Part shown: piece by piece, positions 1 through 64,000 of the stretch
Layout: each line of letters opens with the position of its first letter
Position numbering within the stretch: position 1 is the stretch's first letter
Assembly: GCA_039815185.1 (NCBI GenBank)
Contig: JBCBZT010000040.1
Location: 1-64,000, forward strand
DNA: 64,000 nt
Reading direction: 5' to 3'
Source of the DNA: Cyanobacteria bacterium P01_A01_bin.123
GTDB taxonomy: Bacteria > Cyanobacteriota > Cyanobacteriia > Phormidesmidales > Phormidesmidaceae
Program-made: the position numbers and the translations under genes
Notes under the pieces: generated by a model
What the model saw: the letters and a program-made list of their open reading frames with translations, nothing else
Told to the model about the DNA's origin: nothing
The model's database searches: none

Positions 1-67
1 AAAATTCGCAAATTTTTTTCATCTGACGTCTACCCACCCCCCCCCCCCACCCCGCCATATGTTTGTG

Positions 68-129
68 CGTGGGGGGGGCGCATGGCCTGCCGCCCCGACT
101 CTAGGTTTCAGATCGGATGGGGTTTACAT
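68..129. repeat. Degenerate GTAG-type REP palindrome plus repeat end (GATCGGATGGGGTTTA)
   Basis: GTGGGGGGGGCGCATGGCCTGCCGCCCCGAC resembles the REPs at 4955 and 41427, and the downstream flank resembles 41452-41488. Homopolymer runs nearby suggest low sequence quality. Confidence 0.45.
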
Positions 130-135
130 CTGATT

Positions 136-2376
<2,241 letters not shown>

Positions 2377-2433
2377 CTAAACCCCATCTGATCGGAAGAA
2401 TCTGGTGACAATTTTTGCCGATTCGATAGAAAA

Positions 2434-2447
2434 GCATCTCTTGATAC
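2434..2447 (+). promoter_or_regulatory. Possible NtcA-type site (GCA-N8-TAC)
   Basis: GCATCTCTTGATAC in an A-rich context upstream of a nitrogen-scavenging operon. One mismatch to GTA-N8-TAC, and no well-spaced -10. Confidence 0.25.
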
Positions 2448-2514
2448 AAAAAGTCCCTTTGAATTAGACAATCCTTTGCATAATCCGTATATCAAGTTAG
2501 GAGAGTGGCAACCT

Positions 2515-3723
2515 GTGACTCAAAGACGACCCTTTCGCCTATCGCGACGCCAGGTAATTCGGGGATTAATGGCAACCACTGCCTTTGGCATGACAGCCAA
2601 GTTTGGTACGGGTTGCACCCAATCAGCAGAAACACCTGCTGATGAAGCTAGTGCTGATGAAGCCAGTGCTGATGGTAGCGGCAGCGGTGAAGAATTTGTT
2701 GTGGGCTTTATCTACGTCGGCCCCAAAGATGATTTTGGCTACAACCAAGCCCATGCAGAAGGGGCAGCAGCGATGGCTGAAATCCCAGGTATCAAAATTC
2801 TGGAAGAAGCAAGCGTCCCCGAGACCACGGCTGTGGCTGAGACCATGCGCAGCATGATCGAAATTGACGGTGCCAAGGCGCTCTTCCCCACCTCCTTCGG
2901 CTATTTCGATCCCTACATCCTAGAACTGGCAACAGAATTCCCCGAGGTCCAGTTCTTCCACGCTGGCGGACTGTATGAAGAAGGCATGCCCGACAATGTC
3001 GGCAGCTATTTTGGCTATATCGATGAAGCTCAATATGTGGCTGGGGTCGTGGCTGGGCACATGTCTGAGTCTGGCAAGTTGGGCTTTGTGGCCGCTAAGC
3101 CCATTCCCCAAGTCTTGCGCAACATCAACAGTTTTACCCTCGGGGCTAAGTCGGTCAACCCCGACATTACGACCCAGGTGATTTTCACTGGGGATTGGGC
3201 CGAGCCTGTGAAAGAGGCGGAAGCTACCAACAGCATGGCCGATCAAGGCATCGACGTGATCACCTGCCACGTGGATAGCCCCAAGGTGGTGATGGAAACC
3301 GCTGAAAAGCGGGGCATCTACTCCGTTGGCTACCACGCCAACCAGGCAGAGCTGGCCCCAGAAGGTTATCTGACTGGCGCTGAGTGGGACTGGAACAGCA
3401 TCTACACGAGCCTGGGCGAACAATTTTTAGCAGGCGATACCCTGATGTCTGGCGGGATTGACCATATTCTGCGGGGGGGACTGGCCGACAATTTCTGTAA
3501 ACTATCGCCTTACGGGCCAGCCGTTACGGAGGAAGCCCAGGCTGATGCCGAGGCCGCTAAGGAAGCCTTGGTGGCTGGGGAATTGGTCATCTATCAAGGC
3601 CCACTCAAAACCAATACGGGTGATGAGATTCTAGCAACGGATACAGATTACAAACAGCAGGACATCGAGCTTGAGAAAATGGATTATTTGATTGAGGGTG
3701 TCGATGGTTCAGTCGGCGGATAG
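2515..3723 (+). CDS. BMP-family ABC transporter substrate-binding lipoprotein (Tat-type signal)
   Basis: SRRQVI twin-arginine leader and Cys lipobox-like site; GFIYVGPKDDFGYNQAH and TSFGY BMP motifs. GTG start follows AGGAGAG. Confidence 0.9.
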   Translation: MTQRRPFRLSRRQVIRGLMATTAFGMTAKFGTGCTQSAETPADEASADEASADGSGSGEEFVVGFIYVGPKDDFGYNQAHAEGAAAMAEIPGIKILEEASVPETTAVAETMRSMIEIDGAKALFPTSFGYFDPYILELATEFPEVQFFHAGGLYEEGMPDNVGSYFGYIDEAQYVAGVVAGHMSESGKLGFVAAKPIPQVLRNINSFTLGAKSVNPDITTQVIFTGDWAEPVKEAEATNSMADQGIDVITCHVDSPKVVMETAEKRGIYSVGYHANQAELAPEGYLTGAEWDWNSIYTSLGEQFLAGDTLMSGGIDHILRGGLADNFCKLSPYGPAVTEEAQADAEAAKEALVAGELVIYQGPLKTNTGDEILATDTDYKQQDIELEKMDYLIEGVDGSVGG

Positions 3724-3738
3724 ATTATCGGAAAATTC

Positions 3739-4821
3739 ATGCTGAGTACCCGACGCTGGCAGCGCACCCTGGAGGCCATTTGTATCCCCATTGGTGCTGT
3801 TTTAGCTGCATTGATCATATTTGGCCTCTTTTGTACCCTGGCGGGGGCCAATGCCTTTGAAGTCTATGGCTCAATTTACAAAGCGGCCTTTGGCAGTTGG
3901 TTCGCTTGGCAAAATACCCTGGTGCGGGCCTCACCCCTGATGTTGACGGCCCTATGTACCGCCCTACCCGCTCGGTTGGGATTGGTGATTATTGGTAACG
4001 AGGGGGCATTGGTGATCGGAGGACTGTGTGCCCTGTTAATGGGGTTGACCTTAAACACGGGGTTACCACCAACGCTGGTACAAATTGCCATGGCCCTTTC
4101 GGGCATCATCGGGGGTGGGCTATGGATTATGGCGGTGGGTACCCTGCGTCATTATCGGGGTGTGAATGAAACCATCAGCAGTTTGTTGATGAACTACATC
4201 GCGATCGCCCTGATGAACCAACTCGTAGAAGGGCCCCTACGGGATCCCAATTTCGTCACCAAACCCTCTTCGTTTGAACTGGCAGAGGCTAATTGGCTCG
4301 GGATGCTACCCGCTACCCGCATCCATTACGGCCTGCTCTATGGTTTGATTGCCTGCATCATTGCCTATATTTTGATTCAGCGCACTACCTTTGGGTTTGC
4401 TGCCCGCACTGCCGGGGGCAATATCCGCGCCGCTCAGATCGCCGGTTTACCTGTGGGTAAACTGACGCTGGCCATCTGCTTTTTAGCCGGTTCCGCTGCG
4501 GGGTTAGCGGGCATGGTAGAGGTAGCAGCGGTGCAAAAGCGACTGAACGAATCGCTGGTGTCCAGCTATGGCTATGCCGGAATTTTAGTGGCCTTTGTCT
4601 CCCGCCACAATCCTTTAGCGACGGTGCTGGTATCGGTTTTGTTGGGGGGTATTTTGGCCAGTGGTGGGATCTTGCAGCGCTCCCACGACCTACCCGATGC
4701 AACTGTTCTGGTTTTCCAAGGCATCGTCTTTTTGTGTGTGCTGTTTAGCGATTCCCTTTACGGTAAAATTCCATTTTTCAAAGAACGGGCGATCACCAGC
4801 AAACAAGCCGCAGCGGTTTAA
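3739..4821 (+). CDS. ABC transporter permease (BPD_transp_2, nucleoside/BMP type)
   Basis: Polytopic hydrophobic protein with IGNEG, VNETISSLL and GYGYAGILVA motifs. Confidence 0.9.
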   Translation: MLSTRRWQRTLEAICIPIGAVLAALIIFGLFCTLAGANAFEVYGSIYKAAFGSWFAWQNTLVRASPLMLTALCTALPARLGLVIIGNEGALVIGGLCALLMGLTLNTGLPPTLVQIAMALSGIIGGGLWIMAVGTLRHYRGVNETISSLLMNYIAIALMNQLVEGPLRDPNFVTKPSSFELAEANWLGMLPATRIHYGLLYGLIACIIAYILIQRTTFGFAARTAGGNIRAAQIAGLPVGKLTLAICFLAGSAAGLAGMVEVAAVQKRLNESLVSSYGYAGILVAFVSRHNPLATVLVSVLLGGILASGGILQRSHDLPDATVLVFQGIVFLCVLFSDSLYGKIPFFKERAITSKQAAAV

Positions 4822-4954
4822 CACGATTATCCAAGAACTATAGCGACGCGATTAAGAATCCTGTGGATACGCTCCGCGAACGCGTCCATACCAATAATGA
4901 GGAAAACGTGGATTTTTCGTCAGGGTTGAGATGCAAGGAGTGGGGGATGAACCT

Positions 4955-4978
4955 GTAGGGGCGCAAGGCTTTGCGCCC
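4955..4978. repeat. GTAG-family REP-like palindrome
   Basis: GTAGGGGCGCAAGGCTTTGCGCCC hairpin in the 200-bp gap between the two permeases. Confidence 0.7.
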
Positions 4979-5021
4979 AGTGCAAAATGTGTAACCCCAG
5001 TAAAAAATAGAGGAGTGGGCA

Positions 5022-5969
5022 ATGGCAGCAGAAGCATTGGGATGGTGGGGAGTCCCCTTGGGTATTTTGGCGGGGACTTTACGCGGTAGTGCACCGTTCC
5101 TGTTTGTCTCCCTAGGAGAATGCCTGACAGAGAAGAGCGGCAAAATCAATTTGGGCCTTGAAGGCACGCTGCTAATGGGGGCAATGAGTGCCTATGGCAT
5201 TTCGTATTTGGCAGAAGGTGCGGTTGGTCCCAGTGTTTCCCCTTGGCTAGGCGTAGTTGTGGCTGGGTTCTCTGGCATGGTATTAGGGGCCATTCACGGC
5301 TGGCTGGCCCAACAGCCCCGCGTTAACGATGTTGCCGTAGGCATTGCCATGATCGTCTTTGGCAGTGGGATGGCGTTCTTTTTAGGCAAGCCATTTATCC
5401 AACCCCAAGCGCCCCAACTACAAACCCTAGACGTCGGTGATTGGAGCAGCTTATCCCAGGTGCAATCGGCACTGAAAATTAGTCCCCTTTTGATTCTTGG
5501 CATTTTGATCGTGCCCTTAATGTCTTGGTTCTTTCGATCTACCCGCTGGGGGCTTTATGTGCGAGCGGTGGGGGATAGCCCAGAAGCGGCAATGGCGATG
5601 GGGATTTCTATTTTTAAGGTACGGTTTTTGAGCATTGTGGCTGGGAGTTTTTTCGCGGGCATCGGCGGTGCCTGTCTATCGCTTTATTACCCCGGTGTCT
5701 GGACTGAGCGTATCTCCAGCGGGCAGGGACTGATGGCAGTAGCGTTGGTGATTTTTGCCCGCTGGCAACCCTGGCAGTGCCTTTGGGCGTCTTTGCTATT
5801 TGGCGGGGCCCAGGCCATCGGGCCAGCGTTTCAGTCAGTAGGGCTTAACACTTATTACTACTTGTTTAACGCTGCCCCCTATATTTTGACGTTGGTGATT
5901 ATGGTGATTACCTGCTCACCCCAACGCACGTTAATTGGCGCACCGGGTTCCCTAGGTAAAGAGAATTAA
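5022..5969 (+). CDS. ABC transporter permease (BPD_transp_2)
   Basis: GECLTEKSGKINLGLEG, RAVGDSP and GQGLMAVALVIF motifs. Confidence 0.9.
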   Translation: MAAEALGWWGVPLGILAGTLRGSAPFLFVSLGECLTEKSGKINLGLEGTLLMGAMSAYGISYLAEGAVGPSVSPWLGVVVAGFSGMVLGAIHGWLAQQPRVNDVAVGIAMIVFGSGMAFFLGKPFIQPQAPQLQTLDVGDWSSLSQVQSALKISPLLILGILIVPLMSWFFRSTRWGLYVRAVGDSPEAAMAMGISIFKVRFLSIVAGSFFAGIGGACLSLYYPGVWTERISSGQGLMAVALVIFARWQPWQCLWASLLFGGAQAIGPAFQSVGLNTYYYLFNAAPYILTLVIMVITCSPQRTLIGAPGSLGKEN

Positions 5970-6003
5970 TGGCCCGATTTACGACCAGCGGGCAAGGAGT
6001 ATT

Positions 6004-6393
6004 GTGGGCGATCGCATGTTGATTCATCTAGCCGTCAACGGCACCCTGATGCGAGGACTGGCACTCAACGGCAACATGGTTGCCGCTGGGGCGACCTTCG
6101 TCCGAGAAGCAACCACAGAACCTGCCTACCGACTGTGGTCAATTGACAATCAATATCCTGCCATGGTGCGGGTAAAAGCAGGCGGGCATGCGATCGCCCT
6201 CGAAGTTTGGGCTGTTCCCCCAGCTGGCCTCGCCGACATTTTGCTAAAAGAACCCCCCGGTCTTTGCATTGGCAAAGTGCAATTGGAAGATGGCGAAGAA
6301 GTCCTCGGCGTCTTAGGCGAACCGCTAACCGTAGAAGGCAAACGAGAAATCACCGCATTTGGCGGCTGGCGCACCTATATCGCCACGCTGTAG
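6004..6393 (+). CDS. Stand-alone allophanate hydrolase C-terminal-like (GGCT-fold) protein
   Basis: LAVNGTLMRGL..N, YRLWSI, LEVW, IGKVQLEDG and ITAFGGWRTY match the pattern of the AtzF/allophanate hydrolase C-domain. Confidence 0.75.
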   Translation: MGDRMLIHLAVNGTLMRGLALNGNMVAAGATFVREATTEPAYRLWSIDNQYPAMVRVKAGGHAIALEVWAVPPAGLADILLKEPPGLCIGKVQLEDGEEVLGVLGEPLTVEGKREITAFGGWRTYIATL

Positions 6394-6486
6394 TCATTTT
6401 CCCAATTTTGTATCCTTTTACTCCTCTCGCCTCCCTTCTGCCTCCTTACTCTGAATCAATAACCTAAATTTCAAAGGCTTAAACCA

Positions 6487-7536
6487 ATGAGCGGACTCGG
6501 TGGACTCAATAAGACCCCCAATGGCGTTGTTCTCGGCATGGTGCAACTCCAATTGCCCAACGTGGTTACGCCCAACGACCTCGCAGCCCAAACCCAGCGC
6601 ATTGTTGAGATGGTCGGCAAAGCAAGGCGCAACCTGCCCTCGATGGACCTGGTAGTATTCCCTGAATATTCGCTCCATGGGCTATCGATGGACACCAACC
6701 CAGATATTATGTGTCGCCTAGACGGACCAGAGGTGGCTGCGTTTCGTCAAGCTTGCGTCGACAACCAGATTTGGGGCTGTTTTTCCATCATGGAATATAA
6801 CCCTAACGGCAATCCCTATAACAGCGGCATCATCATCGACAACCAGGGAGAGCTAAAACTCTATTACCGCAAACTCCATCCTTGGGTGCCCGTGGAACCT
6901 TGGGAACCCGGCAATATCGGCATCCCGGTATGCGAGGGGCCAAACGGCAGTACCCTGGCACTAATCATCTGTCACGACGGTATGTTCCCTGAAATGGCGC
7001 GGGAATGTGCTTATAAAGGGGCTGAAATTATGATTCGCACCGCAGGCTACACGGCTCCGATCCGTCAGTCTTGGCGAGTCACAAATCAGGCCAATGCATT
7101 TTGCAATCTGATCGTAACGGCCTCTGTTTGTATGTGCGGTAGCGACGGTACGTTCGACTCCATGGGTGAAGGGATGATTATCAACTTTGACGGGGAACCG
7201 CTAGTCATGGGCAGTCACCGCCCCGACGAAATTATTACCGCTGAAGTCCGTCCCGACTTGGTGCGCGAAGCCCGAAAGTATTGGGGCGTCGAAAACAATA
7301 TTTATCAGTTTGGCCACCGGGGATATGTGGCGGTTAAGGGCGGTGCCCAAGATTGCCCCTATACCTATATGCAAGACATGGTAAACGGCAATTATCGTCT
7401 GCCTTGGGAAGATGAAGTGGTACACACTGATGGCACATCCTGCGGTTTTTCAGAACCGACTCGTACTTATCAAGGGGAAGCGTTACCTGCGGATCATGAA
7501 GGCGATCGCAGCGCGGTGAATCCACTGGCCAATTAG
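6487..7536 (+). CDS. amiF: Formamidase (nitrilase superfamily, AmiF type)
   Basis: N-terminus MSGLGGLNK; catalytic triad in FPEY, YRKLHPW and ICHDG. Confidence 0.85.
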   Translation: MSGLGGLNKTPNGVVLGMVQLQLPNVVTPNDLAAQTQRIVEMVGKARRNLPSMDLVVFPEYSLHGLSMDTNPDIMCRLDGPEVAAFRQACVDNQIWGCFSIMEYNPNGNPYNSGIIIDNQGELKLYYRKLHPWVPVEPWEPGNIGIPVCEGPNGSTLALIICHDGMFPEMARECAYKGAEIMIRTAGYTAPIRQSWRVTNQANAFCNLIVTASVCMCGSDGTFDSMGEGMIINFDGEPLVMGSHRPDEIITAEVRPDLVREARKYWGVENNIYQFGHRGYVAVKGGAQDCPYTYMQDMVNGNYRLPWEDEVVHTDGTSCGFSEPTRTYQGEALPADHEGDRSAVNPLAN

Positions 7537-7656
7537 CGAATTAGCGTTGCATAGAATTCTGGCGTCAGCTTTGCCGAATAACGGTACGCTTGAGCTCGCT
7601 AAATTAGCACAAGGGGGCAACAAAGTCGTGTAAGTGACGTGCATCATGCTTGTCAC

Positions 7657-8196
7657 TTACCAAATTGCCTCATAGTCCTCGGCCACCAAGTTCCATTGGC
7701 TACCGTAAACATGAACCTGGTGAGTTGCCATGCCCTCTGCATTCATCAAGACACCCCCAGCGTGGGTCCAAGACAAAATACTGCCTGCTAAGTTGAAGAC
7801 GCGAAAGCCCTGGACTTGCAGGTCTTGGGCATAGAGTCCGCTGCGATAGCCGATAGTGCAATAGGGGACGATGGTTTTGTCTTGGTAGCGATCGCGATCG
7901 CGTTCAAACGCTTCCCTAGAAATGGCTCCTGGCAGTATCGACACTAAGCGTTCTTCAGGTTCCCGGACATCGACCAGAATAATGTCATCCTGCTGTTGCC
8001 ACTGTTGCAGCTTTGCAACAGAGATAGCTTCGACCTCAGGAAAGTCTTTAGCATAGTTGCGGTACATAGTAGCTATTATGGCCGATTCAGAAGCCCGAGC
8101 AGTCTTTAAAAACAACGTCAATAAGGTTAACAACAAACCCAGCAGTCCAAACTTTAGGAGAATTGGCAGCTTTACCGGCTCAAGGCGATGACGCAT
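7657..8196 (-). CDS. Rhodanese-like domain protein with N-terminal hydrophobic leader
   Basis: LVDVREPEE, YCTIGYRS and NLAGSILSW motifs. The ORF extends to 8274. Confidence 0.8.
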   Translation of the reverse strand: MRHRLEPVKLPILLKFGLLGLLLTLLTLFLKTARASESAIIATMYRNYAKDFPEVEAISVAKLQQWQQQDDIILVDVREPEERLVSILPGAISREAFERDRDRYQDKTIVPYCTIGYRSGLYAQDLQVQGFRVFNLAGSILSWTHAGGVLMNAEGMATHQVHVYGSQWNLVAEDYEAIW

Positions 8197-8519
8197 CGTC
8201 TGGTGAATATTGACCCACAGTCCCTTTTTGCCTTTAGCGAAATCTTCGGCTGAACCCATGCTTTTGTTTGCCATATTTGCTGCATTTCATATCTTTTTGA
8301 AGTGTAGCGGAATGTTAAGCTTCAGTCTGCTAAAGAAGTCGTAAGGCTGCCCGAGATGCTTACAATTTGCGGCTAAGAAAACTGACCTGATCGGAAAAAG
8401 CTCCCATCAGGCCAGAGTAAACTGTGTGTTAACAGTTGTGTGATTACAGTTGGCGTTTTGCCCAGCCTCTAAACAATGGATAGGGAAATGGGCAAAATTA
8501 ACATTGTTTGCGATTGGAC

Positions 8520-8822
8520 TTACGACAAGTAATAGCGCTGATCCAACCAGATTAGGAGTGACTCTTCTGTCGTAAACAGATGGGAGCTTTGAGTCACGGG
8601 ATCGTAGACTTTCCAAGCGGTTCCATTCGCAGAATTAATCGCTTTAATCCGGGGCTCATTGCTGGGTGCCAGGAATTTCACCAGTGCGACTCCCCAGTGC
8701 TTGAGCTGGGTTAAAAGTTGAATTTTTGCCGCGTTGGCGGTGCTCACTTGCAAAGACTTTTCAAGCTGCTGACGCTCTTTTAATAGAGACGTTGAATTGG
8801 GATAGTTGGTGTAGCTATTCAT
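8520..8822 (-). CDS. Conserved cyanobacterial hypothetical protein
   Basis: EPRI...WKVYDP.T...F..E...WLDQRYY pattern; divergent from the LysR gene. Confidence 0.7.
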   Translation of the reverse strand: MNSYTNYPNSTSLLKERQQLEKSLQVSTANAAKIQLLTQLKHWGVALVKFLAPSNEPRIKAINSANGTAWKVYDPVTQSSHLFTTEESLLIWLDQRYYLS

Positions 8823-8996
8823 AGGGGTAAAACCTCAGGCGATAGACCAGAAATCGGAGGGTAACGGGTAACTCAGTTTTGACCGATTGAGTAGCCTTTA
8901 AAGGGATCTCGGTGCCAAACTTGAACTGAATGAATCACGTTATTTCTGTCGACATCCTTACTGTAGTCATCCTTTCAAGAAGTGCCCAAGCATAAT

Positions 8997-9024
8997 ATGA
9001 ATGGCTTTCATGCAAGAAATCGAT
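8997..9024. promoter_or_regulatory. Tandem LysR-type T-N11-A boxes
   Basis: Dyad ATGAA-TGGCT-TTCAT (8997-9011) and a second T-N11-A at 9011-9023, between the LysR gene and its divergent gene. A minus-strand -10-like TACAGT lies at 8960-8965. Confidence 0.5.
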
Positions 9025-9181
9025 ACCTCAGCTTCAGGAGAATGGGATAGGCTTGGAGCAAGCTAAACTTCTGCCATATCCAGATCCATGGCTTTTCCTT
9101 GGTGAGAGCGCAGGGTCTTGCACCCCACTGGAGTGCTCAAATCGGATGTGGTGTCTTCCAGCATTTTAGGGAAGCCTTCCC

Positions 9182-10096
9182 ATGAACCTCGGTAAGCTAA
9201 AGCTGTCTCAATTGCGTGCCCTTGTTGCCATCGCAGAGTGTGGAAATTTCAGTAGTGCAGCCCTGCAACTCGATGTCACTCAGTCCACGATTAGCCATGC
9301 GATCGCGACCTTAGAAGACGAACTCGGCGTTGTCTTGTTGACCCGTGGACGCCATGGTGCCCATCTCACCCCCGTGGGTGCAAGGGTCACAACCAAGGCA
9401 GTGCAAATCCTTGACTTGCTTGAGGGGATGGCCAAAGATGCCCAGCAAGCCAAAGGCCTCCAGGGAGGCACTGTGCGGATTGCAGCCTTCAGGAGTGTGG
9501 CGACGAATTTATTACCGAGCGCGATCGCTCGATTGCACAGCCGCTATCCCAACGTTAATGTCACGATTACTGAACTCGATGAACTGCAGCAGTTTAAACA
9601 AGTGTTGCTCCAGGGACAAGCCGATATCTGCGTGACAGAATTGCTTGATGGCGATGAATTTGACCGACTTTTGATTTTAGAAGACGAGTACATTGCGCTC
9701 TTACCACCACAAGTCGGGCTTCGAGATGCTCAATTGCATCTCGAAGATCTTGAAGCCCATCCGCTGATTAGCTCCAGTCATAACAGTTGCTTTGCCCGCA
9801 TCGAACGCCAGATCAATAAGCTCCAAGAGCAGCAGCACCCAATCGAAATTGCTTACCGGATTCGTCACGACTCATCGATGGTGAGCATGGTGAGTCAGGG
9901 ACTAGGCATTGCTATCTTGCCTAAACTCGCGGCATCTCCCGTTCCGTCAAACGTGCAGGTGTGTCGATTGCCCTTCAAATTGTCTCGCCCGATTGGTGCC
10001 TCTTTGCTTAAAGAAGGGCTACACACGCCAGCCGTCTATGCCTTTCTCGATGCCTTACGCGAAACAGGCGAATTCTCAGTACAGCAAGCGGTTTAG
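9182..10096 (+). CDS. LysR-family transcriptional regulator
   Basis: N-terminal HTH (FSSAALQLDVTQSTISHAIATLEDELG...LTP.G) followed by a substrate-binding domain. Confidence 0.95.
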   Translation: MNLGKLKLSQLRALVAIAECGNFSSAALQLDVTQSTISHAIATLEDELGVVLLTRGRHGAHLTPVGARVTTKAVQILDLLEGMAKDAQQAKGLQGGTVRIAAFRSVATNLLPSAIARLHSRYPNVNVTITELDELQQFKQVLLQGQADICVTELLDGDEFDRLLILEDEYIALLPPQVGLRDAQLHLEDLEAHPLISSSHNSCFARIERQINKLQEQQHPIEIAYRIRHDSSMVSMVSQGLGIAILPKLAASPVPSNVQVCRLPFKLSRPIGASLLKEGLHTPAVYAFLDALRETGEFSVQQAV

Positions 10097-10103
10097 TATC
10101 GTC

Positions 10104-12662
10104 TTACTTTGTCGTCATCGTGTAAACACCATCCCAACCTTCACCAGGGCGCTTCTGCGGATCTCTGAGATACTCATCAATACGACGCAGATGCTCTTGA
10201 ATTGCCCCATCAGTCGGTCGGATTCTCAGTGCTTGTTGAAATAGCTGCTGAGCCCGCTCAAACTCTCGATTGATATAAACCGTCCGCGCTTCTTGATAAA
10301 TTCCCAGAAGTTCCCCAACATCAGCAGGCAGGGCATTTTTCTGCAAATCAATCAGGTCATAAATCCTGACGGGTTGGGTTTTACCCTTGACGCGAATCCG
10401 ATCGAGTTCACGCACCCAAATCTGGTCTTTGCACAGTTCATAGGTGTGCTCACTGAGCACAATGTCACAACCGTATTTTTTGGTGATCCCCTCCAATCGA
10501 GAACTCAGATTCACCCCATCGCCAATCACGGTATACTCCATCTTGCGCTGAGAACCAATGTTTCCTGAAACCACTTCCCCAGAGCTAATGCCGATGCCGA
10601 TGCGAATTTCAGGTTGGGCTTCACTCATCCGTTCTTCGTTGAACCGAGACAGTCGATGCCGCATATCCAAAGCCGACTGCACTGCTGCCCAAGCATGGTT
10701 TTGTAGCGGTAAAGGAGCTCCGAACACCGCCATTAACGCATCCCCAATGAACTTGTCGAGAGTGCCTTCTTTGTCGAAGACGGCTTCTACCATCGTTTCA
10801 AAGTAGTCATTCAGCAGCGAGACCACTTCTGACGCTTCCAGGTTTTCAGTCAGTGTTGTGTAGCCACGAATATCGGAAAACAGTACAGTGACCTCTTTGC
10901 GTTCACCCACCATCAGCGCATCTTCTCCTAGCTGCATGACTCGCTCAGCAACACCAGGGGTCATGTAGCGATACAGGGTTGTCTTCATCCGTTTTTCTTG
11001 GCTGATGTCTTCTAACACCAGCAGGCCACCCCGCACCCCGCCTTCTGGGTTAGTCAGTGGGTTGACCGTGAGGTTAATGCTACGCTCTAGCCGCTGCACA
11101 GCCTTGTGATCTAGAGGTAATGCATCTAGGATTTCACCCCATAGCCAAAACTGGTTTTTGTCTTCAGCATTCGGAATTGCCAGGACAGGCATATCCAAAC
11201 GACTACCATTTTGGCCATGGGATTGAATACTCAGGCCAATATTTAAGGTCTGTTCTGGCACGTAATGCCTAGCACCCGTTTCAAGGCTATCTTCGAGGCG
11301 AAATTTGAGTTTTTCAATTGGTATCACATCCCACACGCAGCGGTTGAGTAATTTGTCTTCCCATACTGGCTTGTAGTGTTTGGCGTCATCTTCCTCGATG
11401 GGGCAACCCAATAGTTCTAAGGCCGCATCATTGATCGTCACAATTCGCCCCTCCATGTCGGTGGAAACCACCGCATCGGACAGGCTTTGCAGCATATCTT
11501 TCTGATACTGCTTTTCAACTAAGACCTTTTCAAACAGCTTGGCGTTTTCCAGGGCAATGCCAGACTGGATGTTAAACGCCCGCATAAACTCTTCGTCAGA
11601 GCTCGTAAAACTGCCTTGAGCCTTATTGATCAGCTGGGTGACACCGATCAGTTCACTGCCAGAATCAAACACTGGCATACACAGAATATTGCGGGTGTGG
11701 TACCCCGTACGCTGATCTGAGCTGGGATCAAACCGAGGATCTTCGTAAGCGTTGGGAATATTGAGGGTTTTTCCGGTGGAGGCAACGTATCCAACGATAC
11801 CCTTATCAGCTTTCAAGCGGAGTTCGATCAGGCTGTTGCCGTCGGCAGATTTAACTTTTGACCACAGCTCTTGTTTTTCTTTGTCCAATAGCCATAAGGT
11901 GCTACGGTCAGCCTGCATCAGATCCCGCGCCTCTGCCATCACTGATTGGAGGGTTTTCTCCAGATCTAAACTTTGCTCTAGGGAGGAGATGGCTTTGAGT
12001 AAAGCCGAGACTCCCTTTTGGTTGCGTGCCGCAATGTAAAAGGAATTGCAGCTCTCTAAAATAATGCCAATGGACGAGGCGAACTCACGGAAGCTGCGTT
12101 CATCTTGATTGTCAAAGGACATGCCCCCCGACTTATTAAGCAGCTGCACCACAGCAACCACGTTGCTTTTAGTGCTAAAAACAGGCATACACAGAATATT
12201 GCGAGTGTGGTATCCCGTTTTCTTGTCCGTAGTGGAGTCAAAGCGCGTGTCGGCGTAGGCATCAGGGATATTGAGATATTCACCGCTAGTGGCCACATAT
12301 CCAGCGATCCCCGCGTTCATCGGGACGCGAATCTCAAGCTTTTTTTCGCTGTCTCCCTGGGCAATTTTTGACCATAGTTCTTGTTTCTCTTCATCCACCA
12401 TGAAAATGGTGGTGCGTTCTGCCGCTAAAATCTGACCGATCTTCAGGGTAAATGCCTCCAAGATCTGCTCTAGCATCGTCTCCAGGGCTTCGTTGTTGAT
12501 CATGTCGATCGCCCGGAGGAAATGCTCGAATTCTCGTGTAATTTGCTCGAGCAAATTGATGAATTGAGGGGCAGGTAGGTCTTTAACCCGGTTGGTTAAG
12601 CCTCCCCGAACGTTTACTTGGGAGAGGGTAGCTAGCATACTGCTTGAGGGGGATGTTGCCAT
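10104..12662 (-). CDS. cyaB1: Class III adenylate cyclase, GAF-GAF-PAS-CHD-TPR (CyaB1 type)
   Basis: Two GAF domains with NK..G.F...DE motifs; PAS; catalytic LFSDIRGYT, DKFIGDA, EYTVIGDGVNLSSRLE and VKGK. Confidence 0.9.
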   Translation of the reverse strand: MATSPSSSMLATLSQVNVRGGLTNRVKDLPAPQFINLLEQITREFEHFLRAIDMINNEALETMLEQILEAFTLKIGQILAAERTTIFMVDEEKQELWSKIAQGDSEKKLEIRVPMNAGIAGYVATSGEYLNIPDAYADTRFDSTTDKKTGYHTRNILCMPVFSTKSNVVAVVQLLNKSGGMSFDNQDERSFREFASSIGIILESCNSFYIAARNQKGVSALLKAISSLEQSLDLEKTLQSVMAEARDLMQADRSTLWLLDKEKQELWSKVKSADGNSLIELRLKADKGIVGYVASTGKTLNIPNAYEDPRFDPSSDQRTGYHTRNILCMPVFDSGSELIGVTQLINKAQGSFTSSDEEFMRAFNIQSGIALENAKLFEKVLVEKQYQKDMLQSLSDAVVSTDMEGRIVTINDAALELLGCPIEEDDAKHYKPVWEDKLLNRCVWDVIPIEKLKFRLEDSLETGARHYVPEQTLNIGLSIQSHGQNGSRLDMPVLAIPNAEDKNQFWLWGEILDALPLDHKAVQRLERSINLTVNPLTNPEGGVRGGLLVLEDISQEKRMKTTLYRYMTPGVAERVMQLGEDALMVGERKEVTVLFSDIRGYTTLTENLEASEVVSLLNDYFETMVEAVFDKEGTLDKFIGDALMAVFGAPLPLQNHAWAAVQSALDMRHRLSRFNEERMSEAQPEIRIGIGISSGEVVSGNIGSQRKMEYTVIGDGVNLSSRLEGITKKYGCDIVLSEHTYELCKDQIWVRELDRIRVKGKTQPVRIYDLIDLQKNALPADVGELLGIYQEARTVYINREFERAQQLFQQALRIRPTDGAIQEHLRRIDEYLRDPQKRPGEGWDGVYTMTTK

Positions 12663-12863
12663 AGGGGTAGCTGCTCAGCGGAGAGAAAACTCAAGAATCA
12701 GTGGCTAACGAAGGCCGGCGGGGCCTAGAGTGCCCACACCTTAAGAGTACCCAGCTATCGAGTTTGAAGGAACTTTACCTGGGAGCTAGTGAATACTCAA
12801 AATTTGCTTTAGATGCTCCCAATACTGTAGCGTCTAAACCCGGCTTCAAAACAGGGCAGTCCG

Positions 12864-14393
12864 TTATGATTCGATGTCGATTTGAGAATGGGTATCGGAT
12901 TCGGCCCGCAACAGTGGAAAAGCAATCACATCACGGATGCTGGGGGAGTTCGTCAACAACATCACCAGGCGATCGATGCCGATGCCCAACCCGCCTGTGG
13001 GGGGCATGCCATACTCTAGTGCTGTGATGAAATCCTCATCGACACTATGGGCTTCTAAATCTCCGGCAGCTTTCTTCTCAGCTTGGGCTTCGAAGCGTTG
13101 GCGTTGATCGATGGGGTCAGTCAACTCGGAGAAGCTATTGGCCGTTTCTCGTCCGACGATGAAAAGTTCAAATCGTTCGACTATTCCGGGCTTATCGCGG
13201 TGGGGCTTGGCCAAGGGCGAAACTTCTACGGGATAGTCGAGAATGAAGGTGGGCTGAATCAGAGTGTCTTCGACGGTTTGCTCAAAGGCTTGATTGAGTA
13301 TCTGGCCAATGCTAGTGCAGTCGGTAACCCCTGAAATCCCAGCTTGTTGTGCTGCTGTCTGGGCCGCTTCAAGTTGGTCAAACTGGCTGAAGTCCAGTCC
13401 CGTTTTTTCTTGGACTGCTGCGTTCATGGTAATCCGTCGCCAGGGGGGGGTGAGATTGACAACGGCTTCGCCATACTGAATCTCTAGCGTACCCAATACT
13501 TTTTGGGCTGCAGTGGTGATCAAGGCTTCGGTGAGGGCCATCATGTCGGTGTAATCGGCGTAGGCCTGGTAAATCTCGACCGTGGTAAATTCAGGGTTGT
13601 GGCGGGTGGAAATGCCCTCGTTGCGAAAGATCCGCCCTAGCTCAAATACTTTTTCAAAACCACCCACAATTAATCGCTTTAGGTGCAATTCGGTGGCAAT
13701 GCGCAGGTAGAGATCCATCTCCAGCGTGTTGTGATGGGTGATGAAGGGGCGTGCTTCTGCACCCCCAGCTTCCCCTTGGAGCACGGGGGTTTCAATTTCG
13801 ATGAAGCCCTGTTGATCGAGGTAGCGACGAAAGGCAGCGGTAATCAAGGCCCGACGGCGGAAGGTTTCGCGCACCTCCGGGTTAACGATTAAATCTACGT
13901 AGCGCTGGCGATAACGTTTTTCGACATCTGTGAGGCCATGCCATTTATCGGGTAAGGGGAGCAAGGCTTTAGTCAGCAGGGTGTACTGGCTGACGTTTAC
14001 AGAAAGTTCCCCCTTATCGGTGCGTTTGAGGGTGCCTTGGACGCCAATGAAATCGCCGACGTCGGTGAGCTGTTTCAGGTGGCTGAAGGCCTCGGCATCT
14101 TGCTCAGCCATGCCCGCTTGAATGGTTTTCTTATCGAGATAAAGTTGAATGCTTCCCGTTTCATCTTGAATGCTGAAAAAGGCCAGCTTGCCAAAGACGC
14201 GGCGGGCCAAAATTCGACCCGCGATCGCAACGGCAAAATCAACCCCCTCTCCACTGGGCAAATCAGCAAACTTTTCCTGGAGCTGAGCTGCAGTGTGGGT
14301 CGACTCCCAGCGGTAGCCATAGGGATTAAGCCCCAACTGCCTGAGTTGCTCTACCTTCTTGAGGCGGTCTGCGCGGAGATCGTCTGATGCCAT
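12864..14393 (-). CDS. lysS: Lysine--tRNA ligase (class II)
   Basis: [25 protein letters not shown] and [16 protein letters not shown] motifs. Confidence 0.98.
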
Positions 14394-14452
14394 GAATCTA
14401 CTAACGATGGTTGCAAGGAACAATTATAGGCAGTGTCTAGATCAAAGCTCCC

Positions 14453-14926
14453 TCAGGCAATATCCGGCGGAGCACTATTGGCTCCCTGCGCTTGACGCAG
14501 CTGGTTTTGCATCAGGGCTTGAATATCTTCTCGACGGACTTCCACATTACGTTTGAGGCTACCTGGAATTTCTACAAAGATGAGGCTATCAACACTTTTG
14601 ATCGACAGCATTTGAAACAAGATGTGGGTCACTGGCATGGGGACTCCCATCACCTGGGGGTCTTTTATCGAGTGGGGGCCAAGGGCGACGTCTTTAAGGG
14701 TGGGATAGGCATAGATCACATTCTTACGCGTCTTGGGCTGGTTGCGGTTGTTGAGGGTCGTCATTACCCAGCCCCGATCTAAGGTTTGCAGCACGTAATA
14801 TTGCAGGTGCTGAAGCTGGGCCGCGATCGCTTTGAGAGTGGGACCAATCGCCTCAACCGCTTGGCCTGTAATGCCATCTGGGGGAGCATCATCAATTAAC
14901 GCTTGAATTTGCTGATCAATGTCCAT
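14453..14926 (-). CDS. Conserved cyanobacterial hypothetical protein
   Basis: 157-aa ORF of ordinary composition filling the gap next to lysS; ends PPDIA. Confidence 0.7.
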   Translation of the reverse strand: MDIDQQIQALIDDAPPDGITGQAVEAIGPTLKAIAAQLQHLQYYVLQTLDRGWVMTTLNNRNQPKTRKNVIYAYPTLKDVALGPHSIKDPQVMGVPMPVTHILFQMLSIKSVDSLIFVEIPGSLKRNVEVRREDIQALMQNQLRQAQGANSAPPDIA

Positions 14927-15092
14927 ATGTCGCTAGCGTGATTAGAAGTAATAAAGAATGATAAATATCCCGCGGGCAATTTTGAACAATCATGGGGAAT
15001 CGCTCCCAGTCTAAACTGATTTCACCCATCTCTGGAACGATGTGTTAGTGTTTTAGGGATCAATCACCATCAGGGTAAGGATCGTCCGAGGC

Positions 15093-16196
15093 GTGGAGGA
15101 AATTTTCCCGTTTTTGTGCAGCGAATTTAAGCAGTCCACCCGTTCGGCTGAACGGAACTATCAGGAAGTAGCCGAACGTTTGACTCAGGAAGTGCTGCGC
15201 ATTTGTCGAGAAAGCCAGCGAATTCAAGATTCAGGCGATATTGAAAGCTGGGGAATGACCCTAGCCAAGCATCGCTTAGATCAGTGTTTGAAATATTACG
15301 AGTTGGGATCTCGGCGGGGTCGGGTTGAACTCCACAGCACGCTGAGTGCCATCGTCTATCGATACATTTCTCCACCCCAAGTGCAGGCCAGCTACCAGGC
15401 TCGGCTGACGTTAATTGAGGATTTTTTGCAGGGATTCTACGTCGAAGCGATCAATGCTTTTAGGCGAGAGAACCAGCTTGAGGCGACCTATCAACCGCGT
15501 ACCCTGCTGGAATTGGCCGAATACATGGCCTTTACTGAACGCTATGGTAAACGTCGTATTCCGCTACCGCGGCGACGGAGTCAGCAGTTGATTATTTTGC
15601 GGGCGCAGACTTTCTCAAAACAACAGCCCCCAGAAACATTGGTGGATATTGAGCAAGCTACCGAAAGCCCTAATTCTGAAGGTGATCCCACTCAAACGCC
15701 TAGTCAACGGCTGCGGGAGCAATTGGTGGCCCAAAGCAATGAATTGCCGGAAGATTCTTTGCGGGGGCGAGTCGTGGAAGAACTGCTGGCCTACTTGAAA
15801 GAACGCAAACAAGAAGACTGTGCTGAATACTTCACCCTACGTTTGCTAGATTTGCCGACCCAAGACATTGAAGCCTTACTCGATCTGACTCCCCGTGAGC
15901 GAGATTATCTACAGCAACGGTTCAAATATCATCTGCTGCGATTTGCTCTGAGTCACCATTGGGAATTAGTGCACGAATGGTTAGAGGTGGATTTAGAACG
16001 CAACCTAGGGCTAACCTCCCAACAGTGGGAAGATTTGCAAGCAACGATCAATCAAAAACAAGGCAAAATGCTAGATCTAAAGAAGCAGGGGGTAGCCGAT
16101 CGAGAGATTGCTCGCATTATGGGTTTAACCTCGACCCAACTGAACAAGCAGTGGTCACAGTTATTAGAACAAGCTTGGGAAATTCGTAATCCTTAA
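15093..16196 (+). CDS. hetZ: HetZ (heterocyst differentiation protein family, sigma-like C-terminal HTH)
   Basis: GRVELHSTLSAIVYRYI, IEDFLQGFYVEA, LLELAEYMAFTERYGKRRI and LTPRERDYLQQRFKYH match HetZ; followed by patU. Confidence 0.88.
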   Translation: MEEIFPFLCSEFKQSTRSAERNYQEVAERLTQEVLRICRESQRIQDSGDIESWGMTLAKHRLDQCLKYYELGSRRGRVELHSTLSAIVYRYISPPQVQASYQARLTLIEDFLQGFYVEAINAFRRENQLEATYQPRTLLELAEYMAFTERYGKRRIPLPRRRSQQLIILRAQTFSKQQPPETLVDIEQATESPNSEGDPTQTPSQRLREQLVAQSNELPEDSLRGRVVEELLAYLKERKQEDCAEYFTLRLLDLPTQDIEALLDLTPRERDYLQQRFKYHLLRFALSHHWELVHEWLEVDLERNLGLTSQQWEDLQATINQKQGKMLDLKKQGVADREIARIMGLTSTQLNKQWSQLLEQAWEIRNP

Positions 16197-16230
16197 ATTT
16201 GGGAACCGTCCGGACTGGGAGAATCCCCCT

Positions 16231-17310
16231 ATGAATAGTGACTCAGAAATGATTCAGAGCTTACTCCTATGGCTCCTAGAGGAGCCAGGCTCATCCATCT
16301 CTAAACCATCAGGTAGCAGTGCGAGTTCACCATCAGGGAAAAGTTCTCAGGCCAACGAAGCGCCAGCAGTGGATGCCCGCGAAGAAGGGGCTGCTGATTA
16401 TGGGTCATCCGGATGGGATCCACTGAATTCCGAAGAACTTAGTTCATTGCCCCCGGAAGTGGTGGGGCCTGATTTAGTTGCGAAGACATATTCATTCTTT
16501 GATTTGGGAGACATACCCGCTGTGCAAGATCGATTTCAAGCGTTGTTGAAACGCAAACTCCAGACGGAAATTGAGCGCCGTCCCCCCTTATTCCCCTGGG
16601 AAAGTGAAGTTCAAGAGTACCCCATAGACCTGCCTGTCTTATCTACACCGGAAACGGTGTGGATGGCTCAGTTGCGATCGCTAAATTTACCCACAACGCT
16701 ACCCGATACTGTTTTGACCGCTTTGCTGAGTCGCTGCCAAGCGATCGCAGCCACCCCTCTACAACAGGGGCTAAAGCTGATCAAAGCTGTAGAATCGCTG
16801 TTTCCTGATCAGCCGCAAACCTTAAATCTAATGGCTGATATGGTGTTGGCTAACGCCGGGACTCACCGGTCCACGGTGACATCAGCCCCAATGGCTAGCC
16901 TGTCTACAGACTACGAGGGTGCCAACCCCCAACAGCAAATTGCCCTGTCGATGCTGGCAGCCCAGGAGATCCTTGCTAACTTGAGTATTTCTCTCTCGGC
17001 TGAGCAGCCTCAGCGGATGTGCACCTGGGTAACGGCCCATGGTCTGCTCCAGGTTGAGGCGACTTACACCCCTGACTCCCAACAAAAGCAGGTGGATTTG
17101 CGGGTTCATTTACCCCTGGGCGGTACGGTGCAGCTCCAAGGCCAAGAAGTTGCGGCAGCGGCTCAACGATCCGGTGCTGGCTATCTTAACTTGGGCATTA
17201 GCGATCCCCAACCGTCACAAGCCTATACCTTGCAAATTAAGCTAACGGGCGCTGAGCAAGAGCCGCTGCGGTTTAATCTCCAGGTAGTTTCTGACTCAGA
17301 TCAGAACTAA
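16231..17310 (+). CDS. patU: PatU (single ORF covering PatU5- and PatU3-like parts)
   Basis: N-terminus MNSDSE...LWLL; VQDRFQALLKRKL...PPLFPWE; synteny with hetZ. Confidence 0.8.
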   Translation: MNSDSEMIQSLLLWLLEEPGSSISKPSGSSASSPSGKSSQANEAPAVDAREEGAADYGSSGWDPLNSEELSSLPPEVVGPDLVAKTYSFFDLGDIPAVQDRFQALLKRKLQTEIERRPPLFPWESEVQEYPIDLPVLSTPETVWMAQLRSLNLPTTLPDTVLTALLSRCQAIAATPLQQGLKLIKAVESLFPDQPQTLNLMADMVLANAGTHRSTVTSAPMASLSTDYEGANPQQQIALSMLAAQEILANLSISLSAEQPQRMCTWVTAHGLLQVEATYTPDSQQKQVDLRVHLPLGGTVQLQGQEVAAAAQRSGAGYLNLGISDPQPSQAYTLQIKLTGAEQEPLRFNLQVVSDSDQN

Positions 17311-17354
17311 GCCAGCTAGCATGGGAAAGAGCCTGGTTTTCGCAAGTTCTACCC

Positions 17355-19679
17355 ATGACCTCTGGTAAATCCCTATCGGGGAGTAGCAAGGCCTGGCAGC
17401 GCTCGCTGCGTCAGCGCCTTGCACCTGCTCCCCCAATAGCCCCAGAAGACTCTGTTCTACTGCGGGTTTTAGTCCAAACTTTGGTGACCCTTGGCATCTG
17501 CTCCCTAGCGGTGGCGGCAGCTGGGGTTACTGTTACGTCTTGGCTCAATTTGGCAGCGATTCCCCTGAGTGCTTTGGGGGCCTACTGGAGTTGGCGACGC
17601 CGACACCGTCGCAACATTGCCACCAAATTTGGCATTGCGCTGGGCATGTTGTTAGCCCTGGCCTTTTTTTTTAGTCGATTGATTGGGCAACCGGGAGATA
17701 CCCGGATTGTGCTGGCGGAGTTGCTAGTTCAGCTCCAAGTGCTGCACAGCTTTGACCTACCCCGGCGCAAAGATTTGGGCTATTCCATGATGATTGGTCT
17801 AGTCTTGCTAGGGGTCGCGGGCACCATCAGCCAAACCCTGGCCTTCGGCCCCTTGCTGCTGCTGTTTTTGGCGGTGGCGATACCCGTGTTGGCATTAGAT
17901 TATCGATCTCGGTTGGGGCTATTGGGGCGAGGCTGGCGTAATTTATCAGCTAATCTATCACCCCGGCAGTTAGGGGCGATGCTGGCTGTGACCTTAGCCC
18001 TGGGGTTAACAATTTTTGCCTTGCTGCCGCGCCTGCCGGGTTATCAAATTCGCAACTTCCCAATGAGCTCGACCGTGGATTTTGACGGCGAGTTTAATAG
18101 CAGCCTGGTGATTAACCCTGGCTATTTGAACGGCGGCAATGACGGTGATGGGGAAGAAAATTCGGGATCAGGAGGCGACATCCAGGGGGGCACTCAAACT
18201 GCGGGGCAGGGGCCAGGGGAGTTTGATGACACCTTTTATTACGGCTTTAACCAACGCATCAATCAAAACCTGCGAGGTACCCTGACACCCCAGGTGGTGA
18301 TGCGGGTGCGATCGCAGGCGGAAGGGTTTTGGCGAGTGATGGCTTTTGACCACTACACAGGGCAGGGATGGGAAGTCTCGCGCAATGATGAGGCGATTAC
18401 GCTCAATCGCTCTAACATTTCCTTTCAAACGCTAGTGCCTCGAATTCCCTGGTTCAACCGCGATCGCGAGGTGATTCAGACCTACACCCTGGTTGCAGAC
18501 TTGCCCAATTTAATTCCGGCCCTGTATCGACCCCAAGAAATTTATTTCCCTTCTACAGAGATTGCCTTTGATCCTGAGGGTGCTCTGCGAGCCCCCTTAC
18601 CCTTAGGAGAAGGGTTGACCTACACGGTGATTTCTGAGGTGCCATACCGCGATCGCAGTGTGTTACGGGACGCCGAAACCAACTATCCTGAGGAGATTAC
18701 TCGCCATTATCTGCAAATTCCAGCAGATCGCCGCGATCGCATCCGTCAACAAACCGAGGATTTGCTGGCTACATCTCCTCGGGTGTTAACCGATCCCTAC
18801 GAAAAGGCGCTGTATTTAGCCCAGACCCTCAAGCAGCAATATGCCCTGCAGCCAGAACTCCCTTTCTTTGACCAGAATGAAGATCTAGTAGAAGCTTTCT
18901 TATTCAAGTATGAAGGGGGCTATCCCGATCATTTTTCCACAGCACTGACGGTGATGCTGCGTTCTATTGGCATTCCATCTCGGTTAGTGGCGGGGTTTGC
19001 GCCGGGTGAATTTAACCCCTTCACCGGATTTTATGTGGTCAAAAACACCGACGCCTATGCCATGACCGAGGTGTACTTTCCCAGATATGGCTGGTTTGCC
19101 TTTGACCCGATTCCAGGCCATGAGTTATTGCCCCCCAGCATTGAGGACTACCAGACCTTCAGCCTGCTACGCAAGTTTTGGAACTGGGTGGCGGGCTGGT
19201 TACCTTCCCCTATGGTGGGGTTGCTCAATGGTGTGTTTAGCTGGGTGGGGGCTCAAGGCTTGCGACTCGTAGCCTGGGTATCTGGGTTGCTCAGACGGGG
19301 TTGGATTGGCGCATTGCTGGCCTTAGCAGTGGGCATTGGCCTAGGATTTGGGATGTGGTTGCTAAGACAAGGCTGGCGCAGCTGGCGACGGCAGCGTTGG
19401 TTACAGCAACTCCCGCCTCCCGAGCGTTTATATCAGCAAATGTTGGCTTGGTTAGCCCAACAAGGGGTGCCTAAATCTGCCACCCAGACGCCCTTTGAAT
19501 ACCTCCAAGCCTTGAACCAGCATTGGGGCCAAGGCCACAATAGTGAGCGTATCCAACAGGTTGATACCATTACTCGGGCCTATGTGCAGTGGCGCTATGG
19601 GGGTAAAGCCGTGGACTCGGGAGCATTAACGGCTCGGCTGCGATCGCTGAAGAAGCGTCGGTCTCAACCCCCTAAATAA
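17355..19679 (+). CDS. TgpA-like membrane transglutaminase-domain protein (DUF3488/DUF4129)
   Basis: N-terminal TM bundle; FWRVMAFDHYTG, LRSIGIPSRLVAGF and GWFAFDP motifs; C-terminal QTPFEY...RYG. Confidence 0.85.
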   Translation: MTSGKSLSGSSKAWQRSLRQRLAPAPPIAPEDSVLLRVLVQTLVTLGICSLAVAAAGVTVTSWLNLAAIPLSALGAYWSWRRRHRRNIATKFGIALGMLLALAFFFSRLIGQPGDTRIVLAELLVQLQVLHSFDLPRRKDLGYSMMIGLVLLGVAGTISQTLAFGPLLLLFLAVAIPVLALDYRSRLGLLGRGWRNLSANLSPRQLGAMLAVTLALGLTIFALLPRLPGYQIRNFPMSSTVDFDGEFNSSLVINPGYLNGGNDGDGEENSGSGGDIQGGTQTAGQGPGEFDDTFYYGFNQRINQNLRGTLTPQVVMRVRSQAEGFWRVMAFDHYTGQGWEVSRNDEAITLNRSNISFQTLVPRIPWFNRDREVIQTYTLVADLPNLIPALYRPQEIYFPSTEIAFDPEGALRAPLPLGEGLTYTVISEVPYRDRSVLRDAETNYPEEITRHYLQIPADRRDRIRQQTEDLLATSPRVLTDPYEKALYLAQTLKQQYALQPELPFFDQNEDLVEAFLFKYEGGYPDHFSTALTVMLRSIGIPSRLVAGFAPGEFNPFTGFYVVKNTDAYAMTEVYFPRYGWFAFDPIPGHELLPPSIEDYQTFSLLRKFWNWVAGWLPSPMVGLLNGVFSWVGAQGLRLVAWVSGLLRRGWIGALLALAVGIGLGFGMWLLRQGWRSWRRQRWLQQLPPPERLYQQMLAWLAQQGVPKSATQTPFEYLQALNQHWGQGHNSERIQQVDTITRAYVQWRYGGKAVDSGALTARLRSLKKRRSQPPK

Positions 19680-21174
19680 ACTTCAGCTTGCGAGATGCAT
19701 ACAGGCACATTTTCAACAGAATGATGCCTTCTTTCACATGGGCAATGTTGGATTCGCCGTAGGTGCGAGACTGGTAGCGAATGGGCACCTCTACAATGTG
19801 TAAGTTCAGTTTGGCAGCACCGAACAACAAATCAAAATCACCAAAGGGATCAAAATCACCAAAATAGTGTCGCCCTGCTGCAATCCGCTCGTAGTCTCGA
19901 CGGGTAAGCACCTTGGTACCACAAAGGGTATCTTTAAGGGGCTGCTCCAGCAAAAAAGAAAACAGTAGCGCAAATATCTTGTTGGCAAACGTGTTGAGCC
20001 AGGGCATCGCGGCGCGCGATCGCGGATAGACCAGCCGTGACCCGTTGACAAATTCCCCTCGTCCAGAGGTAATCACCTTAACGAAATGGGATAGATCTTC
20101 TGGGGCGACGGTCAGATCAGCATCTAAAATCAGCAAAATATCGCCTGAGGCTTGGGCAAACCCTAGACGCACGGCGTCGGCCTTGCCCTTACCCGTTTGC
20201 TGAGCGGCTTTCAGGGTGAATGGCCCTTGATAGGTTGCTATCAGGGACTGAATTTCGGCCCAGGTTTCGTCTTTCGAGTGGCCTTCGACAAAGATGACTT
20301 CTGTGTGGCGACCCAGTTGGGGTAAGCGGGCGATCGCATCGCGAATATTTCCGGCTTCATTCCGGGCTGGAATGACCACTGAACAAGTCGGCTGTTTTGG
20401 AAGTTGTTGGAGGGGTTGTTCAGGCAGGGGCAACCTACTTGAGTCGGGTCTTGCCACTACAAAATTGGTCAAACACAGGTGCTTGATCAGGGGTAACGGA
20501 CCCAAATAGCGATTAATCAAAAACGAAGCCCCAGGGATGCGTTTCGGCATCAAAAACCGCCGTCCTCGCTTTAGCGGCAGATACCCTGTCACCGACAGTA
20601 GGTTGGCGACATCGTCCATGGAGAGCCAACTTTGGATGGGTTGGGGTCGCCGTTGGCCGATGGCTTCGGCTATCCGCAGCACGGGTTCCCACAGGTAGTT
20701 GTGAAAGGTCAATATCAGCCGGGTACCGGGATGGCAAAAGGGCTGCAACCGTTCTAGGGTGGTTTGGATATCTTCTAGGTACCCCAACACATCTGAAAGC
20801 AAAATGTAGTCAAAGCGCTGGTGGGTCGGGGCCAGGGCATCCGGGGTGAGGGTTTCTGCTTCCAGGCAATAGAAGGCAATTTGGGGATGCTTATCGCGAG
20901 CGATCTCAACAACCGCCGGCGCAAAATCAATGCCGACCCCGAGCTCAGGGGCGACGGCTTGCAGCAAATCACCTGTGCCGCAGCCCACCTCTAGCACCCG
21001 ACTGCCCGGCGGAATCAAGAATTGGTGCAGTTGGGCTAAATCTTCGTAGTAGTAGCGGTTGCGTTGGCTCCAGCGGTCGAGCTCTGGAGCCATACGGTCA
21101 AAATAAGCCTTGATGTAAGGCTTAAAGAACTGTTTTTCGGTGCTGTTTTGGGGTTTAGAAGGCGCTTGGGTCAC
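19672..21174 (-). CDS. Class I SAM methyltransferase-GT2 glycosyltransferase fusion
   Basis: VLEVGCGTG; then SVVIPARNEAG, ILDADL and DTLCGTK. Confidence 0.88.
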   Translation of the reverse strand: MTQAPSKPQNSTEKQFFKPYIKAYFDRMAPELDRWSQRNRYYYEDLAQLHQFLIPPGSRVLEVGCGTGDLLQAVAPELGVGIDFAPAVVEIARDKHPQIAFYCLEAETLTPDALAPTHQRFDYILLSDVLGYLEDIQTTLERLQPFCHPGTRLILTFHNYLWEPVLRIAEAIGQRRPQPIQSWLSMDDVANLLSVTGYLPLKRGRRFLMPKRIPGASFLINRYLGPLPLIKHLCLTNFVVARPDSSRLPLPEQPLQQLPKQPTCSVVIPARNEAGNIRDAIARLPQLGRHTEVIFVEGHSKDETWAEIQSLIATYQGPFTLKAAQQTGKGKADAVRLGFAQASGDILLILDADLTVAPEDLSHFVKVITSGRGEFVNGSRLVYPRSRAAMPWLNTFANKIFALLFSFLLEQPLKDTLCGTKVLTRRDYERIAAGRHYFGDFDPFGDFDLLFGAAKLNLHIVEVPIRYQSRTYGESNIAHVKEGIILLKMCLYASRKLKFI

Positions 21175-21226
21175 GGGATGGCTGATCGCTAAAACAGTAT
21201 CAGGTATCCTAGCAGTTTGTTTTGCT

Positions 21227-21619
21227 TTATTGGCGATCGCTTTTCATACCCGCAGCAGCCGGATCAAAGTCTTTAGGAAAATGGGTTTCTACTGGGTCAT
21301 AATCAGCCTCAGCCAACGTTGTTCCAGCTAAATTTGCTTCGCGCAAATCAGTACCAATCAGCATCGCACCGCGCAAATTGGCTGATGTCAAATTGGCCCC
21401 GCGCAAGACTGCATAGCTGAGGTCAACGCCGCGTAGATTCGCCTGACTCAGATCAGCCTCTGCAAAATCAGCGTAGCTCAAGTCAGCACCCTTCAAGTCG
21501 GCTGCGCTCAGGCTTGCCGTGGTGAGTGCGACACCTGAGAAATCCCGTCGCCCTTTGGCATAGGCCTGCAGTAGTGCATCAACAGTTTCAATACCAGCGG
21601 TCGAGTTTGAATATGACAT
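21227..21619 (-). CDS. Pentapeptide repeat protein
   Basis: A(D/N)L repeats after YAKGRRDF. Confidence 0.9.
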   Translation of the reverse strand: MSYSNSTAGIETVDALLQAYAKGRRDFSGVALTTASLSAADLKGADLSYADFAEADLSQANLRGVDLSYAVLRGANLTSANLRGAMLIGTDLREANLAGTTLAEADYDPVETHFPKDFDPAAAGMKSDRQ

Positions 21620-21736
21620 ACTTGCCCCCTTAAAGAAACAGAACGCCTCTATACACTTTATGGCAATAGCCATTCAAGCTACATAAAATCAACCTGATCG
21701 TGAGTCGGTAAGCCCAACGACGTTCAACTTAAACGA

Positions 21737-22792
21737 TCAGTTATGGGTTAAGGTGGCAAGCTCATGAGGGGCGATCGCGCCTCGTTCAGTGACGATAGCC
21801 GTGATTAACTCAGCTGGGGTGACATCTGAAGAGGGATTGTAAAATTCTGCTCCGGCTGGGCTGGTAATGGTCTCCCCAATCTGATAGATATCGGCAGCAG
21901 CGTTTTCTTGAATAGCCACTTTGAAGCCATCTGGCAGGGACATATCTACCGTGGACAAAGGTGCTGCTACAAAGAAAGGAACGCTATGGGCTTTGGCCGC
22001 GAGGGCTAAGCTGTAGGTGCCAATTTTATTCACGGTGTCGCCGTTTGCGGCAATGCGATCGGCTCCGACTAAAACGGCATCAATCAATCCCTGCTTCATG
22101 CAGTGGGCCGCCATGCTATCGGTCACAATCGTTACAGGAATGCTTTCTTGAATACATTCCCAAGCCGTGAGACGAGATCCCTGTAACCTGGGCCGGGTTT
22201 CGCCAGCATAGACCCGATCTAACCGCTCATGCTGCCAGGCAGAACGGACAACCCCAAGGGAAGTGCCATAACCAGAGGTGGCCAGCGCACCATGGTTGCA
22301 GTGGGTGTAGAGTCGTAGTTTAGCTGGGGTCTCCGGTAGCGCCTCTAAGCCATGCTTGCCAATGGCATAACAAGTTTTCAAGTCGTCCGCTTGGAGCTTT
22401 TGAGCAGTCGCGAGTAGGGTTTGCCGAATGTCTTCAACCGTACCCGGGGTGCGCTGAGCTGTGGTCAACATATTGTCTACCGCCCAGCTGAGGTTGGCTT
22501 TGTCTGGGCGGGTGTCTTTGAGTTGTTCGGCGACCGCTTCCAATCGTTCTAAAAAAGCATCGCGATCGCTAATTTGGATTTCCCTTGCCCCTAAATAAAC
22601 CCCGTAGGCCGCTGCTACACCAATGGCTGGCGCACCGCGCACGATCAACGAGTTAATCGCCGTCACCATGTCATCGCAGCGACTAATAGAAACTAGGGTG
22701 TAGTTTTGGGGCAGTTGGTTTTGATTAATCAGCCAGACATGCTCGTCTCGCCATAAAACGGGATAAACGTGGGTAGTAGAATCCTCTATCAT
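21737..22792 (-). CDS. mtnA: S-methyl-5-thioribose-1-phosphate isomerase-like protein (eIF2B/MtnA family, divergent)
   Basis: [39 protein letters not shown] and DVTP motifs. Confidence 0.8.
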
Positions 22793-22914
22793 GGGTCGCG
22801 ATCGCAGGATAAATAACAGCATTGATCAACGTTACCGCCATTCTTAACTTGCGCCAATTGACTGTCGAGGAAGTTTACTGAATCTAATCTAAGTTATTCT
22901 CACCTAAGCTATTC

Positions 22915-23994
22915 TCACCCTTCCCCTTCAATCCGCATTGCTGATTGATCAGTACTAAACCAATGCAGTCGATGCCTGGGCAAGGCCAGGTGGATGTCCG
23001 CTTGATTCCAACTGGCATCGCTGGGCAGCAATGCCCGCAGGGTAATGTCCTGGGTGCCCTGAACCTGTACGCTGATTAAATAGCCCAGGCCTAGGTTTTC
23101 AACTAAAAAGACCCGACCCCGCACTGTCATCACATCGTCGGTTTGGGCGATGCGAATATGTTCTGGACGGATCCCCAATTGGATCTCACCAAAGGTAGAG
23201 GCATTGCAGGGCATGGGAATTTTGAACTCCCCCATTAAGGCATGGTTGTTTTGGCAGGGGAGTGTCCACAGGTTCATCTGGGGACTGCCAATAAACCCGG
23301 CAACAAATTTGTTGGTCGGGGTGTTGTAGATATTATTGGGGGTATCAAGCTGTTGCAGATAGCCGTCATAGAGCACGGCTACCTGGCTGGAGAGCGTCAT
23401 CGCCTCAGTTTGGTCATGGGTGACATACACCACGGGAGACTTTTGCGCCGCAAAGATCTGCTTCAGTTCAGCTCGGACCTGCTCCCGCAATAAAGCGTCT
23501 AGGTTACTTAAGGGTTCATCGAGCAAAAATACATCGGGACTACGCACTAGCGCCCGCCCCAAAGCCACCCGCTGCCGCTGTCCCCCTGAGAGCTTCGCAG
23601 GGCGGCGATCTAATAGCTGATCAATGCTGAGTAGCCGCGACGTTTCCTGCACCCGCTTTTGCACTTCTCCGGCGGGAATGTCTCGTAGCTTCAACCCCGA
23701 AGCTAGGTTCTCGTATACGGTCATGTGGGGATAAAGGGCGTAAGACTGAAACACCATAGCAACATTGCGATCGCCTGGCGGCAGAGGATTCATATTCCAC
23801 CCACCGATCATCACATGACCTTCGGTGGGTGGCTCTAAACCTGCAATTAACCGCAAAATTGTTGATTTACCGCACCCAGAGGGGCCTACCAGGGTCAGGA
23901 ACTCGCCGTCTTTAACGCTTAAGCTGAGCCTTTTCACAGGCATGATGTCTGAGCTGTAGGATTTAGTTAAGTTCCTGAGTTCTAAGGTTGGCAT
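22915..23994 (-). CDS. Sugar ABC transporter ATP-binding protein (MalK/CUT1)
   Basis: GPSGCGKS, LSGGQRQR, LDEPLSNLD and YVTHDQ motifs; TOBE tail. Confidence 0.95.
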   Translation of the reverse strand: MPTLELRNLTKSYSSDIMPVKRLSLSVKDGEFLTLVGPSGCGKSTILRLIAGLEPPTEGHVMIGGWNMNPLPPGDRNVAMVFQSYALYPHMTVYENLASGLKLRDIPAGEVQKRVQETSRLLSIDQLLDRRPAKLSGGQRQRVALGRALVRSPDVFLLDEPLSNLDALLREQVRAELKQIFAAQKSPVVYVTHDQTEAMTLSSQVAVLYDGYLQQLDTPNNIYNTPTNKFVAGFIGSPQMNLWTLPCQNNHALMGEFKIPMPCNASTFGEIQLGIRPEHIRIAQTDDVMTVRGRVFLVENLGLGYLISVQVQGTQDITLRALLPSDASWNQADIHLALPRHRLHWFSTDQSAMRIEGEG

Positions 23995-23998
23995 GGGT

Positions 23999-24892
23999 TT
24001 AGCCTTTGACTGATCCAGCGGTTAAGCCTTGGACAATTTTGCGTTGGCAGAACAGGACTAATAAAACCAGGGGTAATGTTCCAAGCACTGTTGCAGCAGC
24101 TAGGGGGCCGTGGGGGACTTCGAAGGTGGTGGTGCTACCCAGTTGGGCGGCGGCGACTGGAATGGTTTTCATGGCGTCGCGGGTGATGAAGCTGAGGGCA
24201 AAGATATATTCGTTCCAGGCGAAGATGAAGGTCAAAATGCCGGTAGTAATTAGGGCTGGTAGGGTTGTGGGGAGCACGATCTGCCACAGCATTTGTAGGG
24301 TAGTGTAGCCATCGATTTTGGCTGAATCTTCGAGCTCTCTGGGTAACTGCTGAAAGAAGCTCCGCATCACCAAAATGGTCAGGGGTAGGTTAATGGCGGT
24401 GTAGGGGATGATCAACGCCAGGTAGTTATTGGCTAATCCCGTTAACTGCACCAGTTCGAGCAGTCCCAAAAACAGCAAAATATAGGGAAATAGGGTGACG
24501 ACTAATACCCCAGTCAATACCACCTGTTCTCCAGGAATTTTAAGTCGGGCTAGGGCATAGGCGGCTGGGGAACCAATGCCGATGCACAGTAGGGTAGAAA
24601 TCACTGCTACTAAAGCACTGTTGATGATGTAGACATAAAACCGATCTTTGATCAGGAGTTTGAGGTAGTGATCTAGGGTAAGTTGGGCCCACGCCGGCAG
24701 ATAAATAACCTGATCTGCCGTAATTGCCGCTGTGGTTTTAATCGAGGTTAACAGCTCCCACAGGGGTGGCCCCAGGCTAAAGAAAAAGATAAAAATCACA
24801 CCGACCCAGAGCAAAAGTCGCATCCAGGAAACCCGGCTATACGTGTGCGGAGTCGGGGGGGATAAGGGGGTAGGCGGTTGGATTCGGGTCAT
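23999..24892 (-). CDS. Carbohydrate ABC permease (MalG type)
   Basis: ELEDSAKIDG EAA loop, FIFAWNEY and C-terminal GSVKG. Confidence 0.93.
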   Translation of the reverse strand: MTRIQPPTPLSPPTPHTYSRVSWMRLLLWVGVIFIFFFSLGPPLWELLTSIKTTAAITADQVIYLPAWAQLTLDHYLKLLIKDRFYVYIINSALVAVISTLLCIGIGSPAAYALARLKIPGEQVVLTGVLVVTLFPYILLFLGLLELVQLTGLANNYLALIIPYTAINLPLTILVMRSFFQQLPRELEDSAKIDGYTTLQMLWQIVLPTTLPALITTGILTFIFAWNEYIFALSFITRDAMKTIPVAAAQLGSTTTFEVPHGPLAAATVLGTLPLVLLVLFCQRKIVQGLTAGSVKG

Positions 24893-25803
24893 GGCTGCTC
24901 AAACCCTGTAGCGTTACGGACTTTAGCCAGGTAATAGCCTGCGATCGCGACGACAATAATCAAAATCAAAAAGGTCATCACCACTAATGCGGCCCCGTAG
25001 CCAAAGTCAAGGTAACGCATCACCGTCGCGTAGACATACAGGGAGATCATCTCCGTTGCCCCCCCGGGGCCACCCCCGGTCATCACCTGAATCAGGTCAA
25101 AAATGCCGAAAGCTTGGGCAAAGCGAAACAACATGGCAATCACAATCTGCGGCATTAGCAGCGGCAGCGTAATCTGCCGGAAACTTTGCCAAGGGCCAGC
25201 CCCATCAATCGCGTGGGCTTCATATAGATCTTGGGGAATAGACTGGAGCCCCGCTAGCAGCAAAATCGCCACAAATGACGTGGTCTTCCAAACATCTGCA
25301 GCCATCACCGCCAGCATGGCGGCTGTCGGTTCCCCCAGCCAGTTGACTGGGGTCTGAATCAGATGCAGCCCGTTCAGCAAAATGTCGTTCCAGACGCCAA
25401 ATTGATCGTTAAAAATCCAGCGCCAAACTAGCGCAATCAGGGCAGTGGGTAAAGCCCAAGGTAAAATCGCGACGGTGCGAATGGTACCTCGACCGCGAAA
25501 GGATTGGTTAAGCACTAGGGCGATGACCATGCCTAGAATCAACTCGGCCACTAAAGACACCCCCGTAAAGATAGCCGTATTCCAAATGCTGCTCCAAAAG
25601 CGCCCATCTAAAGCCATGCGGACATAATTGTCGAGCCCAGTGAACGCCGGCATGAGATTTGTGCTGAGGTTTTGGGTGAACAGACTCAGCGCAAAGGCCC
25701 GCAAAATTGGATAGGCATAGACCAGCGCTAAAACCAGCACGGCAGGTAAGGTCAACAACCAACCCGTCCGAATTTCTCGACTACGGATTGTCCTTTGGGG
25801 CAT
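24889..25803 (-). CDS. Carbohydrate ABC permease (MalF type)
   Basis: LAGLQSIP.DLYEAH.IDGA and TGGGPG motifs. Confidence 0.93.
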   Translation of the reverse strand: MPQRTIRSREIRTGWLLTLPAVLVLALVYAYPILRAFALSLFTQNLSTNLMPAFTGLDNYVRMALDGRFWSSIWNTAIFTGVSLVAELILGMVIALVLNQSFRGRGTIRTVAILPWALPTALIALVWRWIFNDQFGVWNDILLNGLHLIQTPVNWLGEPTAAMLAVMAADVWKTTSFVAILLLAGLQSIPQDLYEAHAIDGAGPWQSFRQITLPLLMPQIVIAMLFRFAQAFGIFDLIQVMTGGGPGGATEMISLYVYATVMRYLDFGYGAALVVMTFLILIIVVAIAGYYLAKVRNATGFEQP

Positions 25804-25835
25804 GGTAGATCTCCTGGCTAAATCTGCGCTTGGGC

Positions 25836-27212
25836 CTAGTTTGGCACTTGTGCGGCAACCTGATCTGCAACTTGATCTAGGGAAAGCTCAGGGCCTAGCA
25901 AGCGACGGGTCTCCCCGGCTGCCGCTTTAAGCGCATCTAAAGGCCTCATTTGATTGGTAATCACGGCACTCAAATAGCGCTGTAGAATATCGGATGCTTG
26001 GGCATACTGCCCGACCGGCGGACGGGGCACAGTTTGTTCTGCCACCTGCAGGAGTTCGCGGTAATGCGGATATTTGGCCAACACATCAGGGTCGGTAAAT
26101 AAGGCTCGACGACTGGGAACGTAGGCATATGCCATCACAAACTGCTTCTGAGCCGCTTCACTGGTGAAATACTCAACCACTCGCCAGGCAGCCTCAGGGT
26201 TGGATGCTGTTTTTGAGATCCCCAATCCCCAGCCTCCTAGCGTAGCTGCGGGTTGTTTGCCCTCAGCGTGAACCATGGGTTTGAGTTGAATCTTGCCCTG
26301 TACCTGAGACTCCGCCTTGTTCGCTTCGGCCCAGACATAGGGCCAGTTGCGTAAAAAGACAGCATCGCCATTTTTAAATGGGCGTAGGGCATCTTCTTCC
26401 ACGTAGTTGGTGACCCCAGCAGGCGTAATCCCCTCGTCGATCGTGCGTTTGAGAAACATCACAGCTTCAACGGCTTCGGGGTAATCCAGACCCACTTCAT
26501 TAGTCTCAGGGTCGACCCAAAAGCCGCCGTTACCGGCTAAGACTTCTAAGTAGTCGCAAATCAACCCTTCATACTGGGCTCCTTGCCACGTAAAGCCCCA
26601 TTTCACATCGGTTTCGGTCTGGGCTTGCTTAGCCGCGTCAATTAATTCGTCAAAAGTGTTAGGCGGCTCCAACCCCAACTGGTTCAAAATATCTTCGCGG
26701 TAATACAACATACCCATATCAGAACGGAAGGGGATCCGGTAAAGACCGTCTTGGTAGGTGCTTGCTTGGATGTCTGCTGCTAAGAAAGCGGTCAGGTCAA
26801 CCTGCGCAGCATAGTCCGATAGGTCAATCAGCCACCCCGCAGCGGCAAGTTTGGCAACCCAGATCACATCGGCATAGACCAGGTCGTAGGGAGAGTCGCC
26901 CAACAAAAAAGAGGTGGTGTAGAGGTTTTCTACGTCATTGGTAGCGTTTGGCCCCCGCATCAACTGGACATCAATATCCGGGTTCTCGGCTTCAAAGGCG
27001 GCTTCAAGCAGCGTTAACTGTTCGGCTTCGACGGCTCGAACCAGCAAACTGATAGGCGTACGTGACGATTGGCCCACAGTCGTCAGTCCCGCCAGGGATA
27101 TGACAAAAAAAGCCATCAGGGCGATCGAGCCCCATTGCCACCGCGATCGCAGTCGAGGGACATAACGCCTTGATTTGAGCCATTGAGCGAGTTGCGTCTG
27201 CAATGCCATCAT
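25836..27212 (-). CDS. Sugar ABC substrate-binding protein (trehalose/maltose-like SBP_bac_1)
   Basis: DVIW, QGAQYEGL, FLRNWPY and TLGGWGL motifs; operon context. Confidence 0.88.
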   Translation of the reverse strand: MMALQTQLAQWLKSRRYVPRLRSRWQWGSIALMAFFVISLAGLTTVGQSSRTPISLLVRAVEAEQLTLLEAAFEAENPDIDVQLMRGPNATNDVENLYTTSFLLGDSPYDLVYADVIWVAKLAAAGWLIDLSDYAAQVDLTAFLAADIQASTYQDGLYRIPFRSDMGMLYYREDILNQLGLEPPNTFDELIDAAKQAQTETDVKWGFTWQGAQYEGLICDYLEVLAGNGGFWVDPETNEVGLDYPEAVEAVMFLKRTIDEGITPAGVTNYVEEDALRPFKNGDAVFLRNWPYVWAEANKAESQVQGKIQLKPMVHAEGKQPAATLGGWGLGISKTASNPEAAWRVVEYFTSEAAQKQFVMAYAYVPSRRALFTDPDVLAKYPHYRELLQVAEQTVPRPPVGQYAQASDILQRYLSAVITNQMRPLDALKAAAGETRRLLGPELSLDQVADQVAAQVPN

Positions 27213-27293
27213 CTGTTTTTGGAAATTGCCAACCCTGGAAAAATCACCGTAGTTCCGATGTATTTCGTGACTAAAAGTTAGGTCAACACAGGT

Positions 27294-28952
27294 TCACGAT
27301 TCGGATAGGACGCAGATGGGCAACGTCACAATAAATTCGGCACCCTGACCAGCCTCTGACACAACTTCAATGTGCCCAAAATGTTTCTGAATAATTTGAT
27401 AACAAATCCCTAAACCGAGCCCAGTCCCCTTGCCCACAGCTTTGGTCGTAAAGAAGGGGTCAAAGATCTTTTGCTTCATTTTAGCCGTGATGCCAGCACC
27501 CGTATCCCGAAAAGACACTTGCACTTGCCCATCGGCAATCGCCCGAGTTGTAATCGTCAGTTTTTTGGGCTCGCAGTTAACCTCATCCATCGCATCAATG
27601 GCATTGGCCACGATATTGGTAAACACCTGGTTTAACTGCGCGGGATAACAGCGTACAAGCGGTAATTCACCATACGCTTTAGCGACTTCAACGTTCTGGT
27701 TGAGGCGATGGTGCAAGATCAGTAGGGTGCTCTCTAGGCCCTCATGAATATCAACATCTTTGATCGCAGATTCGTCTAGCCGTGAAAAATTGCGTAATGC
27801 AATCACGATGTCTTTGACCCGTTTAGACCCAATTTCAATGGAGTTGATAACCTTGTGGGTGTCTTCTAAAAGAAACTCCAAATCAATGTCTTCGATCGTT
27901 TCTGCAATGGCTGGGGTGGGCGTATACGACACCTGATACTTTTGTACCAGGTTGCATAGATCATCAAAATAACCCCTGAGGTGGAACGCATTCCCCTGAA
28001 TAAAGCCCACCGGGTTATTAATTTCGTGCGCAATCCCAGCAACCATTTGGCCCAAGCTAGACATCTTTTCCGTTTGGATCAGCTGTAGTTGAGTTTCCTT
28101 GAGCTCTTGTACAGCCGATTCAAGTTCTTGGGTGCGTTCTTGAACCCGCTGATCTAACGTTTGGGCAGCCAATTCAAGTTCATGGGTGTAATACCCCGAC
28201 CACTCAATTAGTTGGTTGAGCGATCGCGCCAGTGTCCCCAACTCATCTTGAGTCACCGCAGCAACTCGGACCCCAAAATTAGCTTCTTGAGACACCTGAT
28301 TAGCCGCTTCGGCTAGGCCTCGAATCGGCCGCGCAATGCGATCGCCCACCCAATAACCGACGAAGGCGGCAATCCCAATTCCTAAAAGAGAGATTCCCCC
28401 CACAGTCGTCCGGATCGTCAGTAGAGAGGCTGCAAACGTAGCGCGATCGCGCAAGACTAAGATAGTCACTTGTTCCCCGTTGGCACTTTCTAGGGGCAGG
28501 CTTGCCTGAAAGTAACGATTTTTGCCAATTTTAATCGTGGCTGGGTTATTCGGCTGGACGTTTTCTAAATCGGCTGTTGAGACGTCGGCAAAGCTGTGGG
28601 CAACAACTGCATCTTCGCTGAGGGCAACTAGCTCTACTTCGAGCTTTTCGGCAACTTTAGATAAAAGCTGACTGCTGAGTTGCTTTTGCAATCGCAATTC
28701 ATTCACACTATTTTGACTGGACTTGAGCTGAAACAGTTCTTGCTCAAAGTTTTCAGCCACGAGTACAGTCAGCCCCTCAAGGCGCTCTGTCTGCTCAATT
28801 CGGAGCTTTCTAGAGGAGTAATACCCCAGAAACGACGTGCCAGATAACCACAGAATCGTGAAGGAAACGACGAAAGGGACTGTGATTTTAGCCCGGATCT
28901 TTAGCCTTGAATACAGTGAAAGCAGTTGCTTGAGAACCATGGAGGAGTACAA
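27294..28952 (-). CDS. Membrane sensor histidine kinase (2TM-HAMP-HisKA-HATPase)
   Basis: DELG HAMP; AGIAHEINNP H-box; N-box; DTGAG; FDPFFTTK; GTGLGL. Confidence 0.95.
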   Translation of the reverse strand: MYSSMVLKQLLSLYSRLKIRAKITVPFVVSFTILWLSGTSFLGYYSSRKLRIEQTERLEGLTVLVAENFEQELFQLKSSQNSVNELRLQKQLSSQLLSKVAEKLEVELVALSEDAVVAHSFADVSTADLENVQPNNPATIKIGKNRYFQASLPLESANGEQVTILVLRDRATFAASLLTIRTTVGGISLLGIGIAAFVGYWVGDRIARPIRGLAEAANQVSQEANFGVRVAAVTQDELGTLARSLNQLIEWSGYYTHELELAAQTLDQRVQERTQELESAVQELKETQLQLIQTEKMSSLGQMVAGIAHEINNPVGFIQGNAFHLRGYFDDLCNLVQKYQVSYTPTPAIAETIEDIDLEFLLEDTHKVINSIEIGSKRVKDIVIALRNFSRLDESAIKDVDIHEGLESTLLILHHRLNQNVEVAKAYGELPLVRCYPAQLNQVFTNIVANAIDAMDEVNCEPKKLTITTRAIADGQVQVSFRDTGAGITAKMKQKIFDPFFTTKAVGKGTGLGLGICYQIIQKHFGHIEVVSEAGQGAEFIVTLPICVLSES

Positions 28953-29375
28953 CTTTCAACAAGATAGTTAATCGAGCAATATTCTCAAACCTGCTACTGA
29001 TTCAAGGCTAACCTATGTAATCTCAAAGGCTATAGCACTATAAATCCTGCTGCATTGCTGTGACAATACCTACAGGAATGATTGATCTAACCCTAGTGCA
29101 GCTCAGAATTGGGAGTTTCCCTGTAGACAAAACGCCAAGCCTGGACTTGGGCAAGGTCTATATTATTGCGTCGATTCTACTTAAAGCGTGATCGAACGGT
29201 CTCTAGGAAATTTTACTTAAATCCAAAGTTGATCTGCACTCAAAAGATACTGAGCTTAACCTAAGTTTGCGGCTATCCTCTCCAATCGCTCAAGGCTAGA
29301 AAAGCTGACCAGGCTTCATCATCGATTGTTTTAGCCATGAGATCGCGATCGCTGAGGGCAGAAAACTGAGCGGCT

Positions 29376-30134
29376 CTAATCGCAAAATTGGCCCCAGTAT
29401 TGCCCCAGCGCCTCTTGAGCTATTTTGGCATCCATCTGATCATCCCCCAACCAAACCACATGTCTCAAGAATTGGCAGGCGGCCTTGGATTGAGCTTCAT
29501 CCAACAGATCAAAATATTGCTGTTTCCAATCCTTTGAACTCTTATAGGTAAAGAAGCTGTAAATTGTGGAATCAACCGTGTTTGACTCGGTAGTGTCGTA
29601 GTGCTTCAGCACCCAAATCATATAGGCCGGGAGATAGTACCGAAATCCCTTGGGATCGACAAAATTGAGAATTTCATAGAACTCGGCAATCCATTCATCT
29701 GGCACTTCCCACCAATGGGTATCGGTGTCGAGCAGACGAGCCTGGGCTTCTTCTTCAGGGCTCCCATAGTCGTCAATGACTCGGGCTTGGTGAAGCGAAA
29801 CACCATCCTCCCGCAGGACGTTTGAAAATGCGTCCGTAATCGTTTGAATCAAGGCTGTTTTACGGTCTTCTTCTTGATAATCTATGGTTTTCCAGCCTGG
29901 AGGTCTCGTTTCTTCAGCAGTTGGCGATCGCACATCATCACGCCAGTCAGGCTCACAAGCTCCCAAACTAAGGAAGTTCCGCTGCGCTTGCCTCACTGAC
30001 ATCTGGTTAGAGCTCCATTCCCACTCGTCAGGGGCATCTTCCCAAAAACAGACGGGGCAAATTTCCCAGGTGCCAGGGGGCGGTTGGGTCAGGGTCTGAT
30101 AGCCGCAACAGCGACATGGGTAACGAGCAGTCAT
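29376..30134 (-). CDS. CPCC-family cysteine-rich domain fused to a DUF6714-like domain
   Basis: CRCCG...ICPVCFWED...SNQMSVRQAQRNF; then DGVSLHQA...DDY...FVDPKGFRYYLPAYM. Confidence 0.7.
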   Translation of the reverse strand: MTARYPCRCCGYQTLTQPPPGTWEICPVCFWEDAPDEWEWSSNQMSVRQAQRNFLSLGACEPDWRDDVRSPTAEETRPPGWKTIDYQEEDRKTALIQTITDAFSNVLREDGVSLHQARVIDDYGSPEEEAQARLLDTDTHWWEVPDEWIAEFYEILNFVDPKGFRYYLPAYMIWVLKHYDTTESNTVDSTIYSFFTYKSSKDWKQQYFDLLDEAQSKAACQFLRHVVWLGDDQMDAKIAQEALGQYWGQFCD

Positions 30135-30362
30135 GCCTAAATCGAATCGTGACGATGCTATTGACTACAAAAAAACGAGCGCGATCGCGCATTCTCAGGT
30201 TGCAATAGACGAAGCAATGTAGCGATTGTCGAGACAACGGTACTATGGAAGCGTGGTGTTTGCAGAACTGATTAGACAAAGGCTGCAGGCCAGTTGGCGA
30301 CTAAGACAGGGGCAGCGGATCACTTCAGGCTGTACGTTGATTGGGCTAGGGGCTTACGCTGC

Positions 30363-30390
30363 GGTGACTGATCAGAGGTAACTGATCAGA
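30363..30390. repeat. 14-bp tandem repeat with palindromic core CTGATCAG (possible operator)
   Basis: GGTGACTGATCAGA followed by GGTAACTGATCAGA, 35 bp upstream of the 30425 ORF. Confidence 0.4.
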
Positions 30391-30424
30391 AGTAATGCAG
30401 ATTGTTTAACTCAAAGGATTCTGT

Positions 30425-30775
30425 ATGTCAGAGATTCAAAAGTTTGTGGTTAAGGATAACGGCGAGGAGTACGAGTTCTATATTGAACCGGGGGCACTTG
30501 CAGCCGTCGAAACGGATGAAGAGGGTGACTACCGCGACATCAGTTTGCCTACGATTGATATGAAAAAGGTGCACCAAACCATTCGCGGTTATGCCAGGTA
30601 TGCCGTGGGTGCTTTTATTAACTTTGGTTTGGCTGAAATTGAAGAAATGAACCTAGAGTTCAACCTTAAGATTTCTGGAAAGGCGGGTATGCCGATTTTG
30701 GCTGAAGGATCTGCTAAAGGATCTTTCAAGGTTCAGGTCAAGTGTAAGTTCCCTGACAATGCAGCGAAGGGATAA
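30425..30775 (+). CDS. Trypco1/CU044_2847-like protease co-occurring small protein
   Basis: 116 aa; acidic N-terminus; C-terminal alternating beta-hairpin EMNLEFNLKISGKAGMPILAEGSAKGSFKVQVKCKF; directly upstream of a caspase. Confidence 0.65.
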   Translation: MSEIQKFVVKDNGEEYEFYIEPGALAAVETDEEGDYRDISLPTIDMKKVHQTIRGYARYAVGAFINFGLAEIEEMNLEFNLKISGKAGMPILAEGSAKGSFKVQVKCKFPDNAAKG

Positions 30776-30910
30776 AGTCTTGGGTTGCCCAGTTTAAGAT
30801 GGGTCCACTTGATACCCCAACCCCACTCCATTGAAAAACTTGTTTGCAGTTTAAGGAAAAGCTGTGGGTTCGGGTGTGGCTAAGGCTTAGATTGTTTCAA
30901 CATCAGGGTC

Positions 30911-33208
30911 ATGGCAAAGTACGCACTTGTAATTGGGATCGATCGGTACGACAACTTTAGCAATCTAAAAAGTGCGGCAAACGATGCAGAGGCGGTGGCT
31001 CAACTGTTGGAGCAGCAGCAGTATCAGGTAACGCGACTGCCCAGAAAACTGGTAGGAGAAAATCAGTGGGCGATCGCCCCAGATAAACCCCTCACGCGAT
31101 CTGGACTCAGCAAAGAACTCAAGTCCTTTTTTCTGGAACGGGCAAAATATCAGGATGTAGTGCTTTATTTTGCGGGGCATGGCTTCCGCGTCTCTGATTC
31201 GTTAACTGGGGACGAGGAAGGCTATCTGGCCCCTTCTAATGCCACAAAAGACGGTCAGAACGGGATTCCATTTGACTCCCTCAACAAACTCATTAGCCAG
31301 TCCGAACTGAGCAGTCTGGTGGTATTGATGGACTGCTGCTATGCCGGGGCACTGCTGGAGGAACAGCAAAAACTGCTAGAACCCACCCAGACCACCCTCA
31401 GCCGTAAGCAAAATTCCTGTCTGATCGCGGCCTGTCGGGATTTTGAGCGGGCTAGAGAGGGCAAAGACCATGGGATCTTTACCACTGCAGTCCTGAAGGG
31501 ATTGTCGGCAGAGAATGCGGTGCAGGGTACGGTGACCAGCAATGATTTGTTTGGCTTTGTAGACCGGGAACTGCGAAACAGCGGACAAGAGGTGATCCAT
31601 GCGGGCATGGGTAGCGCGATCGCCCTCGTTCACCATCCCGATCAGCCTGTCCCAACCCAAACAGCACCGACTCAAGCGGCAAAAGTTTTCATTGGCTACC
31701 GCGATGAATCCCCCGATCGAGATTTGGCGGAAACGTTTTATCAAGAGCTTAAAGCTGCGGGCCACGAGGTGTTTATGGCCGCAGAAAGTATTCGCTTGGG
31801 AGATAACTGGCCACAGCGCATTAACCAGGAATTAGAGCAGTGTGATTATTTTTTACTGTTGCTGTCACCCCAATCGGCCATTAGCGAAATGGTGACCAAG
31901 GAGGTACGACGGGCGAAAAAATTACGGGAAACTCGTGGTTCTAGAAAACCAGGGTTACTGCCCATTCGAGTTAACTTCCCGCTCAATGTCGCGCTCAATT
32001 ATGACCTGCAAGGGTATCTTGATTCGATTCAGCAGCGGGAATGGCACTCTCCCGGTGATACGCCCCAGATTTTGCAGGAGATTTTGACCATCCTGGCTGA
32101 AGGCAAAATAGCTGATCCTGTAGAACCAGCCACTGCTTCAGAACCGCTAACGGAGCATCCCGATAGCCCCCCAGTACCCGTTGCCCCACCGGAATTACCG
32201 GGGGGTCAGGTGGATTTGTTATCCCTTTATTACGTAGAACGGCCCCCCACAGAAGCGAACTGTTATGAAACGGTGTTGAAGCCAGGGGCATTGATTCGCA
32301 TTAAGGCGTCTCGGCAGATGGGCAAGACCTCTCTGATGTCGCGGATTTTGCGGCATGCCAACGAAAACCAATGCCTGACCATACCCCTAAGTTTTCAACT
32401 GGCGGATGCGGCGATTTTTGCCGATTTAGATAAATTTCTGAAGTGGTTTTGCGCCAGCGTGGGGCGGCGCTTGCGCTTACCCAATAAGCTCGCTGACTAT
32501 TGGGATGAAATTTTTGGGGTTAAGGATAACTGTACGGCCTACTTTGAAGAATATCTGTTGCCCGAAATTTCTAAGCCCTTAGTGCTGGGGCTAGATGAAG
32601 TGGACATGGTGTTTGAGCATCCCAATATCGCAGCGGATTTCATGGGATTGCTGCGGGCCTGGCATGAGTCATCAAAAACCAATGAGCTATGGAAGAAACT
32701 GCGACTGGTGGTGGTACATTCCACGGAAGTTTATATCCCGATGGATATCAATCAGTCGCCGTTTAATGTGGGGCTGCCGATTGAGTTGCAAGAGTTTACC
32801 CCGGCCCAAGTGCTGGATCTGGCCCAACGACATGGACTGAGCTGGGGTGAAGCAGACGTAGCACGGTTAATGGCGATGGTGGGGGGCCATCCCTATCTGG
32901 TACGGGTGGCGTTGTATCAGGTGGCCCGCCAAGAAACCACGCTAGATCAGCTGCTGAGCGTTGCCCCCACCGAGGCTGGCCCCTACGGGGATCATCTGCG
33001 TCGCCATTGGTGGAATTTAGAACAGCGGCCAGAGATGGCCGAGGCGGCTAAGCGGGTGATTGCCTCGGCTAGCCCAGTTCGGTTGGAACCTGTCCAGGCG
33101 TTTCAATTACACAGTATGGGCATTGTGCATTTGCAAGGGAACGAGGTAATGCCCCGGTGTGATTTGTATCGGCAATATTTTGGCGATCGCTTGAATGTAA
33201 AGCGATAA
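30911..33208 (+). CDS. Caspase-family (C14) protease-TIR-AAA_35 STAND-like ATPase
   Basis: YFAGHG/MDCC dyad; TIR from VFIGY... to EMVTKEV; Walker A ASRQMGKTS; Walker B GLDEVD; SPFNVG; GGHPYL. Confidence 0.9.
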   Translation: MAKYALVIGIDRYDNFSNLKSAANDAEAVAQLLEQQQYQVTRLPRKLVGENQWAIAPDKPLTRSGLSKELKSFFLERAKYQDVVLYFAGHGFRVSDSLTGDEEGYLAPSNATKDGQNGIPFDSLNKLISQSELSSLVVLMDCCYAGALLEEQQKLLEPTQTTLSRKQNSCLIAACRDFERAREGKDHGIFTTAVLKGLSAENAVQGTVTSNDLFGFVDRELRNSGQEVIHAGMGSAIALVHHPDQPVPTQTAPTQAAKVFIGYRDESPDRDLAETFYQELKAAGHEVFMAAESIRLGDNWPQRINQELEQCDYFLLLLSPQSAISEMVTKEVRRAKKLRETRGSRKPGLLPIRVNFPLNVALNYDLQGYLDSIQQREWHSPGDTPQILQEILTILAEGKIADPVEPATASEPLTEHPDSPPVPVAPPELPGGQVDLLSLYYVERPPTEANCYETVLKPGALIRIKASRQMGKTSLMSRILRHANENQCLTIPLSFQLADAAIFADLDKFLKWFCASVGRRLRLPNKLADYWDEIFGVKDNCTAYFEEYLLPEISKPLVLGLDEVDMVFEHPNIAADFMGLLRAWHESSKTNELWKKLRLVVVHSTEVYIPMDINQSPFNVGLPIELQEFTPAQVLDLAQRHGLSWGEADVARLMAMVGGHPYLVRVALYQVARQETTLDQLLSVAPTEAGPYGDHLRRHWWNLEQRPEMAEAAKRVIASASPVRLEPVQAFQLHSMGIVHLQGNEVMPRCDLYRQYFGDRLNVKR

Positions 33209-33296
33209 ATGTAAAAGGAGATGGCGATGATTTTCGCCGCCATCAGGATTTTGAAGCGTTTTGCCCAATTAGCGATTCAAGTCTACCGAGGGGAGC

Positions 33297-36200
33297 ATGA
33301 ACTACGACTACCAGGTGGGGGGCAGTTTGCCCGCCGATGCACCGAGCTATGTGAAGCGACAGGCGGATGATGACCTGTATGAGCAGCTAAAAGCAGGCGA
33401 GTTTTGCTATGTGCTGAACTCGCGGCAGATGGGCAAATCGAGTCTGCGGGTGCAGGTGATGCAGCGTTTAGCCGACGACGGTGTGGCCTGTGCGGCCCTT
33501 GATCTGACCCAGATTGGCGGGGGGGCCAACATCACCGCTGACCAATGGTATGCCGGAATCGTGCGCAAACTCTGGAGCAGCTTTCATCTGAGCAGCCAAG
33601 TTAACCTCCGCCAGTGGTGGCGCGAGCGGGATGAACTTTCTTCAGTCCAGCGGTTTAGTGAATTTATTGAAACGGTTTTGCTGACGGCCCTGGCTCAGCC
33701 GATCGCAATCTTCATCGACGAAATCGACACCATTCTCAGTCTGCCTTTCGCCCCAGACGACTTTTTTACGCTGATTCGCAACTGCTATAACCAGCGGGCG
33801 GATAACCCTGCCTATCATCGCCTCACTTTCTGCTTTCTCGGTGTGGCTACCCCTGCCGATTTGATGCAAGACAAGCTGCGGACACCCTTTAATATTGGTC
33901 ACGGGATTTCTCTTTGTGGCTTTAAGTGTGATGAGGCTCAACCGCTAATTCCGGGGCTCCAGAGCAATGCCGACCGCCCCAATGCTGTACTTGAGGCAAT
34001 TTTGCATTGGACGAGTGGACAACCCTTCTTGACTCAAAAGCTCTGTTGCTTGGCGCGATCGCTGCCGTTTATTTCATCAGATCAGGAAAAGGAAGCGATT
34101 GGTCAACTGGTGCAAACCCGCATTATTGACAATTGGGAAGCCCAGGACGATCCGGAGCATTTGAAGACGATCCGCGATCGCTTGTTGAGCAATGAAGCGA
34201 CCCAGGGCCAACGGCTGGGGCTATATCAGCAGATTTTATCCGGTGAGGCGGTTCCGGCTGACAGCAGCCGTGAGCAGATGGATTTGCGGCTTTCTGGGGT
34301 GGTGGTGGAGCGCGATCGCAGGCTATACCCCCACACGCCGATTTATGCCGCGATCTTGTCTGAAGCTTGGGTCAAGTCGGCACTGGCGAATCTGCGTCCC
34401 TACAGTGAGGAGATTGAGGCTTGGTTGCAAAGCGACCGACAGGCCGATGACCATCTGCTGCATGGTGAAAAGCTGGAGGCGGCGTTGGAGTGGGCCGAAT
34501 CGCGGAGTTTGAGCAAGCAGGATTATCAGTATTTGGTTGAAAGCCAAAAGCTGGGGTTGCGGCAAGAGCTAGAGCAAAGCAGAGCTGATCTCAATCAAAC
34601 CAATCAACAGCTTTCAGAACGGAATCAACGTCTCCATCAGGTTGATCGTGATCTAGACAGCGCCAGACATGAACTGAGCCAAGCGCAACGGTTTACTCGT
34701 CGGGCGACGAAAATAGGTGTGGGCGTAATTTGTTTTATGGCAGTGTGGGCGGCTGGCGCATCGGTTTTGACAGGGCAACAGGTTGCCCAAAGGAACAAGG
34801 CTTATGCCGACAGGAACGAGGCTGTTGCCGAAAGGGACAAGGCTTATGCCGACAGGAACGATGCCTATGCTGACGCTACGAAAATGCGAGATGAAAATCA
34901 GGATCTACGCGCAGATTATCAAAAGATTGACAAGGAAATAACAGATGCCAGAGAACAATTGGCCGAAACCGATGATGACTTACAGGCAACAAAAGGAGCC
35001 TTAGCGTCTGCGGAGGCAGACCTGACAGCGGCCCAAAGCGAGGCGGATAGGGCACAGCGCAATGCCGATCAAGCCCAAGCCGCAGCCGATCAAGCGCAGA
35101 AGGAGGCTGATGAAGCGAAAAGAGCAGCTGATGAAGCCCAAGCTAAGGCTGAGAAAGCGCAGAGAGCAGCTGATGAGGCTAGCGATAGAGCTATACTACT
35201 GGGTCTCAATTTAGAGGATGTGATTCCGATGACCGAAGCGGTGATGGCATTTGCCGGCAAGGGGGCGGAAGAGCGTGCTGAGGCAATCGCACAACTTGAC
35301 GAGATTTTAGAGAATAATCAATCAGCGGGGAATCCGAGAAACTCTACTGTCTTAATTGTGCGTGGTGAGTTCCATCGGCAAAACGACAACTATGATCTAG
35401 CGCTTCAAGATTTTGATGACGTCATTGCCATTGACGAGCGCAATTCTATTGCTCACTTTGGACGAGGCAACACCTTAGCAGATCAGAAGAACTGGGAAGA
35501 GGCGATCGCGGCCTATGATAGGGCCATTGCTATTAACTCAGATTACCATCTAGCCCATATGAACCGAGGCAATGCTTTAGCAAGCAACGGTCAGTTTATT
35601 CAGGCAATTGAGGCCCATAATACGGCAGTCAGTCTAGTACAAGACGACCGAACAATTGCTAACCTAAGAGAAACCCTTGATAGCTTAATCGAAGTCTGGG
35701 CAGGGGGTGCAAATGTTTCGCTTGGGGCCAGTTTTGCAGGTACTGTGGGCGGAGATTCAAACGATAATGAGAATAGTTCAGAGCGTGACAACCGTGATCG
35801 TTTGCCAACAAATCGGTTAAGAAATACATTAAATTTAAATGAGAGTGATGCAACAGTCATTACAGTTAGCATCGACCTAATCGAGCTGTATGCTGATGGA
35901 AAAACAGCAACAGGGGTATGGCATTATCGAGGTTTTTCTGCCTTGATCACACAAAGCTATTCAGATGCTATTGGGCATTTGAATTCGGCCCTCAGTGAGA
36001 CCATCAGTCCCTCTCCGTCACCAGAACAGCAATATATTTCGCATGTTTTGCGTGGCATTGCTTACGGACGCCAATCCAACTGGGAAGCAGCTATAAGCGA
36101 CTTTAGCGAAGCAGTTGGCCTCAACAATGAATCGGCAATCGCTTATTACGAACGTGGCAATGCTTTCACAGCCCAGGGAAATTTTGAGTCGGCCCTTGCC

Positions 36201-38252
36201 GATTACATTGCAGCTACCGAACGGGCTCCCCAAAATGACGCTTTCTTTCGCCAGCGGAATGAAACGCTCTTATCTCTCAGGGGGCAAGAAGGGGCGATTG
36301 CCGAGCTCACCCAAGCCATTGAGCAAAATCCCAAAAATTCCCTGGTCTACTATGCGAGAGCAAATTTTCTCACGTTCCTGGGTGGTATGGGTAATTTCGA
36401 TGTTCCCGTTGATATTGCTAATCCTGAAGGTACGATCGAATTCAATGCTGATGAGACCATTGCCGACTATACTCGCGCTCTCGCACTCAATGCCGACTAT
36501 ACGTTTATCTATCGCGATCGCGCCAATGCACGTCTTCGGCGGAGGGATATAGACGGTGCCATTGCCGATTTTGGTCTTGCAATTGAGCTTAATTCAGAAG
36601 ATGCAGCAGACCCATCCATCTACATCGAGCGTGCCCGTGCTTTCCAGTCCCAGGGGGATACAGAGGCAACTATTGCTGATTACAACCGCGCGGTCGAATT
36701 AGCACCCCCAACCAACAGCTTTTATTATGAGCGAAACGATATGCTCCTAGAGCTTAGAGGTCCAGAATTGGCCCTAGCAGAACTGACCCAAGCCATCGAG
36801 CACAATCCCCAAGATGCCCTAGCCTACTATGCACGAGGCGATTTCCATCTGCTGACTGGTGATGTTGACGGTGCTCTTGCCGATTTTGACCGAGCCATTG
36901 CCCTCAATTCTCAAATTGCATTCATTTATCGCGATCGCGCCAATGCTCGCCGAGCGTCGGGAAATATTGAGGGCGCTCTCGCCGATCTTGACCAAGTGAT
37001 TGCTCTCAATCCTCAAGAGCCTGACTTGTATTTCGAGATCGCAAGTCTACGCCGAGAGCTAGGAGATGAAGCCGGAGCTCTGGCTATTCTTGACCAAGCC
37101 ATCACCCTCAATCCCCAAAATTCAAACTTCTATTTCGAGAATGCCAATTTACGCCGACAGCGAGGGGATATAGAGGGCGCCATTGCTGTTATTGACCAAG
37201 CGATCGCACTCAATCTCCCAGATCCATACTTCTATATTGAAGCCGCCAATCTACGCCAAGTGCTAGGAGATGAAGCTGGGGCCCTGGCTATTCTTGAGCA
37301 AGCGATCGCCCTCAATCCCCAAAATCCAAACTTCTATTTCGAGAGCGCCAATTTACGCCGACAGCTAGGAGATGAAGCTGGGGCTTTGGCTGTGCTTGAC
37401 CAAGCGATCGCACTCAATCCTCAGAATCCATTGGTCTATATTGAGGCCGCCAATCTGCGCCAACAGCTAGGGAATATTGAGGAAGCCATTGCTGTGCTTG
37501 ACCAAGCGATCGCACTCAATTCTCAGGAGCCAGACCTCTATTATGAGCGTGCCAGTTTACGCCGAGAGCTGGAAGATTTTGAGGGAGCTAGTGCCGATTT
37601 TGATCAGGCTACTGCACTTTCAACCCAAGGGCCATCCGTTGACAGCAACCCCGTAGATCCGTCTATCTATTACGAACAGGCCAATTTCCTCTTTTCCTTG
37701 GGGGACATAGCAGGGGCCATTACTGCTTACACTCGCGCCATCGAACTCAACCCTGCAAATTCATCTGCCTATTACAGTCGCGCTAATTTTCTCTTATCTC
37801 AAGGGGATTTCCGGGGTGCCGTTGCCGATTTCAATCGCGTCATTGAGTTGGATGAAAGTGATACCTATGCGATCGCAGGTCGAGGGGAAGCTTATTACCA
37901 ATTGGGACACTATGAAGAGGCATTGGCTGACTTCAATCATGCTATTGAAATCAATGGGAATAATGCCTATGCGATCGCCAACCGTGGCGCAACCTATCTC
38001 CAAATAGGAAGTGACCAAGATGCCCTTGCTGATTTTGACCGTGCGCTCGAAATTACCAATGGTATCCTCGAAGAGAATGCGGAAGATTTTTGGGCGATCG
38101 CTGATCGGGGCAAAACCTATCGTTTCATGGGACACTTTGATGAAGCCATAGCTGACTTCAGACGGGCATTAGAACTCGAACCCAATAACGCATCCGATAG
38201 GGCAGTGGTTCAAACAGAACTTGAAAAAGCCCAACAAGGAATTAGCCAATAG
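33297..38252 (+). CDS. AAA_35 STAND-like ATPase-TM-coiled coil-TPR array protein
   Basis: YQVGGSL...[28 protein letters not shown] and GQPFLTQ; hydrophobic segment at ~34713-34775; heptad repeats; roughly 20 TPR-like units. Confidence 0.9.
34791..34874 (+). repeat. Four 21-bp coding tandem repeats (heptads)
   Basis: AGGAACAAGGCTTATGCCGAC-like units encoding [28 protein letters not shown]. Confidence 0.85.
36900..37615 (+). repeat. Seven 102-bp TPR-coding tandem repeats
   Basis: 34-aa units ALNPQ...Y.E.ANLRR.LG...GA.A.LDQAI with strong DNA similarity. Confidence 0.9.
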
Positions 38253-38269
38253 TTCTGAACGCCAAACCT

Positions 38270-38647
38270 CTACCCCGGCATACAGGCATTAACCACCTCA
38301 ACCAAGACATCATTTGCCCACTCTTCATTACGCTCCAACGCATCACTCAAAACATCCGCCTCTTCTTGCGTATAGCGATCCTGAATCTCCCAAATCATAC
38401 AGCCGCATAGGTCTGTTACCAGACTTTCATATTGCTCAGAATCCAGTCCTTCAGGCACGCCATTTTCCAGTAACCCAGCAACACAACCCTCGATAAACGA
38501 GGCAACAATCTCAGGGTCATGTTGATTTTGGGGTGGGCGATCGCGGGCAGTTTCGGCCAATGCAGGGGCGATCGCCCAAACCATATTCAACCCCATCACC
38601 ATCGCGATCGCAGCACCGTGAACCCAAGATTTAAGCAGCTTATTCAT
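38270..38647 (-). CDS. Small secreted hypothetical protein (4 Cys)
   Basis: Signal peptide ending APALA; FIEGC...CGC...C pattern. Confidence 0.65.
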   Translation of the reverse strand: MNKLLKSWVHGAAIAMVMGLNMVWAIAPALAETARDRPPQNQHDPEIVASFIEGCVAGLLENGVPEGLDSEQYESLVTDLCGCMIWEIQDRYTQEEADVLSDALERNEEWANDVLVEVVNACMPG

Positions 38648-38802
38648 AGATTTACGTCCCAAGAAAACTCGCAGCCCAATCAAAAAATGGCGCATTCTCT
38701 CATACAAGAAAAATGGCGTATTTTCCTGGAAACCCCATTATTTTCAGTGAAAGGATAGTAGGCAGTCATCACTCGAATGACGTTTAAGAGCAAATAAAAC
38801 CT

Positions 38803-39366
38803 ATGCAGCAAAGATTTTTGACCCTGGTTACCGTTGGCGCACTCGCAGTAGCCACCACCCACTGCACCCCCCGCACCTCATCCATCAGCAAACCAACTCC
38901 ATCAGCAACAGTTCAAGCGGTTGCCGAAACAGACCAAACTGATGATCAAGCGGCTCAGGCCAACCCTGTAGATTCAGACACACAGCAAACGGTTGCAGAA
39001 GCAGACCAAACCGACGAACAAACCGCTATCCGCAACCAGTACCGCACCATTTCCCTAGACACGCTTTTCTCAGAGCTACCTGTGATTGGCCCCAATGCAG
39101 AAGCGATCGCCATGCGCACCTTTGGCCGCACCGACCTGGGCGAAGGTGAACAGCCCACGGTCGTCACCAACGAAGGGTACCAGGGCGATTACTTGGTAAT
39201 TAACCTCACCAATGAAGGATTAGCCGACGACTCCGTTGGCGGGTATCGATATCGCCTGGAGTTTGAAAGCTTTGATAACGATCAGGTTAAATTAGTCTGG
39301 GTCGGCGAACAAAACTATTGCTGGCGCAGCACCATACCCAGATGGACCGCAAACCTTTGTCCTTAA
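38803..39366 (+). CDS. Hypothetical lipoprotein
   Basis: Signal peptide with Cys (ATTHC); C-terminal ADDSVGGYRYRLEF...C...W...C domain. Confidence 0.7.
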   Translation: MQQRFLTLVTVGALAVATTHCTPRTSSISKPTPSATVQAVAETDQTDDQAAQANPVDSDTQQTVAEADQTDEQTAIRNQYRTISLDTLFSELPVIGPNAEAIAMRTFGRTDLGEGEQPTVVTNEGYQGDYLVINLTNEGLADDSVGGYRYRLEFESFDNDQVKLVWVGEQNYCWRSTIPRWTANLCP

Positions 39367-39369
39367 AGA

Positions 39370-39719
39370 CTACAAGTGATTCTCCAGCCAAATAATCAGA
39401 TCTTGGCATGTCATAAAGTCCAACAGTGCCTCCCCCAACGCCTCCAACTGTACTAAAGATAACTGCTCGACTCGCGATGGTCAGAGACCGGCCCTAAGGG
39501 GCCATCGCAGCTCTTGCGGCAGTTCTCCAAATTTGCGGGTTAACAGACGGAGAACCAGCGATCGCCCTTCTTCCTGCCGTCCTTCTTGTCGTCCTCTCTG
39601 CTCTCCTCTCTGTTCTCCCTTTCGAAGAATATCTTGATAAATTACGGACTCTTGCATGATTTCACTCCGCAAAATTTGCTGAATTAATCTATTAAAAACT
39701 TGCAGATTGCGTCAAACAT
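39370..39719 (-). pseudogene. Rpn-family (DUF4351) nuclease relic
   Basis: N-terminus MFDAICKFLI joined out of frame to LIQQILRSEIMQESVIYQ...LEALGEALLDF...WL; internal stop from a 27-bp insertion. Confidence 0.8.
39474..39508. mobile_element. 27-bp structured insertion in a HIP1 site (SDR-like small dispersed element)
   Basis: Minus strand reads GCGAT-GGCCC CTTA GGGCC-GGTC TCT GACC-ATCGC. Removing 27 bp restores GCGATCGC and the DUF4351 frame. Confidence 0.8.
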
Positions 39720-40004
39720 GGCGGCATTCTATAGCACTAGACCAGATAGGGCCAAAATTAGCCCCTCCGCTAACGTCTTCGGATCGACGCCCAACTTACT
39801 GCGATCGCGTGCCAGCCGATATCTCGCTTGAGCATGCCATCAACTAACTGCCCACCAGTGCTGCTGGGAGACAGTTATCTGCGTCACCTTGAGCCATCAG
39901 CCTCCCGGTTAACATCACCACTGCCCCTCGGGCAAGGCGGGGGTGCTGACAGGATTGAACCAAAGCGATTGATCTAGGGATGCGATCGCACTGAGTAGGT
40001 TAAT

Positions 40005-41294
40005 TTAGAGTGTCAAAGATTGAGGATTGGTTTCAATCAATTGGGCCAAATCTTTCAAAAAGGCAGCTGCATCGGCACCATAAATAATGCGGTGATCACA
40101 GGTGATGTTGACCGTCATTTGCCGCTTCACGCCCATCAGGCCATCCTCAGTGGCAACCACTTGGGGACTGGCCCCGCCAATGGCCAAAATTGCCCCCTGC
40201 CCCGGCATTAAAATGGCATCAAAGCGATCGACCCCAAACATGCCTAGGTTTGATAGGGTGAACGTGCCAGAGTTATACTCTTCAGGCTGCAACTGCTTCG
40301 ACCGGGAGCGGGCAACTAAATCTTTCCAAGACCGCGACAGCGAATAAATGTCCATCTGATCTGCGCCGCGCAGCACTGGCGTGATTAACCCGCCATCAGG
40401 CATGGCCACGGCCACTGCGATGTTGATGCTACCGCGATACTGGATGCCCTGTTCAACATAATAGGCATTGATCAAGGGATGCTTTTGTAGGGTGACGGCG
40501 ACGGCCTTAGCGAGCAGCCCAGTCATGGTTACCCCTTTTGACTTGATCTGCTTGTAGAGAGCATCAAGGGCATCGGTCGTGATCGTGTATCCCACACGGT
40601 AAGAAGGGACCGCCAAACTGGCCACCATGTTTTTCACCACTGATTTTTGCAGGGTGTTGAATGGCGTCAGTTGCCCGGGAACGGCCGGAGCTGGGGTTGG
40701 CGCTGAAACTGCGGCGGGTACCGGAGGCGCAGCGGGTACTGGCGGGGGAGTCACCATCGGAGCCGCTTTGGGCGTGGGTGTTTTGCCTGCGGCAAGTTCA
40801 ATGTCTTGAGCGACGATGCGTCCGTGGGGGCCAGAGCCTTGAACGCCGCTGAGATCTACCTTGAGGGTTTTAGCCAGCTTGCGGGCTCGGGGAGAGACGA
40901 TGACGCGATCGCTGGTTCGCTTCGCGGCTCCATTTTGGGTGACCGGGGCAGGGGGAGGGGAGGTAGGGGGAGCAGCGGCGGGGGAGGGAGCAACGGCAGC
41001 AGGGGGGGCAGAAGCAGCAGATGCGCCTTGGGCTTGGGCGTCGGCAATCTCGGCTTCGGTTTCGGCTAATAGCGCGATCGCGCTACCTACATTTGCCACA
41101 TCCCCGGCGGCAACGACGATGGTCGCCAGATAGCCTTCATAGAAGGACTCCACGTCCATATCGGCCTTATCAGATTCGACAATCACCACCGTTTCGCCTT
41201 TATCAACCTTGTCCCCCGGTGACTTGACCCAGGAGACAATCTTTCCCTCAGTCATGGTGGAACTCAGGGCAGGCATGAAGACTTCACGAATCAT
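40005..41294 (-). CDS. pdhC: Pyruvate dehydrogenase E2, dihydrolipoamide acetyltransferase
   Basis: Lipoyl motif ESDKA, E3-binding GSGPHGRI, catalytic DHRIIYGA. Confidence 0.97.
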   Translation of the reverse strand: MIREVFMPALSSTMTEGKIVSWVKSPGDKVDKGETVVIVESDKADMDVESFYEGYLATIVVAAGDVANVGSAIALLAETEAEIADAQAQGASAASAPPAAVAPSPAAAPPTSPPPAPVTQNGAAKRTSDRVIVSPRARKLAKTLKVDLSGVQGSGPHGRIVAQDIELAAGKTPTPKAAPMVTPPPVPAAPPVPAAVSAPTPAPAVPGQLTPFNTLQKSVVKNMVASLAVPSYRVGYTITTDALDALYKQIKSKGVTMTGLLAKAVAVTLQKHPLINAYYVEQGIQYRGSINIAVAVAMPDGGLITPVLRGADQMDIYSLSRSWKDLVARSRSKQLQPEEYNSGTFTLSNLGMFGVDRFDAILMPGQGAILAIGGASPQVVATEDGLMGVKRQMTVNITCDHRIIYGADAAAFLKDLAQLIETNPQSLTL

Positions 41295-41426
41295 GGAGCG
41301 ACTTTCTAGACAGCAATCACAACGACAATCAGGCAGATAAACTCAGTCAAGTTTAACGGCCAACGCCTAATTTTAGCCCGACAGCGGGATATAAACCTCG
41401 TCCAGATCAGATCAATCGTTTTTCCG

Positions 41427-41454
41427 GTAGGGGCGTCAGGCCTGATACCCCTAC
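41427..41454. repeat. GTAG-family REP palindrome
   Basis: GTAGGGGCGTCAGGCCTGATACCCCTAC. Confidence 0.75.
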
Positions 41455-41496
41455 TCAAGGTTTCCAATCGGATCGGGGTTAAACCATCTATTGGGC

Positions 41497-41946
41497 TTAC
41501 AATTCGCCGCGAATTTCTTCGACCACACCATCCCGCAGCAAAATCTCAACCTGCATCTTTTTGATCAGGTTGTCCCCTGTAGCTAGCCGAAAGAAACTTT
41601 CGACTTGGCCTTGGCTGACCTCTTTATCGAGTTCTAGGGTTTGCACCTGCTGCAACTGCTGCAAAATTTGGTTCTTTTGCTGGAGCAGCTTGCTCTTATC
41701 TTGGTTGAGCTTGCCCTGGACGCTGCTGATTTGCTGGCCCACCCCCGCATCATCGGGATTAGTATTTTGCTTCTGGATTTCGGAGACCATCCGTTGCCCT
41801 TGCATTTCCAACTGCTGCAGCTTGCTGTCAATCTGGTTCAGCTGGTTTTGCATTTGCTTTTGGGCTTCTTCTTTCCAAAGGGGGGTGACAATCGCTTTGA
41901 TATTGACAACCCGCTTCAGCAACAAATGAGATTGGGAGACATCCAT
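41497..41946 (-). CDS. YlqD-family protein
   Basis: LKRVVNIKAIVTPLWKEE, Q-rich coiled coil, GDNLIKKMQVEILLRDGVVEEIRG; usual aas-ylqD-pdhC synteny. Confidence 0.88.
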   Translation of the reverse strand: MDVSQSHLLLKRVVNIKAIVTPLWKEEAQKQMQNQLNQIDSKLQQLEMQGQRMVSEIQKQNTNPDDAGVGQQISSVQGKLNQDKSKLLQQKNQILQQLQQVQTLELDKEVSQGQVESFFRLATGDNLIKKMQVEILLRDGVVEEIRGEL

Positions 41947-42177
41947 AGAACTAGCTGGGTGAAAAATTTCCTAAGTGCGCTGGCTGATGATTAAACCACA
42001 CCCGCCCTGAAACCTTGACTAGGAAGCAGGATTACGTCCCAACAGGGAAAATAGCGGATCTGGATGGGCCAAGGTTTTCATGGCCTGTTCTAGGCTTGCA
42101 TAGGGCGACACGGTCGCGATTGTTTTTAGCCAACTTGGCAAAACGTTCACAAAACCGTAAAGCTAAGCAAACGTTAG

Positions 42178-44139
42178 TTAAGAAAACATCGCGTCAATCA
42201 TACCGCGATAGTGCTCCGCCACGATGGGGCGGCGTACCTTCAGGGTTTGAGTCATCATGCCATTCTCGATGGTGAATGGCTCACTCAGCAACTGGAATTG
42301 CCCAACCCGATCGTCTGGACGATATCCAGGTCGGCCTTTGATTTCTCGATTGAGTTCTTGTTTGATCAGCTTCTGCACCGGTTCACTGGACAGGGCGAGG
42401 GCATTATGCGACCCATCCTCGGTTTGATTGGGCAAGGCGAGGGTCGTATACCCTTGAGCGATCGCCCACTGTTCTAGCGCCTCTAGGTTGGGTACAATCA
42501 GCGCTCCTAGCACCTTTTGGTCTTGCCCCACCAGCATGATTTGATCAATGTAGGTGCTGCGAATGCAGGCATTTTCAATCGGCAAGGGTTCAATGTTTTC
42601 GCCGTTGGTCAACACGATGGTGTCTTTGGCTCGACCCGTGATAATCAAATCGCCCCAACGGGTGACCTTGCCTAAATCCCCCGTGTCAAACCAGCCCTCT
42701 GGATCAATGGCCTTGGCAGTGGCTTCTGGATTTTTATAATATCCCTGCATCACCTGAATCCCCCGAAGCAAGACCAACCCTTGCTGGCCCGCAGGCAACC
42801 CTTGACGACTCTCCAAATCGACGATCCGAGTTTCGGTGTTGGGTAGGGGTTGACCATCGGCCCCGCGCAGGTTGCGCCAAGGGCGTCGCACATGGGTAAT
42901 GGGGGCAGTCTCGGTGAGGCCATAGCCGCCTAAAATGGGAATGCCAACGATTTCATAAAAATCTTCTAGATGCTCGGCAATAGAGCCGCCGCCGCTGACC
43001 ACAAAGTCGATGTTGCCCCCGGTGCCTGCCCGCACTTTTTTGTAAACGATGGCATCACCCAAACGGTGCAGTGGCCAAAGAAACGGGAGCGTTAGTCCGG
43101 CCAGCAGTTTTTGCCCCAGGGAGGGTTCCAGGTTTTCTAAATCCAGCCCCTGCCAGGTGCGTTTGGCGTAGAGGTAGCGATGGCTCTGGGTGAAAAAGAA
43201 GTTGATTAAGGATTGCTTTTTTTGAGGCTGCTCGCGGAACTGCTTTTGCACCCCTTCATAAATTGACTCCCACAGACGGGGCACGCCCACCATGTAATTG
43301 GGTTGAAAGTCTTTCAGATCCTTTTTGACGAAGCGAATATTGGTGTAGATCTGGGTGCAGCCTTGGGAAAGAACGAAATATTCAAAGGTGCGTTCGTAGC
43401 AGTGCCAAATGGGCAAGATGCTCAACACCTTTTGCCCCGGCGTGAAGGCCACGACCGAACAAGCCCCCGCCACCTGGGAGAGCAGGTTATCGTGGGTCAG
43501 CATTACCCCCTTGGGTCTGCCGGAGGTACCGGAGGTGTACATTAGCGTGGCCACGGCACTGCGATTGTGGGAAACGGGTTGTAGGGTAGCCGCGTCTCCC
43601 GAAGCCATGACGTCAGAGAATCTCAGGAGTTTATAGGGTAGTTCTCCCTGGGGCGTTTCGTCTGAAAGTAGGACGACGAACCGCAACGGGATATCCCCTA
43701 AGCCATCGGCGAGTTTATTTAAGGTGGCTTGATCTTGCACAATCATCGCCACGCTATCGCTATGGGAGAGAATGTAAAGCAGCTCTTCCCGCTCGGCTTG
43801 GGAGCCGCGCACGGCGTTGGTGGCACCCGTCATCATGATGCCCTGGTCAGCGATTAACCAATAGGGATTGTTATCTGAAAATAAGGCGACGCGATCGCCG
43901 CGTTGAATCCCTAAGGATTGCAGACCAGCGGCAAATTGTTGAATCTGGCGGTGCAACTCGGCAAACGTGAGCGTGATCTGGGGGTCGCTGTGGGGATCGT
44001 AAAGGGCGGTAACGCTGCCAAAGCGCTGAGCCGCGATCGCCCAAATCTCTGATACTGACTGAGCTGCACCGTAGTCAACAGCTTGATTGAGGTTGGCTTG
44101 TTCTTGTGGCGTCAGGGGGAAAGTGCCAGAGAGACCCAT
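42178..44139 (-). CDS. aas: Long-chain acyl-ACP/CoA synthetase (Aas)
   Basis: YTSGTSGRPKG, GYGLTET, WFDTGD, GRAKD and TQTLK motifs. Confidence 0.88.
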   Translation of the reverse strand: MGLSGTFPLTPQEQANLNQAVDYGAAQSVSEIWAIAAQRFGSVTALYDPHSDPQITLTFAELHRQIQQFAAGLQSLGIQRGDRVALFSDNNPYWLIADQGIMMTGATNAVRGSQAEREELLYILSHSDSVAMIVQDQATLNKLADGLGDIPLRFVVLLSDETPQGELPYKLLRFSDVMASGDAATLQPVSHNRSAVATLMYTSGTSGRPKGVMLTHDNLLSQVAGACSVVAFTPGQKVLSILPIWHCYERTFEYFVLSQGCTQIYTNIRFVKKDLKDFQPNYMVGVPRLWESIYEGVQKQFREQPQKKQSLINFFFTQSHRYLYAKRTWQGLDLENLEPSLGQKLLAGLTLPFLWPLHRLGDAIVYKKVRAGTGGNIDFVVSGGGSIAEHLEDFYEIVGIPILGGYGLTETAPITHVRRPWRNLRGADGQPLPNTETRIVDLESRQGLPAGQQGLVLLRGIQVMQGYYKNPEATAKAIDPEGWFDTGDLGKVTRWGDLIITGRAKDTIVLTNGENIEPLPIENACIRSTYIDQIMLVGQDQKVLGALIVPNLEALEQWAIAQGYTTLALPNQTEDGSHNALALSSEPVQKLIKQELNREIKGRPGYRPDDRVGQFQLLSEPFTIENGMMTQTLKVRRPIVAEHYRGMIDAMFS

Positions 44140-44370
44140 GAGACTTACTCCATAAAGTATGGGTTTGCATCACGCGGTTAGCCGAGACTACCGCAGCTAT
44201 TTGAAGCCTATAAACAGATTACCGTCTGGGGCAGCGGCTAAGGACACAATCTGGACTGGTCGACCTCGCAAAGCAAAGGATGCCGTAGGTTTCTGGCTTA
44301 CACTAGTAATTACTTATGGTACCCATAGGTCTGTTAAGTCGGTTTTACCTAATCTGGAGGCGAACTCAAA

Positions 44371-44655
44371 ATGCCAAAAGCGATTTGGAACGGGGTAGTT
44401 GTGGCCGAAAGCGATCGCTGTGAAGTGGTCGAAGGCAACCAGTATTTTCCACCGGACTCGATTAAGTCAGAATATTTCACCCCCAGTGAAAAACAAACCA
44501 GCTGTCCCTGGAAAGGGACGTCCAGCTATTACACATTAGTCGTCAACGGCAAAACTAATCCAGACGCCGCTTGGTATTACCCAGACCCCAAATCAGCAGC
44601 GGCAAACATTAAGGATCACGTTGCGTTTTGGCGGGGTGTAACCGTGGAAGCATAG
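44371..44655 (+). CDS. DUF427 protein
   Basis: VEGNQYFPP, CPWKG, AAWYYP and HVAFW motifs. Confidence 0.92.
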   Translation: MPKAIWNGVVVAESDRCEVVEGNQYFPPDSIKSEYFTPSEKQTSCPWKGTSSYYTLVVNGKTNPDAAWYYPDPKSAAANIKDHVAFWRGVTVEA

Positions 44656-44729
44656 CAGAGATGCTGGAGAATTCATGCGGATCCCCTCAATGGGCTGTGT
44701 ATATCTAGCTAGGTTTATAAGGTAAAGCC

Positions 44730-46025
44730 GTGTCTAAACCCAGTTCTTCCAGCGCTTTTGAGACGATGCGAACCCCTGCGATCGCACTTTTGACCACCCT
44801 TGCAGCTTTTGCCGCTTATCGTCAGCAAGCCGATGGCTCTACCCGACCGATTGAAGATCTCGAATCCACCGATGCTGAAGAAACCGCGTCCAGGTTTGAC
44901 TTTGAGACCGCATCCTTAACCCCTCAAGGGACGGTCGCATTACCGGAAACACAACTCTCCCAAGATCTAAGCCAGGCTAGGTCACGGTTAAGCGAAACCA
45001 CGACCAGCTCTTCGAGCCAAATTGGTTTGGGGCGATCCAGGCGCATGGGTTTGAGTCAGCTGACGGCTCAGATTAATGCCTCTATCGCGCAAACCCGTTC
45101 AGATCGGCTAAGCCAGGGTAATTTGGGGACTCTAGGGGGCAATTACGCTAACCCGGCTCTAGCGGGTCAAGCGCAACCCTTTGCAGCACCGACGGTTGCA
45201 CCTACGGTTACGCTCTCAGCACTGCCGTCCCCGCCCCTGGTTTTGCCAGCTCCCCCCGTCCATGTCCATGTCAACAACGTCAATCCTGGCGTTCGGAACT
45301 ATTCCACTCCCCCGAGTGCTGCTGCCTTACAGACTCCCCAGGCGACGGGCTATCCGATTGATCATAATCCGAACCCCCGGAACTATCCCACTAGCCCCAG
45401 CGCTGCTGCCTTACAAGCCCCCCAGGCGACGGGCTATCCCGTTCATCAACCTGAGACGGGTTCAAAACAACCGCAATTTTCTGGCCAAGCGATCGCGGCA
45501 GCAACCCCATCACAGCTCAATGCAGTCCCTTCAAGGCAGGCTGCTGATAGCCTATCGGCGAAGCCCCAGGGTTCCCCAGCGATCGCCGCTCAAGTTCCCG
45601 AAACTACCCTGGCGACCGAGCCGGAAACAACGCCTGCCATGGCAGGGCAATATCGCTTTAGCGATCGCCTCCAGGTTCGACCCATTGATGCGCTCACCGT
45701 CTCGGCCCCTCAAGGCTTGGCCCCCCAAGTCACTGCCAATCACGAAGCCGCTTGTGCCCTCCAACCCACGGCTTCAGAATCGGCTCCAGATTTAAATCTC
45801 CTGTTGGCTGAAGAGACTGCAACGCTTGCGGCACAGCAGGCCAAAGAAGTCATCCAGTCAGCCAATCCGTCTCAATCGGATGCCTCCGCCCCTACCCGAG
45901 ACGCCAATTTGTCTAACAGCACTGCCGTTTGCGAAGACGACACCAACGTGTTGGCACAGAGAATGCCCGAGGCCGCCACTGCGGGAACCCCAATCCCGGG
46001 TATCGTACTATCCCCTACCCTGTAA
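44730..46025 (+). CDS. Low-complexity S/A/P/T/Q-rich hypothetical protein
   Basis: 431-aa ORF with a hydrophobic N-terminal segment and an in-frame 84-bp internal duplication; overlaps the next gene by 154 bp. Confidence 0.55.
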   Translation: MSKPSSSSAFETMRTPAIALLTTLAAFAAYRQQADGSTRPIEDLESTDAEETASRFDFETASLTPQGTVALPETQLSQDLSQARSRLSETTTSSSSQIGLGRSRRMGLSQLTAQINASIAQTRSDRLSQGNLGTLGGNYANPALAGQAQPFAAPTVAPTVTLSALPSPPLVLPAPPVHVHVNNVNPGVRNYSTPPSAAALQTPQATGYPIDHNPNPRNYPTSPSAAALQAPQATGYPVHQPETGSKQPQFSGQAIAAATPSQLNAVPSRQAADSLSAKPQGSPAIAAQVPETTLATEPETTPAMAGQYRFSDRLQVRPIDALTVSAPQGLAPQVTANHEAACALQPTASESAPDLNLLLAEETATLAAQQAKEVIQSANPSQSDASAPTRDANLSNSTAVCEDDTNVLAQRMPEAATAGTPIPGIVLSPTL

Positions 46026-47410
46026 AGCCCCCGAATTGGGGTGTGACAACTGGGAAACATCCCCTCCCCAGCCGGGATAGCTGGGCCGTAGGTGCCTTGA
46101 TAGCGACGCAGATAGCGTTGGTGAGTCAGCGGTGTGCCAATTAAGTTAACCACAATGCGATCGCGCAGGTCAGGGATGACTTTTTCAATGGCCTGGTAGA
46201 GCGGTTCAGCTCGAACCTGTTTGCGCTCAGCATAGCCTTCATCACGCTGCCAACCTTCCCAGGGTTCTAAGGTGTAGGCATGGATCACGTGGTGCCCCGC
46301 TGGGGCCAGGTTGGGGGCTAGCACTGAAGGAATAGAAATCATGCAGGTGTTGCCTGGGGCAGTAATGTCGCGCTCGCTTTGGTGCACCACCACATGATGA
46401 ATCGTCAGATCATCTAACCCCTCTGCCCGGATGCCCAAATGCAAATGCATAAAGCTGTCAACCGCTTGGGTTTGCAGCAACTGTTGGCGATAGGGCTGGG
46501 GTAAATCCTCCGGAGCCAGCAGGTGAGTGAACGTATCCCACACCGTTGCGTTAGAAATTACCCTGGCAGCGTCAATCACTTCACCCGTTTTCAGCCGCAC
46601 GCCCACGGCTTGCCCCTGGGACACCAAAATCTTGTCTACGTGGGCGTTGAGTCGCAGTTCGCCGCCATACTTTTTGAGCCCCCGTACCAGGGCGTCCACA
46701 ATTGCACCACTCCCCTCGACTGGATAGTCAATCACCGAGTGGGTGCGTTCCCCAAACATGAAGGCCACTTCTGGAGCAACCGTGCCGTGGGCGTCGAGGC
46801 CAGAAAGCAAAAAGCACTCCAAATCAATTAACCGCCGCACGAAAGGATCTTGCACGGTTTGATCCATCAAATCACCGACTGAGCCTTGCAGCGCTCTGGT
46901 TTTGGGCAATAGCTTCAAGAGCGGCCAACCGTAGCGTCTCAACAGCGTCGGAATCAGTCCTAAATCGGCCCGCAGTGCCAACGTGGGAATATCTTTTAGA
47001 CCGTCGTAGAGATTGAGCAGCTTGGCTTCAAGACCTTTGAGTTCTGCTGCCCCTGTGGGGGTGAACTGGGCGATCGCGTTGCGGTAGCGCTCCACATCAC
47101 CATAAATCGGCAGCGTCCCTTCTGGGAAATGGTAGTGACCGAGGGGATCGTAAGCGATCGCGTCTACGGATTCTTCCAGTACATCTAGCACTTGACGGAG
47201 GGGATTGAGCGACCCGCGATCGCTCAATCCACAGTAAAACGACGGCCCCGAATCAAACCGAAACCCACCCCGCGAAAATTCATGGGCGGCCCCACCCGCG
47301 ACGGAGTGGCTTTCGCAAATAATGACGCGATGACCGTAGCGAGCGAGCAGCGCTCCGGCGACGAGGCCACCAATGCCGCTACCGATGATCAGGGTGGGAG
47401 ACATGGGCAT
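45872..47410 (-). CDS. FAD-dependent oxidoreductase, phytoene desaturase/carotenoid isomerase family
   Basis: IIGSGIGG, FDSGPS, GTPLTH, GTYGP and GDSTIPGIGVPAVAASG motifs. Confidence 0.9.
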   Translation of the reverse strand: MPMSPTLIIGSGIGGLVAGALLARYGHRVIICESHSVAGGAAHEFSRGGFRFDSGPSFYCGLSDRGSLNPLRQVLDVLEESVDAIAYDPLGHYHFPEGTLPIYGDVERYRNAIAQFTPTGAAELKGLEAKLLNLYDGLKDIPTLALRADLGLIPTLLRRYGWPLLKLLPKTRALQGSVGDLMDQTVQDPFVRRLIDLECFLLSGLDAHGTVAPEVAFMFGERTHSVIDYPVEGSGAIVDALVRGLKKYGGELRLNAHVDKILVSQGQAVGVRLKTGEVIDAARVISNATVWDTFTHLLAPEDLPQPYRQQLLQTQAVDSFMHLHLGIRAEGLDDLTIHHVVVHQSERDITAPGNTCMISIPSVLAPNLAPAGHHVIHAYTLEPWEGWQRDEGYAERKQVRAEPLYQAIEKVIPDLRDRIVVNLIGTPLTHQRYLRRYQGTYGPAIPAGEGMFPSCHTPIRGLYRVGDSTIPGIGVPAVAASGILCANTLVSSSQTAVLLDKLASRVGAEASD

Positions 47411-47440
47411 GAAAGGTGATCTGAGCAGTTTGAAGTTTTT

Positions 47441-47510
47441 GAGGTCCCCAAACCCCCAAAATTTGGGGCTTTGAGTCTTGTTCCCCACAGGATTGGGGGG
47501 CTAGGGGCTA
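47441..47510. repeat. Cyanobacterial double-hairpin CCCC/GGGG dispersed repeat
   Basis: CCCCAAACCCCCAAAATTTGGGGCTTTGAGTC...CAGGATTGGGGGGCTAGGGG; near-copy at 47748-47816. Confidence 0.8.
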
Positions 47511-47680
47511 ATGCAGAACTTTCAGGAGTCATACAAGATTTGTAGCTTGAAGATAACGCGATCTGTGTTTGAGGGTTGGAGATCAGAAAGTCTCACCATC
47601 TGCGGCATCTCTCTTTAACAATGCTCTAACTACACACCTCATATGAGACGCTAAAGTTTTGCTCGATCCCCCTAAATCCC

Positions 47681-47884
47681 TAGGGATTATTCTTGAGGCA
47701 AAAACTATTCTGATAGAAAGCGACTGTCAAAGTCATTAAAGGTTTGTGAGGCCCCCAAACCCCCAAAATTGGGGGCTTTGAGTCTTTCCCCCCAGGATTG
47801 GGGGGCTAGGGGGGCCTGGATAGCGTTGAATTCCCTTCCAAAAAACTGCTAATTGGATTTTCTTCTGTGAGAGAATTAACTCTA
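47681..47884. mobile_element. MITE-like element with 11-bp target-site duplication
   Basis: Flanked by direct CCCTAAATCCC (47670-47680 and 47885-47895); imperfect TIRs TAGGGATTATTCT / TAGAGTTAATTCT; no ORF. Confidence 0.65.
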
Positions 47885-47914
47885 CCCTAAATCCCCCTAA
47901 AAAAAGCGATTGTC

Positions 47915-49048
<1,134 letters not shown>

Positions 49049-49234
49049 TTAATCCGGTTCCCTCCTTTTTTTAAGGAGGGCTAGGAAGGATCAGTTCAAC
49101 TGGTGTGCGCAGCAACCCTTTCAGCAGCGTCACGATTTTCTCCATTGAGTCAATCCGCGTCCTTAAAACTTGGGGAAATTCGGATAAACCGTCAGTAAGA
49201 TGGGGTGGAGTCTAGATTTTGAATTTCGTCGCGG

Positions 49235-51859
49235 ATGAAAAAGGTTGCACTGCTGATTGGGGTGAGTGAATACGAACCGGGTTTGACCCCGTTGCCCGGT
49301 GCCCTCAAAGATATCGAAGCACTGCAACAGGTCTTGGTGCATCCAGAGATGGGTGGCTTTGCTGAGACGGATATTACTGTGTTGCCCAATCCGCAAAGAC
49401 AGCAGATGGAAGATGCCATCTATGATCTGTTTGCGAATCGCCAGAAAAACGATCTAATCCTGCTCTTTTTCTCAGGGCATGGTGTCAAAAATGATCAAGG
49501 CAAGCTTTTCCTGACGACACGTGAAACCTATAAGACCCAGCGAGGAGAACTCCGCCCGACTAGCGCAGTTCGAGCTAGCTTTGTCCATGAACAAATGACG
49601 AATAGCCGTTCAAAACGGCAGATTGTCATTTTAGATAGCTGCTTTAGCGGCGCTTTTGCCGAGGGGATGGCGGCTAAGGATGATGGCAAGGTAGATCTCA
49701 AAGCCCAACTCGGCGGCGAAGGTCGGGCAGTGTTGGCCTCTTCTAGTTCGGTGCAATATTCGTTTGAGCAGGAAGGCGAAGATCTGTCGATTTATACCCG
49801 CTATCTCATTGAAGGGATTCAAACCGGGGCGGCGGATGCCAATGAGGATGGCCATATCTCTATCGATGAGCTGCACGAGTATGCCCGCCGCAAGGTGGCT
49901 GAAGCAGCCCCAGCCATGACGCCAGAAATTTATGCGGTGAAGGAGGGCTATAAGATTCACTTGGCCAACGCCCCCATGGGTGATCCCAAGTTGGAGTATC
50001 GCAAAGAGGTAGAGCGCCGTGTGCAGAATGGCAAAATTTCAGGAATTGGCAAGCGCATCCTCAAAAGGCGACAGGAGGAACTGGGACTTTCGGCTGAGGA
50101 AGCTAAAGCGATTCAAGATACGGTATTAGAGCCCTTCAAAAAGTATCAGGCAAGTCTTCAAGAATACAAAGAGGCTTTGGCAGAAGCGTTAGAAGAGTTT
50201 GGAGGACAGTTTGATGAATTTACCCTCAATGAATTGAAGCGGTTTCAGGCAATGTTGCGATTGCGGGATGAGGATGTTCGAGCGATAGAGGCAGTAGTTG
50301 TGCCTCAGCAGATAAGGGAGGAGGTGTCTCCTGAAATATCTCAGCCAGTAGAGCAAAAAGTATCTACTGTCTCTGTTCAAGAACCGCAATCTACAGGGAA
50401 TTTAACAGAGGATGATCTCAGTTCTGAGAAAGGCGTTGATTACACCAAATTACGAGACTTGCTAAAAGTAGGGCAGTGGAAAGATGCCGATCGAGAAACT
50501 TATCAAATCATGGATCAAGTTTTGAATGAAGACTGGTCTAGAGAAGCATTGCTTAACTTCCCCTGTAAAGATTTGCTGATGATTGATCGGCTTTGGGCGA
50601 AATATAGCGACGATAAATTCGGCTTTAGTGTACAGAAAAAAATCTATGCCGATTGCGGTGCTAACCTCAACGGGAAATACCCAGGTGATAAGATCTGGTA
50701 CGCTTTTTGCGAACAAGTTGGCTGGCGTAAGAATAGAAAATGGGTTAACGCGAAATACTCAACAAAAGCACCAGAAGGTCATCTCCCTGGAGCGTTGAGG
50801 GAATTGGCAGGGTATTACGGGGTATGTTGGGGAGTGTATCTCTTCTCTTGTATTCAGACTTGTGATGATGATCTCAGTTCTGAACAAGGCATCGACTATA
50901 CAAAATTACGAAACTTGCTAAAAGCAGGTCAATGGCAAGAAGCCGATGAAGAAACTTACGAAGTAATGAATCAAGTTTTGGACGGAAATTGGTCTCATCA
51001 TGCACTGATTAAATTTTCCTGTAAGGATTTGCTAACCATTGATCGACTTTGGGTGAAATACAGTGATGGCAAGTTCGGCTTTAGTGTACAGCAGGAAATC
51101 TATGTCACCTGCGGTGCGAAGACTGATGAGAATCGCCCAGGCGATAAAGTTTGGTATGCGTTTTGCACCAAGGTTGGTTGGCTTAAGGTTAATGAGTGGA
51201 TTGCTATGAAGTTCACGATAAAAGCACCAAAGGGACATCTCCCCGGTTTAGGATTTGGGGTTAATACTTTTTGGGGAGGATTTCGATTTAATAGTGGATT
51301 CTTTTCTCTTGCATCCAGACTCGCGAAATGTAACCCAACAACTGTATCTCAGTCAGCAAGAAGAGAAGTGTATGCTTCTTCTATTCGGGAAGAGCAAAAT
51401 CCACATGATTCAACGGGTGATGATCTTATTTCTGAACAAGGCATCGACTATACAAAATTACGAAACTTGCTAAAAGCAGGTCAATGGCAAGAAGCCGATA
51501 AAGAAACTTACAAAGTAATGAATCAAGTTTTAGATGGAAACTCGTCTAGAGACGCATTTCTCAACTTTCCTTGCAAGGATTTGCTAACTATTGACAGACT
51601 GTGGGTGAAATATAGTAGAGGTAAGTTTGGCTTTAGTGTGCAGAAGCAAATCTATATTGCCTGCGGAGCTACAATCGATGGTACATATCCAGATAACGAA
51701 ATTTGGTATGCGTTTTGTGAAACGGTCGGCTGGCGCGTGAATGGCAATTGGGCAACTTTAAAATTCACCCTGAAGTCGCACAGGGGACATCTCCCATGCC
51801 GTCATTCTTATTCGTTAGCCAGAAAAAACATTCTCCTTTTCACAAATCAGTACTTGTGA
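49235..51859 (+). CDS. Caspase-family (C14) protease with three GUN4-like domains
   Basis: FFSGHG/ILDSC dyad; three DDL.SE.G.DYTKLR.LL..GQW..AD.ET...IDRLW..YS..KFGFSVQ...GHLP units. Confidence 0.9.
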   Translation: MKKVALLIGVSEYEPGLTPLPGALKDIEALQQVLVHPEMGGFAETDITVLPNPQRQQMEDAIYDLFANRQKNDLILLFFSGHGVKNDQGKLFLTTRETYKTQRGELRPTSAVRASFVHEQMTNSRSKRQIVILDSCFSGAFAEGMAAKDDGKVDLKAQLGGEGRAVLASSSSVQYSFEQEGEDLSIYTRYLIEGIQTGAADANEDGHISIDELHEYARRKVAEAAPAMTPEIYAVKEGYKIHLANAPMGDPKLEYRKEVERRVQNGKISGIGKRILKRRQEELGLSAEEAKAIQDTVLEPFKKYQASLQEYKEALAEALEEFGGQFDEFTLNELKRFQAMLRLRDEDVRAIEAVVVPQQIREEVSPEISQPVEQKVSTVSVQEPQSTGNLTEDDLSSEKGVDYTKLRDLLKVGQWKDADRETYQIMDQVLNEDWSREALLNFPCKDLLMIDRLWAKYSDDKFGFSVQKKIYADCGANLNGKYPGDKIWYAFCEQVGWRKNRKWVNAKYSTKAPEGHLPGALRELAGYYGVCWGVYLFSCIQTCDDDLSSEQGIDYTKLRNLLKAGQWQEADEETYEVMNQVLDGNWSHHALIKFSCKDLLTIDRLWVKYSDGKFGFSVQQEIYVTCGAKTDENRPGDKVWYAFCTKVGWLKVNEWIAMKFTIKAPKGHLPGLGFGVNTFWGGFRFNSGFFSLASRLAKCNPTTVSQSARREVYASSIREEQNPHDSTGDDLISEQGIDYTKLRNLLKAGQWQEADKETYKVMNQVLDGNSSRDAFLNFPCKDLLTIDRLWVKYSRGKFGFSVQKQIYIACGATIDGTYPDNEIWYAFCETVGWRVNGNWATLKFTLKSHRGHLPCRHSYSLARKNILLFTNQYL

Positions 51860-51949
51860 AGTTTAGTCTGCACGTTTTGTTGAGGAAGTTCAAAAGTCTT
51901 GTAAATAGGCATTCAACACGAAGCAGCAAGGATACGCTTTCTCTGAGAA

Positions 51950-51979
51950 GTAGGGTGCGTTGCTTTGAGCAAATGCACC
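51950..51979. repeat. GTAG-family REP hairpin
   Basis: GTAG-GGTGCGTT-GCTTTGAGCA-AATGCACC. Confidence 0.65.
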
Positions 51980-52089
51980 ATTAAATACCGGATGAGCCCG
52001 CCTCTATGCAGGGCTGATTCAAAGTCATGAGAGAAAACTTACAGCAATTCATTAGCGTACGGTGCTGTATAGCCCAAAAGGCCTGGATG

Positions 52090-52188
52090 CCAACTGGTTG
52101 GTGTTTGACAAAGATGGTGGTGAACTGGATTGTAGGGATGCTTTATACGGACTTGGTTAATCGCAGTACGTAGGGCATGACGAGCAAT
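52090..52188 (-). pseudogene. REP-associated tyrosine transposase (RAYT) relic
   Basis: Translates IARHALRTAINQVRIKHP-YNPVHHHLCQTPTSW: N- and C-terminal RAYT motifs fused, with the HUH core missing. Confidence 0.6.
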
Positions 52189-52278
52189 AATTAAATGCGC
52201 ACTATAGGCACGCCCAGGGAGTAATGATCAGGAAAATCAAATACGATTTGCCCCTGAGTTTACCCCCTGTGACTGTCT

Positions 52279-52689
52279 TCATCCGAAAAGAACGGCTATT
52301 GACCAGCCCAAACCTAACGCCCCGGCAAATAACCCGGCTAGTCTGATAAAGGCTTGTCGGACAGTCATCAATTTCAACAGCGTGATTCCTAAGTTTCCAA
52401 AAATCAAAAAGTTAATGGATACGGTCATCCCCACGCCATAATTAACCAAAAGACTCTCTGGGCTCGGAAAGATAATTGCCAGCAAACACGTGATGCCAAT
52501 GCTTAGATATATGATGGGTCTTTGAAATAGACAAACCATACCCGCATAGAAAATAGCGATCGCTAACCCGCCTAAGCCAATTAACCCAGACAATTCAGGC
52601 AGAGAGAAAAACACACCCGTGATCGCTGCCCAGAAAATGCCAACCAGTAGCAGCAACCCGTTTTGTTTTGAGAATTTAGGTTGCACCAT
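52279..52689 (-). CDS. Small polytopic membrane protein
   Basis: 136 aa, about 5 hydrophobic segments; 21 bp downstream of the LRR gene. Confidence 0.6.
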   Translation of the reverse strand: MVQPKFSKQNGLLLLVGIFWAAITGVFFSLPELSGLIGLGGLAIAIFYAGMVCLFQRPIIYLSIGITCLLAIIFPSPESLLVNYGVGMTVSINFLIFGNLGITLLKLMTVRQAFIRLAGLFAGALGLGWSIAVLFG

Positions 52690-52709
52690 ATCACTACAGT
52701 TCAGTAAAT

Positions 52710-53921
52710 TTAGTCGACATTGCCATCTTCACCCTGTTGGGATTCAAATTGACAAATTGTCTCCGGTTGAACAGGGCAAGTGCGATCGCGCAGCGGATTG
52801 CCAGCAACATCAAGAAAAGTCAAGCGCTGCAATTCTGATAGCGGCTGTATATCTTCGATTTGATTATTGCTTAGAAATAGTCGTTCCAAGTTATTGAGTG
52901 TCGATAATGGCTGCACGTCCACAATTTGATTATCGTTGAGGTAAAGCTGTTTCAGATTGGTTAAGTCTGCTAATGGCTGTACATCTACGATTTGGTTATC
53001 ACTAAGGCTCAGCCATCTAAGATTGTTCAAGGTTGATAGCGATTGCACGTCTATGATTTGGTTGTTGCCAGAGGCAAGCCATCCCAGCTGAGTCAAGGTT
53101 GATAGCGGTTGTATATCCACGATTTGATTATCGCTGAGGTCTAGCCATGCTAAATTTTCTAGCAGGGCTAGGGTCTGGATATCTGAGATTTGATTGTGGT
53201 CTAGATAAAGCCATTCTAAATTTACTAACGGGCCTAAAGACTGTATGTTCTCAATTTGATTGAAACTCAGATAAAGGCGTTCAAGCTTTTCTAGTGCTGC
53301 TAATGGCGATACGTCTACAACTTGATTATCATCGACGCTTAGCCAGGTGAGATTACTGAGTACAGCTAAGGGCTCCACATCTACAATCTGATTTCCAGTG
53401 AGCACAAGCTGCTCTAAATTGTTGAGTGTTGCTAGCGGTTGCACATTCACAATTTGATTGTTATTTAGGTGCAGCCAGGTTAGATTCGTCAGTCCAGTGA
53501 GGGGGGCTACATCTACGACCTGATTGTTATCAATGGCAAATCCCGTTAGATTCGTTAATTGGGCTAGGGGGCGTAAATCCACAATTTGACCCCCATCGAT
53601 TCGAATCTTGGTCAAATTAGGCAACGTTGATAGGGGCTGCAAATCTACAATGTGACTCCCTGAAAGATTGAACTCGGTTAAGTCACTCAGGATTTCATCA
53701 GCGCGATCGCAGTCTTGCGTGCCTGCTGTCCACAACAATGCCTCAACGATATGGCGAGCACCTGGGGTCAGGTCTATTTTATGCTCACACCAATCGGCAA
53801 AACGCATCAATGTATCGGGATTAGGTTGAGCAGCAACCTCTTCAACACTCGTTCCAAGGGTTAGAACTGATAGAAGACTGCTGCCTAATAGGGCATGAAG
53901 ATTTACTTTAAATCTTTTCAT
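52710..53921 (-). CDS. Secreted internalin-like leucine-rich repeat protein
   Basis: Signal peptide; Cys cap (FADWC...TQDC); about 13 22-aa L.L..NQI.D..PL..L.NL repeats. Confidence 0.92.
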   Translation of the reverse strand: MKRFKVNLHALLGSSLLSVLTLGTSVEEVAAQPNPDTLMRFADWCEHKIDLTPGARHIVEALLWTAGTQDCDRADEILSDLTEFNLSGSHIVDLQPLSTLPNLTKIRIDGGQIVDLRPLAQLTNLTGFAIDNNQVVDVAPLTGLTNLTWLHLNNNQIVNVQPLATLNNLEQLVLTGNQIVDVEPLAVLSNLTWLSVDDNQVVDVSPLAALEKLERLYLSFNQIENIQSLGPLVNLEWLYLDHNQISDIQTLALLENLAWLDLSDNQIVDIQPLSTLTQLGWLASGNNQIIDVQSLSTLNNLRWLSLSDNQIVDVQPLADLTNLKQLYLNDNQIVDVQPLSTLNNLERLFLSNNQIEDIQPLSELQRLTFLDVAGNPLRDRTCPVQPETICQFESQQGEDGNVD

Positions 53922-54075
53922 AGATATAATCCCTTAACTCTATCGGACTTCATCTCAAAAACAGATGATTCCGAATAGAAGTCTATAGTTTTCCAAGGTG
54001 CGATCGCGGTCTGACAATCACGCACCAATCAGTGCTATATCGGCAAAGAGGATGAGGGGATAGAGGTACGATGAC

Positions 54076-54456
54076 TTACTTCATGTCATAAATCACCCGA
54101 TTTTTCTCAATCTGATGCAAGTTTTTTTCCGCCCATAACTTGGCAGCTTGAACAATAGGCACCACACTTTTTCCCAGCTCACTCAGTCGATATTCCACCT
54201 TTAGCGGCAGCGTATCTGCATACAACGTTCGGATCACCAACCCATCCCGCTCCAGTTTCCGTAAAGTCTGGGTCAGCATTTTTTGCGAAATGCCTTCACA
54301 GACACGCTTCAATTCACCAAAGCGCATCACTTGATCATCTAGTGCTCCAATAATTAGCGACACCCACTTTTCGCCAATCAGCGCCAAAACTTCTCTAGAT
54401 GGGCAGATCGCCGCATAAACATTGGGCCTCAGCTCTGTATTTCGATCGTCAACCAT
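54076..54456 (-). CDS. HxlR-family transcriptional regulator
   Basis: CPSREVL.LIGEKW, RFGEL, ISQKMLTQTLRKLERDGLV and VEYRLSELG motifs. Confidence 0.93.
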   Translation of the reverse strand: MVDDRNTELRPNVYAAICPSREVLALIGEKWVSLIIGALDDQVMRFGELKRVCEGISQKMLTQTLRKLERDGLVIRTLYADTLPLKVEYRLSELGKSVVPIVQAAKLWAEKNLHQIEKNRVIYDMK

Positions 54457-54460
54457 GGTA

Positions 54461-54476
54461 GTTACCTCTAGGTACC
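54461..54476. promoter_or_regulatory. Possible HxlR operator dyad
   Basis: GTTACC-TCTA-GGTACC in the short divergent HxlR/reductase intergenic region. Confidence 0.35.
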
Positions 54477-54540
54477 TAGTTTACATCAGATACCGTCATG
54501 GCTATAGTGCATGACATCAGACTGCATTGGGAGGTGACTG

Positions 54541-55155
54541 ATGAAAATCGCAATTTTAGGATTTGGCAACGTCGGCCAAAAATTTGCTGAGCTGTTTAAT
54601 AAAGCGGGCCATGAGGTCATCATCGGTTTACGGTCTACCCCTGCCCAGGAACTGCCCTATCCTTCTGCCTCTTTCAAAGCTGCTGCTGATTTGGCAGACG
54701 CAGTCGCGCTGGCAATTCCTTTCAACGCCTGTGCCAAGGTATTACCCGAGCTGGCAGACGTGACAAAGGGCAAAATTATTATCGACAGCACTAATCCACT
54801 CAACGATGATTGGTCGCCAAAACTACTCGGCCAAGAAAATTCAGCGGGTGAAGCGGTCAGTCGCTTGTTGCCAGAGGCGTACATCGTTAAAGCATTCAAC
54901 ACCATCTTTGCCGATGCGATGGGGAAATCAGTGGGGTATGGACAGCCGATCACCGCTTTTATCGCTGGGGATAACGAGGGGGCCAAACAAACAGTTATTA
55001 CGCTGGCCAAAGATATCGGTTACGCCCCGCTTGATACCGGGCCGCTTTACACAGCCCGTTATCTAGAAAGCATGGCTCACCTCAATATTCAGATCGCGGT
55101 TGGTCAGGGCGGCGGCACGAATGCTGCATTTATTTATAGCGCGATCGCCAGTTGA
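54541..55155 (+). CDS. NADPH-dependent F420 reductase-like oxidoreductase
   Basis: ILGFGNVG Rossmann motif, IIDSTNP, VKAFNT, IAGD and ARYLE. Confidence 0.9.
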   Translation: MKIAILGFGNVGQKFAELFNKAGHEVIIGLRSTPAQELPYPSASFKAAADLADAVALAIPFNACAKVLPELADVTKGKIIIDSTNPLNDDWSPKLLGQENSAGEAVSRLLPEAYIVKAFNTIFADAMGKSVGYGQPITAFIAGDNEGAKQTVITLAKDIGYAPLDTGPLYTARYLESMAHLNIQIAVGQGGGTNAAFIYSAIAS

Positions 55156-55214
55156 TCCAGACGCAATCGTAATGTATGAAGCAGCGGCCCTACATAATTT
55201 TGGATTGGGAGATG

Positions 55215-56069
55215 TCATTGTGTTTCCGTTTGATAGGAACACCAGTCGCTCCATCCCCCCACGTAAAGCTTAGCCATCGGCAATCCGGCTACCTGCTGCG
55301 ACAGCAAGTTCACGCAAGCAGTCACGCCAGAACCGCAATAGACAATCACCTCATCTGCCGATTCTAGAGTTGTCCAGTGCTGTTGCAGGTCATTGGGCGA
55401 TCGCAGTTTGCCCGCTTCGTTACTCACGCCTTTCCAAAAATAGTTGACCGCACCGGGGATACTGCCTGCAATCGGATCAATCGGTTCTTGTTCACCACGG
55501 TAGCGCTCCGGCGATCGCGAATCGATTAGCACCGTATCGGCCCGATCTTTGCGGGCTTTGACGGTCTCAATATCGACGATCCGATTGGGTTGGGGCCGAC
55601 CGACAAAATTGCCTGAACCAGCTTCAGGGACTGCATCCGTTAACGCAAATCCTGCTGCCGTCCAGCCTTGGATACCGCCATCCAGCACTGCCACATGAGT
55701 GTGACCCAGGTAGTTCAGCAACCACCACAGTCGTGAGGCAAAGGCAAAGCGAGAATCGTCGTAAGCAATCACCCAAGACGGCGGGTCAGCATTGATCCCC
55801 AGCGATCGCAGTTTGGTTTGAAACGCAGCTAAATCCGGTAGCGGGTGTCGTCCGCCGTGGGGCTGTACCGGGCTAGAAAGATCGCGGTTGAGATCTAGGT
55901 AATGAGCATCCGGTAAATGACCTTCAGCGTATTGACGCTGTCCCAGCGCTGGGTCAGACAAGGCAAAGCGACAGTCCACAATGACCAGTCGTTTAGCAGT
56001 CTCGGGATCGGCTAGTCCGTTAGCCAGCCAGGTCGGGGACACGATGGGAACAGGTAAGGACTGGGTCAT
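55215..56069 (-). CDS. Tandem-rhodanese sulfurtransferase (SseA type)
   Basis: GHLP, GGRHPLP, IDSRS.ERY.G, YCGSGVTAC and LYVGGWSDW motifs. Confidence 0.92.
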   Translation of the reverse strand: MTQSLPVPIVSPTWLANGLADPETAKRLVIVDCRFALSDPALGQRQYAEGHLPDAHYLDLNRDLSSPVQPHGGRHPLPDLAAFQTKLRSLGINADPPSWVIAYDDSRFAFASRLWWLLNYLGHTHVAVLDGGIQGWTAAGFALTDAVPEAGSGNFVGRPQPNRIVDIETVKARKDRADTVLIDSRSPERYRGEQEPIDPIAGSIPGAVNYFWKGVSNEAGKLRSPNDLQQHWTTLESADEVIVYCGSGVTACVNLLSQQVAGLPMAKLYVGGWSDWCSYQTETQ

Positions 56070-57706
56070 GGGGCAGCACGGGTGAGCAACGGGGCAGCTT
56101 GGAGTAGGGTGCGGGTGTAGGGATGGCTGGGTTGGGTAAATAGCGTTTCGGTGGGGCCGATTTCAACGATTTTGCCCGCCTGCATGACTGCGATCCGATT
56201 GCAGAGGTAGCGGGCTACCCACAGGTCATGGGTAATAAATAGATAAGTTAGATCAAATTCGGTTTTGAGATCGAGCATCAGCTGCAACACTTGGGCTTGA
56301 ATGCTGGCGTCGAGCATGCTGACCGGTTCATCACAGATCAGCAGTTTAGGTTGGGTGATTAAAGCGCGGGCGATCGCGACCCGCTGTTGCTGCCCCCCAG
56401 ACAGATCGCCCGGAAAACGCTGATAATAGTCTTCGGTAGGGGTGAGCCCCACCAGCTTTAACATGGTGTGAACCTTAATTTTGGCATCAGCCAGCGTCGT
56501 CAAACCGTGGATCAGCAAGGGATCGGCAATGCCCCGTCCCACCGTCATCATCGGGTTAAGACAGGCATGGGGATCTTGAAACACCATCTGAATTTCTCGC
56601 CGCTTTTGCAGCATTTCCCGCCGTGAAAGGCCAGTCAGGTCCTCACCCAGAAATTCAATTTGCCCTGAGGTAGGCGGCACTAGCTGCAAGATGGTGCGCG
56701 ACAGCGTGCTTTTGCCGCAGCCTGATTCACCGACGAGACCCAAAATTTCCCCGGGCATCACCTCGAAAGACACGCTGTCTACGGCTTTGATGGTTTCATT
56801 GGGTTTGCCTCCAAACCAACGGGCCAAAGGGTTTTGCTCTAGGGTGTAGTGTTTTTTGACGTCGTTAAGACGCAGCAAAGGGTGTTGGACTGTTTGGACG
56901 TCTGGAACCGGAGGAGCTTCATCGACTGCCTGAATCTGCAGAGCGGATTCTAGCAGCGATCGCGTATAGTCGTGCTTGGGAGTCTGCAAAACCGTTTCAG
57001 TCGATCCGATTTCGACCACTTTCCCTTGGTACATCACCGCCACCCGATCGCAGTATTCTGCCACCAACGCCAAATCATGGGAAATCAAGATCAGCGCCAT
57101 CTGCCGTTCTGCACACAGCCGAGTCAGTTCCTGCAAAATCTGGGCTGACACGGTCACATCCAGGCTCGTCGTTGGCTCATCGGCCACAATCAGCTTGGGA
57201 TTGAGTAACAGCGCCAACGCGATCGCAACCCGCTGGCGCATGCCACCGCTAAACTCATGGGGATACTGGCTCCACCGTTCTGCTGGAATGTTGACAGCGG
57301 CTAGGGTCGCGATCGCCCGCGCTTTAGCCGCCTGACGTGATAATCCTGATTCATGGGCCAGCAGGGTTTCTACGCAATGCTCGCCAATGGTCATGAGCGG
57401 ATCGAGCCGGGTCATCGGATCCTGAAATATCAGGGACACCGCTTCCCCGCGAAACCGTCTCAAGCGTTTTGGGGAGAACTCAAAAATGGCGTCTCCTTCA
57501 AACTGGGCCGCGCCTTCAATTTTGGTTTGAGACGGCATCAATCGCAGAGCAGCACGCCCCAGGGTTGATTTGCCACAGCCTGATTCTCCGACCAGCCCCA
57601 ACCGCTCCCCTGCTTGGAGCGTCAAAGACACCCCATCAACAGCCCAGAGCGTCTGCCCTGGATAGGCAACGCGTAATGCTTCGATAGCAAACAAGGGTTG
57701 GGTCAT
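56066..57706 (-). CDS. Dipeptide/oligopeptide ABC ATPase with two fused NBDs
   Basis: Two GESGCGKS motifs; FSGGMRQR and LSGGQQQR signatures. Confidence 0.93.
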   Translation of the reverse strand: MTQPLFAIEALRVAYPGQTLWAVDGVSLTLQAGERLGLVGESGCGKSTLGRAALRLMPSQTKIEGAAQFEGDAIFEFSPKRLRRFRGEAVSLIFQDPMTRLDPLMTIGEHCVETLLAHESGLSRQAAKARAIATLAAVNIPAERWSQYPHEFSGGMRQRVAIALALLLNPKLIVADEPTTSLDVTVSAQILQELTRLCAERQMALILISHDLALVAEYCDRVAVMYQGKVVEIGSTETVLQTPKHDYTRSLLESALQIQAVDEAPPVPDVQTVQHPLLRLNDVKKHYTLEQNPLARWFGGKPNETIKAVDSVSFEVMPGEILGLVGESGCGKSTLSRTILQLVPPTSGQIEFLGEDLTGLSRREMLQKRREIQMVFQDPHACLNPMMTVGRGIADPLLIHGLTTLADAKIKVHTMLKLVGLTPTEDYYQRFPGDLSGGQQQRVAIARALITQPKLLICDEPVSMLDASIQAQVLQLMLDLKTEFDLTYLFITHDLWVARYLCNRIAVMQAGKIVEIGPTETLFTQPSHPYTRTLLQAAPLLTRAAP

Positions 57707-57725
57707 CGTTGGGTCTATGCGGGAT

Positions 57726-58307
57726 CTATTCCCCATCAAAACGACGCATCAAATAGGCTACGCCATAGTCGCCATTGGGATGATGTTCAAGTTGGTCAGC
57801 CAGGTCAAATACTTTTTTGGCCAGGTCTTCTCCCAGCTTTTCAATCGTGGCTTGACGCTCCCGTTCGCCCTGTTCAAGTTCGCGTAGATGGGCTTGCCAG
57901 TCGCTGGAAAATAATGCTTCTAAGTGGGTGTGAAACCCTAAAAGCTGGAGGATTTGCCATTCACCGCGATCGCACCACATCCCCCAACAGTTGGGGCAGC
58001 GTTCTACATAGAAAGCTGTATTTTTCAAGGCGACCCGACTGCGGGCTAAATAATGCTTGCAATTGGGGCAAAGGGCCGCGCGATTATCCAATCGAGAGGG
58101 AGAAAACGCTACCTCTAATGTGCTGGGCAATATCCGGATTGTGGGTTTCGAATCCGCTGGGTTCACCGCAGCTTGCCACTCAGTATAGTGCTCTGGGGAT
58201 AGCCAAAAGCCTTCACATTCGGGACAGCTATACCCCTTGGGGCCTTCTGGTAATTGCCCGTCTGCTAAGGATATATCACTTTGTTTTGGGCACTGCACCA
58301 ATCCCAC
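57726..58307 (-). CDS. zf-TFIIB zinc-ribbon domain protein
   Basis: CPK...CPECEGFWL and CPNC...CPNCWGMWCDRGEW. Confidence 0.85.
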   Translation of the reverse strand: MGLVQCPKQSDISLADGQLPEGPKGYSCPECEGFWLSPEHYTEWQAAVNPADSKPTIRILPSTLEVAFSPSRLDNRAALCPNCKHYLARSRVALKNTAFYVERCPNCWGMWCDRGEWQILQLLGFHTHLEALFSSDWQAHLRELEQGERERQATIEKLGEDLAKKVFDLADQLEHHPNGDYGVAYLMRRFDGE

Positions 58308-58380
58308 GCTCCTTTTTCGCCTTTAATGATTAAACCATTGATTAAACCAATGTCTGGTCAATGTCTGGGCGAAGTGAATC

Positions 58381-58740
58381 TCATGCAGGCAACACCAGTT
58401 GACATAGCCCTTTCAATTGCTCAATCCGTTGGCGAATTTGAGCTTGTCGTTGTTGCTGTGTAGCTGTTTGACGGGCCGCTCGCAAGAAACTGACATCATT
58501 ACCCAGTAAACGCATCAATCGATTCATCTCAGTTTGGCAGCGTTGCAACTGTTGGCTGGCTTCAACAGCTAAGCCTTCTGGCTGGAGTGGCATAATTTGC
58601 TGCTGGAACTGTTGTTGATAGGTCAAGAAGACTCCCTGTAAGGCTGCACAGTCTGGATTTGCCTGGGTCGCCATTTGCGTGATGCGATCGAGCTGGTTCG
58701 CAAACTCTGTGAAGATCCGTTGATTATCAGGCGACAACAT
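58381..58740 (-). CDS. patD: PatD (heterocyst frequency control family)
   Basis: QTEMNRLMRLL..D..FL.AARQ..T...R...I..R...L...C pattern; divergent from rel. Confidence 0.75.
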   Translation of the reverse strand: MLSPDNQRIFTEFANQLDRITQMATQANPDCAALQGVFLTYQQQFQQQIMPLQPEGLAVEASQQLQRCQTEMNRLMRLLGNDVSFLRAARQTATQQQRQAQIRQRIEQLKGLCQLVLPA

Positions 58741-59189
58741 TAAAAGATTACCTAAACCTGCTGGCGTGTATTTTATCCTTCTCACCGGGCTGGAACTGCC
58801 TGATTAGCTAGCAAAATTTCTAGTTTACGTGAACCCCAAGCTTTGCCTCCAGAAGTTAGCAGGAACATTTAATCTTCCTAGAAATCCAATAAAGAAAGAC
58901 AGCGGCTCCAGGTTTGTTTATTATTGTAAATAACCTCAATTTCTAAAGTATCGACAGAGTTGCAATCAGTTTTGCAACGTTGAATTGTCTTCAGAGCTGT
59001 TGTGAATTAACTTCAAACCCACAGAGCAGTGCTTTTAGACCTCAGATTGATGGGGTGATACACTGTCTTTCCATAAGTTCCTTCCCGCAATCCGGCGCTA
59101 ACCCAGGTGAGTTGCCGAGATGGTGGGGCAGGGGCAGTTTTTCATATCTGTCAGCCCACTTGAATGCTTATGATCGCCCGATAACTTCT

Positions 59190-61511
59190 ATGGCGTTACT
59201 CCCTATGACCCCTGTCGCAATCGCACCGACTATCCCCACCGACTGTACTCTACCCGACTGGTTAGAGTCCTGTATTGTCAGCCAGCAACAAGTTGTCAAT
59301 GGTGAATCCATTGATCCAGCTGTTGACTGTGATGATGCGCGCTGTAGAAGCGCCTTAGTTTGCCGTGCCTTTGAGTTTGCCTACAAACTTCATCAGGGAC
59401 AATATCGGGCGTCAGGGGAACCCTATATCTGTCATCCCGTTGCAGTGGCGGGGCTACTACGGGATTTAGGGGGCGATAGCGCCATGATTGCGGCTGGTTT
59501 TCTCCACGATGTTGTTGAGGATACAGATGTCACGCCAGAAGAGATCGAAGCTAACTTTGGCGAAGAGGTGCGGCAGCTGGTGGAGGGGGTCACCAAGCTG
59601 TCAAAGTTCAATTTTCACAGCAAAACTGAGCGACAGGCGGAAAATTTCCGGCGAATGTTTTTAGCCATGGCTCAAGACATTCGAGTGATTGTGGTGAAGC
59701 TGGCTGACCGCCTGCACAACATGCGGACGTTAGAGCATCTCGCCCCTGTGAAACAAACCCGCATTGCCCGCGAAACCCTGGAAATTTTTGCCCCGCTAGC
59801 CAATCGTTTGGGGATCGGACGGTTCAAGTGGGAGCTCGAAGATATCTCGTTTAAATATCTCGAACCCGATGCCTATCGCCAGATGCAAGAACATGTGTCT
59901 GAGAAACGCACCGATCGAGAAGATCGGCTCAAACAGGTGGCTGAAACCCTACGCGATCGCTTGGCGAATTTGGGGGTTCACTGTGTGGAAGTCAGCAGCC
60001 GCCCCAAGCATTTGTACGGCATCTATCGCAAGATGCAGCGACAGCAAAAAGACTTCAACGAAATCTATGACGTTGCCGCCATTCGGCTAATCGTGAGCAA
60101 CAACGAAGAATGCTACCGGGCATTGGCTGTGGTTCACGATGCCTTTCGCCCCATTCCGGGTCGATTCAAAGATTACATCGGCTTACCCAAACCTAATCGC
60201 TACCAGTCGCTTCATACGGTGGTGATTGGGCACCACGGCAGACCGATTGAAGTACAGATTCGTACCCTGGAGATGCACCACATTGCTGAATATGGGATTG
60301 CGGCCCACTGGAAATATAAGGAAGCTGGCAACTCTAGCAATACCCGCCTAACCGCAGACGACGAAAAATTTACCTGGTTGCGGCAACTTCTAGAATGGCA
60401 AAGTGATCTTAAAGATGCCCGCGAATTTCTTGAAGATGTCAAAGGCAACCTGTTCGACGAAGAGGTTTATGTCTTCACGCCCAACGGCGACTTGATTCCT
60501 TTACCCCACGGTTCGACCCCAGTCGATTTTGCCTATCGTATCCATACTGAGGTGGGCAATCACTGTGCGGGTGCCAAGGTGAACGGTCGCATTGTCACGC
60601 TAGACACCCAACTGCAAAACGGCGACATTGTTGAAATCATCACCCAGAAGAACGGCCATCCCAGCCTCGACTGGCTCAACTTTGTGAGAACCGCCGGGGC
60701 CCGCAACCGGATTCGCCAGTGGTATAAACGCTCTCATAGAGATGAAAACGTTGCCCGGGGTCGAGCCATGCTTGAGAAGGCGCTGGGTAAAAACGGTTTT
60801 GAATCCCTACTCAAGTCTGAACCTGCTCAAGCGACTGCTGAGCGTTGCAACTACCCCACCGTTGACGATTTGTTAGCCGGACTAGGATACGGCGAAGTGA
60901 CGCTCAATCTTGTCGTTAACCGTCTGCGTGAAGCCGTAAAAGCCCAGCAGCCCATCGAATCCACGATTCCCACAGACCATGATCGCGAGAGTGACGAAGT
61001 CCTTTTAGCCTCAGCCATCACTGCGCCGCCTCGTCCCACTACGCCTAATTCTGATGCACCGATTTTAGGCGTTGAAGGGCTCTTGCACCATATGGCTGGA
61101 TGCTGTAACCCGCTGCCTGGAGAACCCATTATTGGTGCAGTATCTTTAGGAAGTCGGGGCATCAGCATCCATCGCCAGCGCTGCCCTAATGTGGAGCAGG
61201 TGCCTGGTGAGCGGTTGATCCCCGTTAGTTGGAACTTTGTGGATACTAATGGTGGGAGACTCCCAACCTATCCTGTACAAATCAAGGTTGAGGTCATTGA
61301 TCGAGTCGGGGTTTTAAAGGATATTCTGTTCCACTTGTCAGATTTAGGAATCAATGTTCACAACGCCAATGTCAAAACCTTCCCCGGGCAAACCGCTGAA
61401 ATCGGGTTAGGCATTGACGTGCGCGATCACGCCCAGTTAGAGCGGACATTCAACCAAGTCCGCAAGATGACGGACGTGTTGAAACTGTGGCGCGTGAGTG
61501 AAGTTGATTAG
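59190..61511 (+). CDS. rel: Bifunctional (p)ppGpp synthetase/hydrolase Rel
   Basis: R.SGEPY, LHDVVEDT, KLADRLHNMR, RPKH, KPNRYQSLH and EVQIRT; TGS, CC and ACT domains. The ORF extends to 58980. Confidence 0.97.
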   Translation: MALLPMTPVAIAPTIPTDCTLPDWLESCIVSQQQVVNGESIDPAVDCDDARCRSALVCRAFEFAYKLHQGQYRASGEPYICHPVAVAGLLRDLGGDSAMIAAGFLHDVVEDTDVTPEEIEANFGEEVRQLVEGVTKLSKFNFHSKTERQAENFRRMFLAMAQDIRVIVVKLADRLHNMRTLEHLAPVKQTRIARETLEIFAPLANRLGIGRFKWELEDISFKYLEPDAYRQMQEHVSEKRTDREDRLKQVAETLRDRLANLGVHCVEVSSRPKHLYGIYRKMQRQQKDFNEIYDVAAIRLIVSNNEECYRALAVVHDAFRPIPGRFKDYIGLPKPNRYQSLHTVVIGHHGRPIEVQIRTLEMHHIAEYGIAAHWKYKEAGNSSNTRLTADDEKFTWLRQLLEWQSDLKDAREFLEDVKGNLFDEEVYVFTPNGDLIPLPHGSTPVDFAYRIHTEVGNHCAGAKVNGRIVTLDTQLQNGDIVEIITQKNGHPSLDWLNFVRTAGARNRIRQWYKRSHRDENVARGRAMLEKALGKNGFESLLKSEPAQATAERCNYPTVDDLLAGLGYGEVTLNLVVNRLREAVKAQQPIESTIPTDHDRESDEVLLASAITAPPRPTTPNSDAPILGVEGLLHHMAGCCNPLPGEPIIGAVSLGSRGISIHRQRCPNVEQVPGERLIPVSWNFVDTNGGRLPTYPVQIKVEVIDRVGVLKDILFHLSDLGINVHNANVKTFPGQTAEIGLGIDVRDHAQLERTFNQVRKMTDVLKLWRVSEVD

Positions 61512-61516
61512 GGCTT

Positions 61517-62485
61517 CTAGCAGCAGCCCCCCCCGTCGTAGAACCAGGTGGACGGGGTGATGACAATCTCATTGGGGAATGTAGCCGCTAATTTGGCAGC
61601 CGTTTTGTCACATACCGCTAAGGGAGTGCCCCGCTGCATGATGTGTCCGGCGTTGTCATCGATGTAGTCGTTACCCCCCCCATAAATCGCGGTTTTACCT
61701 GTAAAAATGCAGGCTCCATCATCGGGGATCGGCACCTTGAATGAGACCGAATCTAAGCTCTCTAGCAATAGTGCTTGATCAAGGTTGTAGGTGAGTGAGT
61801 CTAATAAACGATAGGGTCGACGAGCTCGAATTTCAACTTGGCCGAAGCCAACATCGATCAAGGCTTGCGTATAGTCTTCATAAGTCAGCGCTCCCGATAG
61901 ACACAAGGCTCGCAACCGCTCATCTTGCTGGAGATGTTGTGGCATGGGGCGGGTAGCAATGGGATCACTCATGATCAGACGACCCCCTGGTTTGATCACT
62001 CGGTAGGCTTCTTTGAGGGCAAGGGCTAAGTCTGCAGGCTCAAAAATGTTAAATAGACAGTTTTGAGCCATGACATCTACAGAGCTGTCTGGCAGTGGCA
62101 GATTAAACGCATCGCCATCGCGGATATCGATAAAGCTGGGGTCAAACCAATCATTCTTTTCTGCAGCGGCCTTTAAGTTGCGGTGAGCTGCAGTTCGCAT
62201 CGCCTCGACTGGATCAACGGCAATCACAGCACCAGGTCGCCGCGAAAAATAGGCAAATTGCAGTGCCTCAAGACCACCGCCAACCCCAACATAAAGTATC
62301 GTAGGCTCGCCCGATAGCTCAGCTGGGTGGACTGTCGTACCACAGCCATAATTCATGTCTTGCATCAGCTTGGGCACGGTTAACCCAGGTAATTGTAATG
62401 GGGTGCTTTGCACACAGCAGAGCCCTACCATCGGATCTTCGGCAACGTCGCTGTAAAACTGGGCTGTGGTTTCGAGATAGCTCAT
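61517..62485 (-). CDS. arsM: Arsenite methyltransferase ArsM (cyanobacterial arsenosugar type)
   Basis: GLCC, MNYGCG, YVGVGGG, QNCLFN, CLSG, VCDKTA and C-terminal GGGCC. Confidence 0.85.
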   Translation of the reverse strand: MSYLETTAQFYSDVAEDPMVGLCCVQSTPLQLPGLTVPKLMQDMNYGCGTTVHPAELSGEPTILYVGVGGGLEALQFAYFSRRPGAVIAVDPVEAMRTAAHRNLKAAAEKNDWFDPSFIDIRDGDAFNLPLPDSSVDVMAQNCLFNIFEPADLALALKEAYRVIKPGGRLIMSDPIATRPMPQHLQQDERLRALCLSGALTYEDYTQALIDVGFGQVEIRARRPYRLLDSLTYNLDQALLLESLDSVSFKVPIPDDGACIFTGKTAIYGGGNDYIDDNAGHIMQRGTPLAVCDKTAAKLAATFPNEIVITPSTWFYDGGGCC

Positions 62486-62837
62486 TCAACTCTCCTAACT
62501 TGGAATATGAAATGCGGGGTTACCCCAGTCTCGCAGGATTAACTTTGAAGTCTTTGAAAGTCATATGATATGCAGCTTAACGCTAATAAAGCTTGCCGCC
62601 CGCAAGTATAGTGCTGACCAGATTGCTTAATGCACCGGGTATCGCTGGGATGCTCAGCCCACAAACAATCTGGCTCGCCGTAGCGACAAGGCTTTGTCGC
62701 TACGGCGATAAACCTGAGTCAGGAATTTTTAAGATCCCCCAGGATTTTAGCCAATTGATTGGGTTGCAAAAACGTACAAGACAGCGATCGCTCCACCTCT
62801 TTAAACTAGGGAGATCAAATGTATTTCTATTGCCTCT

Positions 62838-63710
62838 ATGAGTCGTCAGCCTGCTGCTAAAGAACACGTCAAGTTTTGGCGTGACCCTGTGCTGCAAGAC
62901 TTAGAGATGCTGCACGCGACTTATATCACCTATACTTTCTCGCGCCATGCCCACGAAGGATTTGGCATCGCCATCGTAGAGGCAGGGGCAATGGCGTTTG
63001 ACTATCGCGGAGAAACCTATATTGCCCCACCTGGAAGTGTGGTGGTGACCCATCCGGGCGAAATGCACACTGGACATGCTGTGCTCGAAACAGGGTGGAC
63101 CTATCGCACCTTGTTGCCTGCGATCGATTGGTTACAGCAGGCGGCGGGGGAGCTGGCAGAGCGCCCGAGTGCGATTCCCTATTTTGCCTCACCTGTGATT
63201 CACGATAAGCGTCTGAATCAGCGACTGGCTACCCTCCATCGCACCCTTGAAACTTCGCCCTCATCTTTGGAACGAGAGTCTCGCTTTCTTTGGGGGATGG
63301 CAAATTTGGTTCGGAACTATGCCAGCGATCGCCCCTTGGTCAAGTCAATCGGAAAAGAATACCGCGCAGTTCAGCGGATACGGGACTATTTGATGGCCCA
63401 CTACACCACCAATATTTCCCTTGATGAATTAGCAAACCTGGTCGAGCTGACGCCGCTACGATTGCTCAGAACCTTTCGGAAACAGATGGGATTGCCCCCC
63501 CACGCTTACCTCAATCATGTCCGAGTACATGAGGCCAAGCGGCTTTTAGCAGCAGGTTCGTCGATCATTGATGCGGCATTAGCCACTGGATTTACCGATC
63601 AAAGTCATCTACATCGCCATTTCAAAAAAATGCTGGGGATAACGCCGGGGCAATATGTGCGGGGGTGCAAAAACGTACAAGATTTGACGATGCCTCTCCA
63701 GATACGCTGA
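62838..63710 (+). CDS. AraC-family transcriptional regulator
   Basis: Cupin FSRHAH...PGEMH; double HTH with GLPPHAYL and GFTDQSHLHRHF. Confidence 0.95.
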   Translation: MSRQPAAKEHVKFWRDPVLQDLEMLHATYITYTFSRHAHEGFGIAIVEAGAMAFDYRGETYIAPPGSVVVTHPGEMHTGHAVLETGWTYRTLLPAIDWLQQAAGELAERPSAIPYFASPVIHDKRLNQRLATLHRTLETSPSSLERESRFLWGMANLVRNYASDRPLVKSIGKEYRAVQRIRDYLMAHYTTNISLDELANLVELTPLRLLRTFRKQMGLPPHAYLNHVRVHEAKRLLAAGSSIIDAALATGFTDQSHLHRHFKKMLGITPGQYVRGCKNVQDLTMPLQIR

Positions 63711-63736
63711 TGGCATGTCGCAATCAAGCCTATTTT

Positions 63737-64000
63737 ATGTCGGACGCCCATTCTTTCCGTCACACCTCTTCAGCGCGATCGCGCCCTGTCTCTCCGAGAT
63801 CTGAATTTTTGGCAGGGGCACGGGACATCTTTCCCCTGATTGTGGGTGCAATTCCATTTGGCATTATCTTTGGTACCTTAGCCTCCAGCAATGGCCTCTC
63901 CGTGGGGGGCACGCTGGCCATGTCGGCAATTGTTTTTGCAGGCTCGTCCCAGTTTATTGCGGCGGGTATGATTGCGGCGGGTACGGGTTGGCTACTGATT
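63737..64000 (+). CDS. AzlC-family permease (runs off the window end)
   Basis: EFLAGARDIFPLIVGAIPFGIIFG...MSAIVFAGSSQF; ATG at 63737; absent from the ORF track because it is truncated. Confidence 0.85.
   Translation, partial: MSDAHSFRHTSSARSRPVSPRSEFLAGARDIFPLIVGAIPFGIIFGTLASSNGLSVGGTLAMSAIVFAGSSQFIAAGMIAAGTGWLLI

Follow-up and report, generated by a model that had tools for sequence, protein, structure and literature searches.

STAND NTPases are marked by a Lys-Ser/Thr pair in Walker A and an Asp-Glu pair in Walker B, and to our knowledge the characterised bacterial STAND immune receptors sense intracellularly, with sensor and effector joined in a single chain. Within the MNS clade, the Npun2340/2341 family, which Leipe et al. 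are said to have described in 2004, reportedly consists of cyanobacterial STAND paralogues that lie side by side and are related to archaeal ATPases; we know of no function shown for it, nor of Pepco-caspase wiring as part of its description. Cyanobacterial orthocaspases have long been tied to programmed death, and we know of no substrates for them.

Pepco-protease pores have already been published (Evans et al. 2025, bioRxiv 10.1101/2025.11.14.688446). In the parts of that preprint on which we draw, the contexts of Pepco include cysteine proteases and 'transmembrane STAND ATPases', and SsPepco, whose helix spans residues 10-17, is activated by loss of its C-terminal tail after Ile97, the serine protease being carried on one-chain Avs4. 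The locus analysed here is similar to SsPepco-SsAvs4 in that a small Pepco gene, encoding an amphipathic helix and an alternating beta-hairpin, adjoins a protease-STAND fusion. It differs in that the sensor is a separate, predicted membrane protein, and in that the helix of gene 1 follows an N-terminal piece of 45 residues, its tail is 6 residues long and its linker holds a conserved Arg.

With Avs and other bacterial NLR-like STANDs, as far as the main account of Lee et al. (2026, PMC13581612) describes them, the locus shares the STAND fold, N-terminal effectors, a TPR sensor and a predicted oligomerisation switch. Unlike in Avs, effector and sensor lie on two paralogous chains, as they do in its relatives, and the sensor sits behind a predicted transmembrane helix (TM); PADLOC gives no Avs match, and the fold is nearest to archaeal SSO1545 and PAB2304, not Avs3/4. 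Two STAND genes in an operon and a predicted hetero-multimer recall the nSTAND2 two-gene systems, in the available description of which the NTP motifs of one partner are eroded and that partner is fused to GT4 or HEPN (Kaur et al. 2021, PMC8195603); here both partners keep GK[ST] and DE, the effectors are caspase, TIR and Pepco, and Pfam finds no GT4 or HEPN at the locus. A Trypco1 gene beside a peptidase in multicellular bacteria is likewise reported, in the sections used here, for the MoxR-vWA ternary systems (Kaur et al. 2020, PMC7159879), although no MoxR ATPase, vWA, VMAP or iSTAND is found at this locus.

Our literature search returned no account of a Pepco-caspase-TIR-AAA_35 pair; the large supplementary tables of Lee et al. 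and the figures and supplements of Evans et al., which lay outside it, may list the clade or locus type. An earlier note on this DNA likewise knew of no characterised system with this architecture.

Layout and genomic setting of the locus

The window, 64,000 nucleotides of contig JBCBZT010000040.1 from Cyanobacteria bacterium P01_A01_bin.123, contains three ORFs in the same direction, separated by gaps of 135 bp (genes 1 and 2) and 88 bp (genes 2 and 3), as first described:

30363..30395, no strand: tandem repeat with a 14-bp unit in 2.4 copies, ahead of gene 1
30425..30775, + strand: gene 1, Trypco1-type Pepco (Trypco1/Pepco), 116 aa, predicted latent pore-former (Pfam, NCBIfam, AF2, hydrophobic moments)
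30911..33208, + strand: gene 2, caspase-like protease - TIR - AAA_35 type A, 765 aa, predicted cytoplasmic executor (ORF, Pfam, NCBIfam)
33297..38252, + strand: gene 3, AAA_35 type B - helical module - coiled coil - TM - stalk - TPR array, 1651 aa, predicted membrane sensor (ORF, Pfam)

The locus is not an assembly artefact, because the stretch is reproduced with zero differences in contigs of one sequencing run, which is possibly non-independent, and strain variants spanning it are present in three additional runs. Promoter and terminator scans gave chance-level counts (7 vs 8.1 and 8 vs 9.4), the intergenic gaps folded no better than shuffles (z -0.5 and -0.6), and no inverted repeats were found flanking gene 1 that could account for its flip relative to head-to-head relatives. 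PADLOC and NCBIfam returned single-domain matches only, under system cut-offs, and called no known system. The neighbours of this copy are housekeeping and transport genes and form no defence island, which counts against an immunity reading.

A Pepco gene accompanies protease-bearing type-A genes

The three genes recur together across relatives, although patchily: full-length gene 2 is present in 9 of 173 family genomes, and intact cassettes occur in cultured strains (Nodosilinea nodulosa PCC 7104, WP_017302166-168). A Pepco lies directly upstream of 6 of 8 caspase-TIR-A genes (the exceptions being L067 and L072) and 6 of 6 trypsin-TIR-A genes, vs 0 of the 108 remaining type-A genes for which 800 bp or more of upstream sequence was available. 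Trypsin replaces caspase in an equivalent three-gene layout at L029-L031, L071, L150, L151 and L306. The arrangement that defines a Pepco-protease module, a Pepco (Trypco1/2) gene beside a serine or cysteine protease, is present at the locus analysed here. The Pepco and caspase also travel as a module: at L058 a version 81% identical to this one is fused to an iSTAND-MoxR conflict platform, a feature shared with the MoxR-vWA systems, and in other loci the module is found on nSTAND1 proteins. Counting against the wiring favoured below, the partners at L053 are a 2-TM protein and a 7TM-HD protein, not TPR proteins. In its favour, a TrwC relaxase adjoins the cassette in L054 and L280, and its neighbours in L052 are HNH, MazG, HEPN, PbeC-like and NACHT genes.

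This adjacency bears on whether the three genes work together at all. Gene 1 could be a bystander, or the substrate of another caspase, with the A+B pair signalling mainly through TIR; the genome holds 5 Trypco1 genes and several further caspases, 19 aligned Pepcos had no protease within 700 bp, and many TIR-A + B pairs come with neither protease nor Pepco. We consider such a loose assembly very improbable, as the adjacency is strictly tied to a caspase or trypsin domain and the Pepco is retained beside this caspase clade in both orientations.

Gene 2 has an intact caspase-like protease and a TIR domain

Pfam assigns gene 2 Peptidase_C14 (residues 3-223, 77 bits), TIR_2 (259-357, 74.7 bits) and AAA_35 (430-758, 505 bits), and the motifs named for it in the earlier note are present, FAGHG at 87, MDCC at 140 and TKEV at 329, together with SRQMGK at 467 and DEVD at 562. 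No transmembrane segment was found in it.

30917..31579, + strand: orthocaspase/metacaspase-like domain, H90-C143 dyad, D25 and D141 acidic S1 pocket (alignment, profile match)
31685..32110, + strand: TIR domain, E331 in the catalytic position (Pfam TIR_2; Glu of PDB 3h16)
32198..33184, + strand: AAA_35 type A STAND-like ATPase, K472, D562-E563, invariant R582, GHP motif, without sensor repeats (Pfam, alignment)

The catalytic Cys is the second C of DCC. H90, C143, D25 and D141 are invariant in 21 of 21 aligned sequences, and they align with metacaspases and MALT1 in the PDB, which the caspase profile matches. Gene 2 thus has the His-Cys dyad and acidic S1 pocket that are hallmarks of Arg/Lys-specific orthocaspases and metacaspases, and a basic P1 is preferred by orthocaspases in the part of the literature drawn on here (PMC8283722). 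The TIR domain aligns weakly (E 0.43) with the catalytic Glu of 3h16 and the Glu is kept in 28 of 31 aligned sequences; the domain may degrade NAD as a second output, or it may serve as an adaptor in assembly.

Gene 1 is a Pepco with a candidate N-terminal cut site

Gene 1 belongs to a known family of pore-forming death effectors, Pepco. It matches Trypco1 (PF19493, 58 bits; cut-off 24.6) and NCBIfam CU044_2847, and its AF2 model (mean pLDDT 64) comprises an N-terminal hairpin (5-26), an acidic linker, an amphipathic helix (46-69, hydrophobic moment 0.54) and a long beta-hairpin (74-108). The strands alternate between a charged and a hydrophobic face (ENENKSKG / MLFLIGAM and ESKSKQKKP / AGAGFVVCF), as in other Pepcos. 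A fold search with the monomer model gave no clear match (best Z 5.1), and no relatives of gene 1 were found in phage records.

30530..30538, + strand: Y36-R37-D38, candidate gene 1 activation site, cut after R37 (linker comparison)

The tail of gene 1 extends 6 residues past the last strand motif and has no Ile, so the activating cut published for the serine-protease-linked SsPepco, which follows a conserved Ile of the C-terminal tail, has no counterpart. Among caspase-linked relatives the C-terminal tails are short and unconserved, and a conserved basic site is found in the N-terminal linker instead. The linker motif [RK][GD] occurs in 39 of 40 caspase-adjacent Pepcos (shuffle mean 14.4, maximum 23 in 2000) vs 8 of 40 trypsin-adjacent ones; reciprocally, [VI][SAG] occurs in 39 of 40 trypsin-adjacent Pepcos (shuffle mean 28.4, maximum 37) vs 17 of 40 caspase-adjacent ones, three rows (one frameshifted, two truncated) having been removed before counting. 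In a quick tree a single branch separates all caspase-type Pepcos from the trypsin-type ones, and because of this split the motif switch represents a single evolutionary event, not many. R37 is the sole basic residue between K10 and K47, and the net charge is -9 over residues 1-38 and +4 over the rest.

We put forward R37-D38 as a candidate site of activation on the N-terminal side; the published cut, by contrast, is C-terminal. The proposal that the small protein is a substrate of the protease is strengthened by the motif switch and the Pepco precedent, which make cleavage by gene 2 plausible. The Trypco1 profile did not align with one Trypco2 (1.1%); five Trypco2 sequences, read by eye, start with a helix and end in a tail, and we infer that SsPepco is of Trypco2-type.

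Gene 3 is a predicted membrane protein with a fast-diverging TPR array

Gene 3 matches AAA_35 (residues 9-351, 101 bits) and many TPR models; with SRQMGK at 42 and DEID at 141, the paralogous ATPase and TPR array previously read from the sequence are both present, and every family named for annotation (Trypco1, Peptidase_C14, TIR_2, AAA_35, TPR) has now been matched.

33321..34556, + strand: AAA_35 type B ATPase plus its winged helix and helical module (alignment, AF2, fold search)
34704..34772, + strand: single predicted transmembrane helix, approximately residues 470-492, preceded by basic residues (hydropathy, orthologues)
34773..35216, + strand: coiled-coil / alanine-zipper stalk, about 150 residues (Pfam Alanine_zipper E 3.6e-6; 21/42-bp repeats)
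35217..38249, + strand: TPR array, fast-diverging, probably extracytoplasmic (Pfam, repeats, divergence)

Because it sits behind the predicted transmembrane helix, the TPR array probably lies in the periplasm or lumen, outside the cytoplasm. A hydrophobic segment follows the helical module in 75 of 97 type-B proteins, with 7TMR-HDED or a peptidoglycan amidase past the segment, and CHASE2 in the same C-terminal slot, in relatives. In an Atlas search with the TM-stalk part, all scores stayed below 0.8. In this copy the segment is weak (Kyte-Doolittle maximum 1.64, residues 470-488, preceded by RFTRR), and some type-B proteins lack it altogether, their C-terminal domains being cytoplasmic GAF or HisKA. 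If it did not span, the TPR array would bind a phage protein in the cytoplasm, as in Avs, and gene 2 would act as a helper NLR; the majority of bacterial STAND sensors are TPR-like in the portion of Lee et al. consulted (PMC13581612). We think this quite unlikely, since orthologues have values of 1.63-2.69 at the aligned position, with basic residues ahead, and extracytoplasmic domains occupy the same slot in relatives. The split into sensor and executor proposed in the earlier note is supported, but the sensor is probably not a cytoplasmic one of NLR type.

The array is 27-36% identical to its orthologues vs 55-94% for the ATPase, and contains a recently amplified block (5.9 x 102 bp, 36986-37588); the stalk also differs in length among strains and orthologues (indels in run X4). 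An outside-facing, polymorphic repeat sensor with intragenic amplification might read a polymorphic surface protein of neighbouring filaments and kill on mismatch, much as in fungal heterokaryon incompatibility, and kin recognition has been suggested for conflict systems of multicellular bacteria in the source as far as used here (PMC10907252). No linked polymorphic ligand gene was seen in the loci examined, and the amplified block shows no sign of positive selection (pN/pS about 0.52), which makes this reading improbable.

The two ATPases are predicted to pair

The A and B domains are homologous (hhalign 99.8%) and have the STAND hallmarks, namely Walker A and B motifs and an AAA+ core followed by a GxP helical domain (G659-H-P661 in A, G241-Q-P243 in B) and winged helix. 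The first P-loop Gly is replaced in both. G471-K472-T473 is present in 49 of 49 aligned type-A sequences, D562 in 47 and E563 in 43, and G46-K47, D141-E142 and R161 are invariant in 49 of 49 type-B sequences. The modelled gene 3 ATPase (pLDDT 91.5; residues 2-358) is closest to PAB2304 (Z 19.9, rmsd 4.3, 314 aligned) and SSO1545 (Z 19.8, rmsd 4.4, 311 aligned), followed by resistosomes, Cdc6/Orc, CED-4 and Avs3. These top matches and the A+B pairing would be consistent with what is reported for the Npun2340/2341 family.

A and B dock in the model with a score of 0.69, vs 0.00 for the best of 3 controls, consistent with the split sensor/executor pair that had been postulated; on our own alignments this mark is reached by roughly 116 of 157 solved vs 2 of 215 mismatched pairs. 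Model runs share at least 80% of contacts, with partner pLDDT of at least 84. Predicted interface residues are barely more conserved than the rest (0.69 vs 0.66 and 0.70 vs 0.68), and the docking may stem from the likeness of paralogous AAA+ domains to solved rings. The identity matrices of A and B correlate (rho 0.71; shuffles at most 0.32), and the genes are often translationally coupled, many of the 51 pairs having gaps between -8 and +5.

The A+B pair is a common, multi-copy cyanobacterial signalling chassis, not a rare one. This genome holds 6 A and 6 B genes, AAA_35 is found in 34 of 40 genomes of the class, unlike typical defence genes, and no type-A relatives were found in viral contigs. 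As most other pairs bear regulatory domains (GGDEF, GAF, HisKA, CHASE2, LuxR HTH and kinase, with cyclase and HD among relatives), it is the Pepco-caspase module, and not the ATPases, that suggests a role in immunity. The regulatory domains, the near-ubiquity of the family and the absence of a defence island would also suit a death switch of the same wiring that responds to the cell's own state, such as wall damage, filament breakage or separation-cell formation, and stress roles for protease-effector modules are raised in the text of Evans et al. We regard this as unlikely, as a self-signal needs no sensor that drops to ~30% identity vs ~72% for the ATPase, and the cassette is patchy and mobile.

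Proposed mechanism and significance

On balance we favour a death switch of two STAND subunits that acts across the membrane and is coupled to a Pepco pore. The gene 3 protein would be anchored in the membrane, its ATPase facing the cytoplasm and its stalk and TPR array lying on the other side, and the ATPase would bind its gene 2 paralogue. A foreign or damage-associated envelope ligand, our first guess being phage entry proteins, would bind the array, and by analogy with other STANDs the A/B ATPases would then cluster and bring caspase and TIR domains together. The Arg/Lys-specific caspase would cut gene 1 after R37, removing the acidic pro-piece ahead of the amphipathic helix, and the freed Pepco would, judging from SsPepco, form a beta-barrel that kills the cell, with TIR as a second output or adaptor. 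In a filament, the attacked cell would be sacrificed.

More tentatively, AAA_35 A+B pairs may form a kinase-free class of cyanobacterial trans-membrane receptors, this copy resembling a surface receptor joined to an inflammasome, with removal of an N-terminal pro-piece as a second mode of Pepco activation and the cut site matched to protease class. In that wider picture the fast-evolving, extracytoplasmic array would detect a phage or competitor before or during entry, and a hetero-oligomeric STAND ring would activate the Arg-specific caspase and TIR.

What this analysis adds is the Pepco-protease adjacency rule, the A-B docking model, the fast-diverging, probably outer TPR array and the candidate N-terminal cut site. 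If correct, bacterial pattern recognition would reach across the membrane, through a split pair that reads the periplasm and sets off a pore activated by a caspase, and cyanobacterial orthocaspases would gain a concrete substrate and cut site (R37). The reciprocal linker motif would, moreover, predict the activation site in the many Trypco1 proteins.

The cassette and its surroundings

An ORF and motif check bore out the three ORFs, intergenic gaps and motifs that the earlier note had described, and Pfam HMMs agreed with its domain assignments, placing Trypco1 in gene 1, Peptidase_C14, TIR_2 and AAA_35 in gene 2, and AAA_35 and TPRs in gene 3. The relevant features of the window are:

30425-30775 (+), gene 1, a Trypco1-type member of Pepco, a family of small pore-forming death effectors
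30911-33208 (+), gene 2, caspase-TIR-AAA_35 of type A
33297-38252 (+), gene 3, AAA_35 of type B with a predicted transmembrane (TM) segment, coiled-coil stalk and TPR array
29376-30134 (-), divergently oriented gene encoding Cys_rich_CPCC and DUF6714 domains
30363-30395, 14-bp tandem repeat 5' of gene 1, which differs in other strains
47915-49036, IS110 transposase just 5' of the next gene
49235-51859 (+), another caspase gene, fused with three GUN4 domains, H/C dyad present

The tandem repeat is a possible regulator site. The Cys_rich_CPCC/DUF6714 gene is not retained next to the cassette among the relatives examined, and the caspase-GUN4 gene has no adjoining Pepco. The locus is present in public DNA runs, which also contain strain variants of it. 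PADLOC and NCBIfam assign no system to the cassette. The genes flanking it in the window have housekeeping, transport and signalling functions, and those surrounding the related locus L052 encode HNH, MazG, HEPN, PbeC-like and NACHT proteins. A stress or developmental death switch seems to us an unlikely reading of the cassette, though one worth keeping in mind.

The cassette is conserved yet patchy

Full-length caspase-TIR-A proteins were found in 9 of the 173 genomes of the family, across several genera; of 401 sampled genomes of the phylum, none besides these had one at E 1e-30, and among 78 hits the full-length form makes up 27 protein clusters. As the reading in the earlier note requires, the three genes are co-conserved, all being found together in the window and at L052, L054 and L280. 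Pepco lies head-to-head with the protease gene in L053, which has two partners, neither with TPRs, and no Pepco adjoins the genes in L067 and L072; several relatives' loci stop at contig borders. Orthologues of genes 2 and 3 overlap or almost touch (gaps -4 to +4). We regard a loose assembly of genes as very improbable. A TrwC relaxase adjoins the cassette in L054 and L280.

A paired AAA_35 chassis

AAA_35 proteins comprise two paralogous types, A and B (hhalign 99.8%, 18% identity). The window's own genome has six type-A and six type-B genes, mostly neighbours, and the family occurs in 36/121 genomes of the phylum, with 34/40 other genomes of the same class containing it versus 1/80 outside the class. 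A type-B gene was located at most 3 kb from type A for 51 of the 64 type-A genes flanked on both sides by 3.5 kb of DNA, a count that leans high, as the sample includes loci retrieved by a type-B query. The A+B pair is a common chassis. It is probably the family known as Npun2340/2341 (Leipe et al. 2004), and the pairing was probably noted at that time. The variable domains comprise HTH, TIR, CHAT-like, cyclase, kinase, GGDEF, trypsin and caspase on type A, and C-terminal WD40, TPR, GAF, HisKA, CHASE2, 7TM-HD and amidase on type B. Both types retain the Walker A Lys and Walker B Asp-Glu, in which they differ from nSTAND2 pairs as presented in the accessible portion of PMC8195603.

The structure model of the gene-3 ATPase (pLDDT 91.5) best matches the archaeal STAND-type ATPases PAB2304 (Z 19.9) and SSO1545 (Z 19.8), followed by resistosomes, Cdc6/Orc, CED-4 and Avs3. 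At L101, L112 and L124, TIR-A proteins that begin with a putative HTH carry Gln where the catalytic Glu of the TIR would stand, which suggests that the TIR of regulatory members is non-enzymatic. The window's own genome also has a 2392-aa ORF (contig C107:26221-33399, -), whose start may resemble Tc-toxin B subunits, within a few kb of a type-A AAA_35 gene that has no partner.

The two ATPases are predicted to bind each other

The earlier note had also proposed that the ATPases interact, and in our modelling gene-3 residues 1-420 dock with gene-2 residues 426-765 (complex score 0.69; best control 0.00). This mark was attained by 116/157 solved pairs versus 2/215 mismatched pairs, a calibration that is rough because the analysis used its own alignments. 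At least 80% of contacts were common to runs, with a partner pLDDT of at least 84. Binding is therefore probable on the model, the score of which may partly be due to likeness to solved AAA+ rings. The modelled interface sets the nucleotide face of B against a segment of A with an invariant R582 and SPFN motif; because B has the equivalents R161, also invariant, and PFN, an alternating A/B ring would be permitted. The identity matrices of 49 cognate A/B pairs correlate (rho 0.71; shuffles ≤0.32), which shared descent by itself can suffice to produce.

Gene 3 as a divergent, probably outward-facing sensor

Gene 3 has a single hydrophobic segment at about residues 470-490 with basic residues ahead of it, which is weak in the window copy (1.64; orthologues 1.63-2.69), and a segment of this kind follows the module in 75 of the 97 distinct type-B proteins. 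The TPR array is predicted to face outward, probably in the periplasm or thylakoid lumen; Avs-like sensing in the cytoplasm we consider rather improbable. The related cassette of Nostoc sp. ATCC 53789 plasmid pNsp_e (L306:4016-10908; Trypco1, trypsin-TIR-A and B-TM-WD40) has a sensor whose C-terminus is an N-acetylmuramoyl-L-alanine (peptidoglycan) amidase domain, and another type-B partner carries 7TMR-HDED behind the TM.

In pairwise comparisons of nine B-TPR proteins, identity is 55-94% over the first 420 residues and 25-36% beyond the stalk (52-66% for three close ones), suggesting that the sensor part probably changes fast. A 102-bp unit is amplified x5.9 in the TPR region, and the amplified block is under purifying selection (pN/pS ~0.52). 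Kin recognition by this divergent part would be a distinctly improbable purpose. In L052 (12742-17248) a frameshift or an error of assembly in the TPR region divides the gene-3 orthologue between overlapping ORFs of 1284 and 362 aa, and the gene-2 orthologue of L051 is likewise in pieces.

Pepco, its protease and a candidate activation site

Streptomyces Pepco (SsPepco) is, in the accessible portion of Evans et al. (bioRxiv 10.1101/2025.11.14.688446), a beta-barrel death effector that a serine protease fused to a STAND switches on; the contexts mentioned there include transmembrane STANDs and cysteine proteases. Pepco is directly upstream of 6/8 caspase-TIR-A, 6/6 trypsin-TIR-A and 0/108 other type-A genes (136 distinct type-A proteins, less 14 with <800 bp upstream). 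The same Pepco-caspase module is also found on nSTAND1 fusions. At L058 (10001-16192), a frameshifted Pepco accompanies a caspase-iSTAND, its caspase 81% identical, and a MoxR-like ATPase; the downstream genes are shared with the AAA_35 cassette of L052, and the two loci represent a platform swap beneath one effector module. Caspase-linked Pepco genes are opposite in strand to the protease in 34/41 cases, head-to-head where checked, and trypsin-linked ones co-oriented in 40/40; in the window's clade the caspase-linked gene has flipped to co-orientation.

Both elements expected for a barrel, the helix and the alternating hairpin, occur in gene 1, which is predicted to be the likely substrate of the gene-2 protease. 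According to the same portion of Evans et al., a cut after Ile97 sheds the C-terminal tail of SsPepco, whose helix spans residues 10-17; gene 1, in contrast, is almost tailless and instead has a 45-residue N-terminal piece. This piece ends with an acidic, low-confidence linker (pLDDT <50 at 27-38) in which R37 is the sole basic residue. With patterns picked after inspecting the sequences, [RK][GD] occurs in the linker of 39/40 caspase-adjacent Pepcos, gene 1 included (shuffle mean 14.4, maximum 23), and 8/40 trypsin-adjacent ones (mean 13.5), and [VI][SAG] in 39/40 trypsin-adjacent (mean 28.4, maximum 37) and 17/40 caspase-adjacent ones (mean 18.3). The gene-2 caspase carries both Asp residues typical of Arg/Lys-specific metacaspases, and orthocaspases reportedly favour basic P1 (PMC8283722, accessible portion). 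Because each Pepco class forms one side of a single branch in a quick tree, the motif switch reads as one event that a hypervariable linker has retained, rather than as repeated co-evolution. In trypsin-type cassettes the cut would be expected behind Val/Ile in the linker. Nineteen loci, including L007:7410-7832 on contig C35 of the window's genome, have a caspase-type Pepco with no protease within 700 bp; since 18/19 keep [RK][GD], these may be cut in trans.

The individual parts and the STAND-protease-Pepco logic are already known. Our literature search turned up neither the Pepco-caspase-TIR-AAA_35 wiring nor a cut near the N-terminus of a Pepco, though either may appear in the figures or supplements of Evans 2025 or Lee 2026. 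Sequence or modelling provides the domain content, catalytic residues, co-occurrence, A-B docking and motif conservation, and we lean modestly towards a reading that joins them as follows. The gene-3 sensor, likely facing outward at the envelope, would respond to a ligand by clustering the A and B ATPases; the gene-2 caspase would then cut gene 1 at R37, the TIR would contribute a role in the switch, and the cut Pepco would form a pore, so that the purpose of the cassette would be defence.
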